From assembly GCA_963780745.1 (NCBI GenBank), contig CAWACT010000010.1:196555-260554 (forward strand): 64,000 bases of DNA, given 5' to 3'. This DNA is from an uncultured Actinomycetes bacterium. GTDB lineage: Bacteria > Actinomycetota > Acidimicrobiia > Spongiisociales > DATADW01. Below, piece after piece: positions 1-64,000 of the stretch (position 1 is its first letter; each line of letters begins with the position of its first letter). The translations under genes were made by a program, and so were the position numbers. The notes under the pieces are model-generated. The model searched no databases, was not told the origin of the DNA, and saw only the letters and a program-made list of their open reading frames with translations.

Positions 1-2
1 CA

Positions 3-182
3 CCGCCGGTCATCGCAAAGAACGTATGGGACGCAACTTGGATCAACTATCTCCGCTTTGACAACCGCGCCGCATTCCGCCAGATGACCGCCTACGTTCT
101 TCCTGAGTCTTCGCTACCCGAGGAGCTCGTCGGCGTGGGTGTCAACGTCAACCCGTACGAGGTCGACGGGCTGATCCAGTAG
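3..182 (+). CDS. 3' end of a hypothetical protein (truncated by window edge)
   Basis: Open frame from 3 (PPVIAKNVWDATWINYLRFDN...EVDGLIQ) ending in TAG at 180-182. Confidence 0.55.
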   Translation, partial: PPVIAKNVWDATWINYLRFDNRAAFRQMTAYVLPESSLPEELVGVGVNVNPYEVDGLIQ

Positions 183-202
183 CAGGGTTACCCTCCCCGG
201 CC

Positions 203-1058
203 ATGCGTACTCCCCCGCGGGTGATGCCGGCGTTGGTGACCCCGTTCACCGCCGACGGCGAGCTCGATCTCGAATCGCACCGCCACAACCTCCGCACCCT
301 CGCCGCAGAGGGAATCAACGGGTTCCTCATCGCCGGATCGACCGGCGAGGGGGCCTACCTCGAACCGGGTGAGCGGGAGGAACTGCTACGAACCGCGCGC
401 CACGAACTTGGGCGCCGGCCCTTCCTGCTCGGCGGTGTTGTCGCCGAGACCGAGCGAGCCGCCCGGGCCCAACTCGCCGAGGTTGCGGCAGGCGGGGCCG
501 ACGGAGCGCTGGTGATCACGCCCACCACCCTGGTCCGTAACCGCCATCCGTTGGTCAAGCGGTTTTACACAGACCTGGCCGACGATGCGCCGGTTCCCCT
601 GATGCTCTATTCGGTGCCCTCATACACCGCCTACCCACTCCCCACCGAGGTGGCGGTCGAGCTGTCGGCGCATCCGGCGATCGTGGGGATGAAGGACTCG
701 GGGGGAGACCCGGTGCGGATGGGCGACCTGGTGGCGGGTTGCACCGACGGGTTCTTCCTGTTCTGCGGATCCTCGGCGGCGTTGAGCCAGGCGGTGGCGG
801 CCGGGAGCATACGGGGCGATCACAGCCAGCGCCAACTACGCCCCGGCTCTCGTTGCCGAGGTGGTCAAGCGACGCAGGCCCGGTCCATGGCAGCGGCGAC
901 TGACCGGCATGAGCCGGGGAATCGAGGTCCACGGCGTGCCCGGGGTGAAGGCCGCCGCCGCCGCGTTCGGGCTTCGTCCCGGGTTCGCTCGCCTCCCGCT
1001 GCGCCCGGTCACCCGGCGGGATGCCGCGGGGCTGGCCGAACTAGTCGCCGAGGGCTGA
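203..1058 (+). CDS. Dihydrodipicolinate synthase (DapA) family protein, one frameshift near 810
   Basis: PALVTPF, GSTGEG, LMLY, GMKDSGG motifs; C-terminus (HGVPGVKAA...RLPL) in frame of ORF 861..1058. Confidence 0.85.
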
Positions 1059-1108
1059 TCACAGGCCGGTTGCTACCCTCGCCGGGTCGCTACAGAGGAG
1101 ATCTCCCA

Positions 1109-1495
1109 ATGGCCGTCAAGTTCCTCTCCGAGGAGTGGGCCCAGTCGACCACCGATGCTCTCAACAGCCACGACGGCTTCAAGAGCGCCATCGGGAACGC
1201 CGACCTCGGCATCCAGTTCACCGTGAGCGACACGCCAGAGGGCGACGTCAACTACTACCTGAAGACGGGGGAAGGCGCCGCCCAACTCGCCATCGGTGAT
1301 CTCGAGGGCGCCGACGTCACGGTTACCAACGAATACCCCACCGCCGTCGCCATCGCCAAGGGCGAGCTCAACACGCAGATGGCCTTCATGCAGGGCAAGC
1401 TCAAGGTCGGGGGGAACCTGGCCAAGCTGATGATGCACCAATCGGCGGTGCAGCAGTGGAGCAACGCCGTCGCCGGTATGGACGTCGAGTACTAG
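1109..1495 (+). CDS. SCP2 sterol-binding domain protein
   Basis: MAVKFLSEEW...AFMQGKLKVGGNLAKLM; RBS GAGGAG upstream of ATG 1109. Confidence 0.88.
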   Translation: MAVKFLSEEWAQSTTDALNSHDGFKSAIGNADLGIQFTVSDTPEGDVNYYLKTGEGAAQLAIGDLEGADVTVTNEYPTAVAIAKGELNTQMAFMQGKLKVGGNLAKLMMHQSAVQQWSNAVAGMDVEY

Positions 1496-1534
1496 AGATC
1501 GGGAGGGGGCAGGCCCCCGGCCGGGGTAGAGGGA

Positions 1535-1640
1535 CTGCCTCCCCCGGTGAGGGGAGGCGCCGAGCGGAGCGAGCGAGGGGGTGGTTTCGCACCCGTCGGG
1601 GAGACTCCGGGGACTCCCCCGAGCCCCCCTTCGGGGGACG
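1535..1640. repeat. REP-like palindromic element, family A copy 1
   Basis: CTGCCTCCCCCGGTGAGGGGAGG...GCGGAGCGAGCGAGGGGGTG also at 15495 and reverse-complemented near 27685-27735. Confidence 0.75.
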
Positions 1641-1646
1641 GATTGC

Positions 1647-1681
1647 AGAAGGGCCGCCCCGAGGGGCGGCCCTTCTTTTTC
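1647..1681. terminator. Rho-independent terminator between convergent SCP2 gene and hup
   Basis: AGAAGGGCCGCCCC-GA-GGGGCGGCCCTTCT followed by TTTT. Confidence 0.8.
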
Positions 1682-1697
1682 TGGTCGGTAGGGGGTT

Positions 1698-1982
1698 TTA
1701 GCGTCTTGTGTCGGCGATGGCCGACTTGAGCTGGGAGCCGGCGGTGAACTTCGGGGCCTTGCGGGCCGCGATGTCGATCTTCTCGCCGGTCCGCGGGTTG
1801 ACGCCGGTCCGGGCGGCCCTGTCGGACACCCCAAACGTCCCGAACCCGGTGATCGTCACCTTGTTGCCCCTCTTGAGTTCGTCGGTGATCGACTCGAAAA
1901 CCGCGTCAACCGCGGCAGATGCGGAAGCCTTGCTTCCACCCGTCGCGGAGGCTACTGCCTCCACCAAATCGCTCTTGGTCAT
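1698..1982 (-). CDS. hup: HU family DNA-binding protein
   Basis: MTKSDLV...GFGTF...RAARTGVNPRTGEKIDIAA..PKF signature. Confidence 0.95.
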   Translation of the reverse strand: MTKSDLVEAVASATGGSKASASAAVDAVFESITDELKRGNKVTITGFGTFGVSDRAARTGVNPRTGEKIDIAARKAPKFTAGSQLKSAIADTRR

Positions 1983-2088
1983 GGTTCTGCCCTCCTTGGC
2001 AGGAATAACACCCTTGTCACTCTAAGCATGCTGGCTTACTTCGACAAGCACGGACCCGCTCCCCGTGCGGGTTTCGGTCGGCAAGGAC

Positions 2089-3027
2089 TCACCCGAGGTC
2101 GATCTGACGAAGCTCGTCAACCTTCTCCTTGACCGCTCCGGCAGCTTGGCGGAGCCCGTTCAACTCGTCCTCGGCAAGCGCGAGCTCGACGATCTCGGTG
2201 ACTCCCCCGGCACCGATCCGAGCAGGAACCCCCAGGTAGACGCCATCGATGCCGTACTGACCCGCCACCCAAGCGCACACCGGTAGCACCTCATTGGTAT
2301 CGCCGAGCACCGACGCGACCATCTGGGCGGCGGCGCTCGATGGGGCGTAATAGGCGCTCCCGGTCTTGAGGAGGCCGACGATCTCGGCGCCGCCCTCACG
2401 GGTTCGCTCCACCAGCTTGTCGATCTCCGAAGCGTCGAGAACATCGGTGAGCGGCCGGCCGGCAACGGTGCAGTGGGATGGCACGGGGACCATGGTCTCG
2501 CCGTGGCTGCCCAGGGTGAGCGCCTCGACTTCGAGGATGTCGCTCCCGGTCGCTTCTGCGATGAAATGGGCAAACCGTGCCGAATCCAGAATCCCAGCCT
2601 GACCCATCACCCGGTCTCGGGGGAAGCCGGACACATCGGCGGCAAGAGTCGTCATGTGGTCGAGCGGGTTGGTGACAACGATGATCACCGCCTCGGGCGA
2701 GCCGGCGGCCACCTCCTCGGTGACCCCCTTGACGATCTTGGCATTGGCCTCGAGGAGGTCCATCCGTGACATCCCGGGCCGGCGAGGCAGCCCGGCGGTG
2801 ATCACTACGACGTCGCTCCCCGCTGTGTCCGCATAGTCGTTGCTCCCCACGACCACCGTGCGGTAGCGCTCGACGGGGCGCGCCTGGTTCATGTCGAGCG
2901 CCAGGCCCTGGGGCAGGCCCTCGACGATGTCGGTCATCACGACCTCGTCCACCAGGTCTGCTTCGGCGATGCGCTGTACCGTCGTCGACCCGTACTTCCC
3001 GGCCCCAACCACCGTCACCTTGCGCAT
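2089..3027 (-). CDS. mdh: Malate dehydrogenase (LDH-like)
   Basis: VVGAG, TAGLPRRPGMSRMDLL, VTNPLD, GSHG, GSAYYAP. Confidence 0.95.
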   Translation of the reverse strand: MRKVTVVGAGKYGSTTVQRIAEADLVDEVVMTDIVEGLPQGLALDMNQARPVERYRTVVVGSNDYADTAGSDVVVITAGLPRRPGMSRMDLLEANAKIVKGVTEEVAAGSPEAVIIVVTNPLDHMTTLAADVSGFPRDRVMGQAGILDSARFAHFIAEATGSDILEVEALTLGSHGETMVPVPSHCTVAGRPLTDVLDASEIDKLVERTREGGAEIVGLLKTGSAYYAPSSAAAQMVASVLGDTNEVLPVCAWVAGQYGIDGVYLGVPARIGAGGVTEIVELALAEDELNGLRQAAGAVKEKVDELRQIDLG

Positions 3028-3135
3028 GATTTCTCCCGTGATGGAGCCGGAAGGGTAGCCAGGACCGCTTTCTGTCCCGATATAGGTTCATCGACCCATT
3101 GACCGCGTGCGCCCTGACAACCCGACAATCTGTAT

Positions 3136-3403
3136 TACGCCCCCCAGGGGGTGAATCAGTAGGGATGCGGAAGAGTCGGTTCGGTCCTCGCAAGGGAACC
3201 GGCGATCACCACTCCGACCCAAGGGGTTGGCCGAAAGGCCCAAGGGGGTGGCGCGGAGAGGTGCGGTGGGGCTGAGCTCAGTAACGGGGAACACTGAGCT
3301 CAGCCCCCACCGGGGGACTTGGAAGTCATACCGAAGAGCATGATGGGTCGTCGCCAGGCGGCCCATCATCTGCGTTCAGACCTCGACACAAGTCATCCCC
3401 AGG
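3136..3403 (+). ncRNA. Candidate structured non-coding RNA (unassigned, possibly Ms1-like)
   Basis: Consecutive stems with GNRA loops (GCAA 3190, GAAA 3233) and G-U pairs that work only on the + strand; long near-perfect stem 3266-3310; upstream TTGACC (3099)...GACAAT (3124). Confidence 0.6.
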
Positions 3404-3411
3404 ACCTCAGT

Positions 3412-4614
<1,203 letters not shown>

Positions 4615-4694
4615 TCGTTTGGCTCCTCGCGTTCGCCTTGGCGGCGAACCCTAGGTCGCGGCGGGGAGATCCGTTTCGGCGTCAACTGACGCGG

Positions 4695-5570
4695 TCATGG
4701 CGCGTTTAGTGACGCCAAAAGCGGGTTTTGCTCGGCGGCGGTCACCGTGTTGACCAGCAGCATCGCCCGCGTCATGGGGCCGACGCCGCCGGGGACCGGG
4801 GTTATGGCGCCGGCGACATCGACTACCGAGTCGAAGACGACATCGCCCCGCAGCCCTTCGGCGGTGCGGGTGGTGCCGACGTCAACCACCACGGCGCCCG
4901 GCTTGACCAAGTCGGCCGTGATCAAACCCGGAACGCCCACCGCGCTCACCAACAGGTCGGCCTCGCGGGTCAATGCACCAAGATCGGGCGTCCTGGTGTG
5001 GGCGATCGCCACCGTGGCGTCGGCACCGCGGGCGCTGAGCATCAGCGCCAGCGGGCGCCCCACCAGGAAGGAGCGGCCAACGATCACGGCGCGCCTGCCC
5101 GACGTGGCCAGCCCGTGATGCTCCAGAAGCCGCAGGATCCCGCTCGGGGTGCATGGCCGCAGCCCGGGACGGCCCAGCACCAGGAGGCCGAGGTTGAAGG
5201 GGTGAAGGCCGTCAACGTCCTTGGCCGGGTCGACCCTCTCGGTGATGGTGTCTGAGTCGAGTCCCTCGGGCAGGGGGAGCTGTACCAGGATCCCGTGGAC
5301 AGCGGGATCGTGGTTCAGCTCATCGATAACCGCCTCCAGACGCACGCGGCCGGTGTCGGCCGGCAACTCATGGTGGATGCTCGCAATGCCGACCTCCTCG
5401 GCATCACGTCTCTTGTGGCGCACGTAGAGATGCGACGCCGGGTCGTTGCCCACCACCACGGTGGCGAGCCCGGGTTGCACCCCGAGAGCCCGCAACGCGG
5501 CGACTCGCGTGGTCACCTCGGACTTGACCTGGCTCGCCACCGGTCGCCCGTCGAGGATGGCGGCGGTCAT
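4695..5570 (-). CDS. folD: Methylenetetrahydrofolate dehydrogenase/cyclohydrolase
   Basis: GILVQLPLP, KDVDG, PCTP, TPVPGGVGPMT. Confidence 0.96.
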   Translation of the reverse strand: MTAAILDGRPVASQVKSEVTTRVAALRALGVQPGLATVVVGNDPASHLYVRHKRRDAEEVGIASIHHELPADTGRVRLEAVIDELNHDPAVHGILVQLPLPEGLDSDTITERVDPAKDVDGLHPFNLGLLVLGRPGLRPCTPSGILRLLEHHGLATSGRRAVIVGRSFLVGRPLALMLSARGADATVAIAHTRTPDLGALTREADLLVSAVGVPGLITADLVKPGAVVVDVGTTRTAEGLRGDVVFDSVVDVAGAITPVPGGVGPMTRAMLLVNTVTAAEQNPLLASLNAP

Positions 5571-5613
5571 GTTCCGGCTGCCGTCAAGGAGCCGGCGGAC
5601 GCGGTCACCCGTC

Positions 5614-7149
5614 TCAATGGAGAAAGTGCCGACTGCCGGTGAAGACGAGGGCCATATCGTGCTCTTCGGCGGCGGCGATGACCTCCTGGTCCCGCACCGA
5701 CCCGCCGGGCTCGATCACCGCAGCGACCCCGGCCGCGGCCAGAGTGTCGATTCCATCGCGGAAGGGAAAGAGCGCTTCGCTGGCTGCGACGCCGCCTCGC
5801 GCTCGGTGGTCGGCGCGCCGCACGGCCCGTTCCGCTGCGCCGACCCGGCTCTGGTCGCCCGCCCCGATGCCCACCGCCGTGCCGTCGATTGCGATCACGA
5901 TCGCGTTGGACTTGGTGTGGGCGGCGACGGTCCAGGCGAACTCGAGGTCGGACCATTCGTCCGACGTGGGCTCTCGGGAGGTGACCGTCTTCCAGTCCGG
6001 ACTACGCAGATCGACCCGATCCTGTGTCTGTGCGAGGAAGCCCCCCTCGACGGAGCGCAGATCCAGGACCTCGCCGTCGGGCCGGGGGGCGACGACGACG
6101 CGCAGCCCCTTTCGCTCGGAGAGGCGGCCCGCCGCAGCAGGCTCGACTTCGGGAGCGATGACGACCTCGAGGAATGACTCGCTCATCCGCTCGGATGTGG
6201 CGACGTCGAGTGGGCGGTTGAGCGCCACCACACCTCCAAACGCCGAGAGCGGGTCGCAATCCCAGGCGGCGCGATACGCACCGTCAATTGCGGACCGCAC
6301 GGCCACTCCGCAGGGATTGGTGTGTTTGACGATCACGGCAGCCGGATCGGAAAACGCCCAGACGAGTCGCCACGCCGCCGAGGCATCGGCGTAGTTGTTG
6401 AACGACATCTCCTTGCCCTGGAGTACCTTGGCCCGGCTCCACCAGGGCTCGGCGCCGGAAATCCGGTAGATCGCCGCCTCCTGGTGCGGGTTCTCGCCGT
6501 AGCGGAGACCGGCGAACCGCTCCAAAGCCAGCACGATGGTCTCCGGCATCTCGCTCCCCCGTTCGAGCCAGCGGAGGATCGCAGCGTCGTAGCCAGCGGT
6601 GTGGAAGAAGGCCCGCTTGGCCAGCCTGCGTCGCAGCTCATCCTCGAGCCCGCCCTGTTCGACGGCGCTGACCACCTCGTCGTAATCGTCCGGGCTGACC
6701 ACCACGCCGACACGGGAGTGGTTCTTGGCAGCGGCGCGGATCAGGGCAACGCCTCCGATATCGATCTGCTCGATCGCCTCGTCGTTACCCGCCTCGGGAC
6801 GCGCCACCGTCTCGGCGAACGGGTAGAGGTTCACCACGACAAGGTCGATGAGGCCGATCCCGTACTCCTCGAGGTCGGCTAGGTGCTCGGGACGTGCCGG
6901 GTCGGCCAGGATTCCCCCATGTACCGCGGGGTGAAGTGTCTTCACCCTTCCGGAGAGGATCTCGGGCGAGCCGGTCACATCGGCCACCGGGGTCACATCC
7001 AAACCAGCCTCGGCCAGCATCGCCGCCGTCCCCCCGCTGGCGATCAACTCGACCTCCGCTACCGCCAGGCGACGGGCAAGATCGACCAGACCGGTGGTGT
7101 CGGAGACGGAGAGGATCGCCCGATGGACCGCGGTCCGTTGACCGCTCAT
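5614..7149 (-). CDS. purH: Bifunctional AICAR formyltransferase/IMP cyclohydrolase
   Basis: GRVKTLHP, IDIGG, LRYGENPHQ, KHTNPCG, KSNAI. Confidence 0.96.
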   Translation of the reverse strand: MSGQRTAVHRAILSVSDTTGLVDLARRLAVAEVELIASGGTAAMLAEAGLDVTPVADVTGSPEILSGRVKTLHPAVHGGILADPARPEHLADLEEYGIGLIDLVVVNLYPFAETVARPEAGNDEAIEQIDIGGVALIRAAAKNHSRVGVVVSPDDYDEVVSAVEQGGLEDELRRRLAKRAFFHTAGYDAAILRWLERGSEMPETIVLALERFAGLRYGENPHQEAAIYRISGAEPWWSRAKVLQGKEMSFNNYADASAAWRLVWAFSDPAAVIVKHTNPCGVAVRSAIDGAYRAAWDCDPLSAFGGVVALNRPLDVATSERMSESFLEVVIAPEVEPAAAGRLSERKGLRVVVAPRPDGEVLDLRSVEGGFLAQTQDRVDLRSPDWKTVTSREPTSDEWSDLEFAWTVAAHTKSNAIVIAIDGTAVGIGAGDQSRVGAAERAVRRADHRARGGVAASEALFPFRDGIDTLAAAGVAAVIEPGGSVRDQEVIAAAEEHDMALVFTGSRHFLH

Positions 7150-7763
7150 GCCCTCTCCCAGATGACGCGGTGGCCCTCGAGCCGGAGACGTTGATGGGCG
7201 AATGCACTGACGACCTCGGGGTACAAGCGGTGCTCCTCGGTCTGGATACGGGAGTGAAGGGTGTCGGGCGTGTCGCCCTCCACCACCTCCACAGCCTTCT
7301 GGGCGATGATCGGCCCATGGTCGACCTGCTCATCGACGAAGTGGATCGTCACCCCGGTCACCTTGACCCCGTGAGCCAAGGCGTCCTCGACGGCACGACT
7401 TCCGGGGAACGAGGGGAGCAGCGACGGGTGGATGTTGAGGATGCGGTGAGGGAAACGGTGGATCGCCACCGGGGCGAGCACCCGCATGAACCCGGCCAGA
7501 ACCAGCGCCACCGCACCATGACGCTCTGCGGTGTCACACACCGCAACCGTGAAGCTCTCTCTGTCGGCGACTTCGGACCAGTCGACGACCACCGTGGGGA
7601 CGCCGGCGTCCTCTGCCCGGTCGATCGCCTTGACCCCGGGCCGGTCGGAGATGACCACCGCGACCGCCGCACCGAATCCCGGGTCGACCGCTGCGTCGAG
7701 CAGTGCATCGAGGTTGGTCCCCGACCCGGACACGAGAACGGCGATGGGCATGGGCGACGACAC
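7146..7763 (-). CDS. purN: Phosphoribosylglycinamide formyltransferase
   Basis: SGSGTNL, LAGFMR, NIHPSLLP, VDHGPII; start may be the ATG near 7751. Confidence 0.95.
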   Translation of the reverse strand: MSSPMPIAVLVSGSGTNLDALLDAAVDPGFGAAVAVVISDRPGVKAIDRAEDAGVPTVVVDWSEVADRESFTVAVCDTAERHGAVALVLAGFMRVLAPVAIHRFPHRILNIHPSLLPSFPGSRAVEDALAHGVKVTGVTIHFVDEQVDHGPIIAQKAVEVVEGDTPDTLHSRIQTEEHRLYPEVVSAFAHQRLRLEGHRVIWERA

Positions 7764-7847
7764 CAGGACGACCGATCTTAGGGTTCAGCCCGTCCCGCTC
7801 CCCGGTACCACCAGCTAACTTCCCAGACCCGTCGAGAGAGGTGCAGG

Positions 7848-8666
7848 GTGGCGACGGAAGAAGAGCTGTTGGCGCCGCTGTTCGACGCAGCGCTGGCCGG
7901 TGAGCCGGAACCCTTGGAGCGATATCTGAAATCCAACAGCCGGCTGCCCGGTCCGCGAATGAACCTGTCTCTGGCAATGGCGGTGGGACGGGTTGCCGGC
8001 AAGATGGCAGCGAAACCCGGGGCGGAGGAGTCGCTGGAGTCGGTTCTCGACCGGTGGGCGGCGACGCCGGTGGAACAGGCTCCTCCCAATGACCCAGGTG
8101 AGATCCTCCCTGCGGTGGCGCCGTTGGCATATGGCCAGGTGGCAGTGACTCGGCCCGAGTGGTGGGAGGACGAGCTGGCCAAGCTGCGTCGGTCGGCAAG
8201 CGACTCCCGCTGGCGGGTTCGCGAACTGGTCGCCGCCGGTTTGCAGACCATGCTCGCCGCCAACTGGGATCGGACCCTTGCCGCGCTCCGCTCCTGGGTC
8301 GCCGATGGAAGGCCTCTCGAGGTGAGGGCCGCAGCGGCTGCCGTCGCCGAGCCGCCGCTCCTCGACGACCCCGATCGTGGGCAAGACGCGCTCGCCATCC
8401 AGGACGCGGCCGTCGGTGTGCTGGCCGCTGTCCCGCTCGTCGATCGCCGCAACGATGATGTGCGGGTGCTGCGCCGAGGCCTCGCATACACCGTGGGTGT
8501 GGCGGTCGCTTCGGTCCCCGAGCCCGGGACGCGGCTGCTGCTGAGAATGGCCAGGTCGGGCGACCCCGACCAGACGTGGGTGGTGAGGGAGAACCTGAAG
8601 AAGGCACGTCTCCGGCGGATCCCCGAGGTGTCGACCAGGGTCGGCGCTGTGATGGGCGATGGTTGA
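7848..8666 (+). CDS. HEAT-repeat / DNA alkylation repair-like hypothetical protein
   Basis: NSRLPGPRMNL, ASDSRWRVRE, VRENLKKARL; helical repeat character. Confidence 0.65.
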   Translation: MATEEELLAPLFDAALAGEPEPLERYLKSNSRLPGPRMNLSLAMAVGRVAGKMAAKPGAEESLESVLDRWAATPVEQAPPNDPGEILPAVAPLAYGQVAVTRPEWWEDELAKLRRSASDSRWRVRELVAAGLQTMLAANWDRTLAALRSWVADGRPLEVRAAAAAVAEPPLLDDPDRGQDALAIQDAAVGVLAAVPLVDRRNDDVRVLRRGLAYTVGVAVASVPEPGTRLLLRMARSGDPDQTWVVRENLKKARLRRIPEVSTRVGAVMGDG

Positions 8667-8738
8667 TCCCGGCGGCGGCCGTCACCGGTCCCCTACTGGG
8701 TGTGGGACCATGGCGCGGTCGGACAGAAGGGACTGATC

Positions 8739-9449
8739 ATGGACTGGACCGAGGCGGCCCGCGACCTCACCACGACATTGGGCCTGGCACACCCGCCACT
8801 GGCAATCAGCTTCCACTCCGGTCCGCCGCCCGGCGTCCCCGCCTTCGACGCCCCCATGTCCGATCCGACGATCGACGGCCGGAGCGGGCGGGTACCTGCC
8901 TCGTGCGTCTTCTGGATGCACGCCTCGCATAGCCGTTTCTCAACCGTCGCCGCCGATCACGGCAACTGCAGCGTGGGCCGGTTCACCCATGGCTTCGCCG
9001 AGGCCAAGGACATAGTCGACAAGGACGACGTCGCCACGCTGCTCGACGTGGGATGGGTCACCATGGAGGCGTTCGCTCAAGTACCGCAGGTGGAGAGCCA
9101 GCCGGGCGCCATCGTTTACGGTCCGCTGGCCGGCGCCGACGAGCCCGACATCGTCTTCCTCCGACTCGACGCCCGTCAGCTCATGGAGTTGGCGGATGCG
9201 GTCCCCGACCTGGAGGTGACCGGCAAGCCGCAGTGCCAGATAATCCCTCGCGCTCTCCACCAGGGCCAGGTCGCCGCCAGCCTCGGTTGCGCCCTGAGCA
9301 GGGCACGAACCGGGATGGGCGACGACGAGCACACCTGCGCCATACCCGCCTCGAGGGTCGAGGATATCCTGCGCCGGCTGACGTCGGTGCGGACCGCCGA
9401 CTTGGCGGTTGCCGGCTACGCCGCGGAGGACGCCAGGCGCTTCGGGTAG
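8739..9449 (+). CDS. DUF169 domain protein
   Basis: PLAISF, several conserved Cys, YGPL..PD, SLGC..SR. Confidence 0.75.
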   Translation: MDWTEAARDLTTTLGLAHPPLAISFHSGPPPGVPAFDAPMSDPTIDGRSGRVPASCVFWMHASHSRFSTVAADHGNCSVGRFTHGFAEAKDIVDKDDVATLLDVGWVTMEAFAQVPQVESQPGAIVYGPLAGADEPDIVFLRLDARQLMELADAVPDLEVTGKPQCQIIPRALHQGQVAASLGCALSRARTGMGDDEHTCAIPASRVEDILRRLTSVRTADLAVAGYAAEDARRFG

Positions 9450-9465
9450 GCGTCGCACCTGGGAC

Positions 9466-11322
9466 TCACCAGGCGCCTCCCCCACCACCGCCACCGCCGC
9501 CGCCGCCGCCCCCACCGCCGGTGAAACCGCCGCCCGAGCCGCTCGACCCCGGCGGGGTGAAGGCGCCCGACAACGAGCTGGACAACCCGCTGAAGGCGTT
9601 CTCGCTGAGCCCACCGCTCATCCCTTGGTGGCCGTACCAGTAGACGGCGCTGCTCTGGTGGAGCTCCTCGGGAGCGTGGAGCCGAGCCGAAGCCAGGACC
9701 TCGTCGGCTATCCCAAAGGCTATGGCGTAAACCAGGAATCGCTCCCAAAGCGCTAGCGAGAGAGAAGGCGCCTCTTCGAGACGTGAGAAGTCGCTGAGGT
9801 AGCGACGGAACGATTCCCACCGCTCGGCCTCGAGCATGCCTTCTGGGGTTCGTTTCACCCACGCCCGGCGAAAGGCGTACATCAAGAAGAAGAGGAGGGC
9901 GTTGACGATGAGGACGACGATGGCGGCGGGGACAAGGATCGACGAAAACCCGCCATCGGAGTTCGCCACCAGCCAGATCAAACCCCCGGCCACAATCGCA
10001 GCACCAATTGCGATCGTCACCGGCACGCCGCGACGAGTCCTGGTGAGGAGACCGCGCTCGACCAGGAGTTGGGGTGTCCCCCGACGGAACTCCTGGTACG
10101 AAGATGCGTTGGCTCTGACGTCGTCCCTGATGCGGTGGCGCAACTCGGTGATCGCAGCCGGGCCGTCGGCGAGGACCCTTTGCATCACGGCCACCACCGG
10201 CTCCTCGACGGGGTCAACTGCGCCCTCGGCGCCGAGGGTCAACTCCAGGTCGGACACCATCTCGGTGCGGAGCCCCATCCACGTCTTGCGCTCCACCTGA
10301 ACCGACCGGGCAGAGATGATGCCCCGGCGGATCAGGTCGAACAGCGTTGCGGTGAACTCGGGCGTCCCCACCACACCCTGGGTGCGGAGGGCGCCGACCA
10401 GGGCGGGGGGAAGCTCGGAGGGGGGCTCCTGCTCATACTCGCGGTCATACGCCACCTTGGGCTCGCGGCCCCACCGCAGGTAGCCGAAGAGCCAGGTGAG
10501 CGGGGCGGGAAGGACGGCCAAGCCGACGAGCCCCATTAACACCAGGCGGGCATTGGCGGCATCACGGCTGGCCTGCTCCGCCGCCCTCTCCTCCTCGGCG
10601 CGGATCTCGGGAAGTCCCTGTCCCTCCCGGACCCGGGCACCTCGGACCGATTCGAGCGCATCCCTGCTGAAGGCCACCCGGAACTCCACCCACTGCCCGG
10701 CGGGCACATCGGAGGCCTCCAGCAGGGGTGAGCGCCCGTCCTCACCGAGCGACGTGGAGCCCTCGACCGATGCCGGGTGCCCCCAGACGAGGACCTGGTC
10801 GGGGGCGCCGGGGACGGTGAGGCGTGCCGTCAGCCGGTCCACCGGCACCTCCCACTCCGACCCCCACACCTGGAGATTGACGTCCACAACGTCGTCCCAT
10901 GCCGTCGCCAGCCCGGTGAACCGATAGGTGATGGTGAAGGTCCGCTGCTCGTCGGCAGCCTGGTAGTGCCAGACCACCCGCAATCGGTCGCCTAGGTCCT
11001 TGGTCCCGAAGGTGTCCGGCGACCCGCTCGAGCCGAGTTCGGCCGACGCTCCGGGTCGGTAGTTCGTTCCCCCCTCGCTCACGCCGACATCGCTCACCGA
11101 CTCACCGCTGCCCAACGGGATCTCTCGGTAAGCGCCGGAGAACGACCCATCGAACGAGAACGTGATCTGCTCCGTCACGATCAGGGAGCCGTCGGGCGAG
11201 ACCTGGATCTCGACGTCGGCCGACGGGAGCTCGAACTCCTGTGCCAGCGCCGGACCCGCCGTCAGCAACAGGGCCGCGGCGACGAGCAACGACCCGATCA
11301 GCCAGCGGCGTGCGGTGCGCAT
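9466..11322 (-). CDS. DUF2207 membrane protein
   Basis: Signal peptide, DGSL.VTE.I, ATLFDLIRRG, W..FRRYL, Gly-rich C-terminus ending GGAW; adjacent to lemA. Confidence 0.9.
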   Translation of the reverse strand: MRTARRWLIGSLLVAAALLLTAGPALAQEFELPSADVEIQVSPDGSLIVTEQITFSFDGSFSGAYREIPLGSGESVSDVGVSEGGTNYRPGASAELGSSGSPDTFGTKDLGDRLRVVWHYQAADEQRTFTITYRFTGLATAWDDVVDVNLQVWGSEWEVPVDRLTARLTVPGAPDQVLVWGHPASVEGSTSLGEDGRSPLLEASDVPAGQWVEFRVAFSRDALESVRGARVREGQGLPEIRAEEERAAEQASRDAANARLVLMGLVGLAVLPAPLTWLFGYLRWGREPKVAYDREYEQEPPSELPPALVGALRTQGVVGTPEFTATLFDLIRRGIISARSVQVERKTWMGLRTEMVSDLELTLGAEGAVDPVEEPVVAVMQRVLADGPAAITELRHRIRDDVRANASSYQEFRRGTPQLLVERGLLTRTRRGVPVTIAIGAAIVAGGLIWLVANSDGGFSSILVPAAIVVLIVNALLFFLMYAFRRAWVKRTPEGMLEAERWESFRRYLSDFSRLEEAPSLSLALWERFLVYAIAFGIADEVLASARLHAPEELHQSSAVYWYGHQGMSGGLSENAFSGLSSSLSGAFTPPGSSGSGGGFTGGGGGGGGGGGGGGGAW

Positions 11323-11332
11323 CTCTGCTTGG

Positions 11333-11887
11333 TCAGAACTGGACTCGGGGTGCCTCGTCGGCTTCTGCTGGAGCCTCGAAGAACGGGCGAACCGAGAATC
11401 CGGTTGTGCCCGCCACGAGGTTGGACGGGATGCTCTGCACCCGTGTGTTGTAGGTCAGGACGCTGTCGTTGTAGATCTGGCGGGATACGGCGATCTTGTC
11501 CTCGGTCTCGGCCAGCTGGGCCTGGAGGGCGGCGAAGTTCTCGCTGGCCCTCAACTCCGGGTAAGCCTCGGCCAGGGCGAAGAGCTGCCGGAGAGCCCCG
11601 GTGAGCACGTTCTCCGCCTCAGCCTGCTCATCGATGGTGCTCGCGCTCACCGCGGCGTTGCGGGCCTCGACGACACGCTCGAAGGTCTCCTGCTCGTGGC
11701 TGGCGTACCCCTTGACCGTCTCGACGAGGTTGGGCACGAGGTCATAGCGCCGCTTCAGTTGGACCTCGACCTGTGCCCATGAGTTGTCAACCCGGTTGCG
11801 ATGCTTGACCAGCGAGTTGTAAGTGAGAACCACCCACAAGATGAGCAGCACCACCACGGCGATGACGATCCAAACCACCGGATCCAC
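11333..11887 (-). CDS. lemA: LemA family protein
   Basis: N-terminal TM, LKRRYDLVPNLVETVKGYA, AEAYPELRA. Confidence 0.94.
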   Translation of the reverse strand: MDPVVWIVIAVVVLLILWVVLTYNSLVKHRNRVDNSWAQVEVQLKRRYDLVPNLVETVKGYASHEQETFERVVEARNAAVSASTIDEQAEAENVLTGALRQLFALAEAYPELRASENFAALQAQLAETEDKIAVSRQIYNDSVLTYNTRVQSIPSNLVAGTTGFSVRPFFEAPAEADEAPRVQF

Positions 11888-11995
11888 CTAGTCACTCCCT
11901 CGACGCAGGGCCGGGAGTGTAGGTCGCAGAGGGGCGCCCTCTCCAGGCCGGGTAGACGGACACCGCCATTGCAGGCGGTTTCAGTCCGAACCTGA

Positions 11996-12150
11996 CTCGA
12001 GCACCGTTGGGAGTTCGGCAGCCCCCCTACCCGCTGCTCCGCAGGGGATCCCTTGCCCCCTCCGGGGGACGGAAAGAAATCCGCAGCGGGTCCCTTCCCC
12101 GCTCCGGGGGGACGGAGCAACCTTCCGACTTCCGTCTTCCGTCTTCCGTC
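11996..12150. repeat. REP-like element family B plus (TTCCGTC)4 tract
   Basis: TCGAGCACCGTTGGGAGTTCG.CAGCCCCCCTACCCGCTGCT... nearly identical to 59375-59487, with an internal partial duplication. Confidence 0.8.
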
Positions 12151-12158
12151 TCCTGGTT

Positions 12159-12896
12159 TCAGCGGACTGCGTCGGGGAGGCTGTTTGTCATCGACCGCCA
12201 GGCCTCGATGACGGCGACGTCTCCCTCGGCGGATAGCGAGCCGGCGGTCCTCCCCACCATGTCGAGATAAAGGTCTGAGGCGGTCCCCGAGACGGTGGCG
12301 CCACCCTCCGCTTCGTCGGCCCGACCCAGAGTCACACTGTCGTCTCCCTGGACGAGCCGCCACGACGCCGACTGATCTGTCGCCGACAGCATCAGCACCG
12401 TTCCCGGCTCGCCCAGCTTGGCCCTTGCGAGACGGAACGCTGGTAGCTGTCCGAACTCGTCGATCGCATCCACCGCCAACTCAGCATCGATCTCACGGGC
12501 CGGTCCGTGAGCCGATTCGGCGTCCCACCTGTGAATCGAGGTCTCCACCGCCATGCGCCGCTGCCACCAACCGACGTTGCACGAGGGGACGAGACCCCAG
12601 ACCTCGAGCTCCTTGTCGGTGACTTCGAAGGCGTCGGCTAGGGCCTCGAGCCCATCGTCGTACCAGGCGAGCACCTCGTCGGGCTCGTCGGTATCGGGGT
12701 AGACCCGGTCCACCGGCTCTTGGGCGCGTTCCTCGACGATGCGGAGGGTCCTCCGGTGGACGCTGCCGATGTGGACCACCAGGTCGGCAACCGACCATCC
12801 CGGGTAACGGGGCACCGGACGCGTGGGGTCGATTCGGGCTGCCCTCCCCAGGGCGCTGCCCTCGGCCCGAATCAGATCGAGGTGTCGTGGGGTCAC
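12159..12896 (-). CDS. Maleylpyruvate isomerase family (mycothiol-dependent, DinB-like) protein
   Basis: [34 protein letters not shown]. Confidence 0.85.
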
Positions 12897-13828
12897 GGAG
12901 CAGATCCGCCCAGCGCCTCGACCATCGCCTCCCCCATCTGTGTGGGCGTGGGGGCCACGGCGATCCCGGCGCTCTCCATGGCGGCGATCTTGTCGGCGGC
13001 GGTGCCCTTGCCGCCGGAGATGATCGCCCCGGCATGTCCCATCCGCCGCCCTGGGGGAGCAGTGGTCCCGGCGATGAAACCCGCCACCGGCTTGTCCATG
13101 TTCTCGGCGACCCAGGCCGCGGCCTCCTCCTCGGCCGTGCCGCCGATCTCACCGATCATGAGCACCCCTTCGGTCGCAGGGTCGTCGTTGAACAATCCGA
13201 GGGCGTCGAGGAAGTTGGTGCCGTTGACCGGGTCGCCGCCGATGCCGATGGCGGTCGTCTGGCCCAGACCGAGCTGGGTGAGCTGCCACACCGCCTCGTA
13301 GGTGAGGGTCCCCGACCGGCTCACCACCCCGATGCGGCCTGGCTGGTGGATGTAGCCGGGCATGATCCCGATCTTGCACTCCTTGGGGGTGATCACCCCA
13401 GGGCAATTGGGACCGACCAGGCGGACCGGCCTCCCCTCGAGGAATCGGCGGACCCTGACCATGTCCTGGACCGGGATGCCCTCCGTGATGCAGACGATCA
13501 GTCCGACATCGCTGTCGGCGGCCTCCATGATGGCGTCGGCGGCGAACGGTGGCGGGACGTAGATCACGCTGGCGTTGGCATTGGTGGCCGCCACCGCCTC
13601 GGCGACGTTGTGGAAGATGGGAAGCTCGACCCGGTATGTATCAGGCCGGCCGGCGACCCCGGAGTGATCGCTTTCACCGGTGAAGCTCTGGGTCTCGCCT
13701 GCCCTGCTGGGGTGGACCGCCCCGACCATCTGCGTGCCGTATGCGATCGCCTTGTCGGTGTGGAACTGGCCGGTCTTTCCCAGCCCCTGGATGATGACCC
13801 TGGTGTCAGAGTCGACCAGGACACTCAT
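12893..13828 (-). CDS. sucD: Succinyl-CoA synthetase alpha subunit
   Basis: [35 protein letters not shown]; ATG 13828 overlaps the sucC stop. Confidence 0.95.
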
Positions 13829-15048
13829 GACGCCAGCTCCACGATCTTGCGGGCGCCTTCGAGCATGTCCGAAGCGTTGACCACATCGAGACCGGACTCG
13901 TCGATGATCTGCTTTCCAAGCTCGACGTTGGTCCCTTCGAGACGCACCACCAGGGGCACCTCGAGTCCTACCTGCCGAACCGCCTCGACCACCCCGGTGG
14001 CGATGGTGTCGCAGCGCATGATCCCGCCAAAGATGTTGACGAAGATCCCCCGCACGTTGGGGTCCTTGGTGATGATGCGGAATGCGGCAGCAACCTGCTC
14101 GGCGTCGGCCCCACCGCCGACATCGAGGAAGTTTGCCGGCTGACCGCCGACGTATTTGATGATGTCCATGGTGGACATGGCGAGACCCGCGCCGTTGACC
14201 ATGCAGCCGATGGTCCCGTCCATCTTGACGTAGGACAAACCGTGCGAAGACGCCTCGATCTCGGCAGGGTCCTCCTCGGTGGGGTCGCGCAGCTCGGCGA
14301 GCTCGGGGTGGCGGAACAGTGCGTTGGCGTCGAAGCTCATCTTCCCGTCCAGCGCCATGACCTCGCCGCCAGTCGTGACCACAAGCGGGTTGATCTCGAT
14401 GAGGTCGGTGTCCCATTGGGAGGCCGCCGCAGCCAGGGTGGTGAGGAACCGGTGCCGTTGGCGTAGGCGTCGCCGGTGAGCCCCAACCCATAGGCGATCG
14501 CCCCCGCCTGCCACCCTCCGAGCCCGATCGCCGGGTCGATCGTCTGCCGGATGATCTTCTCCGGTGTGTTCGCCGCCACCTCTTCTATCTCGGTCCCGCC
14601 TTCGGTCGAGGCCATCACGACGTGTCCGGCCAACGGCGCGGTCGAGAACGATCGAGAGGTAGAGCTCGCGGCCGATGTCGATTCCCTGCTCGACATAGAG
14701 ACGGTTTACCTGCTTGCCCTCGGGACCGGTCTGTATCGTGACCAGGGTCGAGCCGAGCATCCGCTCGGCAAGCTCTTCGACCCTCGCCTCCGCCGCCTCG
14801 ACCCCGCCCTCGATCCCATTGGTGACGACGCTCACGCCGCCAACATCGGGGAACTCCTTGAAGGTCCCCTTCCCCCTGCCGCCGGCATGGATCTGGCTCT
14901 TGACCACCACCACGGGGTTGCCGGTCGCCTCCACCAGGGGACGTACCGCGGCGACCGCCTCCTCGGGCGTGGTTGCCACCCGCCCCTCCGGTACCGGGAT
15001 TCCCTTGGCCACCATCAGTTGCTTCGCCTGGTACTCGTGGATCTTCAT
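13825..15048 (-). CDS. sucC: Succinyl-CoA synthetase beta subunit (two compensating frameshifts near 14630 and 14452)
   Basis: [35 protein letters not shown]; the [13 protein letters not shown] segment is in frame of ORF 14337..14696. Confidence 0.93.
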
Positions 15049-15049
15049 G

Positions 15050-15442
15050 TCACCTCTCGGGCACGTTGGCTTCTATCCAGGCGATGATCTCGCCGAGTGG
15101 CGACCCGGGGGTGAAAACCGCGGCGACACCGCACTCCTGGAGACGGGGGATGTCGGCATCGGGGATGACGCCTCCACCGAACACAACGATATCCGCGGCG
15201 TCGCGCTCGCCAAGCAGCTCGACCACTCGGGGGAACAGCGTCATGTGCGCTCCGGAGAGAGCGGAGAGTCCAACGGCGTCGACGTCCTCTTGGACCGCCG
15301 CCTCTACCACCTGCTCGGGCGTCTGGTGGAGACCGGTGTAGATGACCTCGTACCCGGCATCGCGCAGCGCTCTGGCCACCACCTTCGCCCCCCGGTCATG
15401 CCCATCGAGCCCTGGCTTGGCAATCAGGATCCGGCGCGACAT
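15050..15442 (-). CDS. Stand-alone cobalamin-binding subunit of acyl-CoA mutase
   Basis: [34 protein letters not shown]. Confidence 0.92.
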
Positions 15443-15494
15443 TGCTTGGTGAGGGTAGTGGTCGGCACCTTCTTCTCCGTCCCCCCGGTCTGGG

Positions 15495-15630
15495 CTGCCT
15501 CCCCCGGTGAGGGGGAGGGCTAGCGGAGCGAGCGAGGGGGTGACGTGGGGCGAGCTTTGGCGGCAATCACCCTCCCCCCAACCCCCTCGCCTCACCGCGG
15601 AGGGGGAGCCGATCCGCGGCTCCGGGGGAC
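15495..15630. repeat. REP-like palindromic element, family A copy 2
   Basis: CTGCCTCCCCCGGTGAGGGGGAGG...GAGCGAGGGGGTGA...TCACCCTCCCCCC. Confidence 0.75.
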
Positions 15631-15658
15631 CGTACAGAAACCGTCTACTCTTCGGGGC

Positions 15659-16767
15659 GTGACCTCCCCGCTGCATGCCATCGCAGCACTAGGGCAGTCG
15701 ATCTGGAGCGATCAGCTTTCCCGGTCGATGCTCACCAGCGGCGAATTGGCACGCCTCGTCGGTGAAGATGCGGTCACTGGGGTGACATCGAACCCCACGA
15801 TCTTCGCCGGCGCCATCACTGGAAGCGACGACTACGACGACCAGCTCGGCGAGATGGCGAGACGGGGCGCCGACACCGTCGAGATCGTGACGGCGCTGAT
15901 GACCCAGGACATCCAGGCCGGCTGCGATGTGTTGCGACCGGTCTGGAACCGCACTGGCGGTGGCGACGGGTTCGTCTCGGTGGAGGTCTCTCCCGACGTG
16001 GCTAGCGACACCGAGGCGACGATCGCCGAGGCAGCGCGATTGGGTGAAGAAGGTCGATCGCCCCAACCTGTATGTCAAGGTCCCGGCAACCCCGGCCGGG
16101 GTGCCCGCCATCCGCCGACTGACCGGTGAGGGGATCTCGATCAATGTCACCCTCATCTTTTCGCTCGATCGCTACCGCGAGGTCATGGACGCATATCTCA
16201 CCGGGCTCGACGAGTACCGCGCCAGCGGCGGACGCCTCGACGGGATCACATCGGTCGCCTCGTTCTTCGTGTCCCGTTTCGACACCGAGGTCGACCCCCG
16301 TTTGGAGCAGATCGGGACCCCCGAAGCGCTCGAGTTGCGGGGCCAGACGGGGGTGGCCAACGCTCGGGTGGCCTACGGCGACTTCCTCGACACATTCCGC
16401 GGTGATCGCTGGACCGCCCTCTCAAACCGCGGGAGCGCGGGTGCAGCGGCCGCTCTGGGCGAGCACCAGCACCAAGAACCCCGACTACCCCGACACGAAG
16501 TACGTGGACGCATTGGTCCAGAAGGACACCGTGGACACCATGCCACTCGAGACGATCGCCGCGGTGAAGGAGCACGGCAACCCCCACCCCCGGCTCTTCG
16601 GCGATGAGGACATCGCCGAAGCGAGAAGCACGCTGCGGAGCCTGGATGAGGTGGGGATCGAGTACGGCGATGTGGTCCAAAATCTCGAGGACCAGGGAGT
16701 GGAGAAGTTCACCGCCTCGTGGCGCGAGTTGGTCGATGACGTAGACCAGGCTCGGAAATCCGGCTGA
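15659..16767 (+). CDS. tal: Transaldolase (frameshifts near 16035 and 16430)
   Basis: [51 protein letters not shown] spread over three frames. Confidence 0.9.
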
Positions 16768-16770
16768 TCA

Positions 16771-17154
16771 TTGACCGAGCGTCAGATCGTCTCATCCGGG
16801 TCGCCTTACGAGCCTGTGATCGGGTTCAGCCGCGCCCTCCGTGTCGGGAATCGGATCATGGTCTCGGGAACAGCGCCGGTCTGGCCCGACGCGAGCTGTG
16901 ACCCCGACCCGGCCGCTCAGGCGCGTCGCTGCTGGGAGATAATCATCGACGCCTTGGACCAGTGCGGCGCCGGGCCAAGCGACGTAATACGCACCCGCAC
17001 CTACCTCACCGACCCGGCCGACTGGGAAGCCGTGGGGAGGGTTCACGGCGAAGTGATGGGCGATGCCCGCCCGGCGGCGACGATGGTCGCGGTGGCGGCA
17101 TTGCTCGACCCGCGCTGGAAGGTCGAGATCGAGGTCGAAGCGGTGCTCGATTGA
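16771..17154 (+). CDS. RidA family protein
   Basis: IGFSRA.RVG, VSGTA, RPAATMV, VEIEVEA. Confidence 0.9.
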   Translation: MTERQIVSSGSPYEPVIGFSRALRVGNRIMVSGTAPVWPDASCDPDPAAQARRCWEIIIDALDQCGAGPSDVIRTRTYLTDPADWEAVGRVHGEVMGDARPAATMVAVAALLDPRWKVEIEVEAVLD

Positions 17155-17173
17155 GCCCGGTTACCCTGCCGCT

Positions 17174-17437
17174 GTGTTCCTCATTCTCGGTCTCCTCGTC
17201 TTCGGTCTTGCCATCGGTTGGATCGGCCAACTCGTGCTCGGGATGGGCACCAAGCCAAACGCCCAATCGCTCATCGCCGGAGTGGCTGGTTCCTTCGTTG
17301 GCGGGCTGCTCGCCAGCCTGATCGCTGGCGACGGACTGGCTCTCCGTCCCAGCGGGCTCATCGGCTCGGTGATCGGAGCGATCATCGTGCTGTTGATCTG
17401 GAGGGCGGTCAGCCGCTCTCGACCGCGGTCGGACTAG
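17174..17437 (+). CDS. GlsB/YeaQ/YmgE family small membrane protein
   Basis: G..IGWIG, GVAGSFVGG, SVIGAIIVLLIW. Confidence 0.82.
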   Translation: MFLILGLLVFGLAIGWIGQLVLGMGTKPNAQSLIAGVAGSFVGGLLASLIAGDGLALRPSGLIGSVIGAIIVLLIWRAVSRSRPRSD

Positions 17438-19653
17438 GCCTTAACGAGTGGTGCCCAGGCGAGAAGGAGGCGCTTGCGCCCCTCGGTGTCGAATTGCACC
17501 TCCGCTTCGGCCTTGTCTCCCTCACCGGTCAGAGCCCGCACCGTGCCCAGCCCCCATTTGTCGTGGCGGACACGGTCACCTGGGCCAATCTGCTCGGCGC
17601 TCAGCGTCCGGCGTGGGGTGGGGGCAGCGGGGAGGTCCTTTCGATCTCGTTTGGGTAGGTCCTTGACCAGGTTGGCCGGGACCTCGCGCAGGAAACGGCT
17701 CGGCGGGTTGTAGTTGGTGCCCCCCCAAAGGGTGCGGTGCCAGGCGTTGACCAGATAGAGCCGGTCCTCGGCGCGGGTCATGCCCACATAGGCGAGACGC
17801 CTCTCTTCCTCCATCTGGTCGGGGTCACCCAGCGAGCGGACATGCGGGAACACCCCGTCCTCCAGCCCAACAAGGAAGACGACCGGGAACTCGAGACCCT
17901 TTGCGTTGTGCAGGGTCATGAGAGTGACCGACTCCTTGGCGTCCTCGAGGTCGTCGACGTCGGAAACCAATGTGACCGTCTCGAGGAACAGCTCGAGCCG
18001 GCGTGTGCCGGTGAGGTCGTCCCACTCCTCGTCCCCCACCATGGACCCGGCGCCGATCTCCTCGTACTCCTCGGCCACCGAGAGCAGCTCGCGCAGGTTC
18101 TCCACTCGGCCCAACGCCTCGACGGTGCGCTCCTCCTCCAGCTCGCGGAGGAAGCCAGTGTCGTCGAGCACAGCCTGGACGGTCCTTTTTGGCCCCGCCT
18201 CTTCTGCGACGGCAGCCAGCGAGTCGAGGACTGTGAGGAAATCGGCAACCTGGGACCGTGCCCTCGTCGTCAATTGGGTCACCTCACCGGCACGACGCAG
18301 CGCGCCGAGGAAGCCGACTCCCTCGGTCTGGGCGAAGCGCTCGATATGACCGACGGTGGTCGATCCGATCCCTCGCTTTGGCACGTTGATGACCCTCTTC
18401 AGCGCCACCTCGTCGGTCGGGTTGACCACAGCCCGCAGATAGGCGAGGACGTCCTTCACCTCCCGCCGCTCGTAGAAACGGACGCTCCCCACCACCGTGT
18501 AGGGGATGCCACGCCGGACCATGACCTCCTCGAGCACCCGGCTCTGGGCATTGGTGCGATAGAAGACCGCTACCTGGCCGAGCCGGTACCCCACGTCTTC
18601 GAGGTGGTTCAGCTCGTCGGCCACCATCCCCGCCTCGTCGTGCTCGTCCTCAGCCTGGTAGTGGTAGACCGGCTCGCCTTCCCCACGATCGCTCCACAGC
18701 TGCTTCGGCTTGCGTTTGGAGTTGTTGGCGATGACTGCGTTGGCCGCGTCGAGGATGGTCTCGGTGGATCGGTAGTTCTGGTCGAGCACGACCACCCTGG
18801 CGTCGGGGTAGTCCTTCTCGAACTCGAGGATGTTGCGGATGTCGGCGCCGCGGAACCCGTAGACGCTCTGGTCGGAGTCGCCGACGACGCACAGGTTGCG
18901 GTGCTGTTCGGAGAGCATCCGGAGCAGCATGTACTGGGCGTGGTTGGTGTCCTGGTACTCGTCGACCAGTACATGGAGGAAACGGCTCTGGTGCTGGGCG
19001 AGTACATCGGGAAAGGCGCCGAAGAGCTCGACCGTCACCATGATGAGGTCGTCAAAATCCATGGCCGATGCCTCGAGAAGCCGCTGCTGGTAGAGGCGGT
19101 AGACGTCGGCCACCTGCTCGTGGTAGAAGCCGCCCGTCTCGGTGCGGAAGGTCTCGAAGTCGACAAGGCGGTCCTTGGCACTGGAGACCTCGGCGCGGAT
19201 ACGGCGTGGAGGGAACCGCTTGGGGTCGAGGTCGAGGTCGCGCACGCACATCTCGGTGAGCCGGAGCGAGTCGCCCTCGTCGTAGATGGAGAAAGCGGAG
19301 CGGTACCCGAGCCGGTGGGACTCGCGCCGCAGGATGCGGACACATGCCGAGTGGAAGGTGGATACCCACATCGATCGCACCACGCCACCGACGAGCCGCC
19401 CTACCCGCTCCCGCATCTCGTCGGCCGCCTTGTTGGTAAAGGTGATTGCAAGGACGGCGTGGGGTGGGACGTCGAGGTCTCGGATCAGATGGGCTATCCG
19501 ATGGGTGAGCACCCTTGTCTTGCCCGATCCCGCCCCCGCCACCACCAGCAACGGCCCGTCGGTGGCGGCGACGGCCTGACGCTGCCGTGGGTTAAGTCCC
19601 TCGAAGAGCGGAGAGTCGGTGGGTTGCCGATCGAGGCCGGCGGACACTGGCAT
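17434..19653 (-). CDS. pcrA: ATP-dependent DNA helicase PcrA/UvrD
   Basis: AGAGSGKT, VDEYQDTN, QNYRST, TLHNAKGLEF, EERRLAYVGMTRA, C-terminal Tudor-like domain. Confidence 0.96.
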   Translation of the reverse strand: MPVSAGLDRQPTDSPLFEGLNPRQRQAVAATDGPLLVVAGAGSGKTRVLTHRIAHLIRDLDVPPHAVLAITFTNKAADEMRERVGRLVGGVVRSMWVSTFHSACVRILRRESHRLGYRSAFSIYDEGDSLRLTEMCVRDLDLDPKRFPPRRIRAEVSSAKDRLVDFETFRTETGGFYHEQVADVYRLYQQRLLEASAMDFDDLIMVTVELFGAFPDVLAQHQSRFLHVLVDEYQDTNHAQYMLLRMLSEQHRNLCVVGDSDQSVYGFRGADIRNILEFEKDYPDARVVVLDQNYRSTETILDAANAVIANNSKRKPKQLWSDRGEGEPVYHYQAEDEHDEAGMVADELNHLEDVGYRLGQVAVFYRTNAQSRVLEEVMVRRGIPYTVVGSVRFYERREVKDVLAYLRAVVNPTDEVALKRVINVPKRGIGSTTVGHIERFAQTEGVGFLGALRRAGEVTQLTTRARSQVADFLTVLDSLAAVAEEAGPKRTVQAVLDDTGFLRELEEERTVEALGRVENLRELLSVAEEYEEIGAGSMVGDEEWDDLTGTRRLELFLETVTLVSDVDDLEDAKESVTLMTLHNAKGLEFPVVFLVGLEDGVFPHVRSLGDPDQMEEERRLAYVGMTRAEDRLYLVNAWHRTLWGGTNYNPPSRFLREVPANLVKDLPKRDRKDLPAAPTPRRTLSAEQIGPGDRVRHDKWGLGTVRALTGEGDKAEAEVQFDTEGRKRLLLAWAPLVKA

Positions 19654-19732
19654 CAGGAGCGATGGTACCCGAGGTGCGAGCGGAGAACTACAGGGATGGG
19701 ATTACGAGGGCGGAAAGCGAAGCTTTCGCCCG

Positions 19733-19878
19733 TTTTGGGTTCTGAGTTATGGGTTATGGGTTGAAACCCAGAACCCAAGACCCAAGGCTCAGAAATCGCG
19801 GCCCGCCATCCGGTCAGTCCTAGGGTATTGGTGGCGGGTTTAAACCCAGAACCCAGAACTCAAGACCCAGAACCCAGA
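19733..19878. repeat. Heptamer tandem tracts (TTNTGGG)n and inverted (ACCCAGA)n
   Basis: 4 units at 19733-19760, 4 inverted at 19765-19792, 5 inverted at 19844-19878. Confidence 0.8.
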
Positions 19879-20663
19879 GGCAATGAGAAGGAGAACCTCG
19901 CGCCGGTGGGGATTCTGTGCTCGTAGGTGACATCGCCGCCCATGGCGCGGGCGAGGGTCCGGGCTATGGGGAGGCCGAGCCCAATGCCGCTCACCTGCCC
20001 CTGAGTGCGCTCGAAGGGCTCGAAGAGGCGCTCCTCCTCGCCGGGAGGAATGCCGGTGCCCGCGTCGGCGACGGTGAGAACGAACCGTCCCGAGCGGACG
20101 ACCCCTTCCACAGCGACCGGTGGGCGGCCGTACTTCCGGGCGTTCTCCACCAGGTTGCGGACGACTTGCTCGACACGGTTTGGGTCGGCGACGACCAGCG
20201 CGATGTCGGGCAGATCGATCTCGACCTTCGACTCCTCATCCTGGAACACCGTTTCCGCCACGCCGCGCACCAGCGGCACCAGATCCATCTCCACCGGCTC
20301 AACTCGGAGCCGCCCGGTCTCGGCACCGGGGATGACCATGAGGTCCTCGACCAGCCCTGCGAGCCGCCGACCCTGGCTGGAGACGTTGTCGAGGGCACGG
20401 TCCACCTCCTCGGCAGGGATGTGGCGCCAGCGGTCCCGGACCGCCTCGGTCAGTCCGACCATGGTCTGGAGCGGCCCGCGTAGGTCGTGAGCCACCATCC
20501 CCATCATGTCCTTGGTGAACTCCACCGACCTCCCGGCAGCGTCGATTGCCTCCTGTTCGCGGCGGCGCGCCTGGGAGACGAAGAAGAAGGCGAACGGGAT
20601 GCTCACCAGCGCGATCGCACCGAGGGCCAATGCCAACAGCTCAACGAACCGAACCAGAGTCAT
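19860..20663 (-). CDS. Sensor histidine kinase (single TM, HisKA + HATPase)
   Basis: AHDLRGPL, NLVENARKY, DAGTGI, LFEPF, GLGL. Confidence 0.9.
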   Translation of the reverse strand: MTLVRFVELLALALGAIALVSIPFAFFFVSQARRREQEAIDAAGRSVEFTKDMMGMVAHDLRGPLQTMVGLTEAVRDRWRHIPAEEVDRALDNVSSQGRRLAGLVEDLMVIPGAETGRLRVEPVEMDLVPLVRGVAETVFQDEESKVEIDLPDIALVVADPNRVEQVVRNLVENARKYGRPPVAVEGVVRSGRFVLTVADAGTGIPPGEEERLFEPFERTQGQVSGIGLGLPIARTLARAMGGDVTYEHRIPTGARFSFSLPLGSGS

Positions 20664-20729
20664 TCCAGAGCCTGTCGCTCACTGGATCCGTCGAGGGCGG
20701 ACGCCCTCGACACTGTTATCGGCCTTCGG

Positions 20730-22316
20730 TTACTCCCACTCGATGGTCGCGGGAGGTTTTGAGGAAATGTCATAGGCCACCCGATTCACCCCCGGGACCT
20801 CATTGATCACCCTCGTCGAAATCTGTTCCAACACTTCATAAGGGAGCCGAGCCCAATCGGCCGTCATGGCGTCGTCGCTGGTCACTGCCCGGATCACGAT
20901 CGGATATGCGTAGGTACGACCATCCCCCTGGACGCCGACGGTCCGCACTGCGGGCAGAACGGCGAACGCCTGCCAGAGCTCCCGTGCCAACCCGGCCCTC
21001 CTTATCTCCTCGACCACTATGGCATCGGCGGCCCGCAGCACCTCGAGCCGCTCGGCGGTCACCTCGCCTACAACCCTGACCGCCAGCCCCGGCCCGGGGA
21101 AGGGCTGGCGCCATACGATCTCCTCCGGTAGCCCAAGCTCTTCGCCGACCGCCCGAACCTCGTCCTTGAACAGGTCGCGGAGCGGTTCGATCAACTCGAA
21201 CCGCATGTCGGCGGGAAGGCCCCCGACGTTGTGGTGGCTCTTGATCCTGGCCGCATCGCTCGTGCCCGACTCGATGACGTCGGGGTACAGGGTCCCCTGG
21301 ACGAGGAAGCGGGAGTCGGCATGGTCGGCAGCCACCTCCTCGAATACGCGGATGAAGGTCTCCCCGATCCTCTTCCGCTTCACCTCGGGGTCATCGACAC
21401 CGCCGAGTTGCTCGAGAAAGCGATCGGCGGCCTTGACATGGACCAGATCGACGCCGAAATGACGGCGGAAGGTCTCCTCGACCTGCTCCGCCTCCCCGGC
21501 ACGCAGCAGCCCGTGGTCAACGAAAATGCAGGTGAGACGATCACCCACCGCCTCATGGACGATGGCCGCGGCCACCGCCGAGTCGACCCCGCCGGAGAGG
21601 GCGCACAACACCTTCTCGTGTCCAACCCTCCGGCGCACCGCGGCTACCGATTGCTCGATGATGGAGTGTGAGGTCCAGGTCGGGCGGGCGCCGGCGACGT
21701 CAAAGAGAAAAGCGTGGAGGATCTCGCTCCCCCGCGGCGTGTGCGCCACCTCGGGGTGGAACTGGACCCCGAGCAGCCGACGTTGGCTGTCCTCCATGGC
21801 CGCAACCGGCGAGCCGGCGCTGGTGGCCACCGAGACGAACCCCGCAGGCGGCATGGTGACCGCATCGCCATGGCTCATCCAGACCTCGAGCGAATCGGGC
21901 AGGTCCTCGAAGAGAACCGAGTTGGCGGTCACGGCAAGCTCGGTCTTGCCGTACTCACCGCCCCCGGTCGGGGCAACGGTCCCGCCGAGCTCGCTGGCGA
22001 TGAGCTGGTGGCCGTAGCAGATGCCGAGCGCCGGTATGCCGGTCTCGAATATGGCTGGGTCGATGCGGTAGGCGTTCTCGGCGTAGACCGAGAGCGGGCC
22101 CCCGGAGAGGATGATGGCGCTCGGTCTCCGGCGCTCCAACTCTCCGGCGGTGATGGTGCGCGGCACGATCTCGGAGTGGACGTGAGCTTCGCGCACCCTC
22201 CTGGCGATCAGTTGGGCGTATTGCGCCCCGAGATCGACCACCAGCACCGTGTCGTGATGGTCTGCCTCGTCGGCTGCCTGCTCGCGGGCATCGGGGATAG
22301 CTGACGGTCCGGTCAA
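20730..22316 (-). CDS. guaA: GMP synthase
   Basis: [39 protein letters not shown]. Confidence 0.97.
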
Positions 22317-23470
22317 GCCATCCCGACCCGCTGGGCTCGTTGCAGTGCCTTCCCCTCGGTCTGGAGCGAGGGCGCCAACATCACCTCCGCCTTCTGGAAT
22401 TCCTTGACGTCGGCATACCCGGTGGTCGCCATCGAGGTGCGCAGAGCTCCGAAGAGGTTGCGCTTCCCATCGTTCTCGTGCGCCGGACCGACGAGGATCT
22501 CGGCGAGCGAGCCCAACTGACCCACCTGCACCCGCGTCCCCCTAGGCAAGGTGGGGTGGAAGGTGGCCATGCCCCAGTGGTAACCCCTCCCGGGGGCCTC
22601 AATCGCGGCGGCCAGCGGGGAGCCGAGCATCACTGCGTCGGCGCCGCACGCGATCGCCTTGGCCACGTCACCGCCGGTGCGCATCCCCCCATCGGCAAGG
22701 ACATGGACGTAGCGACCGGTCTCGTCGAGATGGCGGATCCTGGCGCCGGCGGCGTCGGCGATCGCCGTGGCCTGGGGCACTCCGATCCCGAGCACCGCCC
22801 GGGTGGTGCAGGCGGCTCCCGGCCCGACACCGACCAAGATCCCGACCGCTCCGGTCCGCATGAGATGGAGGGCGGTGGAGTAGCTGGCGCACCCCCCGAC
22901 GATGACAGGTGCTTCGCACTCGGCGATGAACTTCTTCAAGTTGAGTGGCTCGACCCGGGTGGATACATGTTCGGCGGAGACCACCGTCCCCTGTATCACC
23001 AGGATGTCGAGCCCGGCCTCGAGGGCGAGCGGCGACAGGGTGGCCACCTTCTGCGGGGTGAGGCTGGCGGCTGTCACCACTCCCGCTTCTCTCATCTCCT
23101 CGATGCGACGACCGATCAGGTCGGGCTCGATCGGCTGCAGGTATATCTCCTGCATCCGGCGAGTCGCCTTCTCGGCGGGGAGATCGGCAATTTCGTCGTA
23201 GTAGGGGTTCGGGTCCTCGTACCGAGTCCAGAGCCCCTCCAGGTTGAGGACACCGAGCCCGCCCAGTTGGCCGATGGCGATCGCCGTCTCCGGGCTGAGT
23301 GCCGAGTCCATCGCCGCTCCCAGCATGGGCAACTCAAAACGGAAGGCATCGAGTTGCCATGAGATGTCGATGTCATCGGGATCGCGGGTGCGGCGACTGG
23401 GTACCACGGCGATCTCGTCGAACCCAAAGGCCTGTCTCGCCGACTTGCCGATTCCGATATCGATCTCCAC
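22313..23470 (-). CDS. guaB3: GuaB3 family IMP dehydrogenase
   Basis: [45 protein letters not shown]. Confidence 0.92.
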
Positions 23471-23541
23471 CGCTCACCTCCGCCCGAGGAATGGTCGCCG
23501 CGGCCACGGTACCAGTGGGGCCCGACGTCCCGTATCAACGA

Positions 23542-23628
23542 GCCAACCCTGGGCTGGGGAGTACCGCTGGGGTAGCTGCCAACCCAGGGCTGGGGAGTAC
23601 CGCTGGGGTAGCTGCCAACCCTGGGCTG
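23542..23628. repeat. 36-bp tandem repeat, about 2.4 copies
   Basis: Unit GCCAACCCWGGGCTGGGGAGTACCGCTGGGGTAGCT with no spacers. Confidence 0.88.
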
Positions 23629-23652
23629 AACTCCTGCCCTACCTAACCTGGC

Positions 23653-24393
23653 ATGGTGACCGAACCGACACCTCAGGCACCGCCCACGGACGGCCGACTG
23701 GCGCCGAGCCTGAGCGACTTCTTCCTGGTGCTGGGGCTCGGCGTGGCATCGGCTGTCATCGCCGGCCTGGTCGTTGGCAGGGAACTCACCCCTTTCCTGG
23801 TGTTTGCCGTCATCCTGCCCGCCCAGTACGTCGGGCACATCGTCGGGATCGCCTGGGTGCTCAGGCAGCGCCACCTCACCCTGAACGATCTCGGATTCGA
23901 GATCAACGGAGTGGACCCGGCCTATCTGCTCCTCGGGATGCTTCTCCAGTTCGCTCTGGCCATCCTGGTCCTCCCCCTTGTCGATCTCGTCGGGCTCCCG
24001 GTGGTGGAGAGCCCCCAAGAGATCCAGACGCTGATCGTGGGTGAGCTGACCACACCGGCGCGGGTGGCCCTCATGCTGAGCACGGCGCTTCTCGCTCCGG
24101 TGGTCGAAGAGCTCATGTTCCGGGGGATGCTGCTGCAAACCGCGCTCGCCCGTTGGGGGCGGAGGGCCGCCGTGCTGATCACGTCGGCTGCATTCGCCGG
24201 CCTCCACTTGGTCACGCTGGACCCGAGCCAGTTCCTGGCCGCTGCGGTGATCACCCTCCCGCGCTTCTTCATCATGGGGCTCGTGCTGGCTTCCCTCACC
24301 CTGCGCCGCGGCCGGCTTGGTCCGGCGATCTTCACCCACGCCGGATTCAACCTGATTGGTGTGATCGCCCTCTTCGTCACCGCCCCCGCTTGA
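23653..24393 (+). CDS. CPBP family intramembrane metalloprotease
   Basis: APVVEELMFRG, FAGLH, HAGFN. Confidence 0.9.
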   Translation: MVTEPTPQAPPTDGRLAPSLSDFFLVLGLGVASAVIAGLVVGRELTPFLVFAVILPAQYVGHIVGIAWVLRQRHLTLNDLGFEINGVDPAYLLLGMLLQFALAILVLPLVDLVGLPVVESPQEIQTLIVGELTTPARVALMLSTALLAPVVEELMFRGMLLQTALARWGRRAAVLITSAAFAGLHLVTLDPSQFLAAAVITLPRFFIMGLVLASLTLRRGRLGPAIFTHAGFNLIGVIALFVTAPA

Positions 24394-24399
24394 GCCTGC

Positions 24400-25392
24400 T
24401 CAGGAGGCGCCGAGCCCAACCCGTCCCCTGACCGAGACCATGGTCTCCTCGGCGCGGATACGCGCCTCGAGGGCGCCCTGCTGCATGAGCCGGGCCACCT
24501 CTCGGTCGTCGAGCGCCCGGTAGGCGCGCCGGATGGGGGCCAGACCCTCGTCAACCGCCTCGGCGACCGCCGCCTTGAAGGAGCCGTAGCCCCCGTCGTG
24601 GAACTCACCCACCAGGTCGTCGATCGGCTTGCCGGTGAAGAAGGCGAGCAACTCGAGCAGGTTCGAGATCCCCGGCTTGCGGTCCCAGTCGTACTCGACG
24701 TAACGCTCCGAATCGGTGACCGCACTGCGGATGCGGCTCCTGACCGTGTCGGCGTCGTCGAGCAAGAGCACCCGCGACGTCGGATCGGGATCGGACTTGG
24801 ACATCTTGGCCGTCGGGTCCTGCAAAGACGTCACCCGGGCACCAATGTCGGGCGTGATGCGATCGGGGATGGGGAACTCCTCGCCGAAGCGACTGTTGAA
24901 CCTCTCCGCCAAGTCGCGTGTCAGCTCGAGGTGCTGGGTCTGGTCCTCACCCACCGGGACAGCATGGACCCGGTGGATCAGGATGTCGGCGACCATCAGA
25001 ACGGGATAGGCGAGCAGCCCCAAATTCTGGCCCGACCGGTCTGACTTCTCCTTGAACTGTGTCATCCGTTGCAGCTGGCCCAGACCGGTGATCGTGCCCA
25101 GGATCCACGCCAACTCGGAGTGCTGGGGGACCTGGCTCTGGTAGTAGAGCAACGATCTATGGGGATCGACCCCCATGGCCAAGAGCATTTTGGCCGTCTC
25201 GATCCGGCCTCGTTGCAGCTCTGCCGGGTCATAGGGGATGGTCATCGCATGGAGATCGACCACGCAATAGACGGTGTCGTACTCCTCCTGCAGCGCCACG
25301 TAGTTGCGGCCCGCCCCCACGTAGTTGCCGATGTGGACGTTCCCGGTGGGTTGGATCCCCGAGAACACGCGCTTGCGATCGCTCATCACCAT
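24400..25392 (-). CDS. trpS: Tryptophanyl-tRNA synthetase
   Basis: SGIQPTG, HIGN, VPVGEDQ.QHLE, KMSKS. Confidence 0.96.
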   Translation of the reverse strand: MVMSDRKRVFSGIQPTGNVHIGNYVGAGRNYVALQEEYDTVYCVVDLHAMTIPYDPAELQRGRIETAKMLLAMGVDPHRSLLYYQSQVPQHSELAWILGTITGLGQLQRMTQFKEKSDRSGQNLGLLAYPVLMVADILIHRVHAVPVGEDQTQHLELTRDLAERFNSRFGEEFPIPDRITPDIGARVTSLQDPTAKMSKSDPDPTSRVLLLDDADTVRSRIRSAVTDSERYVEYDWDRKPGISNLLELLAFFTGKPIDDLVGEFHDGGYGSFKAAVAEAVDEGLAPIRRAYRALDDREVARLMQQGALEARIRAEETMVSVRGRVGLGAS

Positions 25393-25398
25393 TCCTTA

Positions 25399-25500
25399 TA
25401 AAGAAACCGCCGGGGCCTCCGGCGGATCGATGTCGCGGCGAGACCCAGTTCTACTCCTCGACGCCAGACCACCTTGCTGCGCTCATCGCCCATGAGCCTA
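25399..25500 (-). promoter_or_regulatory. Candidate trpS attenuator: -10 TAGGCT, leader MSAARWSGVEE (25486-25451), terminator just before the RBS
   Basis: Minus strand CCGCCGG-AGGCC-CCGGCGG-TTTCTTT immediately upstream of AAGGAA-TGGTG-ATG. Confidence 0.5.
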
Positions 25501-25529
25501 GCCCGTACCGGCTCCCGTCGTCCGGGCGC

Positions 25530-26236
25530 TCAGCGCCCACCGGCCACCGATCCGACCGCTCTGGGGAAGACGTCGGAGAAGGTGAGCAGCAGCACGAAGA
25601 GCGCCACGAAACGCTGTCCGGAGACCCACGCCCAAACCGCCACCCCCAGTCCGACCACGATCGAGATGACCCGGAGGGTGACCGCAGAGGGTTTGGGGGG
25701 AGAGTGGCGTCGAGGATCCTCGCCAGCATGTGATGCCCATCCAGACCGCGGATGGGAACCCAGTTGAAGATGCCCCATACAACGCTCACCCAGATGAAGA
25801 CGGCGACGCCTAACGCCAGCAGATCGCCGAGTCCGATGGCGAGTCCGATCATGGCCCCGAACGATCCGCTAGCCGAGACTTCGGCGGCTGCGCCCAAGAG
25901 ACCCTGACGGGCGGCGAGCCAAACGACCATTCCCGCCACGATCTCCACCGCCGATCCCGTCGCTGAGATGATGAACCCCTGCCCATTGCTGAACGGCTTT
26001 GTCGGGACCATGCGGGTGACGCCGCCCAATGCGTACAGAGTCACCATCGCCTCGCCTTTGAAGCTGCGCGCCGCCACGGCGTGCCCCAGCTCGTGGATGA
26101 GCACCGAGAGGATGGCGACCCCGGTGAACACCGCGATCTCGACACCCTGGAAGCCGCCGTTCCAGGCAAAGAGAGCGAGCACCAACGCCGACCAGTGGAT
26201 CCGCACCGGAATCGGGCCGAGGGCGAACCTCAGCAT
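25530..26236 (-). CDS. M50 family site-2 protease (frameshift near 25700)
   Basis: GPIPVRIH, HELGH, FNWVPIRGLDG; hydrophobic tail in frame of ORF 25530..25778. Confidence 0.85.
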
Positions 26237-26269
26237 GCCGTCTCGATGAGTTGGTGTGACAAGGTCCGC

Positions 26270-27532
26270 CTACCCCCGGGAAAGGCCGAGACCCTGGGTG
26301 TCGGCCTGGCTTGCCTCTGCCCGGTCGTCAGGGTCCTCGAAATTGCGATCTATGGCCCGCCGAACCCGAGCCAGACGGTCGACAAGGGGGCCACGGCGGA
26401 ACTCCGGGACCTCGCCGAGCAGTTCGGCCAGCATCGCCAGGAGTCGGCGCATCACCTGTACCGATTTTGCGCCGTAGATCCGGATTTCGTCCGTTGCCAG
26501 GGCGACCAGGTCCTCCCACGAGGGAGTCGGGAAGACAAGCCGAAGCCGCCCGTCCTCGCGGACGTGCCCCTGTTCGAGTTTCCTACCGGCGATGCGACGC
26601 AGCATGTCCTCGAGGTGGTCGATGGCCATGACGGCGGTCGTCGGGTCGTTCACCGCAGGCGACAGCGCCCTGATGGCGATGTCCACCAACAGCCTGATGG
26701 CGTACTTCGGGTCCTGCTCGATGGTCCGCTCCACCGTGATGACCAGCGCCCGCCGCAGCAGCACGTTGGGTGCCTGGCGCTTGGCACCCCTGACTCTCGC
26801 TACCACTTCCCCACTCGCCATGGCGTCGCCCACCGAGACCACCAACTCAACGAGCCCGTCTATCCGACCGGCGATCCTGACCAGGGCGGCAGTGTCGGCG
26901 CGCGCCAGGACGCCGGGTGCGCCACGGTGCTTTACGACCTGGGTGACCTCGGGCAGATCGTCGACCTCGACCCGCTCTGCCTCGTCCGCTTTCGTCAACC
27001 GTGCCGGCAGCAATTCATCGATGGCGCGCCGGCCGCGATTGGCAACACCGGCGAGCACCGCGCCCACCCGCAGGCCGGCAACACGTCGTAGCAGAACGAT
27101 GAACATGGCAACGCTGACCAAAACGGCGACGACGGCCACCAGAACGGTGATTGTCGGGACCTGTCCCGAGCCGGCCGGGTCGACCCAGACCATCGAGACC
27201 AACGAGAAGACAAACGTACCGGCGAAGGCGCCCAGCGCGTTGAGCACCACCAAATCGTCCAGCAGGTAGATAGCCACCCGCGGCGAGTAGGCAGTGCTGC
27301 TGAATTGGACCAACAGCAGCATCATCGAGAAGACGATTCCGGTGAAGGCGATCATGCCGGATGTGATCGCCGCCAACGTGGAGAGGGCCGTCGATGGGGA
27401 TATGACAAAACCGAGCGACGGCAATCGGCGGTCGGTCCACACGAGGACCTGAGCCAGCAGAGCCGCCCCGATCACCCATGCGGCAGGAATGGCCCAGACC
27501 CGGGCCCTCGACACCGTTTTTCGCCTCGCCAC
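26270..27532 (-). CDS. DUF2254 membrane protein
   Basis: YSPR, RTIEQDP, LVDIAIRALSPAVNDPTTA. Confidence 0.9.
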   Translation of the reverse strand: MARRKTVSRARVWAIPAAWVIGAALLAQVLVWTDRRLPSLGFVISPSTALSTLAAITSGMIAFTGIVFSMMLLLVQFSSTAYSPRVAIYLLDDLVVLNALGAFAGTFVFSLVSMVWVDPAGSGQVPTITVLVAVVAVLVSVAMFIVLLRRVAGLRVGAVLAGVANRGRRAIDELLPARLTKADEAERVEVDDLPEVTQVVKHRGAPGVLARADTAALVRIAGRIDGLVELVVSVGDAMASGEVVARVRGAKRQAPNVLLRRALVITVERTIEQDPKYAIRLLVDIAIRALSPAVNDPTTAVMAIDHLEDMLRRIAGRKLEQGHVREDGRLRLVFPTPSWEDLVALATDEIRIYGAKSVQVMRRLLAMLAELLGEVPEFRRGPLVDRLARVRRAIDRNFEDPDDRAEASQADTQGLGLSRG

Positions 27533-27580
27533 GTCTTGGGATGGTAGGAGAGGAGGCTCGCTCGCTTCGCTCGCTCGCCG

Positions 27581-27610
27581 TTATGGGTTGTGGGTTATGG
27601 GTTCTGGGTT
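27581..27610. repeat. Heptamer tract (TTNTGGG)4
   Basis: TTATGGG TTGTGGG TTATGGG TTCTGGG, same family as 19733. Confidence 0.8.
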
Positions 27611-27621
27611 GGAGACGAACG

Positions 27622-27740
27622 GAGGGCGCTCCCCTCCCTGAAGGGAGGAGGTCTGGGGGGAGGGTGATCGCCGCGCGAGACCGTCACCCCCTCCGCTCGC
27701 TGGCGCTGGCAGGCCTCCCCCTCACCGGGGAAGGCGGAGG
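27622..27740. repeat. REP-like palindromic element, family A copy 3 (inverted)
   Basis: Reverse complement resembles 15495-15610. Confidence 0.72.
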
Positions 27741-27761
27741 CTCTTTCCGGCCGCCTCCCGT

Positions 27762-28794
27762 TCACATCGTTCTGGTCACCTTGCGGAGGCCGCGGGGGGC
27801 GTCGGGGTCGAGGCCGCGGGCGCGGGTTAGGTGGTAGGTGGCGAGCTGGGCGGCGACCACGGTGGGGATTGGCGCCAGCCACTCGGGGACACCGGGCGCC
27901 AGGTGCACCACCGATCCGGGAGGGTGGTGATCGGGTCGGTCGCTGAGCACGAATAGCTCGGCGCCGCGTTCCGCAACCGACTCGATCAACTCGTCGACGT
28001 CATCCTCGAGCTCTCCTGCCGTTGCAATGGCGAGCACGGGGAACCCGGGCTCCACCAACGCCATCGGCCCGTGACGGAAGTCCGCGGTCGAGTAGGGCTG
28101 TGCCAGCACCTGAGCCAGCTCTTGCAGTTTGAGCGCCCACTCGAACGCGGTTGCGTGCTGGAAACCGCGGGCGAGCACCGCGCACCTGTCGTCCTCGGCG
28201 AGCGGCGCCGCCGCCGACTCCAATTCCTTGCCTCGCTCCAACGCCGCGGCCACCTGTTGGGGAAGCTCTGCGAGGCTGGCACCGGGATCGGGCTCTCCGG
28301 CCAGCGCTTCGGAGAGCATCGCCACCACGGCGAGCTGACAGGTGTAGGTCTTTGTGGCCGCCACCGCTCTCTCTTCGCCCGCATACAGGGCGAGCACCTC
28401 GTCGGCGGCGGAAGCCAGCGGTGAGTCGGGGTCGTTGGTGATGGCGAGCGTCGGCCGCCGCCGCCTCCGTCGCCTCCTCGAGCACGCCGACCAGGTCGGG
28501 CGACTGGCCGGACTGCGAGATCCCCACGACCAGCGCACCTTCGAGGGACGGCGGTTGGCTGTACCCCCCGAAGAGCGATGGCGCCGCCGAGGCTACGGCC
28601 AATCCGTTGCGCGCTCCCCATACGTACTGGGCGTATCGGGCGGCGTTGTCCGAGGTGCCGCGCGCCGCGATCAACACCCATCCGATGTCCGACCCGTCGA
28701 TGAGCGCCCCGATCCGCGAGACCTGGCGGCGGTTTCCCTCGATCACCGACTCCAACCGGTCCGGTTGCTCGTGGATCTCGTCCCAAAGCGTCAC
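27762..28794 (-). CDS. SIS-domain sugar-phosphate isomerase/deaminase (GlmS C-terminal-like; frameshift near 28455)
   Basis: EIHEQP, ARGTSDNA, SQSGQSPD, VAATKT, ALKLQE, FRHGP, LRKVTRT. Confidence 0.88.
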
Positions 28795-29960
28795 TGCTCA
28801 TCATGCCTTCCCCATGACGGTCGGTTTGGAATACGATCTTGACCGCCGATGATCGTGGCGACGACATCTCCGTCGAAGTCGAAGATGGTGAGGTCGGCGC
28901 GGGCTCCGACGGCAACTCGGCCCCGGGTCGTGTCACCAATTACCCGAGCGGGCACCGTCGAGGCGGCGACGATCGCCTGGTCGAGCCGGCAGCCAGTGAA
29001 CCGGACGAGGTTGCGGACCGCGGCGTCGAGGGTGAGCACCGAACCGGCCAGTTGCCCGTCGGGGCCCACGGTCACAGCTCCCTCGACGCTCACCGACGAC
29101 CGGGCCCAGCGGGTGAGCGCCGTCGCCGAGACCGGTGGCGGCCACTGCGTCGGTGACCAGGACCAGCCGGTCGGGGCCGAGCGCCGCCCAGGCGAGAGCC
29201 ACCATCGCCGGATGGACGTGGACGCCATCGGCGATCACACCGGCGGTGAGCCCCGGCTCGGTGAGCAGGAACCCGGCGAGACCGGGCGCCCGATGGTGGA
29301 GCGGGGGCATGGCGTTGAAGAGGTGGGTCCCGTGGGTGACCCCGGCGGCGGCGGCGCTTGCTGCCTCGTCGTAGGTGGCGAGCGAGTGGCCGGCGGCGGC
29401 CACCACTCCGGCGGCGCGCAGCACCCGCACCACCTCGGTGGCTCCGGGCAACTCCGGTGCCAGCGTCACCATCGCCACCACACCGGACTGCGCCCATCTT
29501 TGGGCGTCGTCCACCGACGGAGGGCGGAGGGAGGCATCGGGGTGGGTCCCGCGTGCCCCGGGGGCGAGGAACGGCCCTTCGAGATGGAGTCCGAGCGGGA
29601 TGGCACCGCGGATAACCCGAGGGGCGGGCCAGCCAGCATGACATTTATGGCGGCGTCGGGATCGGACCCGGTGATGACGGTGGGAAGGTAGGCGGTGACA
29701 CCGGTTGACGCCAGCCATTCGCCGGCGGCCCACATCGAATCAGGTTGCGAGCTGACGTCGTGCCCGGCGACCCCGTTCACCTGCAGGTCGATCAGACCGG
29801 GGGCGACCACCAGACCGGTGGCGTCGAAGTCGAGCCGACCGGCCGGGCCCGTTTTCCCAACCGATGTGATGAGCCCGCCCTCGATGGTGACATCGGCCTC
29901 GGTCGGGCCGGTGGGTGTGATCACCGACCCGTTACGGACCACCAGCGGGTTGCCGGTCAC
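28791..29960 (-). CDS. nagA: N-acetylglucosamine-6-phosphate deacetylase (several frameshifts)
   Basis: PGLIDLQVNG, GLHLEGPF, TLAPE, THLFNAM, DGVHVHP, LVTDA, LAGS. Confidence 0.9.
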
Positions 29961-31532
29961 GACTCGCCGCCGTGGCCGCGTGGATAGAGACCCTCGATGG
30001 GAACCGGAAGACGGCCCAGGGTTGGCAGGCTCCCAAAGAGGGCCGCGGCCAACGCCCTCATCGCCGGCGGCTGGATGCCGTATGTGCACAGGTGAGTGCC
30101 CGCCGCCGGGTAGGAGGCGAGATCCCAAGGGGTGCGCAATGCCACCGTCACCGTCGGGGTGCCGGTGCCGATCAGCGCCTCGACGAGCTGGGCCTGCGCT
30201 CGATCGATGTGGGCGGAGACCGTGCCGACGACAACCAAGGCTGCCTCCTCGGCCTTCTGGCGAGCTGCGGAAACCTCGCTGGGGAGTGGAGGATGCGAGG
30301 TGACCATCTCCACCACCCGCGGGTGGTGCTCGGCCAACGACGCCGCCAGCAGGGGTGGCACGATGCTCGACGTGTCGGCGGGTGTGAGGTCGATCAGCCG
30401 GGGCATGACCGCCAAGATCGTGTCATCGGCGGCAGGACGGAGCGGGAGCAGCCCTTCCCGATCGCGCACGAGGGTGATGGCTCGCCTTGCTACCTCGTCG
30501 GCCAGGGCGTGATGTTCGGCCGACCCGACCACCTCGACCGCCGGCCGCCCGAAGCCAGCCAGCCATTTCCGTAGAGCGAGTACCCGGTCGGCCGACCGTT
30601 CCAAACCGCCGGGATCGATCAACCTGCGGCGGCGGGCCAGGTCCAAACCGGCGCGCAGCACTTCCTGCTGCTCCTCCCCATCGGCGCAGAGCAGGAGGTC
30701 GACCCCGGCGCCGAGCGCGGCGATCACATCGACCACCATCCCCGACCCTTGGGTGACGGCATGCATGTTGAGCGCATCGGTGATAACCACTCCGTCGAAA
30801 CCGAGGCTCTTTCTGAGCAGGCCGTCGACTACCTCGGCTGACAACGAGCTGGGCAGGTCGTCGCTCCAGGTGAAGGCAGGAAGGGCGTAGTGCCCGACCA
30901 TCACCATCCGGGCACCGGCGTCAACCGCGGCGCGGAAGGGGACCAACTCCACTTCCTCGAGCCTGTCCGCGATCGTGGTCGAGCACGGGAAGCTCGTAGT
31001 GGGGATCGACCACGGCGTCGCCCTTGCCCGGAAAGTGCTTGGCCGCCGCCGCCACCCCTTCCGCCTGGAGGCCGCGCACCATCGCCGCCGCCAGCTCTCC
31101 CACCCGTGCCGGATCGTCGCCAAAGGCGCGGATACCGAGCGAGGGGTTGTCCGGATGGGTGGCCAGGTCGCACACCGGGGCGTAGTCGACCGTGATCCCC
31201 AAGGCACGCAGCTCGCGGCCCATGGCCCGTCCCACCGCCTCGCTGAGGTCGGTGTCGTCGGCGGCGCCGAGCGCCATGTTGCCGGGGAACGGAGTCGTGG
31301 CGGGACCTGCGCCAAGCAACTGGCCCCCCTCGTGGTCCGCTGCGATCAGCAGCGGGAGATCGGTTCCGGCCGCCTCCTGCAATGCGGCGGTGAGCGCGGT
31401 CATCTCGGCCACCGATCCGACGTTGCTGTTGCCGAAGAGGGTGACTCCAGGCCGGTCGGCGAGCACCCGAGCCAGCCAAGGGGGGACCTCGATACCTTCG
31501 AAGGCCGCCATGAGCGCCCGCTCGGCGCTCAC
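29957..31532 (-). CDS. nagZ: GH3 beta-N-acetylhexosaminidase (frameshift near 30970)
   Basis: DHEGG, YAPVCD, KHFPG.G....DPH, GVVITDAL.M. Confidence 0.85.
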
Positions 31533-31533
31533 G

Positions 31534-32449
31534 TCAGCCCTTGACCGAACCGGCGAGGATCCCTCGGACGAAGAAGCGCTGCAGAAGGAGGAACACGATC
31601 AGCGGGACGAGCATGGTGACGAATGCCCCGGCCGTAAGGACATGCCAGTCCTGGCCCCGCGATCCGACCAGCTCGTTGAGCTGAATGGTGAGCACGGCTA
31701 CTTCCTCCCGGTCACCGAGGAAGACCAGCGCCACCAGGAGGTCGTTCCACACCCAGAGAAACTGGAAAATGGCAAACGACGCCAATGCCGGAACCGACAG
31801 CGGGAGCACCAGCCGAATGAATGCTGTGAAGTGCGAGGCGCCGTCGATATATGCCGACTCGAACAGGTCCTTGGGGAGCTGTGAAATGTAGTTGTATAGC
31901 AAATAGACCGCGAGCGGCAAACCGAATCCTGTATGCGCCAGCCAAATCCCCAGAAACGTTCCGGTCAGCCCGAAGGTGCACGTAGCCCCGCAATAGGGGA
32001 ACGAGGGCCATTTGCAGCGGAACCACCAAAAGGCTCACGACGACAACGAACAACACCGCTCGGCCGGGGAACTTCATCCAGGCAAACGCATAGGCAGCAA
32101 ACGCCGCCATGGTGATCGGTATCACGGTCGCCGGAATGGTGACGATCAGGCTATTTACAAAGGCATTGAGCATGCCCTCGTTGGTGAACACGTCCGCATA
32201 GTTAGCCATCGTCCATGTCTCCATGAACGGATTGGTCAATACCGTCCACCACCCTGACGAACGGATCTCGTTTTGCGGTCGGAAGGACGTGACGAGCAGA
32301 CCAAAAGTCGGCAATGTCCATATAGCGGCAATGAAGATGACGGAAATGCGAACGGGGAGCTTTGTCCAGAAGGTGCCGCCGGGGGGCGTGGTTGCAATGG
32401 GAATCCCGCGCCGTTCCGCCGTGGGTGCTGCTTCCGCGGTTGCAGTCAT
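31534..32449 (-). CDS. Carbohydrate ABC transporter permease (frameshift near 31980)
   Basis: AAYAFAW..FPGR, EAA-like loop ESAYIDGAS, WVWNDLL. Confidence 0.9.
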
Positions 32450-33630
32450 GCGCCGATCCCCTGTCGCCTTAGGTTCCGTACGTTGATGATGATCACGGGC
32501 GTCACGACAATGAGCAAGGCCATGGCGATGGCACTGGCGTGACCGAGATTCCTGAAGCGGAACATCTCCTCGAACATACTGTTGGCGAGGACCTGGCTCT
32601 CGAAGTTACCTCCGGTGAGCACATAGACAATGTCAAACACCTTGAGAACTGCGATGAAGATGGTAGTGGCCACCGTGATGATGGATGCTCGGATCGAGGG
32701 GATGATGATCCGGAAAAACACCTGAAGCTCCGTGGCCCCGTCAATCCGCGCCGCCTCGAGGTGTTCGTCGGGCACACCCTTGATAGCTGCGGACAGGATT
32801 ACCATAGCGAATCCGGTCTGAAGCCAGATCATGATTACGATCATCGCAAGGGTGTTGAGCCCCGGCGTCTGGAGAAAGACAACCGGATCTCCACCAAAAG
32901 CCGTGATGATGGCGTTGAGAAGCCCAATTTGAGGCTCACTCGGTGGCCGCCACTCGTATACGAAACGCCAGATGACGGCGGCGCCAATCCCAGAGATGGC
33001 GAGAGGGAGGAAGACAAAAGTCTTGGCGAGAGCCTCACGACGTACTCGATCGACCAAAGCAGCGAAGAGCAGGCCGATGATTACGCTTCCCGATACCCCC
33101 AGGACCAACCAGAGAATGTTGTTCCGCCATGCCAGCAACATCTCGTCGCTGGTGAACACGAACCCGTAGTTCTCGGCGAACCCCCCGTCCGTCACTGATC
33201 TGATGGCGGTCCCGACGATGGGATACACGAGGAATATCGCCAGGATCACGACCGCCGGCCCCACGAACACGTAGGGACGCAGCCTGGTCTGGGTCTCTCC
33301 CGAGAAGGTGTTGAGGAGACGGTTGGCGATGAAGTAGAGCGCCCAGATTCCGGCTACGCCCAGCACCAAGGCGACCAAAGCAATGATCAGCTTGGAGAGG
33401 AGCGGGTTGATGCCGAATTCTTCGATGGCATCGGCCTCGCCGCTGAACCCGATCAACCGGTAGAAGCCAGCGATCAGCCTCGCCGGCTGCTCCTCGTCGG
33501 TAAGGAACAGATAACCGCCGGCGAGAGTGACGAGTAGCAGCAACCCCCAACCAAGCGAGGCCAATCTGGTCCGGACCGGGGCGCGAGTCTTCTCCTCCTC
33601 AGGGGCGATCTTTGTCGGCGCTGCCGTCAT
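32446..33630 (-). CDS. Carbohydrate ABC transporter permease
   Basis: GLLNA, IWLQTGFAMV, EAARIDGA, LKVFDIV. Confidence 0.92.
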   Translation of the reverse strand: MTAAPTKIAPEEEKTRAPVRTRLASLGWGLLLLVTLAGGYLFLTDEEQPARLIAGFYRLIGFSGEADAIEEFGINPLLSKLIIALVALVLGVAGIWALYFIANRLLNTFSGETQTRLRPYVFVGPAVVILAIFLVYPIVGTAIRSVTDGGFAENYGFVFTSDEMLLAWRNNILWLVLGVSGSVIIGLLFAALVDRVRREALAKTFVFLPLAISGIGAAVIWRFVYEWRPPSEPQIGLLNAIITAFGGDPVVFLQTPGLNTLAMIVIMIWLQTGFAMVILSAAIKGVPDEHLEAARIDGATELQVFFRIIIPSIRASIITVATTIFIAVLKVFDIVYVLTGGNFESQVLANSMFEEMFRFRNLGHASAIAMALLIVVTPVIIINVRNLRRQGIGA

Positions 33631-33640
33631 GTCCTCCCCT

Positions 33641-33690
33641 TCGAGTGCGTCAGGGAGAGGACCGGAAGGCTCTCTCCCCGCGCAACTCGA
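33641..33690. other. Intercistronic stem-loop after the solute-binding gene (mRNA stabiliser or partial terminator)
   Basis: TCGAG-TGCG..GGGAGAG..GGAA..CTCTCCC..CGCA-CTCGA inverted repeat. Confidence 0.55.
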
Positions 33691-33708
33691 CTATCTAACG
33701 GATCCCGC

Positions 33709-35176
33709 CTAGCCCGAAGGCCAGCTGTCCTCGATCTCCTGGAAGATCGCCTCGGTGTTCTCGCCATCAGCACTGATCCAGTCGAGCATACCCGTCCAGA
33801 AGGTACCGGCGCCGACCTCGGCCGGCATCAGGTCGGATGCGTCGAATCCGAATGTGCTGGCCTCTGCCACCATCACCGCCAGCTCATTCGTCGGGTACGT
33901 CGTGTACCAGTCGACGGGAACCGACTTGTTGGGCGAGAGGAACGCCTGCGGTGACTCAATCCAGCCCTGCGCACCCTCGGGGGTGGCCAGGAACTCCAGG
34001 GTGGCACGCACCTCGGGCCGATCGTCGAACATGACGAACTGGTCGCCGGCGCCCAGCACTGGGCTGCCGAACTCGTCATCGATCGGGGGGAAGTAGAAGA
34101 AGGAGCTGTCCTCCCCCGCCACCGTGCCCTCGGGCCAGAAGCCGGGGATCCAGGCTGCCTGCTTCTGCATCCAGCACCCCGGGCCGTCCTCGTTGAACAT
34201 CGGATTCTGCACCACCTCGATGCTGGTGGCGAGCATCCCGTCCGTTCCGCCGATGACATAGTCGGGGCTGAACCAGATCTGCGAGATCAGTTCGGCGGCC
34301 TCGAGAACCTCGGGGTCGTTGAACGGGATCTCGTGATCAATCCACGCCTGGTAGGTCTCCGGCGGCGCGGTGCGGAGCATTACATCCTCGAACCAGTCGG
34401 TCGCCACCCAGCCGTCGTTGGCCCCTTGGTGCCTCACCGAGAAGCACCACGGGTTGCCGTTGCCATCGGCCACGATCTGGTCAGAGAGGTCGATCAGCTC
34501 TTGATAGGTCGTCGGGATCGTGTACCCAGCTTCCTCGAAGGCCTGCACCGGATACCACACGATCGACTTCACATCGCCCTTGTAGAAGACCCCGTAGAGG
34601 GTGTCCTCGAAGGAGCCCGCCAGCACCAGGTTCGGCCCGAGGTCGGCCTCGAGCTGCTCCTGGTTGATCCAGTCCAGTGGGAGGGCAAAACCTTCACTGG
34701 CGTAACGCTGCATCACCCCCGGCTGGGCGATCTGGGCCAGGTCGGGCGGGTCACCCCCGTCGACTCGAGTCTGCAGAGCGGTCTCGTAGTCGGTGGAAGA
34801 CTCGTACACCACGTCGATTCCGGTCGCATCGCGGAAAGGCTGAAGGGCGGCGTTGAATGAATCCTCCTCCGCCTCGATCCATTGCGCCGACGATCACGAC
34901 CTCGGTTCCTTCGAACTCGCCGGCCATCGCCTGGTTCAGATGTTCATAGGGGGTCTCACCCGCGGCTCCCGCCGTGGTTTCGGTCCCACCGGCTGCCGTG
35001 GTGTCGGTCCCACCTGCTGCCGTGGTGTCGGTCCCACCTGCTGCCGTGGTGTCCGTGCCACCCGCGGCGGTGGTGTCAGTCCCGCCCGCCGCCGTGGTGG
35101 CCGCGGGTTCGGCCGCACATGCCGCGACCACCATCGCCAAGGCGATCACAAGCGCCATGACTCTCAGGGTCTTCAT
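33709..35176 (-). CDS. Sugar ABC transporter substrate-binding lipoprotein, AglE-like (frameshift near 34880)
   Basis: Lipobox VAAC, PPDLA...QPG, VKSIVWY, GW.ATDW.ED, FDASDLMP.EVG. Confidence 0.9.
34971..35099 (-). repeat. In-frame 24-bp tandem repeat encoding (TTAAGGTD)x5 linker
   Basis: Five units plus a partial unit, with synonymous variation. Confidence 0.9.
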
Positions 35177-36150
35177 AGTCCTCCTCTCGTTTGGGACACG
35201 GTGGTCCCACCCACTCCGGCGGCGGTACGACGTACCAGTTCTACCGCCCCCATGGCGCCCACCGGATGCCCGGAAGGCAGCAGTACCACCTTATCCGGAG
35301 GCAACACTAGAGCAGCCAGTTCCGACCGGGCAGCGCGCTCTTCGAGGTGCTCCCGGATTGACGCGAGGAAGGGGTGCCCGACGGAAGCAACGCCTCCGCC
35401 AAGCACGACTACCTCGACACCTGACGCCATCACCAGCCACTGCACGGTGTTGGCGAGGATCCTGCTGATTTGAGCGACGATCCGCTGGGCAGCCTCGTCG
35501 CCGTCGGCGGCCGCCCGATAGAGGCTCGTCGCCGAGTTGTTGCCCGGCCAAAGCCGAGCGATCGCCGGCCCGGCGGCCACAGCCTCGAGGCAACCACGGA
35601 GCCCGCAGCGGCATTCGGGACCGTCCGGGTCGACCTCGACATGACCGATCTCGCCCGCCATCCCCTCGGCTCCGCGGTGGAGCCTGCCGTCGATGACCAG
35701 CCCTGCTGAGATCCCGGTGCCGATGCTCAGGTAGGCGAGGCTCCGCAGCCCGGGTCTCTTGTCGGCGAAGTGCTCGAAAGCGCCCAACGTCGCGGCGCGC
35801 ACGTCGTTCTCCACCGCCAGCGGCGGGTCTCCGAGAAGCTCGCCCAGGGCGGCTGCAAATGGATAGCCGTTCGCTCCCACCCCGAGATTTACGGCGTGAC
35901 GCACCCAACCGGTTTCCGGATCGACTTGGCCGGGGAGACCGATTCCGACCGCGGTCATGTCGTCGAGCGATCGCCCGGCATCGGAGAGGGTCGTCTCCAC
36001 CAGTCGGGCGATGTCGGCGACAACCCGGTCGAATCCGGCGTGGCTGGTGAGACACTGCGACCGCCCCGCCAACCCGTTTCCGTTGACCACGATCGCCTCG
36101 ATGGTCGTGCCACCGACGTCCACACCAACGAGCGCCGAGGTCATCGCCAC
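35173..36150 (-). CDS. ROK family sugar kinase
   Basis: GVDVGGT, ENDV, GTGI, GEIGH, CRCG..GCLE; no HTH. Confidence 0.9.
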   Translation of the reverse strand: MAMTSALVGVDVGGTTIEAIVVNGNGLAGRSQCLTSHAGFDRVVADIARLVETTLSDAGRSLDDMTAVGIGLPGQVDPETGWVRHAVNLGVGANGYPFAAALGELLGDPPLAVENDVRAATLGAFEHFADKRPGLRSLAYLSIGTGISAGLVIDGRLHRGAEGMAGEIGHVEVDPDGPECRCGLRGCLEAVAAGPAIARLWPGNNSATSLYRAAADGDEAAQRIVAQISRILANTVQWLVMASGVEVVVLGGGVASVGHPFLASIREHLEERAARSELAALVLPPDKVVLLPSGHPVGAMGAVELVRRTAAGVGGTTVSQTRGGL

Positions 36151-37272
36151 ACCACCCCGAGCTCGGCGGCCAGCACCATCGCCGAGGCACCGGCCAGGAC
36201 GAGGTCGGCGTCGAGGGCGGCCCAGCGGACGTCGACGTGGGCCGACATCGTCGGGAGGACACGTTCCTTGATCGTCTCTGCGACCGCCGCCCGGAACGGC
36301 TCACCAGCTGCTCGGACCGGCCCAGCAAGGGCGACATGACGCACGTCGAGGGTGGCGACGACGTGGGCAAGGGCCGCTCCCAACGCATGCCCTGCGGCGG
36401 AGACGATGCCTTCTGCCGCCGGCAAGGCCAGATCGTCCACCGATGCCGGGCGGCCCAACACGGCCGAGGCGTCGGCGAGCAGCGGGCCCATAGCCACGAC
36501 GGTCTCGAGACAACCGTTCCGACCGCACCAGCACGGCAAGCCGTCTTCATCGACCACGACGTGCCCGATCTCACCCGCACCTGAGCCCGGTCCTCGGTAG
36601 AGCCGACCGTCGAGGACGATGCCCGCACCGACACCCTCGCCAACGCGAACGAGGACAAGGCTCTCGCCCTCGGGAAACTCATGCGAGTACTCGGCCAAAG
36701 CGGCTACGTGGGAGTCGTTGGCCACATGGACGGGAACACCGAGCCGGGCGCGGAGAAGGCGGGCCAGAGGTACCTCGTCCCAATCGAGATGAGCGGCGCT
36801 CCTCACCGTGCCGGCGGAGTCCACCACCCCAGGAGTTGCCACCCCCACCCCGATCACCTCGGATGGCGCCTGCGCGACGAGGCGCTCTGCCAGTCGACCC
36901 ACTTCCTCCAATGCGTCGTCGCCCGTCGGCTGGCCAATCCCCTCGACTCGTTGCCCGATCGCGCCCTGCAGATCGGCGATAGCTCCGGTGAAGGGAACAG
37001 TGCTCAGGTCGAGGGCGACGATGCTTCGGCTCTTCGGCGCCAGCGAGACCAGGGTGGGCGGCTTCCCTCCTGCGGAGACGCCGGTCCCCAGTTCGACGAC
37101 AAGTCCTTGGTCGAGCAGCACGCCGACCAGAGTCGGAGACCGTTGCCTTCGCCAGTTGCGTCTCGCGAGCGATCTCAGCCCGGCTGGTAGGGCCTCGTCG
37201 GTAGATCGTCTGCAAGGCGAGTCGCATGTTCCGGCTGCGTGTCTCCGCCCTGGTGGCTTTGTGTGCCGCCAC
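36141..37272 (-). CDS. ROK family transcriptional repressor (frameshift near 37130)
   Basis: N-terminal HTH (SRAEIARETQLAKATVS), GGKPP, GEIGH, CWCGRNGCLE. Confidence 0.9.
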
Positions 37273-37288
37273 GGTGAGGGTGGTATCT

Positions 37289-37345
37289 ACTTCGATTGTT
37301 CAATGAACTTACTAACCCGGCGACGCCCGTGGGGAACAATCAAGT
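37289..37345. promoter_or_regulatory. Candidate ROK operator (AT-rich inverted repeats)
   Basis: ACTTCGATTGTTC ... GAACAATCAAGT arms plus GTTCA-A-TGAAC palindrome upstream of the repressor. Confidence 0.5.
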
Positions 37346-37371
37346 TTCGTTTTCGCGACTCTGCTGACCAT

Positions 37372-37474
37372 CTCCTCCCCCCGGCGGGGAGTACGGCCGC
37401 AGGCTCGGGCGGGCGGCTGGTCCATCTTCCGCTGCCGACTTCCGTCTTCCGTCTTCCGTCTTCCGCCTTCCGTC
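37372..37474. repeat. Degenerate family B half-element plus (TTCCGTC)~6 tract
   Basis: CTCCCCCCGGCGGGGAGTAC..GCCGCAGGC.TCGGG resembles 59290-59335; heptamers at 37433-37474. Confidence 0.72.
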
Positions 37475-37486
37475 TTCTCGAGCACA

Positions 37487-37516
37487 TTGACAGCGCCTGC
37501 CGCGACGTGGCATGCT
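37487..37516 (+). promoter_or_regulatory. Housekeeping sigma promoter of the cimA leader
   Basis: TTGACA-N18-CATGCT with extended TG. Confidence 0.7.
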
Positions 37517-37525
37517 CCACGGGCT

Positions 37526-37558
37526 TTGGAACGCCACACCACCATCATCATCGCCTGA
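37526..37558 (+). CDS. Attenuator leader peptide MERHTTIIIA
   Basis: TTG GAA CGC CAC ACC ACC ATC ATC ATC GCC TGA upstream of an Ile-pathway enzyme. Confidence 0.75.
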   Translation: MERHTTIIIA

Positions 37559-37620
37559 GCGCACGCCCGACCGGCGTGCGCACCGAAGCCCTCTGCCACA
37601 GGCGGGGGGTTTCTTCTTTG
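37559..37620 (+). terminator. Attenuator: pause hairpin plus intrinsic terminator
   Basis: GCGCACGCC-CGACC-GGCGTGCGC then GAAGCCCTCTGCC-ACA-GGCGGGGGGTTTC-TTCTTT, about 10 nt before the cimA ATG. Confidence 0.78.
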
Positions 37621-37630
37621 CGGAGGAGCC

Positions 37631-39208
37631 ATGGAGACCCAGCTCGAGATCTACGACACCACCCTGCGGGACGGGTCGCAGCAGGAGGGGATATCGCTCA
37701 CCGTGGGCGACAAGCTGCGGATCGCGGCGCTACTCGACGAGCTCGGGGTCCACTACATAGAGGGGGGCTGGCCCGGCGCCCTTCCCAAGGATGACGAGTT
37801 CTTCAGGCGGGCACCGAGCGAGCTCGGCCTGCGCAACGCCACCCTGGTCGCTTTCGGCGCCACCAGGCGACCCGGCGCCAGTGTGTCGAGGGATGCGCAG
37901 CTCCAAGCCGTGCTCGAAGCGGGGACCGAGGTGGTGTGCATCGTCGGCAAGGCGTGGGACGAGCATGTCCTCCACGCTCTGCGGACCGATCTCGACGAGG
38001 CCGTCGCCATGGCGGGCGAGACCGTTGAATTCCTCCGCAGCCGGGGTCGCCGCGTCTTCTTCGACGCCGAGCACTTCTTCGACGGGTTCTCCCACAACCC
38101 TCGGTTTGCGCTGGCGGTGGCCCGGGCGGCGATAGAAGGCGGGGCGGAGAGGCTCGTGCTGTGCGACACCAACGGCGGCACCCTCCCCCATCAGATCGTC
38201 GACGTGATCGGGAAAGTGCGGGCCGAGCTTCCCGATGCCGAGATCGGCGTCCATTTCCACAACGACAGCGGGTGTGCCGTGGCCTCTTCGCTGGCAGCAG
38301 TGGAAGCTGGTGCCCGTCAACTGCAAGGTTGCGTCAACGGCTACGGCGAGCGGACGGGGAACGCCGACCTCTGCTCGATCATCCCCGACCTGGTTCTCAA
38401 GATGGGAATACCCGTCATTACCGAGGAGCAGCTCGGGACACTGGCTCCGACCTCGCACCACATCGCCGAGATCGTCAACATCGCCCTCGATCCCCACCGG
38501 CCCTACGTGGGGACATCTGCCTTCACCCACAAGGCCGGGCTCCACACCTCGGCATTGGCGAGACGGCCAGGCGCCTACGAGCACACCGAGCCGTCCCTGG
38601 TCGGCAACCACACCCGGATGGTGGTGTCGGAGCAGGCCGGCAGGGCATCGGTCTTCCACAAGGCTGCCGAGCTCGGCCTGGAGATGGATGACGATCTGGC
38701 TCGGGTGGTGCTCGACCGGGTCAAGAAGCAGGAGCAGACCGGTTACCACTACGAAGCCGCGGACGGCTCTTTCGAGTTGCTGGTGAGACAGGCCACGGGG
38801 TGGATCCAGCCGTTCTTCGAACTGGAGTCGTTCCGCACGTTCGTCGAGCGGCGGCCCGGCGAGGAGGTCGGAGCCGAAGCGACGGTGAAGCTGATGGTGG
38901 GCGACCAACGGGTAGTCACCACCGGTGAGGGCAACGGCCCGGTGCACGCCCTCGACCAGGCACTTCGAGCGGCGCTCCGCACCCGCTACCCCGAGGTGGA
39001 TCAGCTTCGGCTCACCGACTACCGGGTCCGGGTGCTCGACTCCAAGGACGGGACCGCGGCCACTGTGAGGGTGCTCCTGGAAACCAGCGACGGTGATGGC
39101 TCCTGGGGAACGATCGGTGTCCACGAGAACGTGATCGAGGCCTCGTGGGAGGCGCTGGCCGAAGGGATCGTCGTCGGCCTCCTCCGGGCGAGACCGGGCA
39201 ACGGGTAA
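37631..39208 (+). CDS. cimA: Citramalate synthase
   Basis: YDTTLRDGSQQEG, IEGGWPG, FFDAEHFFDG, LCDTNGG, HND, YEAADGSFELL, GNGPVHALD. Confidence 0.93.
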   Translation: METQLEIYDTTLRDGSQQEGISLTVGDKLRIAALLDELGVHYIEGGWPGALPKDDEFFRRAPSELGLRNATLVAFGATRRPGASVSRDAQLQAVLEAGTEVVCIVGKAWDEHVLHALRTDLDEAVAMAGETVEFLRSRGRRVFFDAEHFFDGFSHNPRFALAVARAAIEGGAERLVLCDTNGGTLPHQIVDVIGKVRAELPDAEIGVHFHNDSGCAVASSLAAVEAGARQLQGCVNGYGERTGNADLCSIIPDLVLKMGIPVITEEQLGTLAPTSHHIAEIVNIALDPHRPYVGTSAFTHKAGLHTSALARRPGAYEHTEPSLVGNHTRMVVSEQAGRASVFHKAAELGLEMDDDLARVVLDRVKKQEQTGYHYEAADGSFELLVRQATGWIQPFFELESFRTFVERRPGEEVGAEATVKLMVGDQRVVTTGEGNGPVHALDQALRAALRTRYPEVDQLRLTDYRVRVLDSKDGTAATVRVLLETSDGDGSWGTIGVHENVIEASWEALAEGIVVGLLRARPGNG

Positions 39209-39233
39209 CCAGACCCGAGAGGAATCTGTCTCC

Positions 39234-39584
39234 GTGACCGAGCTCACACCGCTGGCGGATCGCAGCAACGGGTACCTGACTACGACGGGACGCCGCAGCG
39301 GGCAGCGGCATACCATCGAGATCTGGTTCGCCCTCGAAGGCGACACCGTCTATCTCCTGTCCGGGAGCGCTGGGCGATCCGATTGGTGTCGCAATCTGGA
39401 GGCGAACCCCGAGGTGACCTTCTCCATCGACGGCGTTGAGGTGCCCGGTCGAGGGAGGCGCGTCACCGACCAAATCGAGGACGCCAAGGCCCGTGACCTG
39501 GTTGTCGCCAAGTACCAGCCGCGCTACCAGGGCGACCTCTCCGGCTGGCGACGGGAGTCCCGCCCGTACGCCATCGACCTGTAG
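39234..39584 (+). CDS. Nitroreductase-like deazaflavin-dependent (DUF385-type) protein
   Basis: LTTTGRRSGQ....IWF, SDW.RNL.ANP.V. Confidence 0.8.
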   Translation: MTELTPLADRSNGYLTTTGRRSGQRHTIEIWFALEGDTVYLLSGSAGRSDWCRNLEANPEVTFSIDGVEVPGRGRRVTDQIEDAKARDLVVAKYQPRYQGDLSGWRRESRPYAIDL

Positions 39585-39614
39585 CACGTGCCGAAGGCGC
39601 ACCCCCGGAGACGC

Positions 39615-39642
39615 ATGACCAGTTACCATGGTCACTGGTCAT
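39615..39642. promoter_or_regulatory. 28-bp palindrome, probable TA autorepression operator
   Basis: ATGACCAGT-T-ACCATGGT-C-ACTGGTCAT, one mismatched pair. Confidence 0.68.
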
Positions 39643-39666
39643 TAACCCTGCGACAAGGGATTCATC

Positions 39667-39900
39667 TTGACTGAGCGGATCATCAAAGCGAGCACCTTCA
39701 AGGAGAGATGTCTGGCGCTGCTCGATCAGGTGGCGAGAACCGGGGTGCCGATCATCGTGACAAAGCGGGGCCGGCCGGTGGCGAAGGTGGTCCCCATCGA
39801 TGATCCACAACAGGCACCGATCGTCGGGAGCGTCCGGATTCTCGAGGACGACGAGGAGCTGCTCTTTTCGACAGACGAACGATGGAACGCCGAGGGCTGA
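39667..39900 (+). CDS. Phd/YefM family antitoxin
   Basis: ASTFK..CLALLDQV, IIVTKRGRPVAKVVP. Confidence 0.9.
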   Translation: MTERIIKASTFKERCLALLDQVARTGVPIIVTKRGRPVAKVVPIDDPQQAPIVGSVRILEDDEELLFSTDERWNAEG

Positions 39901-40299
39901 GTGGTCCTTCTCGACTCCCACGTCCTCCTGTGGTGGGCCGCCGGCTCGGGCATGCTGTCCCGGAGGGCCATCCAAGCAATCGGAGGGGCGAAACCGATAT
40001 TGATCAGCCCGGTCTCCTGTTGGGAGATCGCAACTCTCGTGAGGAAGGGACGAGTCGGTCTCGACCGGGATGTCCTCACCTGGGTGCGCGACTTGTTCAA
40101 TGACGAGCAGGTCGAGGCGGCGTCCCTCACACCGCAGGCGGCGGCGATCGCCGGCAGCTTCACCAATGACTTTCCGGGAGATCCAGCCGACCGCCTGATC
40201 TACGCCACGGCCATCGACTTGGTTGTCCCTCTCGTTACCAAGGATCGGGGATTGCGTACATACGCAGCGGAGACGCGGAATGCCCGTGTCATCTGGTGA
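39901..40299 (+). CDS. VapC family PIN toxin
   Basis: LLDSHVLLW, S.WEI, DPADRLI.ATA, LVTKD. Confidence 0.92.
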   Translation: MVLLDSHVLLWWAAGSGMLSRRAIQAIGGAKPILISPVSCWEIATLVRKGRVGLDRDVLTWVRDLFNDEQVEAASLTPQAAAIAGSFTNDFPGDPADRLIYATAIDLVVPLVTKDRGLRTYAAETRNARVIW

Positions 40300-40347
40300 G
40301 CGCCTGACTCGAGCCGACCCGGTGGGCGTCGCCGGCACACAGCTACG

Positions 40348-41769
40348 GTGTCGTTCATGACCCCCGACGAGTTCCGCAAGACGGGGCATGAGTTGATCGA
40401 GTGGGTTGCCGCCTACATGGAGGGGGTCGACCGCTTCCCGGTCCTCTCGCAGGTGGCGCCCGGGGAGACCAGGGCGAAGCTCCCCACGAGCCCACCCGAG
40501 CAGGGAGAGCAGTTCGAGGAGATAGTCGCCGACCTCGACCGGGTCATCCTTCCCGGGATCACCCATTGGCAGTCGCCTCGGTTCTTCGGGTTCTTCCCGG
40601 CCAATGCTTCCGGCCCCGCCATCCTCGGCGACCTGATCTCTTCGGGTCTCGGCGTTCAGGGGATGCTCTGGGCGACCTCCCCGGCGTGCACCGAGCTCGG
40701 AGGCGCACGTACTCGACTGGATGGTGGAGATGCTCGGCTTGCCCGACGGGTTCCGCTCGGACACGTCGGGTGGAGGCGTGATCCAGGACTCGGCGTCGAG
40801 CGCCAGCCTGGTGGCAGCGCTGGCGGCGCGGGAAAGGGCCACCGGTTTCGAGATCAACCGGATCGGGACCGGAGGCGGTCTCACCGCCTATGCCTCGACC
40901 CAGGCGCACTCCTCGATCGAGAAGGCGGTGCGGATCGCTGGATACGGAGCCGAGCGGCTGCGAACAATCGAGGTCGACGACGGCTTGGCGATGCGGCCCG
41001 ACCGGTTGGAGGAGGCGATCGAGGCAGGACCGCGCCGCCGGTCTCAACCCGGCGTTCGTCACCGCCACCGTCGGAACCACATCAACGACCGCTGTTGACC
41101 CGGTGCCCGCCATCGCCGAGGTGTGCCGCCGCTACGGCGTCTGGCTCCATGTCGATGCCGCCTATGCCGGGATCGCGGCGCTGCTTCCGGAGATGCGCTG
41201 GATCAACGCCGGGTTGGATCTGGCCGACTCCTACTGCACCAACCCGCACAAGTGGATGTTGACCAACTTCGACTGCACCGCCTTCTACGTCGCCGACCGG
41301 GCTCATCTGATCGAGACTCTCTCGGTGCTCCCCGAGTATCTGCGGAACCAGGCGTCCGAGTCGGGGGCGGTTATCGACTACCGGGACTGGCAGATCCCGC
41401 TGGGCCGGCGGTTCCGGGCGCTCAAGCTGTGGTTCGTCATCCGCAGCTATGGGTTGGCGGGGCTCCGCGCCCACGTGCGAAACCACATCGAACTGGCCGA
41501 TCACTTCGCCTCGCTGGTGGAGGCCTCATCCCGACTTCGAGATCGTCACCGACCACCCCTTCGGGCTCGTTTGCTTCCGTCACCGTCGGCGGAGACGAGA
41601 TCAACCAGCGGATCATGGACAGGGTGAACCGGTCCGGGGAGATCTACCTCACCCACACCAGGGTGGACGACCGGCTCACCTTGCGTCTCGCCATCGGGAG
41701 CCCTCGAACCGAGCAGGGACGACATCGAGGAAGCGTGGCGGGTGATCAAAGCCGCGAGCTGGCGGCTGA
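40348..41769 (+). CDS. Aromatic L-amino acid (DOPA-type) PLP decarboxylase, several frameshifts, end approximate
   Basis: THWQSP.FF, SPACTELE, AHSSIEKA, LHVDAAYAG, NPHKW, DWQIPLGRRFRALKLW. Confidence 0.88.
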
Positions 41770-41776
41770 ACTCGGC

Positions 41777-42372
41777 TCAGCGCCTTGGAGCCGGCTCCAG
41801 CCCGAGCAGGCGCCGCATCATCATGGCGGTGGCTCCCCAGAGGATCTCGCCATCCAACTCGGAGAACCACACCGTCCGCCCCGCCCAGATCTCGGACCGC
41901 CAAGCGGCCGGGTCGGTGAAGCGTCTCCAGCGTCGGCTCCAGCACCATGGCCACCTCGCGAGCCGACGGCTTCAGCTCGGGAACCGGGTCGATCCGGCCC
42001 ACCACCGGCACCACCAGAAGGGTGAACTCGACCGTGTGGATCGGCTCGAGGAACCCGAGGACGGTGACGTTGCTCCGGGGGAATGCCCACCTCTTCCTCC
42101 GCCTCACGCAGGGCGGTATCGACTGCGTTCCGATCGCCAGGGTGGGGACGGCCGCCGGGGAAGGCGAGATGGCCGGCGTGGGTGGGCATCGTGTCCGGGC
42201 GCTTGGTGAGCACGACACGGACCGCACCCTGATCGTCCTCGTACAGCGGGACCAGGACCGCTGCCCGCGGCTGGCCGTCGGTCGGCGGCTCGATCCTCGT
42301 CCAGACGGAGCGAGCTTCGCCCAGGTCGGTGACATGGACCCATCGTACGGGCGCATAAGCTTGGCCCGGCAT
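41777..42372 (-). CDS. Nudix CoA pyrophosphatase (frameshifted, start uncertain)
   Basis: AAVLVPL, HAGHLAFPGG, ALREAEEEVG, ILWGATA. Confidence 0.85.
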
Positions 42373-42961
42373 GGACCTTCCCCCCGAGACGATCACCACC
42401 ACCAACCTCTCGCTCCATCCCTTCCGGCGACGCGACGTCGACCCTTTGCTGGCGGCGGTGCGCGAGTCGCTCCCCGAGCTGAGCCAGTGGCTGCCGTGGG
42501 CGCATCAGGGGTACACCCGCGACGACGCCATACGGTTCGTGCGCGACTCGGTACAAGCCTGGCGGGAGAACCGTGCCTACGACTTCGCCGTGACCGAGCG
42601 GGATGGGGCCACCCATCTGGGCAACGTCTCCATCTGGCACGTGTCGCGCGGCTTCCACGTCGGTGAGATCGGATACTGGGTGCGCACCGATCAGACCGGG
42701 AAGGGCATCGCCACCGAGGTGACCGCCCGGATGCTGCAGATCGGGTTCGAGCGGCTCGGGATGCACCGCATCGTGCTCCGAATCGCCGTCGGCAACAGGG
42801 CGAGCGAGCGGGTGGCCGAGAAGCTCGATTTCGTCAAAGAGGGGGTACTGCGCGAGGAGCTGAAGGTGCGTGGTCAATGGCTCGACCACACCGTGTGGAG
42901 CATGCTCGAGCATGAGTACCGCCGTCGCGCCGCCGAGTACGCCGTCTTCGCCGGCAACTGA
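42371..42961 (+). CDS. RimJ/RimL-type GNAT acetyltransferase
   Basis: WLPWA, GEIGYW, GKGIATE, N.ASERVAEKL.F..EG. Confidence 0.9.
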   Translation: MDLPPETITTTNLSLHPFRRRDVDPLLAAVRESLPELSQWLPWAHQGYTRDDAIRFVRDSVQAWRENRAYDFAVTERDGATHLGNVSIWHVSRGFHVGEIGYWVRTDQTGKGIATEVTARMLQIGFERLGMHRIVLRIAVGNRASERVAEKLDFVKEGVLREELKVRGQWLDHTVWSMLEHEYRRRAAEYAVFAGN

Positions 42962-43039
42962 ACGCGGCCGCGACACGTCGTTCTGTGGGTCCGAAGCGCG
43001 CCTCTGGGCGCGGCTCGAACCCTGGGTTCCGAGGGTGAC

Positions 43040-44126
43040 CTAGGTCGCTTCCAGCACCCGCATCGCCACCCGCTCGGTCCGGTCCATCCAGCGCGAGCTG
43101 CGCACACCTCTCCACGCCAGAGCCAGCTGTCCGGTGCGGTATGCCTCGGGAATCGCCGGATGGACATAGGAGGCTCGACACACCTCACGGGTGTTCCCGA
43201 GCCGCTCGGCCGCGAGGTCGATGCGCGGCCAGAACCGTCTTGTCGGCGTCGCATTCGTCCGGTGAGACCCCGGCCAGCGCACCCGCCACCACTGCGGTTG
43301 CCCCCCACGTCCTGAAGTCCTTGGCGGTTACATCCCTGCCGGTGAGCTCTCCGAGGTACCGGTTGACCTGGTCGGAATCGACGCTCACCGGGAGATCGTC
43401 CCCACCGAGATAGGAAAAGAGTTGCTGGCCACCCAGCTCCTGGCATGCCAGCACCGCAGCCACCAGGTCCGGGTCGGGTACCGACACCCGCACCTCGGAA
43501 CCACCCTTGCCCCGGAAGTCGAACACCAGGTCGCCACCGTCTCGGTCCACGTGATCGGGACGGAGCGTGGTGAGCCCGAAGGTCTCGTTGTCCCTGGCGT
43601 ACTCCCGGTTGCCGACGCGGATCAGTGTCTCGTCGAGCAGCCGCACCACGAGGGCCATCACCCCGGTCTGGGTCTCCACCCCTCCGGCGAGATCGATCTC
43701 GACACGTTTCCGCAAGCGGGGGAGGCGCTCGCCGAACTTGCCGAGCGAGTCGAACTTGTCGGCGTCTCTGACCTCGCGCCACCGTGGGTGGTACAGGTAC
43801 TGCTTGCGCTCCTTGTCGTCACGCCCGGTGGCGAGCAAGTGGCCCCTGCGATCGGTCGAGATCCAGACGTCTCTCCACGCCGGAGGGATCACCAGCGAGT
43901 TGATCCAGCGGAGTGTCGCTCCGTCGGTGACCCGCTCGCCGTCCGGTCGGTGGTAGGAGAACCCACGACCACGTCTCACTCTTCTGATCCCGGGCCGCGC
44001 ATCCGACGTGTACCTGAGACCGGCCTCCTCCGCCGCCTCCTGGGCGGCATCGCTGCGGCGAGCGACGCCGATGGCTGCGGCTGCACCGGACCGGCGGGAC
44101 TCTGGGAGCTTCCCCTTGACGCGCAA
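43040..44126 (-). CDS. DNA topoisomerase IB (poxvirus-like bacterial type; frameshift near 43230)
   Basis: IPPAW.DVWI, GRD...RKQYLYHP.W, IRVGN, GLTTL, FRGKGG, KDFRTW, LGNT..VCRASYVHP. Confidence 0.93.
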
Positions 44127-44220
44127 CTCTCCGACGACTGACGACTGCTCGGCGACGACCGCCCATGGTTCAAGTTCGATCCGGACCCGAAGGACTTATC
44201 AGGACCTGTGGGCGAGTGGC

Positions 44221-44246
44221 ATACCGCGGCCGGGCTGTCCCGAAAC
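44221..44246 (-). promoter_or_regulatory. SigF/SigB-type promoter upstream of TopIB
   Basis: GTTT-N16-CGGTAT. Confidence 0.5.
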
Positions 44247-44280
44247 ACCGCTGGCCCAGCAGCTCCAACGGGCTGACCCG

Positions 44281-44757
44281 CTACATCTTGCGCTTGGTCT
44301 CCCCCGAGTTGCCCGAGGATGGAGAGAGGAACGAGATGGTCCCGTCGGGTTCGAGGACCGCCAGCTCGACCGAGGACAGGTCATCGAGACCCTGCTTGCG
44401 AGCCGCCTGGTCGACCTCGTGGGGCTGGAGTCGCTCGAGCTTCATCGCCTCGGGGAGAAGCTGCCCGTCGCGCAGGATCACCACCGGAAGGCCTTCGAGG
44501 AGCCGCCGCGCCGGGTCGAACTTGAAGCTCATGTAGGAGAACACGAACGGTCAGCAGGGCCAGCGTCCCGGCGGCGAGGACTGGCCCCGACCAGAGAGAA
44601 GTCTTCCTGGGTGATCCCCTGTTGCACGATGTCGCCGATGACAACGAGGAGGATCAACTCGAAAGGCGACAGCTCGGAGAGCTCCTTCTTCCCAACAAGT
44701 TTGAGCAGCAGGAATATGAAGACGAAGGCGACTGGCGGAGCGAAGCACGACGCCCAT
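44281..44757 (-). CDS. DUF421 (YetF-like) membrane protein, frameshifted
   Basis: GKKELSELSPFE.I, LEG.PVVILRDG, AVLEPDGTIS. Confidence 0.85.
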
Positions 44758-45313
44758 CAGGGCAGCACCAACGTCGAGAATTCCACCTCGACCACCCGTC
44801 TGCCCTTGGTCGAGCACGGCGACGTCCCCGTGGATCACACCCTCAGCGCCCGGCTCATGCCTGCCGTCGAAGTCGACCGTCAGCGAGTCCCCCCGCGGTG
44901 GGTCGAACTCCCAGATGACATACCCGTCGTCTGCGATCTGCGCAGCCGCGTCCGGGTAGATCGCGTTGAAGTCGAGGGCTTCGATGTACTCGCGCAGCAC
45001 GATCAGCCTCACCGGCTGTTCGAATCCGCCTTCCCGGCTGACGACGATGCTCAACCGTATGGCCAGCCCGGGACGGGAAACCGACGGGTGGCTCACCTCC
45101 AACCGGATAGCCGGCCGCTTCGGCCGAGGCGACCGAGGGTCGGGGACCTGCCCATCCGAGCAACGCCATGACCACGATGACCAGGAGCACACCCACCCCG
45201 ATGCGCCGGATCGTTCGGCTCCGGCGGACGTTCTCGAGGGGGTTGTCTTCAGGGAGTGTCGAAACCCCCTGTTCCTGGCTCGATCCAGCTGTGGAGCCTT
45301 GAGCATCCGCCAC
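44757..45313 (-). CDS. Hypothetical membrane-anchored protein, frameshifted
   Basis: TM helix RRIGVGVLLVIVVMALLG, then soluble domain in frame of 44551..45372; stop overlaps the DUF421 start. Confidence 0.6.
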
Positions 45314-45491
45314 GCGAATCCAACTCCGGACGCTCGGCGAGTGGGAGCGTACAACTGGACCGCCTGAACCAAGGTGATTGAAGTGTCGAAGCGCCGTCTA
45401 CTCGTGCCAAGACCAGGATCGCGAGCAAGCCTATGACGGCTTGGTCGCCGGCCTGCGGTGGCCGCCGGCGTGGTGGGATGAGGCCGCCGGT

Positions 45492-45911
45492 CTACTGATT
45501 CGGTGGCGCCGAGCTGATCTCACCCAACACCGAGTTGGGGTCCTGCTCCTCCGCCAGGTCGCCGAGGCTGACGATCCCGACAACCTCGCCGCCTTCCACC
45601 ACCGGGATACGTCGCACCGAGGCGCCGGCCATCCGCGATGCGAGCTCGCCCACCGATTCATCCGGGCTCGCGGTGATGACGTCATCAGTAACGATCTCGC
45701 CGATGGTGGTGCGCGCCGGGTCGGCCCCGTCGGCCACCGCCCTGATCACGACGTCGCGATCGGTGAGTATGCCTGCCAGTCGGCCGTTGGATGTCACCAC
45801 CACGTCGCCCACGTCGTTGTCCCGCATCGCCTGCGCTGCCTGCTCAACCGTGTCCGACTCGCTGCAGCTGACCACGTTGCGGGTCATAACGTCTGCAATC
45901 CTCTGACCCAC
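45492..45911 (-). CDS. CBS domain protein
   Basis: DVMTRNV, GILTDRD, RRIPVV, GIVSLGDLA. Confidence 0.9.
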   Translation of the reverse strand: MGQRIADVMTRNVVSCSESDTVEQAAQAMRDNDVGDVVVTSNGRLAGILTDRDVVIRAVADGADPARTTIGEIVTDDVITASPDESVGELASRMAGASVRRIPVVEGGEVVGIVSLGDLAEEQDPNSVLGEISSAPPNQ

Positions 45912-45940
45912 ATTGCCCTCCTCGCTCGCGTGTCGCGGTC

Positions 45941-45966
45941 TTTCCCAACGCGAGGAAATCCAAACC
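45941..45966 (-). promoter_or_regulatory. SigF/SigB-type promoter upstream of the CBS gene
   Basis: GGTTT-N15-GGGAAA. Confidence 0.6.
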
Positions 45967-45969
45967 CGT

Positions 45970-48558
45970 TCAGGTCCGAATTCGTGGTGAGGAACGCCGC
46001 CGCGGCTCGAACTCGGCGGCAAGCAGGGTGACGTCGTCCTCCGTGTGCTCACCGACCATCTGGGCGATCAGCTCGTCGCACAGCCCTGCCATCGACTCGC
46101 CGACCAGAGATCCGGCCACGTCGACCAGCCTCCCCAGACCGACGTCGATGCCTTCGTCTCGCCTCTCGACCAGCCCATCGGAATAGAGCAGCAGGATGTC
46201 CCCTGGCTCCACGCTGACAGCGGCCTCGATGAACTCGACGTCGGTGATCCCCAACGGGACAGAGCGGGCCTCTTCGAGGAAGGCGGGCCCTTGCGAGGTG
46301 ATGAGCAGCGGGGGGACATGCCCGGCGCAGGTGTACTTGACGCTTCGACTCGGCCTGTCGTAGAGCGCAACCGCCGCCGTGGTGCCCGTTGCTCCGGACA
46401 CGTCGGCGGCCAGCCGACTCAGCCTGGTCAACGCCTGCACCGGTGACGCTCCTTCCCTCAAACCGGCGTCTAGTACCGAGCGCAGTTGGCCCATGATGGC
46501 GGCGGCAGCGATCCCCTTGCCGACGACGTCGCCCACGGACAGCGCCATCTGATCCGGCGCGACGCGAATGGCGTCGTACCAATCGCCCCCGGCTGCGGTC
46601 CTCTCCTGAGCAGGGATGTACCGGGCGTGCAACGGCAGCCAGGGCACCCGGGGGAGCATCCGAGGCAACAGGCTCTGCTGGAGCGTCTGGGCCGCTTCGT
46701 GCTCCTCCTCGTACCTCCGGGCCCGCTCCATCGACCGGGCGGTCACTGCGGCCAACGCCGCCAGATAGGAGCGATCCTCGGTCGAGAACGTGGCTCGGTG
46801 GGCGAATCCGGCGGCGAGAGCGCCCACCGTCGCGGGTCCGAGATTGATGGGCACGACGGCGATCGACGAGAAGACTGCGGGGATGGGCGCCAGCCCGTCA
46901 GGGAAGCGGCGCGTCAACAAGTCGGCATCGGGATACCAGAGGGGGCGGCCGGTGCGGACCACATAGGCGAACGGGTGCTGGGGCGGAAATTGACGCCTCC
47001 CCGCAGTCGGTTGCCTGGTCTCTCCCCCCCACCACTTCTCATGGAGCAGCTCGACTCCGTCAGTCGACAGCACCGCCACCCACCCGGCGACGGCGCCGAG
47101 TGCCGCCAACCCGGAGTCGATTGCGTTGTCGAGAACCTCTTCCACGGTCAACGCCTGGGCGGCGCCGGCCGTGGCCTGCTGCAACACCTCGAGCCGTCCG
47201 CCGGTCATCTCGGCCTGACGCCTTGCCTCCCCGGCCGCCTCGAATAGCATGGCGTTGTCGGTCATGAGACCGAGCCTGTCGGCAAGCTCCTGGAAGCGGG
47301 AGAGGTCGTCCTGGTCGAACCGCCTCCCCGACCCCGCCATCGCCAACAACAGGCATCCGACGACCCGGCCGCGAGCGCGCATCGGCACGATCAGCTCGGA
47401 CCGAGGCGCGATCTCGGCGACCAGATCGGCCAAGTCGGGTTTGCCCTCCCTCGCCGCGTCCATGTACACGTCGAGTGCGACGCGGGGTTCGACATGGCCG
47501 ACGCCCGTTTGCATCACGTGATAGATGGTGCCCGGTAGATCAGGCGTGACCGGCCAGTCGGCGAGCAGCTTCTCGGCAATCGCTTGGCGATCGGGGTCCA
47601 AGTGACGCACCGCCACGACACGTGGTGGGTCGGCCAAGGCGACGACGCAGTAGTCGGCCGTTCCTGGAACCATCAGGCTGGCTACGGCCGACAGCCCTTC
47701 TTCCACCTCGAGCGTCCGGTCCAGGATGACCCCCACCTCGGAGGCCAGCCGAGCCTGGTCCTCGGCCGCCCGGCGGGTGGTGATGTCAGCAAACACGACC
47801 ACCGCCCCCCCGATCTCCCCGTCCTCGGCGTAGTACGGGGCCGAACTGGTCCGGATGATCCGGCGACTCCGATCGGAGCGGAGCAGCTCGATCTCTTCGC
47901 CCTGAACCACCTGGTCGCCCCGAAGCGATCGGAGCAGTGCCGATTCCGCTACCGATACCCGCTGCCCATCGGTCGTGTGCCCGGTCATGAAGCGGGCATC
48001 GGTGAGGAGATCTGTTCCCTCGGCCGCGGCGCCAAGTATGTCGGTCGCCTTGTCGTTGGCGAGGATGACGCGGCCCGTGCTGTCCACCACGATCAGCCCA
48101 TTCGGCATGGCGTCGAGCGCAGACCCGAAGCGGCGGCGCTGGCCCTCGCTCTCACTCAAGGCACCTGCGATCCCTCGCCGTGCCCTCGCCAGGCCCCAGC
48201 CGAGCGTGACCACCACCGACCCGATGAGCAGGTAGGCGCCTATCAGCAGCCAGCTGTTCGGGGTGAGTTGCAGGTACCCGCTCCCTGGCTCGATGACGAC
48301 CGGACAGGCGGCGCCGGTGATCAGGAGCGTGACCACTCCCGGCCCCGGACCGAGCAGCCACACCGACACCACCACGGAAAGCAGCATCGACATGAACAGC
48401 GTGCTTCCGGTCACATCCTCGAGCCACATGGCTACGGCGATACCGGCGGCCGCGATCAGCGAGGCCAATGAGTAGGCGAGAATCCGGCTGGGGACGGCCC
48501 GTTTTACCGGGGTGGTTCTCGGTTGTGCCTCCCCGCCGCCTTCCGTCACCGCAAACAC
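45970..48558 (-). CDS. Membrane PAS-GAF-GAF SpoIIE/RsbU-type PP2C phosphatase
   Basis: N-terminal TM helices, PAS, two GAF, LQQSLLP, GGDWYD, GDVVGKG, AGHVPP, YSDGLVE, DDVT. Confidence 0.92.
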   Translation of the reverse strand: MFAVTEGGGEAQPRTTPVKRAVPSRILAYSLASLIAAAGIAVAMWLEDVTGSTLFMSMLLSVVVSVWLLGPGPGVVTLLITGAACPVVIEPGSGYLQLTPNSWLLIGAYLLIGSVVVTLGWGLARARRGIAGALSESEGQRRRFGSALDAMPNGLIVVDSTGRVILANDKATDILGAAAEGTDLLTDARFMTGHTTDGQRVSVAESALLRSLRGDQVVQGEEIELLRSDRSRRIIRTSSAPYYAEDGEIGGAVVVFADITTRRAAEDQARLASEVGVILDRTLEVEEGLSAVASLMVPGTADYCVVALADPPRVVAVRHLDPDRQAIAEKLLADWPVTPDLPGTIYHVMQTGVGHVEPRVALDVYMDAAREGKPDLADLVAEIAPRSELIVPMRARGRVVGCLLLAMAGSGRRFDQDDLSRFQELADRLGLMTDNAMLFEAAGEARRQAEMTGGRLEVLQQATAGAAQALTVEEVLDNAIDSGLAALGAVAGWVAVLSTDGVELLHEKWWGGETRQPTAGRRQFPPQHPFAYVVRTGRPLWYPDADLLTRRFPDGLAPIPAVFSSIAVVPINLGPATVGALAAGFAHRATFSTEDRSYLAALAAVTARSMERARRYEEEHEAAQTLQQSLLPRMLPRVPWLPLHARYIPAQERTAAGGDWYDAIRVAPDQMALSVGDVVGKGIAAAAIMGQLRSVLDAGLREGASPVQALTRLSRLAADVSGATGTTAAVALYDRPSRSVKYTCAGHVPPLLITSQGPAFLEEARSVPLGITDVEFIEAAVSVEPGDILLLYSDGLVERRDEGIDVGLGRLVDVAGSLVGESMAGLCDELIAQMVGEHTEDDVTLLAAEFEPRRRSSPRIRT

Positions 48559-48656
48559 CCCAGCAAGGTGCGCTCCGTCTTGGTGATCCGATCCTAGGGA
48601 TGCGAGCGGTGGAGCGTCGTCGCTTCGAGTGCGCCGTGTCGCCCTACCCTTTGCGG

Positions 48657-48920
48657 ATGTGTCGCAACATCACAACGCTGCGCGGCCTCGAGCCGGAGGC
48701 CACAGATGACGAGATCGAAGCTGCGGCCCGCCAGTACGTGCGGAAGGTGAGCGGAGTGCAAAAGACCTCCCCTCACACCGAGGAGGCCTTCGAGCACGCC
48801 GTCGCCGGTATCGCCCATCTGACCCGGGATCTGCTGCGGGAGCTTCCACCGCGCAAACAACCACCGTCGGTGGTCCCACCCGCCCGCCGCATCTCGTCTC
48901 GGCAAACCGCCGCCAGCTGA
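48657..48920 (+). CDS. DUF2277 small protein
   Basis: MCRNITTLRGLEP.AT..EI.AAA.QYVRKVSG. Confidence 0.88.
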   Translation: MCRNITTLRGLEPEATDDEIEAAARQYVRKVSGVQKTSPHTEEAFEHAVAGIAHLTRDLLRELPPRKQPPSVVPPARRISSRQTAAS

Positions 48921-48933
48921 GAACCGGCGCCCT

Positions 48934-50457
48934 TCAGGTGGCGGGTGCCTCATCGGCGAGGACCACCCTCTCCAAGGGCTCAACTGCCGGTCCGTGGAGG
49001 ACGCTGCCGTCGGGGGCGAAGCGCGAGCCATGACATGGACAGTCCCAGCTCTCCTCTGCTGTGTTCCATCCGACGATGCACCCCAGATGGGTGCAGGTTG
49101 CGTCGACCAAGTCCAGGTGCCCGGCCAGGTCACGATGCGCCGCCACCCGCCGATCCATGATCGTGCCGACGGCAGCTCCCCCGGGCGGTATGGCATCGAG
49201 TTCGAGGTGATGTGACCCGCCCACTCGATCGCCGACGAACCTGCCGCCCACCTCGGCATTGAAACGGAGGATCGTGGGGAGCGCGCCCCACGCACGGCGT
49301 GCCGATAGCCCGGCTAGCTCGGGCCACGGATGCGGCCGGCCCGACACGAGCTCGCCGATGATTCGGGCAGCGACCGTGCCGTTGGTCATCCCCCACTTGG
49401 CGAACCCGGTCGCGGCGAACAAGGGAACTCCAATCGATGGGATCCTGCCTACCGATGGCAGCCGGGTTGCCGGGATGTAGTCCTGCGCCGACCACCGATG
49501 CGTCACCGACACGACTGGGAACACGCCGCGGGTCCACTGTTCCAGGGTGTCCAACCGACGGTGGCTGTCCGGGTCGCGGCCGGTCACGTGACCGCCGCCA
49601 CCCACGATGATCGAATCGGTGGCGAGGGGCCGGACCGAGTGGCCGTCAGCACCGACACCGAGATACATGCCCACTGGCGGCTCACCCTCGACCGTCGCCG
49701 CCATGGCGTACGAGGTGCTTGGCTGGGTGGCTGCGAAGTGTCCTCCCCGGTTGAGGATAGGGAGTTGGGTGGCGAGGACGACGGCGCCGGCGCGGACGGT
49801 GCCCTGGCTCGTCTCGAGCAGCCCATTGCTTTTGACCTCGAGCACCGGGCATTCCGTGCTCACCGTCACGCCCCGAGAGGTGAGAAGACGATGGATCCCA
49901 AGGCCGTAACGACGAGGATGGAACATCCCCTGATCGGCCAGACTGACGGCGGACGACACTGGAAAGGGGAGACCGACGTCCCCTGACTCATGCGTGACGG
50001 GGAGCCCTGCCTCTTGGGCCGCGGCCACCTCCTGCTCGATCACCTCGAGATACGCGGGATCGTTGGTGTACGTGTATGCGGGTGCTGAGACCCAATCGCA
50101 ATCGACCTCTGCAGCGAGCCGTGCAATCTCGACCACGGCCCATTGGTTGGCGGCGGCGTAGGCGCGGGCGACGTCGCGCCCCTGGTCGGCGAGGAGCCGG
50201 TGATATGCCGTGCCGTGAAGCGACGTGACTTTGGCCGTCGTATGGCCGGTGGTCCCCCCTGCTACCCGATCCCTCTCCAGCACGGCGACCGATAGCCCCT
50301 GGTCGGCAAGACGGAGAGCCGTCGTCAGCCCAACTATTCCCGCACCGACAACGGCTACATCGACCGGGTCGTCTGGGAACGATGACGACGGAAGGTCCTC
50401 ACCTGTCGTCGAGTCCATCCAGTAGGAGCGTTGCCAGCGTTCCGTGTTCAATGCCAC
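48934..50457 (-). CDS. FAD-dependent oxidoreductase with C-terminal Rieske domain (YhfW-like)
   Basis: VVGAGIVGL, TTGHTTAK, WSAQD, CTHLGC...WDCPCHGSRF; start moved downstream of the promoter at 50470. Confidence 0.9.
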   Translation of the reverse strand: MALNTERWQRSYWMDSTTGEDLPSSSFPDDPVDVAVVGAGIVGLTTALRLADQGLSVAVLERDRVAGGTTGHTTAKVTSLHGTAYHRLLADQGRDVARAYAAANQWAVVEIARLAAEVDCDWVSAPAYTYTNDPAYLEVIEQEVAAAQEAGLPVTHESGDVGLPFPVSSAVSLADQGMFHPRRYGLGIHRLLTSRGVTVSTECPVLEVKSNGLLETSQGTVRAGAVVLATQLPILNRGGHFAATQPSTSYAMAATVEGEPPVGMYLGVGADGHSVRPLATDSIIVGGGGHVTGRDPDSHRRLDTLEQWTRGVFPVVSVTHRWSAQDYIPATRLPSVGRIPSIGVPLFAATGFAKWGMTNGTVAARIIGELVSGRPHPWPELAGLSARRAWGALPTILRFNAEVGGRFVGDRVGGSHHLELDAIPPGGAAVGTIMDRRVAAHRDLAGHLDLVDATCTHLGCIVGWNTAEESWDCPCHGSRFAPDGSVLHGPAVEPLERVVLADEAPAT

Positions 50458-50469
50458 TGAGAAGCCATC

Positions 50470-50496
50470 GTTCCCGCTCACCTCCAACGAGAAACC
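50470..50496 (-). promoter_or_regulatory. SigF/SigB-type promoter
   Basis: GGTTT-N16-GGGAAC. Confidence 0.65.
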
Positions 50497-50511
50497 AACG
50501 GATTAAGAAGT

Positions 50512-52180
50512 TCAGGGCCGGCGCGGTTGGTCTGCGGCCTCGATCCTGAACCAGCGGTGATCGAACCCCTGAAGGTCGATCTCGAGCCCATTCCTCCGCT
50601 GTCGCACCTCGCCGAGCCCAGGTGACAACAGGTCATCCAACCGGTAGTCAGCCGGTAGCCGGCCGAGGTCGACCCGCGTGGTCGTCGGACTCGAGCTGAA
50701 GTTATGTACGACGAGGACCGATCGCCCCTCCCAGTCGCAACGGTGGGCGAGCACAGCGTTTTCGTCGGTATCGCACACGGTGAGGGCCCCCCACCCCAAC
50801 TCGGGGGTCTCGCGGCGGCGCCGGATCATCCGCTCCATCCAGATGAGCAGCGAATCTGGATCCCGCTCCTGGTCGGCCACATTCACCCCCATCGGCCCGA
50901 ATCTCCCGGATGGGGGCTGGCGCCTCAGCCGACGCGGGGGCGCCGAAGAGAACCCGCCGTTCCGGTCGCTCGACCACTGCATCGGCGTCCGCACGCTGAG
51001 CCTCCCCGGCACGGACAAGTTCTCGCCCATTCCGATCTCCTCTCCGTAGAAGAGCACCGGCGTACCCGGGAGGGAGAGCAGGAGGCTGTAGGTCATCCGC
51101 ATCCGCTCTGGGTTACCGTCGAGCATCGGGGGGAGACGCCGCCGCAAGCCGCGACCGAACAGCTGCATGTCCTCATCCGGGCCGAAGGCGTCGGCGACCT
51201 CGCCTTGCTGGTTTTCGGTCAGCTGGTCGAGGGTGAGCTCGTCATGGTTGCGGACGAAGTTGGCCCATTGACACTCGGGTGGGATTTTGGGCAACTGTTT
51301 GAGCTGCCGTGCCAGCGGCCGGGCATCCTCGCGGGCCAAGGCGAGATACATCCGCTGCATCACGGGGAAGTTGAACAGCATGTGGAGCTGGTCGCCGGGA
51401 TGCCCCCCGAAGAACTTGGTCAGCGGTCTCGGCGGCAGGTTGACCTCGCCGAGCAAGACGGCCCCGCCGTTGCGCCGCGAGATGAAAGACCGGAGGTCCT
51501 TGAGGAGCTCGTGCGGGTCGAGGCCTACATCCGTGTGGTCCCTCCTCGAGCAGGAAGGGGACGGCGTCGATGCGGAAGCCGTCCACACCGAGCTCCATCC
51601 AGAATCCGGCGATCTTCTCGATCTCGGCGCGCACCACCGGGTTGGCGTAGTTGAGGTCGGGCTGATGTGCGTAGAAGTGGTGTAGGTACCACTGCCCGGC
51701 CCGTTTATCCCAGCTCCAGATGCTGTCCTCGGCATCGGGGAACACGATGTTGGGGGAAGGGCCCGGCGGCGGCTCGTCGCGCCACACGTAGTAATCGCGA
51801 AAAGGCGAAGACCGGCTGGCGCGGGCTTGCCTGAACCAGGGATGGCGATCGGAAGTGTGATTCACCACCAGGTCGATGATGACCCGGAGCCCCCTGTCCT
51901 TGGCGGTGCGGATGAGGACGACGAAGTCCCCCAGCGTTCCCAACGACGTGTCGACTCCATAGAAGTCGGAGATGTCGTACCCATCGTCGCGGCCCGGCGA
52001 TGGGTAGAAGGGCATCAACCAGAGACAGGTGACCCCGAGATCGGCGAGGTACTCGATTCGCTCGATCAGACCGGTCAAGTCGCCCCACCCGTCGCCGTTG
52101 CTGTCGTAGAAGGTCTCGATGTCCAGGCAATAGATGACAGCGTTCTTCCACCACAGGTCGCTCATCTGGGCGAGGCTCAT
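50512..52180 (-). CDS. GH13 trehalose synthase (TreS)-like protein (frameshift near 51545)
   Basis: WWKNAVIY, DDGYD, DLVVNHTS, QPDLN, GFRIDAVPF, LLGE, RNHDELTL, RTPMQW. Confidence 0.88.
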
Positions 52181-53143
52181 CGCCCCACCTCGTCGAGCAC
52201 GTGTTCACCGAAGGTCTCGACAAACCGCTCCTGGTCAGGTCCGACCTGGTGGAGATAGAGGCCATCGAACCCGAGGTCGCACAACTCGGTGAGCCAGGCG
52301 GCATGGCGGCCGAGGTCGCAGGAGACGAGGACGCTCCTGGTCACGTCCTCGGGACGAACGAACCGGGCGGCTTCGTCGAACTGTGCGGGTGTCTCCAGCT
52401 CCCATGCCAGCGCGGCGCCGAAGGTGTTCGTTGCCCATTGCTCGTGGGCGACGTGAAGGGCATCGGCCTCGGATTCAGCCCACGAAAGGTGTACTTGGAG
52501 GTAGGCCGGCTTCCCCTCTCCGCCACCGCCACGGAACGCGTCGAGAACCCGCTTGAGGTCGTCGGTCGGTTGGAGCACCGTGATCAGACCGTCCGCCCAA
52601 CCTGCCGACGCTCTTGGCGGTGGCGGCGCTGACGGCTGCACCGACCAGGTCGGGCAGCTTGGCCGGCAGGCTCCAAACCCGTGCCCGGTCGACCTCGACC
52701 AAACCGACGTGGTCCACCTCTTCTCCACGCAGCAGACGACGAATCACCGAGACACACTCCAGCAGCCGTTGATCGCGCAGTGGCTTGGTCATCCAGGGGT
52801 CGCCCGTGACGTGCTCGTTGATCGCCTCGCCCGAACCGAGCGCCGCCCAAAACCGACCGGGGAACATCTCGGCGAGCGTGGCGATGGCCTGAGCCACTAT
52901 CACCGGGTGGTACCGCTGCCCGGGGGCATTGACGACCCCGAAGGGCAGGGAGGTGGCCTGAAGGGCTGCGCCCAGCCATGACCAGGCGAAGCCGGACTGA
53001 CCTTGGCGCGCGCTCCAGGGCGCCAGGTGATCCGAGCACATCGCCGCTTCGAACCCTGCCGCCTCGGCGGCGACGACGGCACGGAGCAGGACGCTCGGAG
53101 GAAGCTGCTCGTGCGAGGCGTGGAATCCGATGAATGCCGTCAA
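52177..53143 (-). CDS. LLM class flavin-dependent oxidoreductase, TIGR03885-like (frameshift near 52605)
   Basis: IGFHASHEQ, SDHLAPWS, WSWLGA, GSGEAINEH. Confidence 0.85.
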
Positions 53144-53253
53144 CTGCCTGCCTCTTTCAAGATTCGGTGCCCACAATCCATCCCAACCCCCCCGCACCCC
53201 TCTCGGTCGCTGTACTGATGCAAATAGACCGGCTGCATTCTGACCGTCCCCCA

Positions 53254-53280
53254 GGATTCGACAATCCGGCGAAGGGGTAG
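53254..53280 (+). promoter_or_regulatory. SigF/SigB-type promoter
   Basis: GGATT-N16-GGGTAG. Confidence 0.68.
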
Positions 53281-53309
53281 GGACGGCTGACGCAAGGAAA
53301 GGAACGGTC

Positions 53310-54284
53310 TTGCCCATCGAATTCGGGCTCACCCTGTCGAGCGAGGAGCACCCGCCAAGCCGTCTGGTCGAGATGGCCACCATGGCCGAGCAGGCGGGCT
53401 TCGACTTCGTCTCGATATCGGACCACTACCACCCCTGGATCGACGCCCAGGGGCACTCCCCGTTCGTCTGGAGCGTGCTCGGTGCCATCTCGCAGGTCAC
53501 CGAGTCGATCGACGTGGGCGTCGGCGTCACCTGCCCGACCACGCGCATCCACCCCGCCATCCTCGCCCAGGCGACCGCTACCACCGCCAACCTGCTGCCC
53601 GACCGCTTCATTTGGGGTGTGGGCACGGGCGAGGCCCTCAACGAGCACATCCTCGCCGACCGGTGGCCGCCTGCGGAGATCCGGCTGGAGAAGCTCGAGG
53701 AAGCGGTGGAGTTGATCAGAGAGCTTTGGGAGGGGGAGAGCGTCAACCACCGAGGGACCTACTACACCGTGGAGGATGCCCGCATCTACGACCCGCCTCC
53801 CGGCCCGATCCCGGTGATCGTGTCCGCCTTCGGACCCAAGGCGGCCTCGGTGGCGGCCAGGATCGGGGATGGTCTGTGGATCACGGGTACCGACGATGAG
53901 ATCGTCGACCAGTTCGAATCCGAGGGTGGATCAGGACCTGTCTTCTCCCAACTCAGCTTGTGTCACGCCTCGTCGAAAGAGAAGGCGGTGGAGACCGCTT
54001 TCACCACCTGGCCGAACACGGGCGTTCCTGGCCAGCTGAGCCAGGACCTCCCCACCCCGGCCCACTTCCAGCAGGCATCGCAGAACGTCACCCCCGAGAT
54101 GATCGCCGAGTCCATCCCCTGCGGGCCCGACGCGGCGCCGATCCTGGAATCGGTGGACCAGGCGATCGAGGCCGGCGTCGACCACGTCTACTTCCACCAG
54201 ATCGGTCCCGACCAGGAGGGCTTCATCGAGTTCTGGAAGAAGGAACTCGAGCCTGAGTTGGCATCTCGCCGCGGCACTGGCTGA
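53310..54284 (+). CDS. F420-dependent LLM class oxidoreductase, G6PDH family (TIGR03557-like)
   Basis: LSSEE, SDHYHPW...QGHSPFVW, GTGEALNEH, HQIG. Confidence 0.88.
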   Translation: MPIEFGLTLSSEEHPPSRLVEMATMAEQAGFDFVSISDHYHPWIDAQGHSPFVWSVLGAISQVTESIDVGVGVTCPTTRIHPAILAQATATTANLLPDRFIWGVGTGEALNEHILADRWPPAEIRLEKLEEAVELIRELWEGESVNHRGTYYTVEDARIYDPPPGPIPVIVSAFGPKAASVAARIGDGLWITGTDDEIVDQFESEGGSGPVFSQLSLCHASSKEKAVETAFTTWPNTGVPGQLSQDLPTPAHFQQASQNVTPEMIAESIPCGPDAAPILESVDQAIEAGVDHVYFHQIGPDQEGFIEFWKKELEPELASRRGTG

Positions 54285-54311
54285 TCGTCGATCGGGCGGC
54301 ACTGACTGAGC

Positions 54312-54848
54312 TCAACCCAATGCGGCTCCAGCAGCTGCCCCCCTGATGCGATCTACGGCGGCAGCATCTGCCTCTGCCCGGTTGGCGCGCCGCCGCAGGT
54401 CGTCGATGTCCCAGTCGGGGTATGAATCCCTGGCGAGCTGGGTCATGGTCAGCCACAACCTTCTACGGCCCTCGATCGCCAGAACCATCGCTTCGAGTTC
54501 CAGCACCGGCGTCAATGGTGACCGACCAATCAAGCGGCCATTGAGCTTGAGCCGGCCTAGACGCTCCGCCAACACCACCGCGGTTTCTTTCGCCCGGTGG
54601 CGGGTACCTCCCACCCGGCCCAACAACCGCAGCAGCGCCCGTTTGTCCTCCTGGATGTGACCCAGGACCACGCTGACTGTTGATCCAACCTCGCCATCGC
54701 GCCGTGCCAGCCGCCTGGCAAGAGCGAGGCCCCCGATCGACCCTGCGTGGTGGTCGGCCAGGTAGATGCGAAGAAGCTTGTGCCTTCCGGGCCCGGACGA
54801 GTCGGGGATGGGCCAGACCGTGGAAGTGGTTTTCTCTGGGCGTGTCAC
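54312..54848 (-). CDS. Conserved actinobacterial hypothetical protein (helical)
   Basis: IYLADHHAGS, RLKLNGRL..RSPL..VLELE; start uncertain. Confidence 0.7.
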   Translation of the reverse strand: MTRPEKTTSTVWPIPDSSGPGRHKLLRIYLADHHAGSIGGLALARRLARRDGEVGSTVSVVLGHIQEDKRALLRLLGRVGGTRHRAKETAVVLAERLGRLKLNGRLIGRSPLTPVLELEAMVLAIEGRRRLWLTMTQLARDSYPDWDIDDLRRRANRAEADAAAVDRIRGAAAGAALG

Positions 54849-54889
54849 TGATGGGCTCCGTTTGTCTTGTCGGGTCTCGTGGACCGACC

Positions 54890-54916
54890 GTTCCCAATCC
54901 GCCAGACGGGCAAACC
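54890..54916 (-). promoter_or_regulatory. SigF/SigB-type promoter
   Basis: GGTTT-N16-GGGAAC. Confidence 0.65.
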
Positions 54917-54985
54917 GAAAGCAGGCCGCCTGCGCATGCCGACCGGGCGCCGGGGGTCCTTTACCCATCTAACGTGGGCAGCCAG

Positions 54986-56633
54986 ATGGCGGCGCCGCTC
55001 CAAGGGTTGATGCAGCGGCATCCGCTCGACGTCGGGATGGTGCTGCGCCGCGCCGCCACCGTCCACGGACTGAAACAGGTGCTCTCGGTAGGGCCCGGTG
55101 GTGTGCACCATCAAACCTGGGCCGAGACCGCAGACCGGGTGGGGCGGCTGGGCAACGCCCTCCGCTCCCTGGGGGTGAATCCCGGTGACCGGGTTGGGTC
55201 TTTCGCCTGGAACACACACCGTCACCTCGAGCTCTATTACGCCGTGCCCATGTCGGGGGCGGTCCTGACCACGCTCAACATCCGGCTCCACTCCCCCGAC
55301 GTGGCCTGGGTGGCCAATCACGCCGGGATCGAGGTGGTATTCGTCGATGCCGGGCTCACCGAGGCTTTCGCCGCCGTCCGGCGCGATCTTCCATCGCTGC
55401 GACACGTCGTCGTCATGGGTGACCCATCTGAGGCGGTGCATCGCGGACCTGGGTGATCACAAAAGGTATGAGGAGCTTCTCGCAGTTGAGAGCGCCGACA
55501 TCCATTGGCCCGATCTCGACGAGAACACGGCGGCGGTGCTCTGCTACACCAGCGGCACCACCGGAAGGCCGAAGGGAGTCCTCTATTCGCATCGCTCCGA
55601 GGTGCTCCACGCACTCGGTGCACTCGGGGCCGACTCCCACGCCATCGCCGAGCGCGACGTCGTGCTCTCGCTGGCTCCGCTGTTCCACGCCAACAGCTGG
55701 GGGCTGGCCTACTCGACCGCCTTGGCCGGCTCGACCCTGGTACTGCCGGGCAGGGACCTGTCACCGTCTGCGGTGGTGTCCCTGATCGAGCGGCTCGACG
55801 TGACCGTGGCCGCGGCGATTCCCACGGTCTGGCTAACGGTCGATCGCTGGCTCGAAGAGCACCCCGAGCGCGGTCTTGGCCGGTTGGAGCGGATCATCTG
55901 CGGCGGTGCCGCAGTCACCGAAGACCTCCTCGCCCGCTTCGAGTCGCGCGGCGTGCGGATCTCCCAGGCCTGGGGGATGACCGAGATGTCCCCGGGAGGG
56001 ACCATGTCGACGGTGCGCTCGGCATTCGAGGCATCAACCGATTAGGAGCGGCGGCGGCTGCTCGCCCTACCCGGTGTGGCCGTTGCCGGGGTCGAGTTGC
56101 GGGTTGTGGACGACGAAGGACACCCACTGCCCCACGACGGGTCGTCGGCGGGTGAGTTGGAGGCGCGCGGACCGTGGGTGGTCGCCGCTTACTACCTGCC
56201 TGACGACGAGTCCAACGAGGAACGGTTCCACGATGGCTGGTTGCGAACCGGTGACATCGCCACCATCGACGAGCGGGGCTACCTGAGGATCGTCGACCGG
56301 GCCAAAGACGTGGTCAAGTCGGGCGGGGAGTGGATCAGCAGCCTCGAGTTGGAGAAGCACCTTGCCGATCATCCCGATGTGGTCGAGGCAGCCGTAGTCG
56401 GGGTGAGCCACACCACGTGGCAGGAGCGGCCAATAGCCCTCTTGGTTCTGCGTTCAGGGGCTGATCTCGACGAAAAGGAGATGCGCGCCTTTCTCGATCG
56501 GAGGGTCGCATCGTGGTGGATCCCCGACCGATTCATCGCCGTGGACGAGATCCCGCACACCGCGGTGGGCAAGACCGACAAGCGGGCGCTCCGCTCCTCA
56601 TACGCCACCACGCTCGAGGAGGATGGAGAATGA
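54986..56633 (+). CDS. Fatty acid-CoA ligase (frameshift near 55430, in-frame TAG at 56043)
   Basis: YTSGTTGRPKG, AWGMTE, GWLRTGD, DRAKD..KSGGEWISS. Confidence 0.88.
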
Positions 56634-57826
56634 GCGTCGCATTTCGCACGGCAACGATCCCGGTTGGGCTTGCATGGTCATCCCCGTTCTCGCGCTGGCA
56701 GGGGCCGCTGGCCGACATGTCCGCCCTCGACCTCGGCGCCGATGTCACCAGCCGGGCACTGGAACAGCGAGGTTTCGACCCGGCATCGATCGATCGTCTC
56801 GTGTTGGGGATCACCACACCCCAACTCGGTGGCTTCTACGGCGCCCCCACCATGGCAGCCAGGATCGGGGCCCCCGGCGTCACCGGCCCCATGATCGCCC
56901 AGGCGTGCGCCACCTCGGCAGCGTGCATCGAGGCGGCGGCGCTCCACTCCGAGTCGTCGCCAGACACAATCGACCTGGTGCTGACCACCGACCGGACGAG
57001 CAACTCGCCTCTGGTGGTCTATCCGTCGAGCTCCGCGACCGGTGGCGAGCCGGGGCGCGAGCACTGGTTCCTCGACAACATCCGCCGCGACCCCTGGGCC
57101 GGCAAAGCGATGGTGGAGACCGCCGAGCTGGTCGCCGAGCAGGCCGGGATCACCCGCCAGGAGATCGACGACCTCACCCTGCTCCGCTACGAGCAGTACC
57201 GCACCGCCCTCGCCGACGACCGGTCTTTCCAGCGCAGATTCATGGTGGCGGTCGAGGTGCCCGGGCGGCGTGTGTCGGTGGAAGTCGAAGAGGATGTCGG
57301 TGTCCACGACACCACTGCCGAGGGCCTGGCCAAGCTCGACCCGGTGATCCCCGGTGGGGTGGTGACGTACGGGTCGCAGACACACCCGGCCGACGGCACC
57401 TCTGGAATGGTGGTGACCGGGCAAGAGAGGGCCCGTGAGCTGGCCGAAGGTCGCGGCATCGCCCGGATCCTCGGCAGCGGGTTCGCCCGTGTCGGCCGGT
57501 CGGAGATGCCAAAGGCGCCGGTCCCGGCTGCGCAGACCGCTCTCGACGCCGCCGGGATAGACATGGCGCAGGTGGACGCGGTCACCACCCACAACCCGTT
57601 CGCGGTCAACGACCTCTGGTTCTCCCGGGAGACCGGTTTCCCGCTTGAGCGGATGAACGTCCACGGGAGCAGCCTCGTCTACGGGCACCCCCACGCCCCC
57701 ACCGGCGCCCGGCTCGTGGTCGAGTTGATCAACACACTGGTGGAGCGCGGCGGTGGGGTTGGGCTCTTCACCGGCTGCGCCGCCGGGGACACCGGTGCGG
57801 CGCTGGTGCTGCGGGTGGAGGACTGA
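56630..57826 (+). CDS. Thiolase family protein (divergent motifs)
   Basis: QACATS, GHP..PTG, GCAAG; coupled to the ligase by ATGA overlap. Confidence 0.85.
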   Translation: MSVAFRTATIPVGLAWSSPFSRWQGPLADMSALDLGADVTSRALEQRGFDPASIDRLVLGITTPQLGGFYGAPTMAARIGAPGVTGPMIAQACATSAACIEAAALHSESSPDTIDLVLTTDRTSNSPLVVYPSSSATGGEPGREHWFLDNIRRDPWAGKAMVETAELVAEQAGITRQEIDDLTLLRYEQYRTALADDRSFQRRFMVAVEVPGRRVSVEVEEDVGVHDTTAEGLAKLDPVIPGGVVTYGSQTHPADGTSGMVVTGQERARELAEGRGIARILGSGFARVGRSEMPKAPVPAAQTALDAAGIDMAQVDAVTTHNPFAVNDLWFSRETGFPLERMNVHGSSLVYGHPHAPTGARLVVELINTLVERGGGVGLFTGCAAGDTGAALVLRVED

Positions 57827-57845
57827 CTCGTTCAGGTCAAATCGG

Positions 57846-58578
57846 TCAGTTCAAGTCGGTTTGGGCCACGAACCGCTCCAGAACGGTCCGGTCGCCGAAG
57901 ATCTGACCGACATCGATGGGCACCCGCCGGTAGAGGATCAACAGCAAGTCGGAAGCCGTGGCGCGTAGGGCGGCGTCGCCTTTGCCGTGGGCGCGTTCCA
58001 ACTCGAGCGAGCCGTCGTCCCGTTCGGACAGCATCCACTCGCCATCGGCATCGGTTGGGTGCATGTGGACCGACCCGCTCAACGCCACGGCGCCCTTGAT
58101 GCGCGATGGTGTGGAGAACTCGAGGAACTCGTCGACGGCATCGGCGGCGATGGCAGGGTCGATGGCGAATTCTCTCCCTGCTGCTGTCTCCGCATCCCAG
58201 CGGTGCACCGCGGTCTCCTGGGCCTGATGGCGGACGACGAAAGCGACGTCCTTCTGCGATGCCCAGGTCCAGACCGGTTCGCTCGGGTCGGCCCCACGCA
58301 GGGACGCCACCAAACCGGCGGCGCCCTTCGCGGAAGGCATCGAGCAACTCCCCGAAGTCCTCCGGTTGATCCAGCTCCTCGGGTACCTGGGACGGATCCT
58401 GCAACCGCCCTTCGACGATGGTCCGCCAGAAGTCATGGACTTCGTGGAGATGGGCTGCCAGGTCGCGTACCGTCCACCCCGGGCAGCCGGCCACAAGCTT
58501 GTCCGGGCCGGCCTCGGCGACGGCTTCGGCGAACCCAGCCGAGTCGCGCTCGATCGAGCCGAGGTAGTCGAGGTCCAT
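57846..58578 (-). CDS. Maleylpyruvate isomerase family (mycothiol-dependent) protein (frameshift near 58325)
   Basis: CPGWTVRDLAAH, QAQETAVHRWD, AADAVDE. Confidence 0.85.
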
Positions 58579-58667
58579 CGCGCAGATCGTAAACGGATGT
58601 CAGCACGGCGAAGAGGCGGCCACGTAGACTCGATTGCCGCGGACGAGCTGCCAAAGGAGGGTGTCCG

Positions 58668-59262
58668 ATGTTCTGGTTGGGGCTTCTCCTCGTCGCATGT
58701 GGCGTGTTCCTGCTCGTCTACGGGACGATGCTTTTCCGCTTCGCCATCGCCGTTGCCGGGTTCGTGGTCGGATTCGCCCTCGGCTGGTGGCTCCTGGAAT
58801 CGGCCAGCGACACCGCCCAGATCATCGTGGCATTCGCGCTTGGTGGGGTGCTCGCCATCGTTGGGTACTCGGTGGTCCGGCTCGGGGTCTATTTGGCTGG
58901 CGGGCTGCTCGGAGCGTTGGTGGCCCTCATCGTCCTCTCGTTCATCAACATCGGGTCGTCGGTGGTCAACGTGCTGGTGATCCTTGCCGCAGCAGTTGCG
59001 GTGGGGTTCTTTGCCCGGAGTCTCGGCCTATGGATCACCATCTTGGCGACGAGTGCCGCCGGTGCCTATGCCATCGTCTACGGGTTGAGCCGGATGTTCC
59101 CCGAGGCCACTCAGATCCGAGGATCTCGAGTCGGCGAAGATACCGATGACGGGTGCGGCCTTCACGATATTGATCGTGACGTTTGCCATCGGTTTCCTCT
59201 CGCAATGGACCCTCGCCCGAATACAGCGCCGGTTCGTGAACGCCGGTCCCGGCCAGGTGTAG
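58668..59262 (+). CDS. DUF4203-like multi-pass membrane protein (frameshift near 59115)
   Basis: Six Gly-rich TM helices; the last helix (AFTILIVTFAIGFLSQW) is in a shifted frame ending TAG 59260-59262. Confidence 0.72.
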
Positions 59263-59287
59263 GCACGGCGGGACGGAAATATCGATT

Positions 59288-59487
59288 CGCTCCCCCCGGC
59301 GAGGGGGAGTACCCGACGCCGCAGGCGTCGGGGGAGAGGGGCTGGTCCACTCCCAAAGGTGTGAAAGCCGCGTGTCGAGCACCGTTGGGAGTTCGACAGC
59401 CCCCCTACCCGCTGCTTCGCAGCGGGTCCCTTCCCCCCTGCGGGGGGACGGAGCGACACTTCCGTCTTCCGTCTTCCGTCTTCCGTC
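59288..59487. repeat. Complete family B REPIN-like element plus (TTCCGTC)4
   Basis: Two palindromic units in inverted arrangement (59288-59342, 59398-59456); right half shared with 11996-12150. Confidence 0.8.
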
Positions 59488-59488
59488 T

Positions 59489-59518
59489 AAAGAAGAGGGG
59501 CCCCGATTGGGGCCCCTC
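59489..59518 (-). terminator. groEL intrinsic terminator
   Basis: GAGGGGCCCC-AATC-GGGGCCCCTC-TTCTTT on the minus strand. Confidence 0.8.
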
Positions 59519-59540
59519 GTTCGTTCGGCTGTGATCTGGA

Positions 59541-61175
<1,635 letters not shown>

Positions 61176-61191
61176 TCAGGTTCCTCCCGGA

Positions 61192-61482
61192 TCAGTTGAC
61201 GATGGCGAGGACGTCGCGCGACGACAGGACCAGATACTCCTCGCCGTCGAGCTTCAGCTCGGTACCGGCGAACTTGGAGTAGACGACCACGTCGCCGACG
61301 CTCACATCCATGGGCAGCCGGTCGCCATCGTCGTTGAGGCCACCAGGCCCCACGGCGAGTACCTCGCCCAGCTGCGGCTTCTCCTTGGCAGTGTCGGGGA
61401 TCACCAGACCCGACGGAGTACGCGACTCGGCGTCCTCCTTGGGCCTGACCACCACCCGGTCACCAAGAGGCTGGAGCTTCAT
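61192..61482 (-). CDS. groES: Co-chaperonin GroES
   Basis: [27 protein letters not shown]. Confidence 0.97.
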
Positions 61483-61513
61483 GTCTCTCCTCCCTGTGGA
61501 CGTCCAGACGTAA

Positions 61514-61573
61514 CTAGCACTCGCGTTTGCTGAGTGCTACCGCACTTTAGCAGTCATGTCGAGGGAGTGCTAA
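61514..61573. promoter_or_regulatory. Two tandem CIRCE elements (HrcA operators)
   Basis: CTAGCACTC-N9-GAGTGCTAC (61514-61540) and TTAGCAGTC-N9-GAGTGCTAA (61547-61573). Confidence 0.93.
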
Positions 61574-61583
61574 ATGAGAAAGG

Positions 61584-61611
61584 TACTCAGTACTTAGTAC
61601 TCAGTACTTAG
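61584..61611. repeat. Heptamer tract (TACTYAG)4
   Basis: TACTCAG TACTTAG TACTCAG TACTTAG. Confidence 0.85.
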
Positions 61612-61622
61612 ACCAGAAGGGT

Positions 61623-62051
61623 CTAGTCGGCCAAGGTCTCCCAGATCAGCTCGGCGACATCGACGACAAGGTCGACGCCACTCCCATCGGCCCGGGAGCG
61701 GACCTCGCCGACCGCAGGGCACACTGCATCGTTGAGCCACGAATAGCGCTCGTCGCTGCTGAGGTGGGTGATCCAGGCGACGATCTGGCGGCGACCCTCG
61801 GGATAGCTGCGGCCATACCCCCGGCTGTCGTGGTAGATCACGGCGCCGTCGTCGGTTTCGATCACCCCCTGGAGATCCGGGCAGAAGGTTCCGTCGTTGC
61901 GGCGAAGCGGATGGTTTGCGGCGCGGTAGCGGCCCTCGACCCGTCCCTCGCACCGGCCCTCGGCGATGTAAAAGTGCCGCTCCTCGGGTCCCTCCACAGC
62001 CCACCCCTCGGTGTAGACGAACCGGATTCGATACAGTGGTTCGAGTCTCAT
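61623..62051 (-). CDS. DUF3237-like beta-barrel protein
   Basis: LEPLY, G.VEG, IETDDGAVI, RYSWLN...AVG. Confidence 0.7.
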   Translation of the reverse strand: MRLEPLYRIRFVYTEGWAVEGPEERHFYIAEGRCEGRVEGRYRAANHPLRRNDGTFCPDLQGVIETDDGAVIYHDSRGYGRSYPEGRRQIVAWITHLSSDERYSWLNDAVCPAVGEVRSRADGSGVDLVVDVAELIWETLAD

Positions 62052-62082
62052 GCGGCTCCTCGGTTAGGGGCACGAGGCCGGC

Positions 62083-63100
62083 TCAGGCGCCCAGCTTCAT
62101 GCCCGGGTCGACCTGGGCGTCCCAGTCGGTGTACTGGCCCGCCAGCAGATGACCGACTCCGACGATGCCGATCATGGCGGCGTTGTCGGTGCACAGCAAT
62201 GGTGACGGCAGCAGGAGCCTCAGCACCGCGGGCATCGGCCTCCTCGGCGAACCGCTGGCGGAGGCGGCGGTTTGCCAGCACACCGCCTCCCCCCGAGACC
62301 GTCCGCGCCCCGGTGTCGTCAACCGCGTTGAAGGTCTTCGTTACCAGTACGTCGACGATCGCCTCCTGCAACGAGGCTGCCAGGTCGGGAAGCGACGGGA
62401 GGTCCCCGGCGGCGTCGGCCTTGCGGACGAAAGAGACCACCGACGTCTTCAGGCCCGAGAAGGAGAGGTTGTAGCGGTGGTCGGACAGGCCCCGTGGGAA
62501 GGCAACCGCCGCCGGGTCGCCGTCGTCGGAGGCCAAGTCGATGGCAGGGCCACCGGGATACCCGAGACCGAGAAAGCGCGCCACCTTGTCGAATGCCTCG
62601 CCGGCAGCGTCGTCGATCGTGGCGCCGATCACCTCGTGACGCCCCCAATCGGCGAGATGGACGATCTGACTGTGTCCGCCCGAGGCGAGCAGCGCCACCG
62701 CCGGTGGGGCGAATTCCTCGTGCTCGAGGAGCGGCGCCATGAGATGGCCCTCCATGTGGTCCACCCCGACGAAGGGGAGCCGGCCCGACCAGGCCATCGC
62801 CTTGGCGAAGGAGAAACCAACGAGCAGCGACCCGACCAATCCCGGTCCCTGCGTGGCGGCCATGCCATCGAGATCGGCGGGGTGCACCCCTGCCTCGGCC
62901 AGCGCCCGGTGGGTCAGTGAGCGGATCGCCTCGACGTGAGCCCGCGCCGCCACCTCGGGCACCACCCCTCCGAATCGCTCGTGAAGTTCGACCTGCGAGG
63001 AGAGGACATTGGAGAGGATGCGGCGTCCCTGGACCACGGCCACCGCCGTCTCGTCGCAACTGGTCTCGAAGGCGAGGACGATCGGTTCCATCGCCATCAC
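62083..63100 (-). CDS. tsaD: tRNA t6A synthesis protein TsaD (frameshift near 62220)
   Basis: [51 protein letters not shown]. Confidence 0.95.
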
Positions 63101-63597
63101 CCGAGCTCCGCGCGAATGCCTTCGAGCCGGGCACGGTATTCGGGACCGTCAATGTCGTGCGCCCACATGATGATGGCGTCCTCGTCGCGGTAGTAGTGCT
63201 TGCGAACCCCCACCGGGCCCATACCGAACCGCCGGTATAGGTCCTGGGCCCGCCGGTTGGAACTACGGACCTCGAGGGTGAGGCTCCGTCCGCCAGCGAT
63301 CACCCCGGCCTCGATTCCGGCCAGCACGAGACGGGTCCCGATGCCACGGCCGGCCGCATCCGACGCCACCGCCACCGTCGTTATGTGGGTGTCCTCCCCC
63401 ACCGACATGATCCCGACGTACCCCACCAAGCTCCCCGCCTCCTCGGCGACCAGGTATGTCCGGGACGGCTCGGCCAGCTCATCTCGGAAGATCCCCTCCG
63501 TCCAAGGCGTGGAGAAAGTCGACCGCTCGATGGCAATCACATCGGGCAAATCGGCTCCGGCCATCGGCCGGATGGTGGTCACGGTGACTGCGGCCAA
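63097..63597 (-). CDS. rimI: Ribosomal protein S18 alanine N-acetyltransferase
   Basis: TLEVRSSN..A..LY..FG...GVRKHYY..EDA; between tsaB and tsaD. Confidence 0.92.
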   Translation of the reverse strand: MAAVTVTTIRPMAGADLPDVIAIERSTFSTPWTEGIFRDELAEPSRTYLVAEEAGSLVGYVGIMSVGEDTHITTVAVASDAAGRGIGTRLVLAGIEAGVIAGGRSLTLEVRSSNRRAQDLYRRFGMGPVGVRKHYYRDEDAIIMWAHDIDGPEYRARLEGIRAELG

Positions 63598-64000
63598 GGC
63601 CCCTCCTGTCGCAATACCGCCCAGTTGATCGCCACGTCGGGCTCACGGAGGTACATGGGACGGATCTCGTCGGGAAGCACGAAGTCCTCGCGCTGCGCCG
63701 CCGGCTCGACCAGCCCGAGGAGCACTCCCGCCGCCGGGTAACGGGGCCGTCCCTGCTTGACCCGGTGAAGCCCGCGGAACACCTCATTGGGGATCTGAGG
63801 GGTGTCGCCCACCACCAACACATCGTCGGGATCCGACTCGAGCAGCGCTCGCAGTCGGTCGGCGTCCATGAGCTGGGCCGGCCCTTCCCGCACCACTCCG
63901 CCCGGCACCGGTCGATAGGAGGCGACGGCGAATTGGCGGCGGCGGACGTCCACCACGGCCACGATGTGCCGCCGTCCCGTGGCCGCCCCCAGGGCGAGAC
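63579..64000 (-). CDS. tsaB: TsaB (3' part, truncated by window edge)
   Basis: VVDVRR, P.YLREPD; synteny with rimI-tsaD. Confidence 0.85.
   Translation of the reverse strand, partial: LALGAATGRRHIVAVVDVRRRQFAVASYRPVPGGVVREGPAQLMDADRLRALLESDPDDVLVVGDTPQIPNEVFRGLHRVKQGRPRYPAAGVLLGLVEPAAQREDFVLPDEIRPMYLREPDVAINWAVLRQEGPWPQSP

Follow-up and report, generated by a model that had tools for sequence, protein, structure and literature searches.

The gap between the genes for malate dehydrogenase (mdh) and isocitrate dehydrogenase (icd) in an uncultured soil member of the Acidimicrobiia likely holds a plus strand small RNA (sRNA) gene of a new family. The gap is part of a 64,000-nucleotide stretch of contig CAWACT010000010.1, here called the window, and positions are those of the window unless a contig is named. 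The explanation that we favor as a whole, with a probability of about 60%, is a stand-alone plus strand gene for an RNA of ~240 nt that folds compactly and binds protein by its shape. The RNA is probably expressed, is so far restricted to one genus, and matched no known RNA family.

Acidimicrobiia are abundant, mostly uncultured actinobacteria of soil and water, and no sRNA described for them was found in the literature searched. Because the ~240-nt RNA combines a tight core, a junction-and-tetraloop architecture, and cover by soil RNA contigs, it gives the Acidimicrobiia a concrete candidate for a regulatory RNA that works through its shape. It also provides a test case for the rate at which such RNAs turn over between genera. 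Its practical value is limited for now, with one genus, thin covariation, and no cultured host.

Genomic context and copy number

The gene for malate dehydrogenase (2089-3027, 312 aa; NF004863, E 5.6e-118; TIGR01763, E 5.6e-116) and the gene for NADP-dependent isocitrate dehydrogenase (3412-4614, 400 aa; NF005425, E 5.2e-193) are both on the minus strand. An earlier inspection of the letters and open reading frames, the sequence-only reading, had described the gap between them as 385 bp long and nearly all base-paired; it measures 384 bp (3028-3411), and the strong folding was borne out. The gap had also been said to contain no credible ORF. In agreement with this, a minus strand frame of 93 aa (3088-3369) has no counterpart in the relative examined. 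The downstream gene on the minus strand, mdh, reads away from the RNA gene, and icd is convergent with the 3' end of the RNA.

By blastn and by a covariance model alike, the element has a single copy in the assembly (3.45 Mb, 78% complete). A dispersed repeat of the REP or MITE type, which would have many copies, is thereby ruled out; the sequence-only reading had noted no likeness to the REP families of the window. The element was also rejected as RNase P RNA, SRP RNA, or tmRNA, the genome's own copies of which lie elsewhere and score above the model cut-offs (C4:185848-186225, C12:36899-36998, and C8:12769-13122, respectively).

Conservation and predicted fold

The RNA was assigned to 3137-3377 of the plus strand (~241 nt) using RNA-library contigs, the limits of conservation, and the minimum free energy (MFE) fold. 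Its 5' end is at ~3137-3139 and its 3' end, which is not fixed, at ~3374-3390. The RNA is found in 4/5 other genomes of the genus, all uncultured Acidimicrobiia, with 81–86% identity. In an alignment of the five species the core (3162-3318) is invariant in 140/157 columns (89%), while third codon positions are invariant in 154/313 cases for mdh and 230/401 for icd (49–57%). The constraint on the core is comparable to that on the first two codon positions of enzymes. Conservation falls off beyond the bounds of the RNA, and the least conserved stretches are the linker at 3319-3340 (2/22 columns invariant) and the tail at 3378-3411 (5/34 columns).

The plus strand of 3095-3405 folds with -149.5 kcal/mol (z -4.84), and 0/100 shuffled sequences were as good. 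The RNA itself (3137-3377) has an MFE of -125.4 (z -5.10; 0/200 shuffles as good). The RNAalifold consensus of the five species contains 79 pairs (-110.9 kcal/mol). In a 69-pair model 99.7% of the 344 cells are standard pairs, a value that drops to 36–49% when the partners are slid by 1–3 columns. Conservation and covariation in relatives had been proposed as checks on the element. Conservation was found, and covariation, drawn like the conservation from five closely related genomes, is thin: two pairs are changed on both sides, a number reached by 39/500 shuffles. Support for the structure is therefore mostly thermodynamic and from invariance.

The predicted fold consists of a 5' hairpin (P0) followed by a closing stem (P1) around four helices (P2–P5), two of which are GNRA-capped. 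In single-sequence MFE folds P0, P3, P4, and P5 were recovered in 5/5 species, P1 in 4/5, and P2 in 3/5. P0 (3138-3153) is a short hairpin whose sequence varies while its pairing is kept, with CGCCCC/GGGGUG in this genome and CCCAC/GUGGG in the relatives. P1 was absent from the structure first proposed from the sequence, and the conserved fold differs in part from that structure. The 5' strand of P1, GGAUGCGGA (3163-3171), pairs with UCUGCGUUC (3369-3377) in both the consensus and the MFE fold and closes the multi-helix junction. The consensus of P1 is GGAUGCGRA with UYYGCGUUC, forming 8 pairs with 100% of cells paired; one pair occurs as A-U, G-U, or G-C and another as G-C or G-U. Through P1 the 5' and 3' parts of the RNA would be joined into a compact fold enclosing P2–P5.

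P2 (3175-3203) comprises an 8-bp helix, a GGU internal loop, a 3-bp helix, and a GCAA tetraloop of the GNRA type, and is invariant in the five species. It corresponds to the stem GTCGGTT..CTC-GCAA-GGG..AACCGGC of the sequence-only reading. P3 (3207-3263) is a helix of 4+5(6)+4 bp interrupted by two internal loops, CCAAGGGG and CAAGRG; a direct repeat, CCCAAGGGG(K)UGGC, lies within it. The inner GCC-GNRA-GGC hairpin of P3 had been recognized as GGCC-GAAA-GGCC and is conserved as GCC-GCAA-GGC in the relatives. One U-A pair of P3 is U-G in one relative (G003) and in the RNA-library contigs. The pairing CCACTCC/GGGGTGG had also been suggested; it is a possible alternative, and the alignment and MFE favor CACC-CUCCG with CGGAG-GGUG.

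P4 (3264-3312), the long stem GGTGGGGCTGAGCTCAGT / ACTGAGCTCAGCCCCCACC noticed earlier, is a conserved hairpin of ~19 bp with the 10-nt loop RACGGGGAAC, of which only the first base varies. It is followed by a variable linker (3313-3340) of 13–28 nt, with indels of 8–15 nt in the relatives. P5 (3341-3368), which stacks on P1, is a hairpin of 12 bp capped by a GCCA loop and shows one compensatory change (C-G to U-A) and one change from G-C to G-U. This stem, ATGATGGGTCGTC / GGCGGCCCATCAT, had been drawn inside an outer pairing of GGGGACTTG with CAAGTC..CCCC. The inner stem is conserved, but the outer pairing falls in the two least conserved stretches and is confined to this genome. Three purine-rich words had also been pointed out before stems. 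Only the word at 3254 is invariant, and it is base-paired; that at 3168 varies by indels, and that at 3331 is deleted in relatives.

An RNA of this kind would bind protein through its three-dimensional shape, sequestering or scaffolding it, and not through a linear seed. Shape is invoked because helices, junctions, and loops are all conserved and conservation is lowest in the one extended unpaired stretch. Granting a real sRNA gene of a new family, we put protein binding by shape at slightly below even odds, judged from the pattern of conservation, and RNA polymerase binding would make up about a third of those odds.

A classical base-pairing sRNA would likewise be an independent plus strand transcript with its own promoter. 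Its seed might be the P4 loop, whose 10 conserved nucleotides are of seed size, or the AAGAG junction, and its targets might lie in central carbon metabolism, as the RNA is beside two TCA-cycle genes and a common control region. Against this, the constraint is spread evenly over ~157 nt of helices and junctions, and the one extended unpaired stretch is the most variable, a pattern atypical of seed-type sRNAs. Pairing with Shine-Dalgarno sequences is not expected of the exposed loops, which are rich in purines and in G. We consider a base-pairing sRNA unlikely.

A coding function was considered far less probable still. A protein of 20–25 codons could start at GTG 3266 (VGLSSVTGNT[E/D]LSPHRG...) after a GGAGAGG Shine-Dalgarno-like word. 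The frame is open in 5/5 species, its first 17 residues are conserved, and the only two substitutions within P4 are at third codon positions, one synonymous and one changing E to D. However, two substitutions are too few for a codon pattern, and the conserved part is nucleotide-identical anyway. The C-terminus and stop shift with every indel, the start codon and the Shine-Dalgarno-like word are buried in the P3 and P4 helices, and conservation reaches ~100 nt upstream of the frame.

Strand and expression

The rival reading for the strand is a functional RNA on the minus strand, which could be a long structured icd 3' UTR, an intercistronic element of icd and mdh, or a riboswitch-like 5' leader of mdh. 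The two genes are co-oriented around the element, and most helices can form on the minus strand too: 3095-3405 folds there with -138 (z -2.48), and the minus strand consensus has 58 pairs and -88.6 kcal/mol. The P1 closing stem is lost from that consensus, however. Standard pairs number 67–69 of 68–69 on the plus strand and 61–63 on the minus strand, where 5–8 pairs per sequence turn into A-C mismatches. Of six one-sided substitutions, five keep pairing (as G-U) only on the plus strand and become A-C on the minus strand. A change at the loop-closing pair of P4 fits the minus strand better, being A-C on the plus strand and G-U on the minus strand. The GCAA and GAAA/GCAA loops are GNRA loops on the plus strand only and read UUGC/UUUC on the other. 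The argument made earlier from G-U pairs and GNRA loops, that the RNA is encoded opposite to the flanking genes, was thus upheld.

Contigs from three soil metatranscriptome runs, derived from a close relative (8–10 differences), cover 3141-3387, 3141-3374, and 3148-3532. These contigs are assemblies that do not show strand or true ends, from libraries in which DNA is possible, and the three runs share year, habitat, and library type, possibly representing one campaign. The two contigs from 3141 each carry 2 further letters at the low end and so stop 10 nt past the -10 box of a conserved plus strand promoter. The third contig is continuous from 3148 into icd, as a minus strand transcript would be, and as a strand-blind contig it may be read either way. 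Next to the mdh start, an invariant block with a -10-like hexamer suggests a separate mdh promoter on the downstream side of the element, and Rfam riboswitch models produced no match on either strand. Taken with the pairing, these observations leave a functional minus strand RNA distinctly unlikely, somewhat more so than a base-pairing sRNA. A riboswitch or other cis-acting 5' leader was rejected as well: the fold favors the plus strand, the genes that follow on that side (icd, folD, and purH) are all on the minus strand, and no riboswitch model matched. In a rhizosphere RNA run (X20) an mdh contig was 97% identical; the RNA had no contig there, which is uninformative.

Promoter, 3' end, and a common control region

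The sequence-only reading had placed a promoter, TTGACC-N19-GACAAT, just upstream of the element. Both hexamers (-35, 3099-3104; -10, 3124-3129; plus strand) are present and are conserved in the five-species alignment. The spacer is 19 nt in this genome and 17 nt in all four relatives, and because of its 19-nt spacer the promoter of this genome did not pass the promoter scan. The 17-nt version passed in relative L002, where TTGACC-17-GACAAT matches at 9/12 positions and is the sole site in 500 nt (0.1 expected). The sigma-70-type promoter TTGACC-N17/19-GACAAT, which stands back to back with the promoter region of mdh, would start transcription of the sRNA at ~3137-3139. The strand bias of the fold, the promoter, and the contig ends agree with the proposal of a non-coding, structured plus strand gene with its own promoter, separate from icd and mdh.

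Scans of this genome and of L002 found no canonical U-tract terminator for the RNA. The transcript would end after P5, a hairpin that probably acts as a two-way terminator common to the RNA and icd.

On the other side, a block upstream of the mdh start (3041-3061, minus strand) is identical in 5/5 sequences across TGGAGCCGGAAGGGTAGCCAG. From its sequence we infer a putative core promoter of mdh, whose -10-like hexamer would be TACCCT (3057-3052 on the minus strand) and which may be followed by a short 5' UTR with a GGGAGA Shine-Dalgarno sequence. Between the divergent promoters, adjoining the -35 box of the RNA promoter, lies an 18-bp palindrome (3082-3099; C10:199636-199653) that reads ATAGGTTCATCGACCCAT in this genome and ATGGGT-N6-ACCCAT in the four relatives. 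The palindrome may be an operator, though its role is uncertain. As the control region and palindrome are conserved and common to both genes, the RNA would probably be regulated jointly with mdh, or oppositely to it. The genome is enriched in related 18-mers, with 10 sites versus 1 for the control, and 3/7 of the best sites directly follow the end of a gene, namely at clpX, at etfA/galK, and at a response regulator gene. Since the related 18-mers are mostly at gene 3' ends, no regulon can be inferred from the palindrome.

Searches for known families and further members

Rfam cmscan gave no match to the element at the gathering score, and none at E values up to 10 in this region of the window or at the loci of the four relatives. 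The suggestion of a possible new family is supported by this result. Sampling of the order, class, and phylum with a covariance model built from the RNA gave no credible match beyond the genus. Five weak matches of the model were taken as chance: L014 (20.9 bits), a hairpin between convergent ORFs; L016 (22.5 bits), inside ORFs; L013 (22.9 bits), at the end of a 396-aa ORF; L015 (20.1 bits), a 26-nt hairpin; and L024 (22.8 bits), inside a 696-aa ORF. The exact P2 23-mer occurs at three loci in genome contigs, all in congeneric genomes, and at none in metagenome contigs. In metagenome contigs, 13 loci fitted a gapped pattern taken from the internal loops of P3. They proved to be coding sequence, tandem CCCCAAGGGGNTGGC repeats, or chance matches, and the covariance model scored none of them above 13.7 bits.

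In the sister genus (G006) and a further family (G007) icd and mdh share one orientation but are 1.2–1.3 kb apart, and the ORFs of the interval have no Pfam match. Neither the covariance model nor blastn found the RNA in these intervals. A 14-of-18 match around GGATGCGAA in the sister genus (E 5.2) is not significant.

Comparison with known structured RNAs

A likeness to the RNA-polymerase-binding RNA Ms1/MTS2823 had been suggested from the size and a few words of the sequence. It was not supported: the Ms1 model gave no match at E values up to 10, the synteny is different, and the predicted shape differs. Published work defines Ms1 genes by synteny with oxidoreductase and HAD-IB hydrolase/phosphoserine phosphatase genes and states that Rfam includes an Ms1 model (PMC9130861). 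Ms1 is described in another paper as a long hairpin with a central bubble, ~300 nt in length, a feature shown there to matter for Ms1 and 6S (PMC4191392). The MFE and consensus folds of the present RNA instead predict, for ~241 nt, short hairpins near the ends (P0 and P5) and three adjacent hairpins within a closing stem, with no bubble-bearing long hairpin; this contrast between a closed multi-helix junction and the Ms1 shape compares a prediction with a text description. The synteny here is with icd and mdh. The HAD-IB gene of the genome (C4:55280-55876, 174 bits) is surrounded by tightly packed ORFs without a long intergenic region, and no Ms1-type locus is present there. In other respects the RNA resembles Ms1 as described for mycobacteria and for scr3559 of Streptomyces: both are actinobacterial, independently transcribed, structured RNAs of 230–300 nt that have a sigma-70-like promoter and, here by prediction, a short hairpin toward each end. 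In addition, no 6S RNA is detectable in the lineage of the present host.

Characteristic of 6S RNA are a rod-like fold, whose large central bubble imitates an open promoter, and pRNA synthesis. RF00013 had no match in the window and matched 0/41 genomes of the order (this genome plus 40 relatives), a silence that says little because the model also misses other actinobacteria; in a control search it matched 5/14 known genomes. An assignment to 6S was not supported: there is no RF00013 match, the consensus and MFE folds are branched and lack the rod with a large central bubble, and the length is ~240 nt versus ~180–200 nt. With 6S it has in common its paired ends and the character of a stable, structured RNA, and it may be abundant.

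An RNA-polymerase-binding RNA specific to this lineage, serving as the counterpart in function to 6S, Ms1, or CoRP, would be a special case of the shape-binding sRNA that we favor. CoRP is reported to have homologs only in Corynebacterium, a precedent for RNA-polymerase-binding RNAs of actinobacteria that are genus-restricted and unrelated in sequence (PMC11077062). The present RNA is of suitable size, has paired 5' and 3' ends and short hairpins at both, and is covered by contigs from soil RNA libraries; the failure to detect 6S in the order and the lack of an Ms1-type locus beside the HAD-IB gene point the same way. On the opposite side are the predicted multi-helix junction, which is not the bubble-bearing long hairpin described in PMC4191392, the lack of a model match, the differing synteny from Ms1, and the weakness of the RF00013 silence. 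Moreover, the RNA was not found in the sister genus or other families, which would need other RNAs for this task. We regard as unlikely, on a par with a base-pairing sRNA, that it is a housekeeping RNA of a soil Acidimicrobiia lineage that binds RNA polymerase through a compact multi-helix junction in place of a rod resembling an open promoter, with its gene wired to the mdh control region. If true, such RNAs would have arisen independently for a third or fourth time, following 6S, Ms1, and CoRP, and mdh-linked control would tune transcription capacity to the state of the TCA cycle.

CoRP itself is a 516-nt RNA located between tRNA genes that is cleaved into two fragments and was shown experimentally to bind RNA polymerase (PMC11077062). 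The present RNA is different in being ~240 nt long, in lying between icd and mdh, and in being known from sequence analysis. Both are genus-restricted, structured actinobacterial RNAs without detectable relatives elsewhere, and in this sense CoRP is a precedent for a housekeeping regulator.

The orphan ncRNAs with complex folds, such as the raiA motif RNA, have multi-helix junctions, GNRA tetraloops, and conserved paired and unpaired positions, with no obvious coding or cis-acting role. They differ from the present RNA in being phylum-wide, whereas it is confined to one genus, with too few sequences for covariation statistics, and it had no Rfam match, raiA included, at E values up to 10. The likeness is in the junction helices, the GNRA tetraloops, the high conservation, and the absence of an obvious coding or cis-acting role.

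Locus and conservation

The mdh (2089-3027) and icd (3412-4614) genes, followed by folD and purH, all on the minus strand, are separated by an intergenic gap of 384 bp (3028-3411). The candidate RNA gene occupies positions 3137-3377 of the plus strand in this gap. A sequence-only reading of the locus had named many dispersed genomic copies as the sign of a repeat; the element is single-copy in the host assembly (12 contigs, 3.45 Mb, 78% complete). Conservation in relatives, also proposed there as a check, was found with blastn, which identified the full-length element in 4/5 other genomes of the genus (81-86% identity). The fifth genome (440 contigs) likewise has no detectable mdh, therefore the locus is probably unassembled there. 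The order's 35 other genomes generated just two matches of 27-35 nt (E 0.002-0.009).

Invariant columns were counted over a 3.3-kb alignment around the locus from five species. The RNA core (3162-3318) has 140/157 (89%), helix P5 plus the 3' strand of P1 31/37, and the 5' hairpin P0 13/25, against 2/22 in the linker (3319-3340) and 5/34 in the tail (3378-3411). Invariance at codon positions 1, 2 and 3 is 91%, 96% and 49% for mdh and 95%, 97% and 57% for icd, thus constraint on the core is close to that on non-synonymous sites. The element, which is real and well delimited, ends where conservation falls off.

Elsewhere in the window, a 430-aa plus-strand ORF (203-1495) matches dapA-type aldolases at 110 bits, short of the curated cut-off of 206, and the match is limited to residues 7-202, leaving out the long C-terminal part.

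Predicted fold and strand preference

The description of the element as nearly all base-paired agrees with its folding energy. The originally proposed span (3095-3405) folds to -149.5 kcal/mol on the plus strand (z -4.84, 0/100 shuffles as good) and to -138 on the minus strand (z -2.48), while the refined transcript (3137-3377) reaches -125.4 (z -5.10, 0/200 shuffles as good). A consensus fold was predicted using RNAalifold on the five sequences and is reproduced by the single-sequence MFE. It comprises P0 (3138-3153); P1 (3163-3171 paired with 3369-3377); P2, capped by GCAA (3175-3203); P3, with an inner GCC-GNRA-GGC hairpin (3207-3263); P4, of about 19 bp, whose 10-nt loop is invariant save for its first base (3264-3312); a variable linker; and P5, stacked on P1 (3341-3368). 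Folded separately, all five species form P0, P3, P4 and P5, with P1 in 4/5 and P2 in 3/5. The outer stem GGGGACTTG / CAAGTC..CCCC suggested earlier lies in the linker and tail, which are not conserved, and P1 takes its place; the CCACTCC / GGGGTGG pairing is a possible alternative, though not the one favoured by the alignment. P3 also contains a direct repeat of the 15-mer CCCAAGGGG(K)TGGC (3217-3252), a unit present in 2 or 3 tandem copies in unrelated metagenome contigs (loci L052, L058).

Standard pairs fill 99.7% of the 344 cells of a 69-pair model, and 36-49% after a shift of the partners by 1-3 columns. With so few variable positions, covariation is weak: two pairs (one in P1, one in P5) show two-sided changes, a count equalled by 39/500 shuffles, and five show one-sided changes. 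All five one-sided changes leave G-U on the plus strand where the minus strand would have A-C, and the tetraloops are GNRA on the plus strand only, in keeping with the strand first proposed. Each sequence forms 67-69 of 68-69 standard pairs on the plus strand and 61-63 on the minus strand. One position shows the opposite preference. The minus-strand consensus lacks P1 and is less stable (-88.6 kcal/mol, 58 pairs); a functional RNA on that strand is improbable.

The gap had been considered free of credible ORFs. This holds for a minus-strand 93-aa ORF in the host, rejected as a gene since it is not kept in a relative. A plus-strand GTG ORF of 20-25 codons inside P4 (3266-3343; VGLSSVTGNT[E/D]LSPHRG...) is open in 5/5 species. 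Its C-terminus differs by species, altered with each indel, and helices enclose its start codon; a tiny protein product is very improbable.

Promoter and transcripts

Both hexamers of the proposed promoter, TTGACC and GACAAT, are conserved. With the 17-nt spacer of the relatives they form, at one relative's locus (L002), the sole promoter-like site in 500 nt (0.1 expected). A promoter scan of the host finds nothing because its spacer, with a 2-nt insertion, measures 19 nt (3105-3123); the RNA may be less strongly expressed in the host species as a result. The element is a constrained, plus-strand-biased RNA with a closed fold of several helices, served by a conserved promoter of its own that stands back to back with the control region of mdh.

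An 18-bp palindrome (3082-3099) sits between the two control regions. Such palindromes, ATGGGTCG-NN-CGACCCAT, recur in the host genome (C7:225759, C9:201675, C9:203622, C3:334262, C4:26106 and C3:195987, by contig). ATGGGT-N6-ACCCAT with at most one mismatch occurs at 10 host sites, vs 1 for a reversed control. Among the seven best, three come just past the end of a gene (clpX, etfA/galK, a response regulator); instead of operators, the palindromes may represent short hairpins of terminator or REP-like type.

Part of 2500-4000 is represented in 20 of the 24 public runs listed, including six RNA libraries, of which four were examined. Three soil metatranscriptomes, which share year and library type and possibly one campaign, each contain one contig on the element from a close relative (8-10 differences), spanning 3141-3387, 3141-3374 and 3148-3532. 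Two contigs end two letters before 3141, 10 nt past the -10 hexamer, and 3010-3111 has no contig of comparable likeness in the four runs. Contigs are silent on strand, level and true ends, and such libraries may contain DNA, so the fit to the predicted promoter is a hint and not proof. The element is probably expressed.

Known RNA families and mode of action

Rfam contains no family reaching its gathering score within the 64-kb window, nor any match within the element at four relatives' loci, as expected for the new family offered as one option; relaxing the threshold to E 10 brought up nothing but miRNA-type hairpin noise on P4. RNase P RNA, SRP RNA and tmRNA were rejected, all three sitting elsewhere in the host genome. 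Full-text literature searches, judged at search-result level, yielded no Acidimicrobiia sRNA of this kind, and we regard the element as a new bacterial structured sRNA family.

The other option, an Ms1-like RNA, fared poorly. Ms1 is described as lying between an oxidoreductase and a HAD-IB hydrolase (PMC9130861) and as a ~300-nt hairpin that carries a central bubble, plus two short hairpins at the termini (PMC4191392), whereas the element is flanked by mdh and icd, its predicted fold is branched, and it has no Rfam match. No long intergenic region lies beside the host's HAD-IB gene. That gene's match (174 bits; C4:55280-55876, L049 1480-2844) sits in an open frame of 454 aa, roughly double the length of the family model (202 positions); this frame may reflect a gene fusion or an ORF that was called too long.

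Selection acts across helices, junctions and loops but not on the sole long unpaired stretch, so the RNA would most likely act through its three-dimensional shape. If the gene is real, protein binding would be the most probable mode (roughly 45%). By analogy, RNA polymerase would be the most interesting partner, though an unlikely one: 6S (RF00013) was found in 0/41 genomes of the order, host included, no Ms1 was seen in the lineage, and CoRP RNA, an actinobacterial RNA described as polymerase-binding with homologs in Corynebacterium only (PMC11077062), is likewise genus-restricted; against this, the predicted fold has no bubble-bearing rod and the distribution is narrow. Seed-type base pairing via the P4 loop is similarly doubtful.

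Distribution

A covariance model (R1; 212 positions, 69 pairs) was built from the five sequences, whose near-identity limits its reach. Each search covered the host and 150 sampled genomes, with 15 first-look candidates scored per genome. The order sample generated four genus members (224-257 bits) and four further matches (20-23 bits), the class sample one match (22.8 bits) and the phylum sample none. The weak matches were rejected as terminator hairpins or as lying inside ORFs, and pattern scans of metagenomes added no member. Among the genomes searched, the element is confined to one genus and poor in covariation; diverged relatives would escape R1.

In the sister genus (G006) and one other family of the order (G007), icd and mdh are co-oriented and 1.2-1.3 kb apart, and the RNA was not found in either interval. 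Both intervals hold ORFs with no Pfam match (L022 200-1500 and L020 293-1500, respectively). That of the sister genus includes an opposite-strand ORF starting with a lipoprotein-like signal; in the host genus the RNA gene takes this segment's place.
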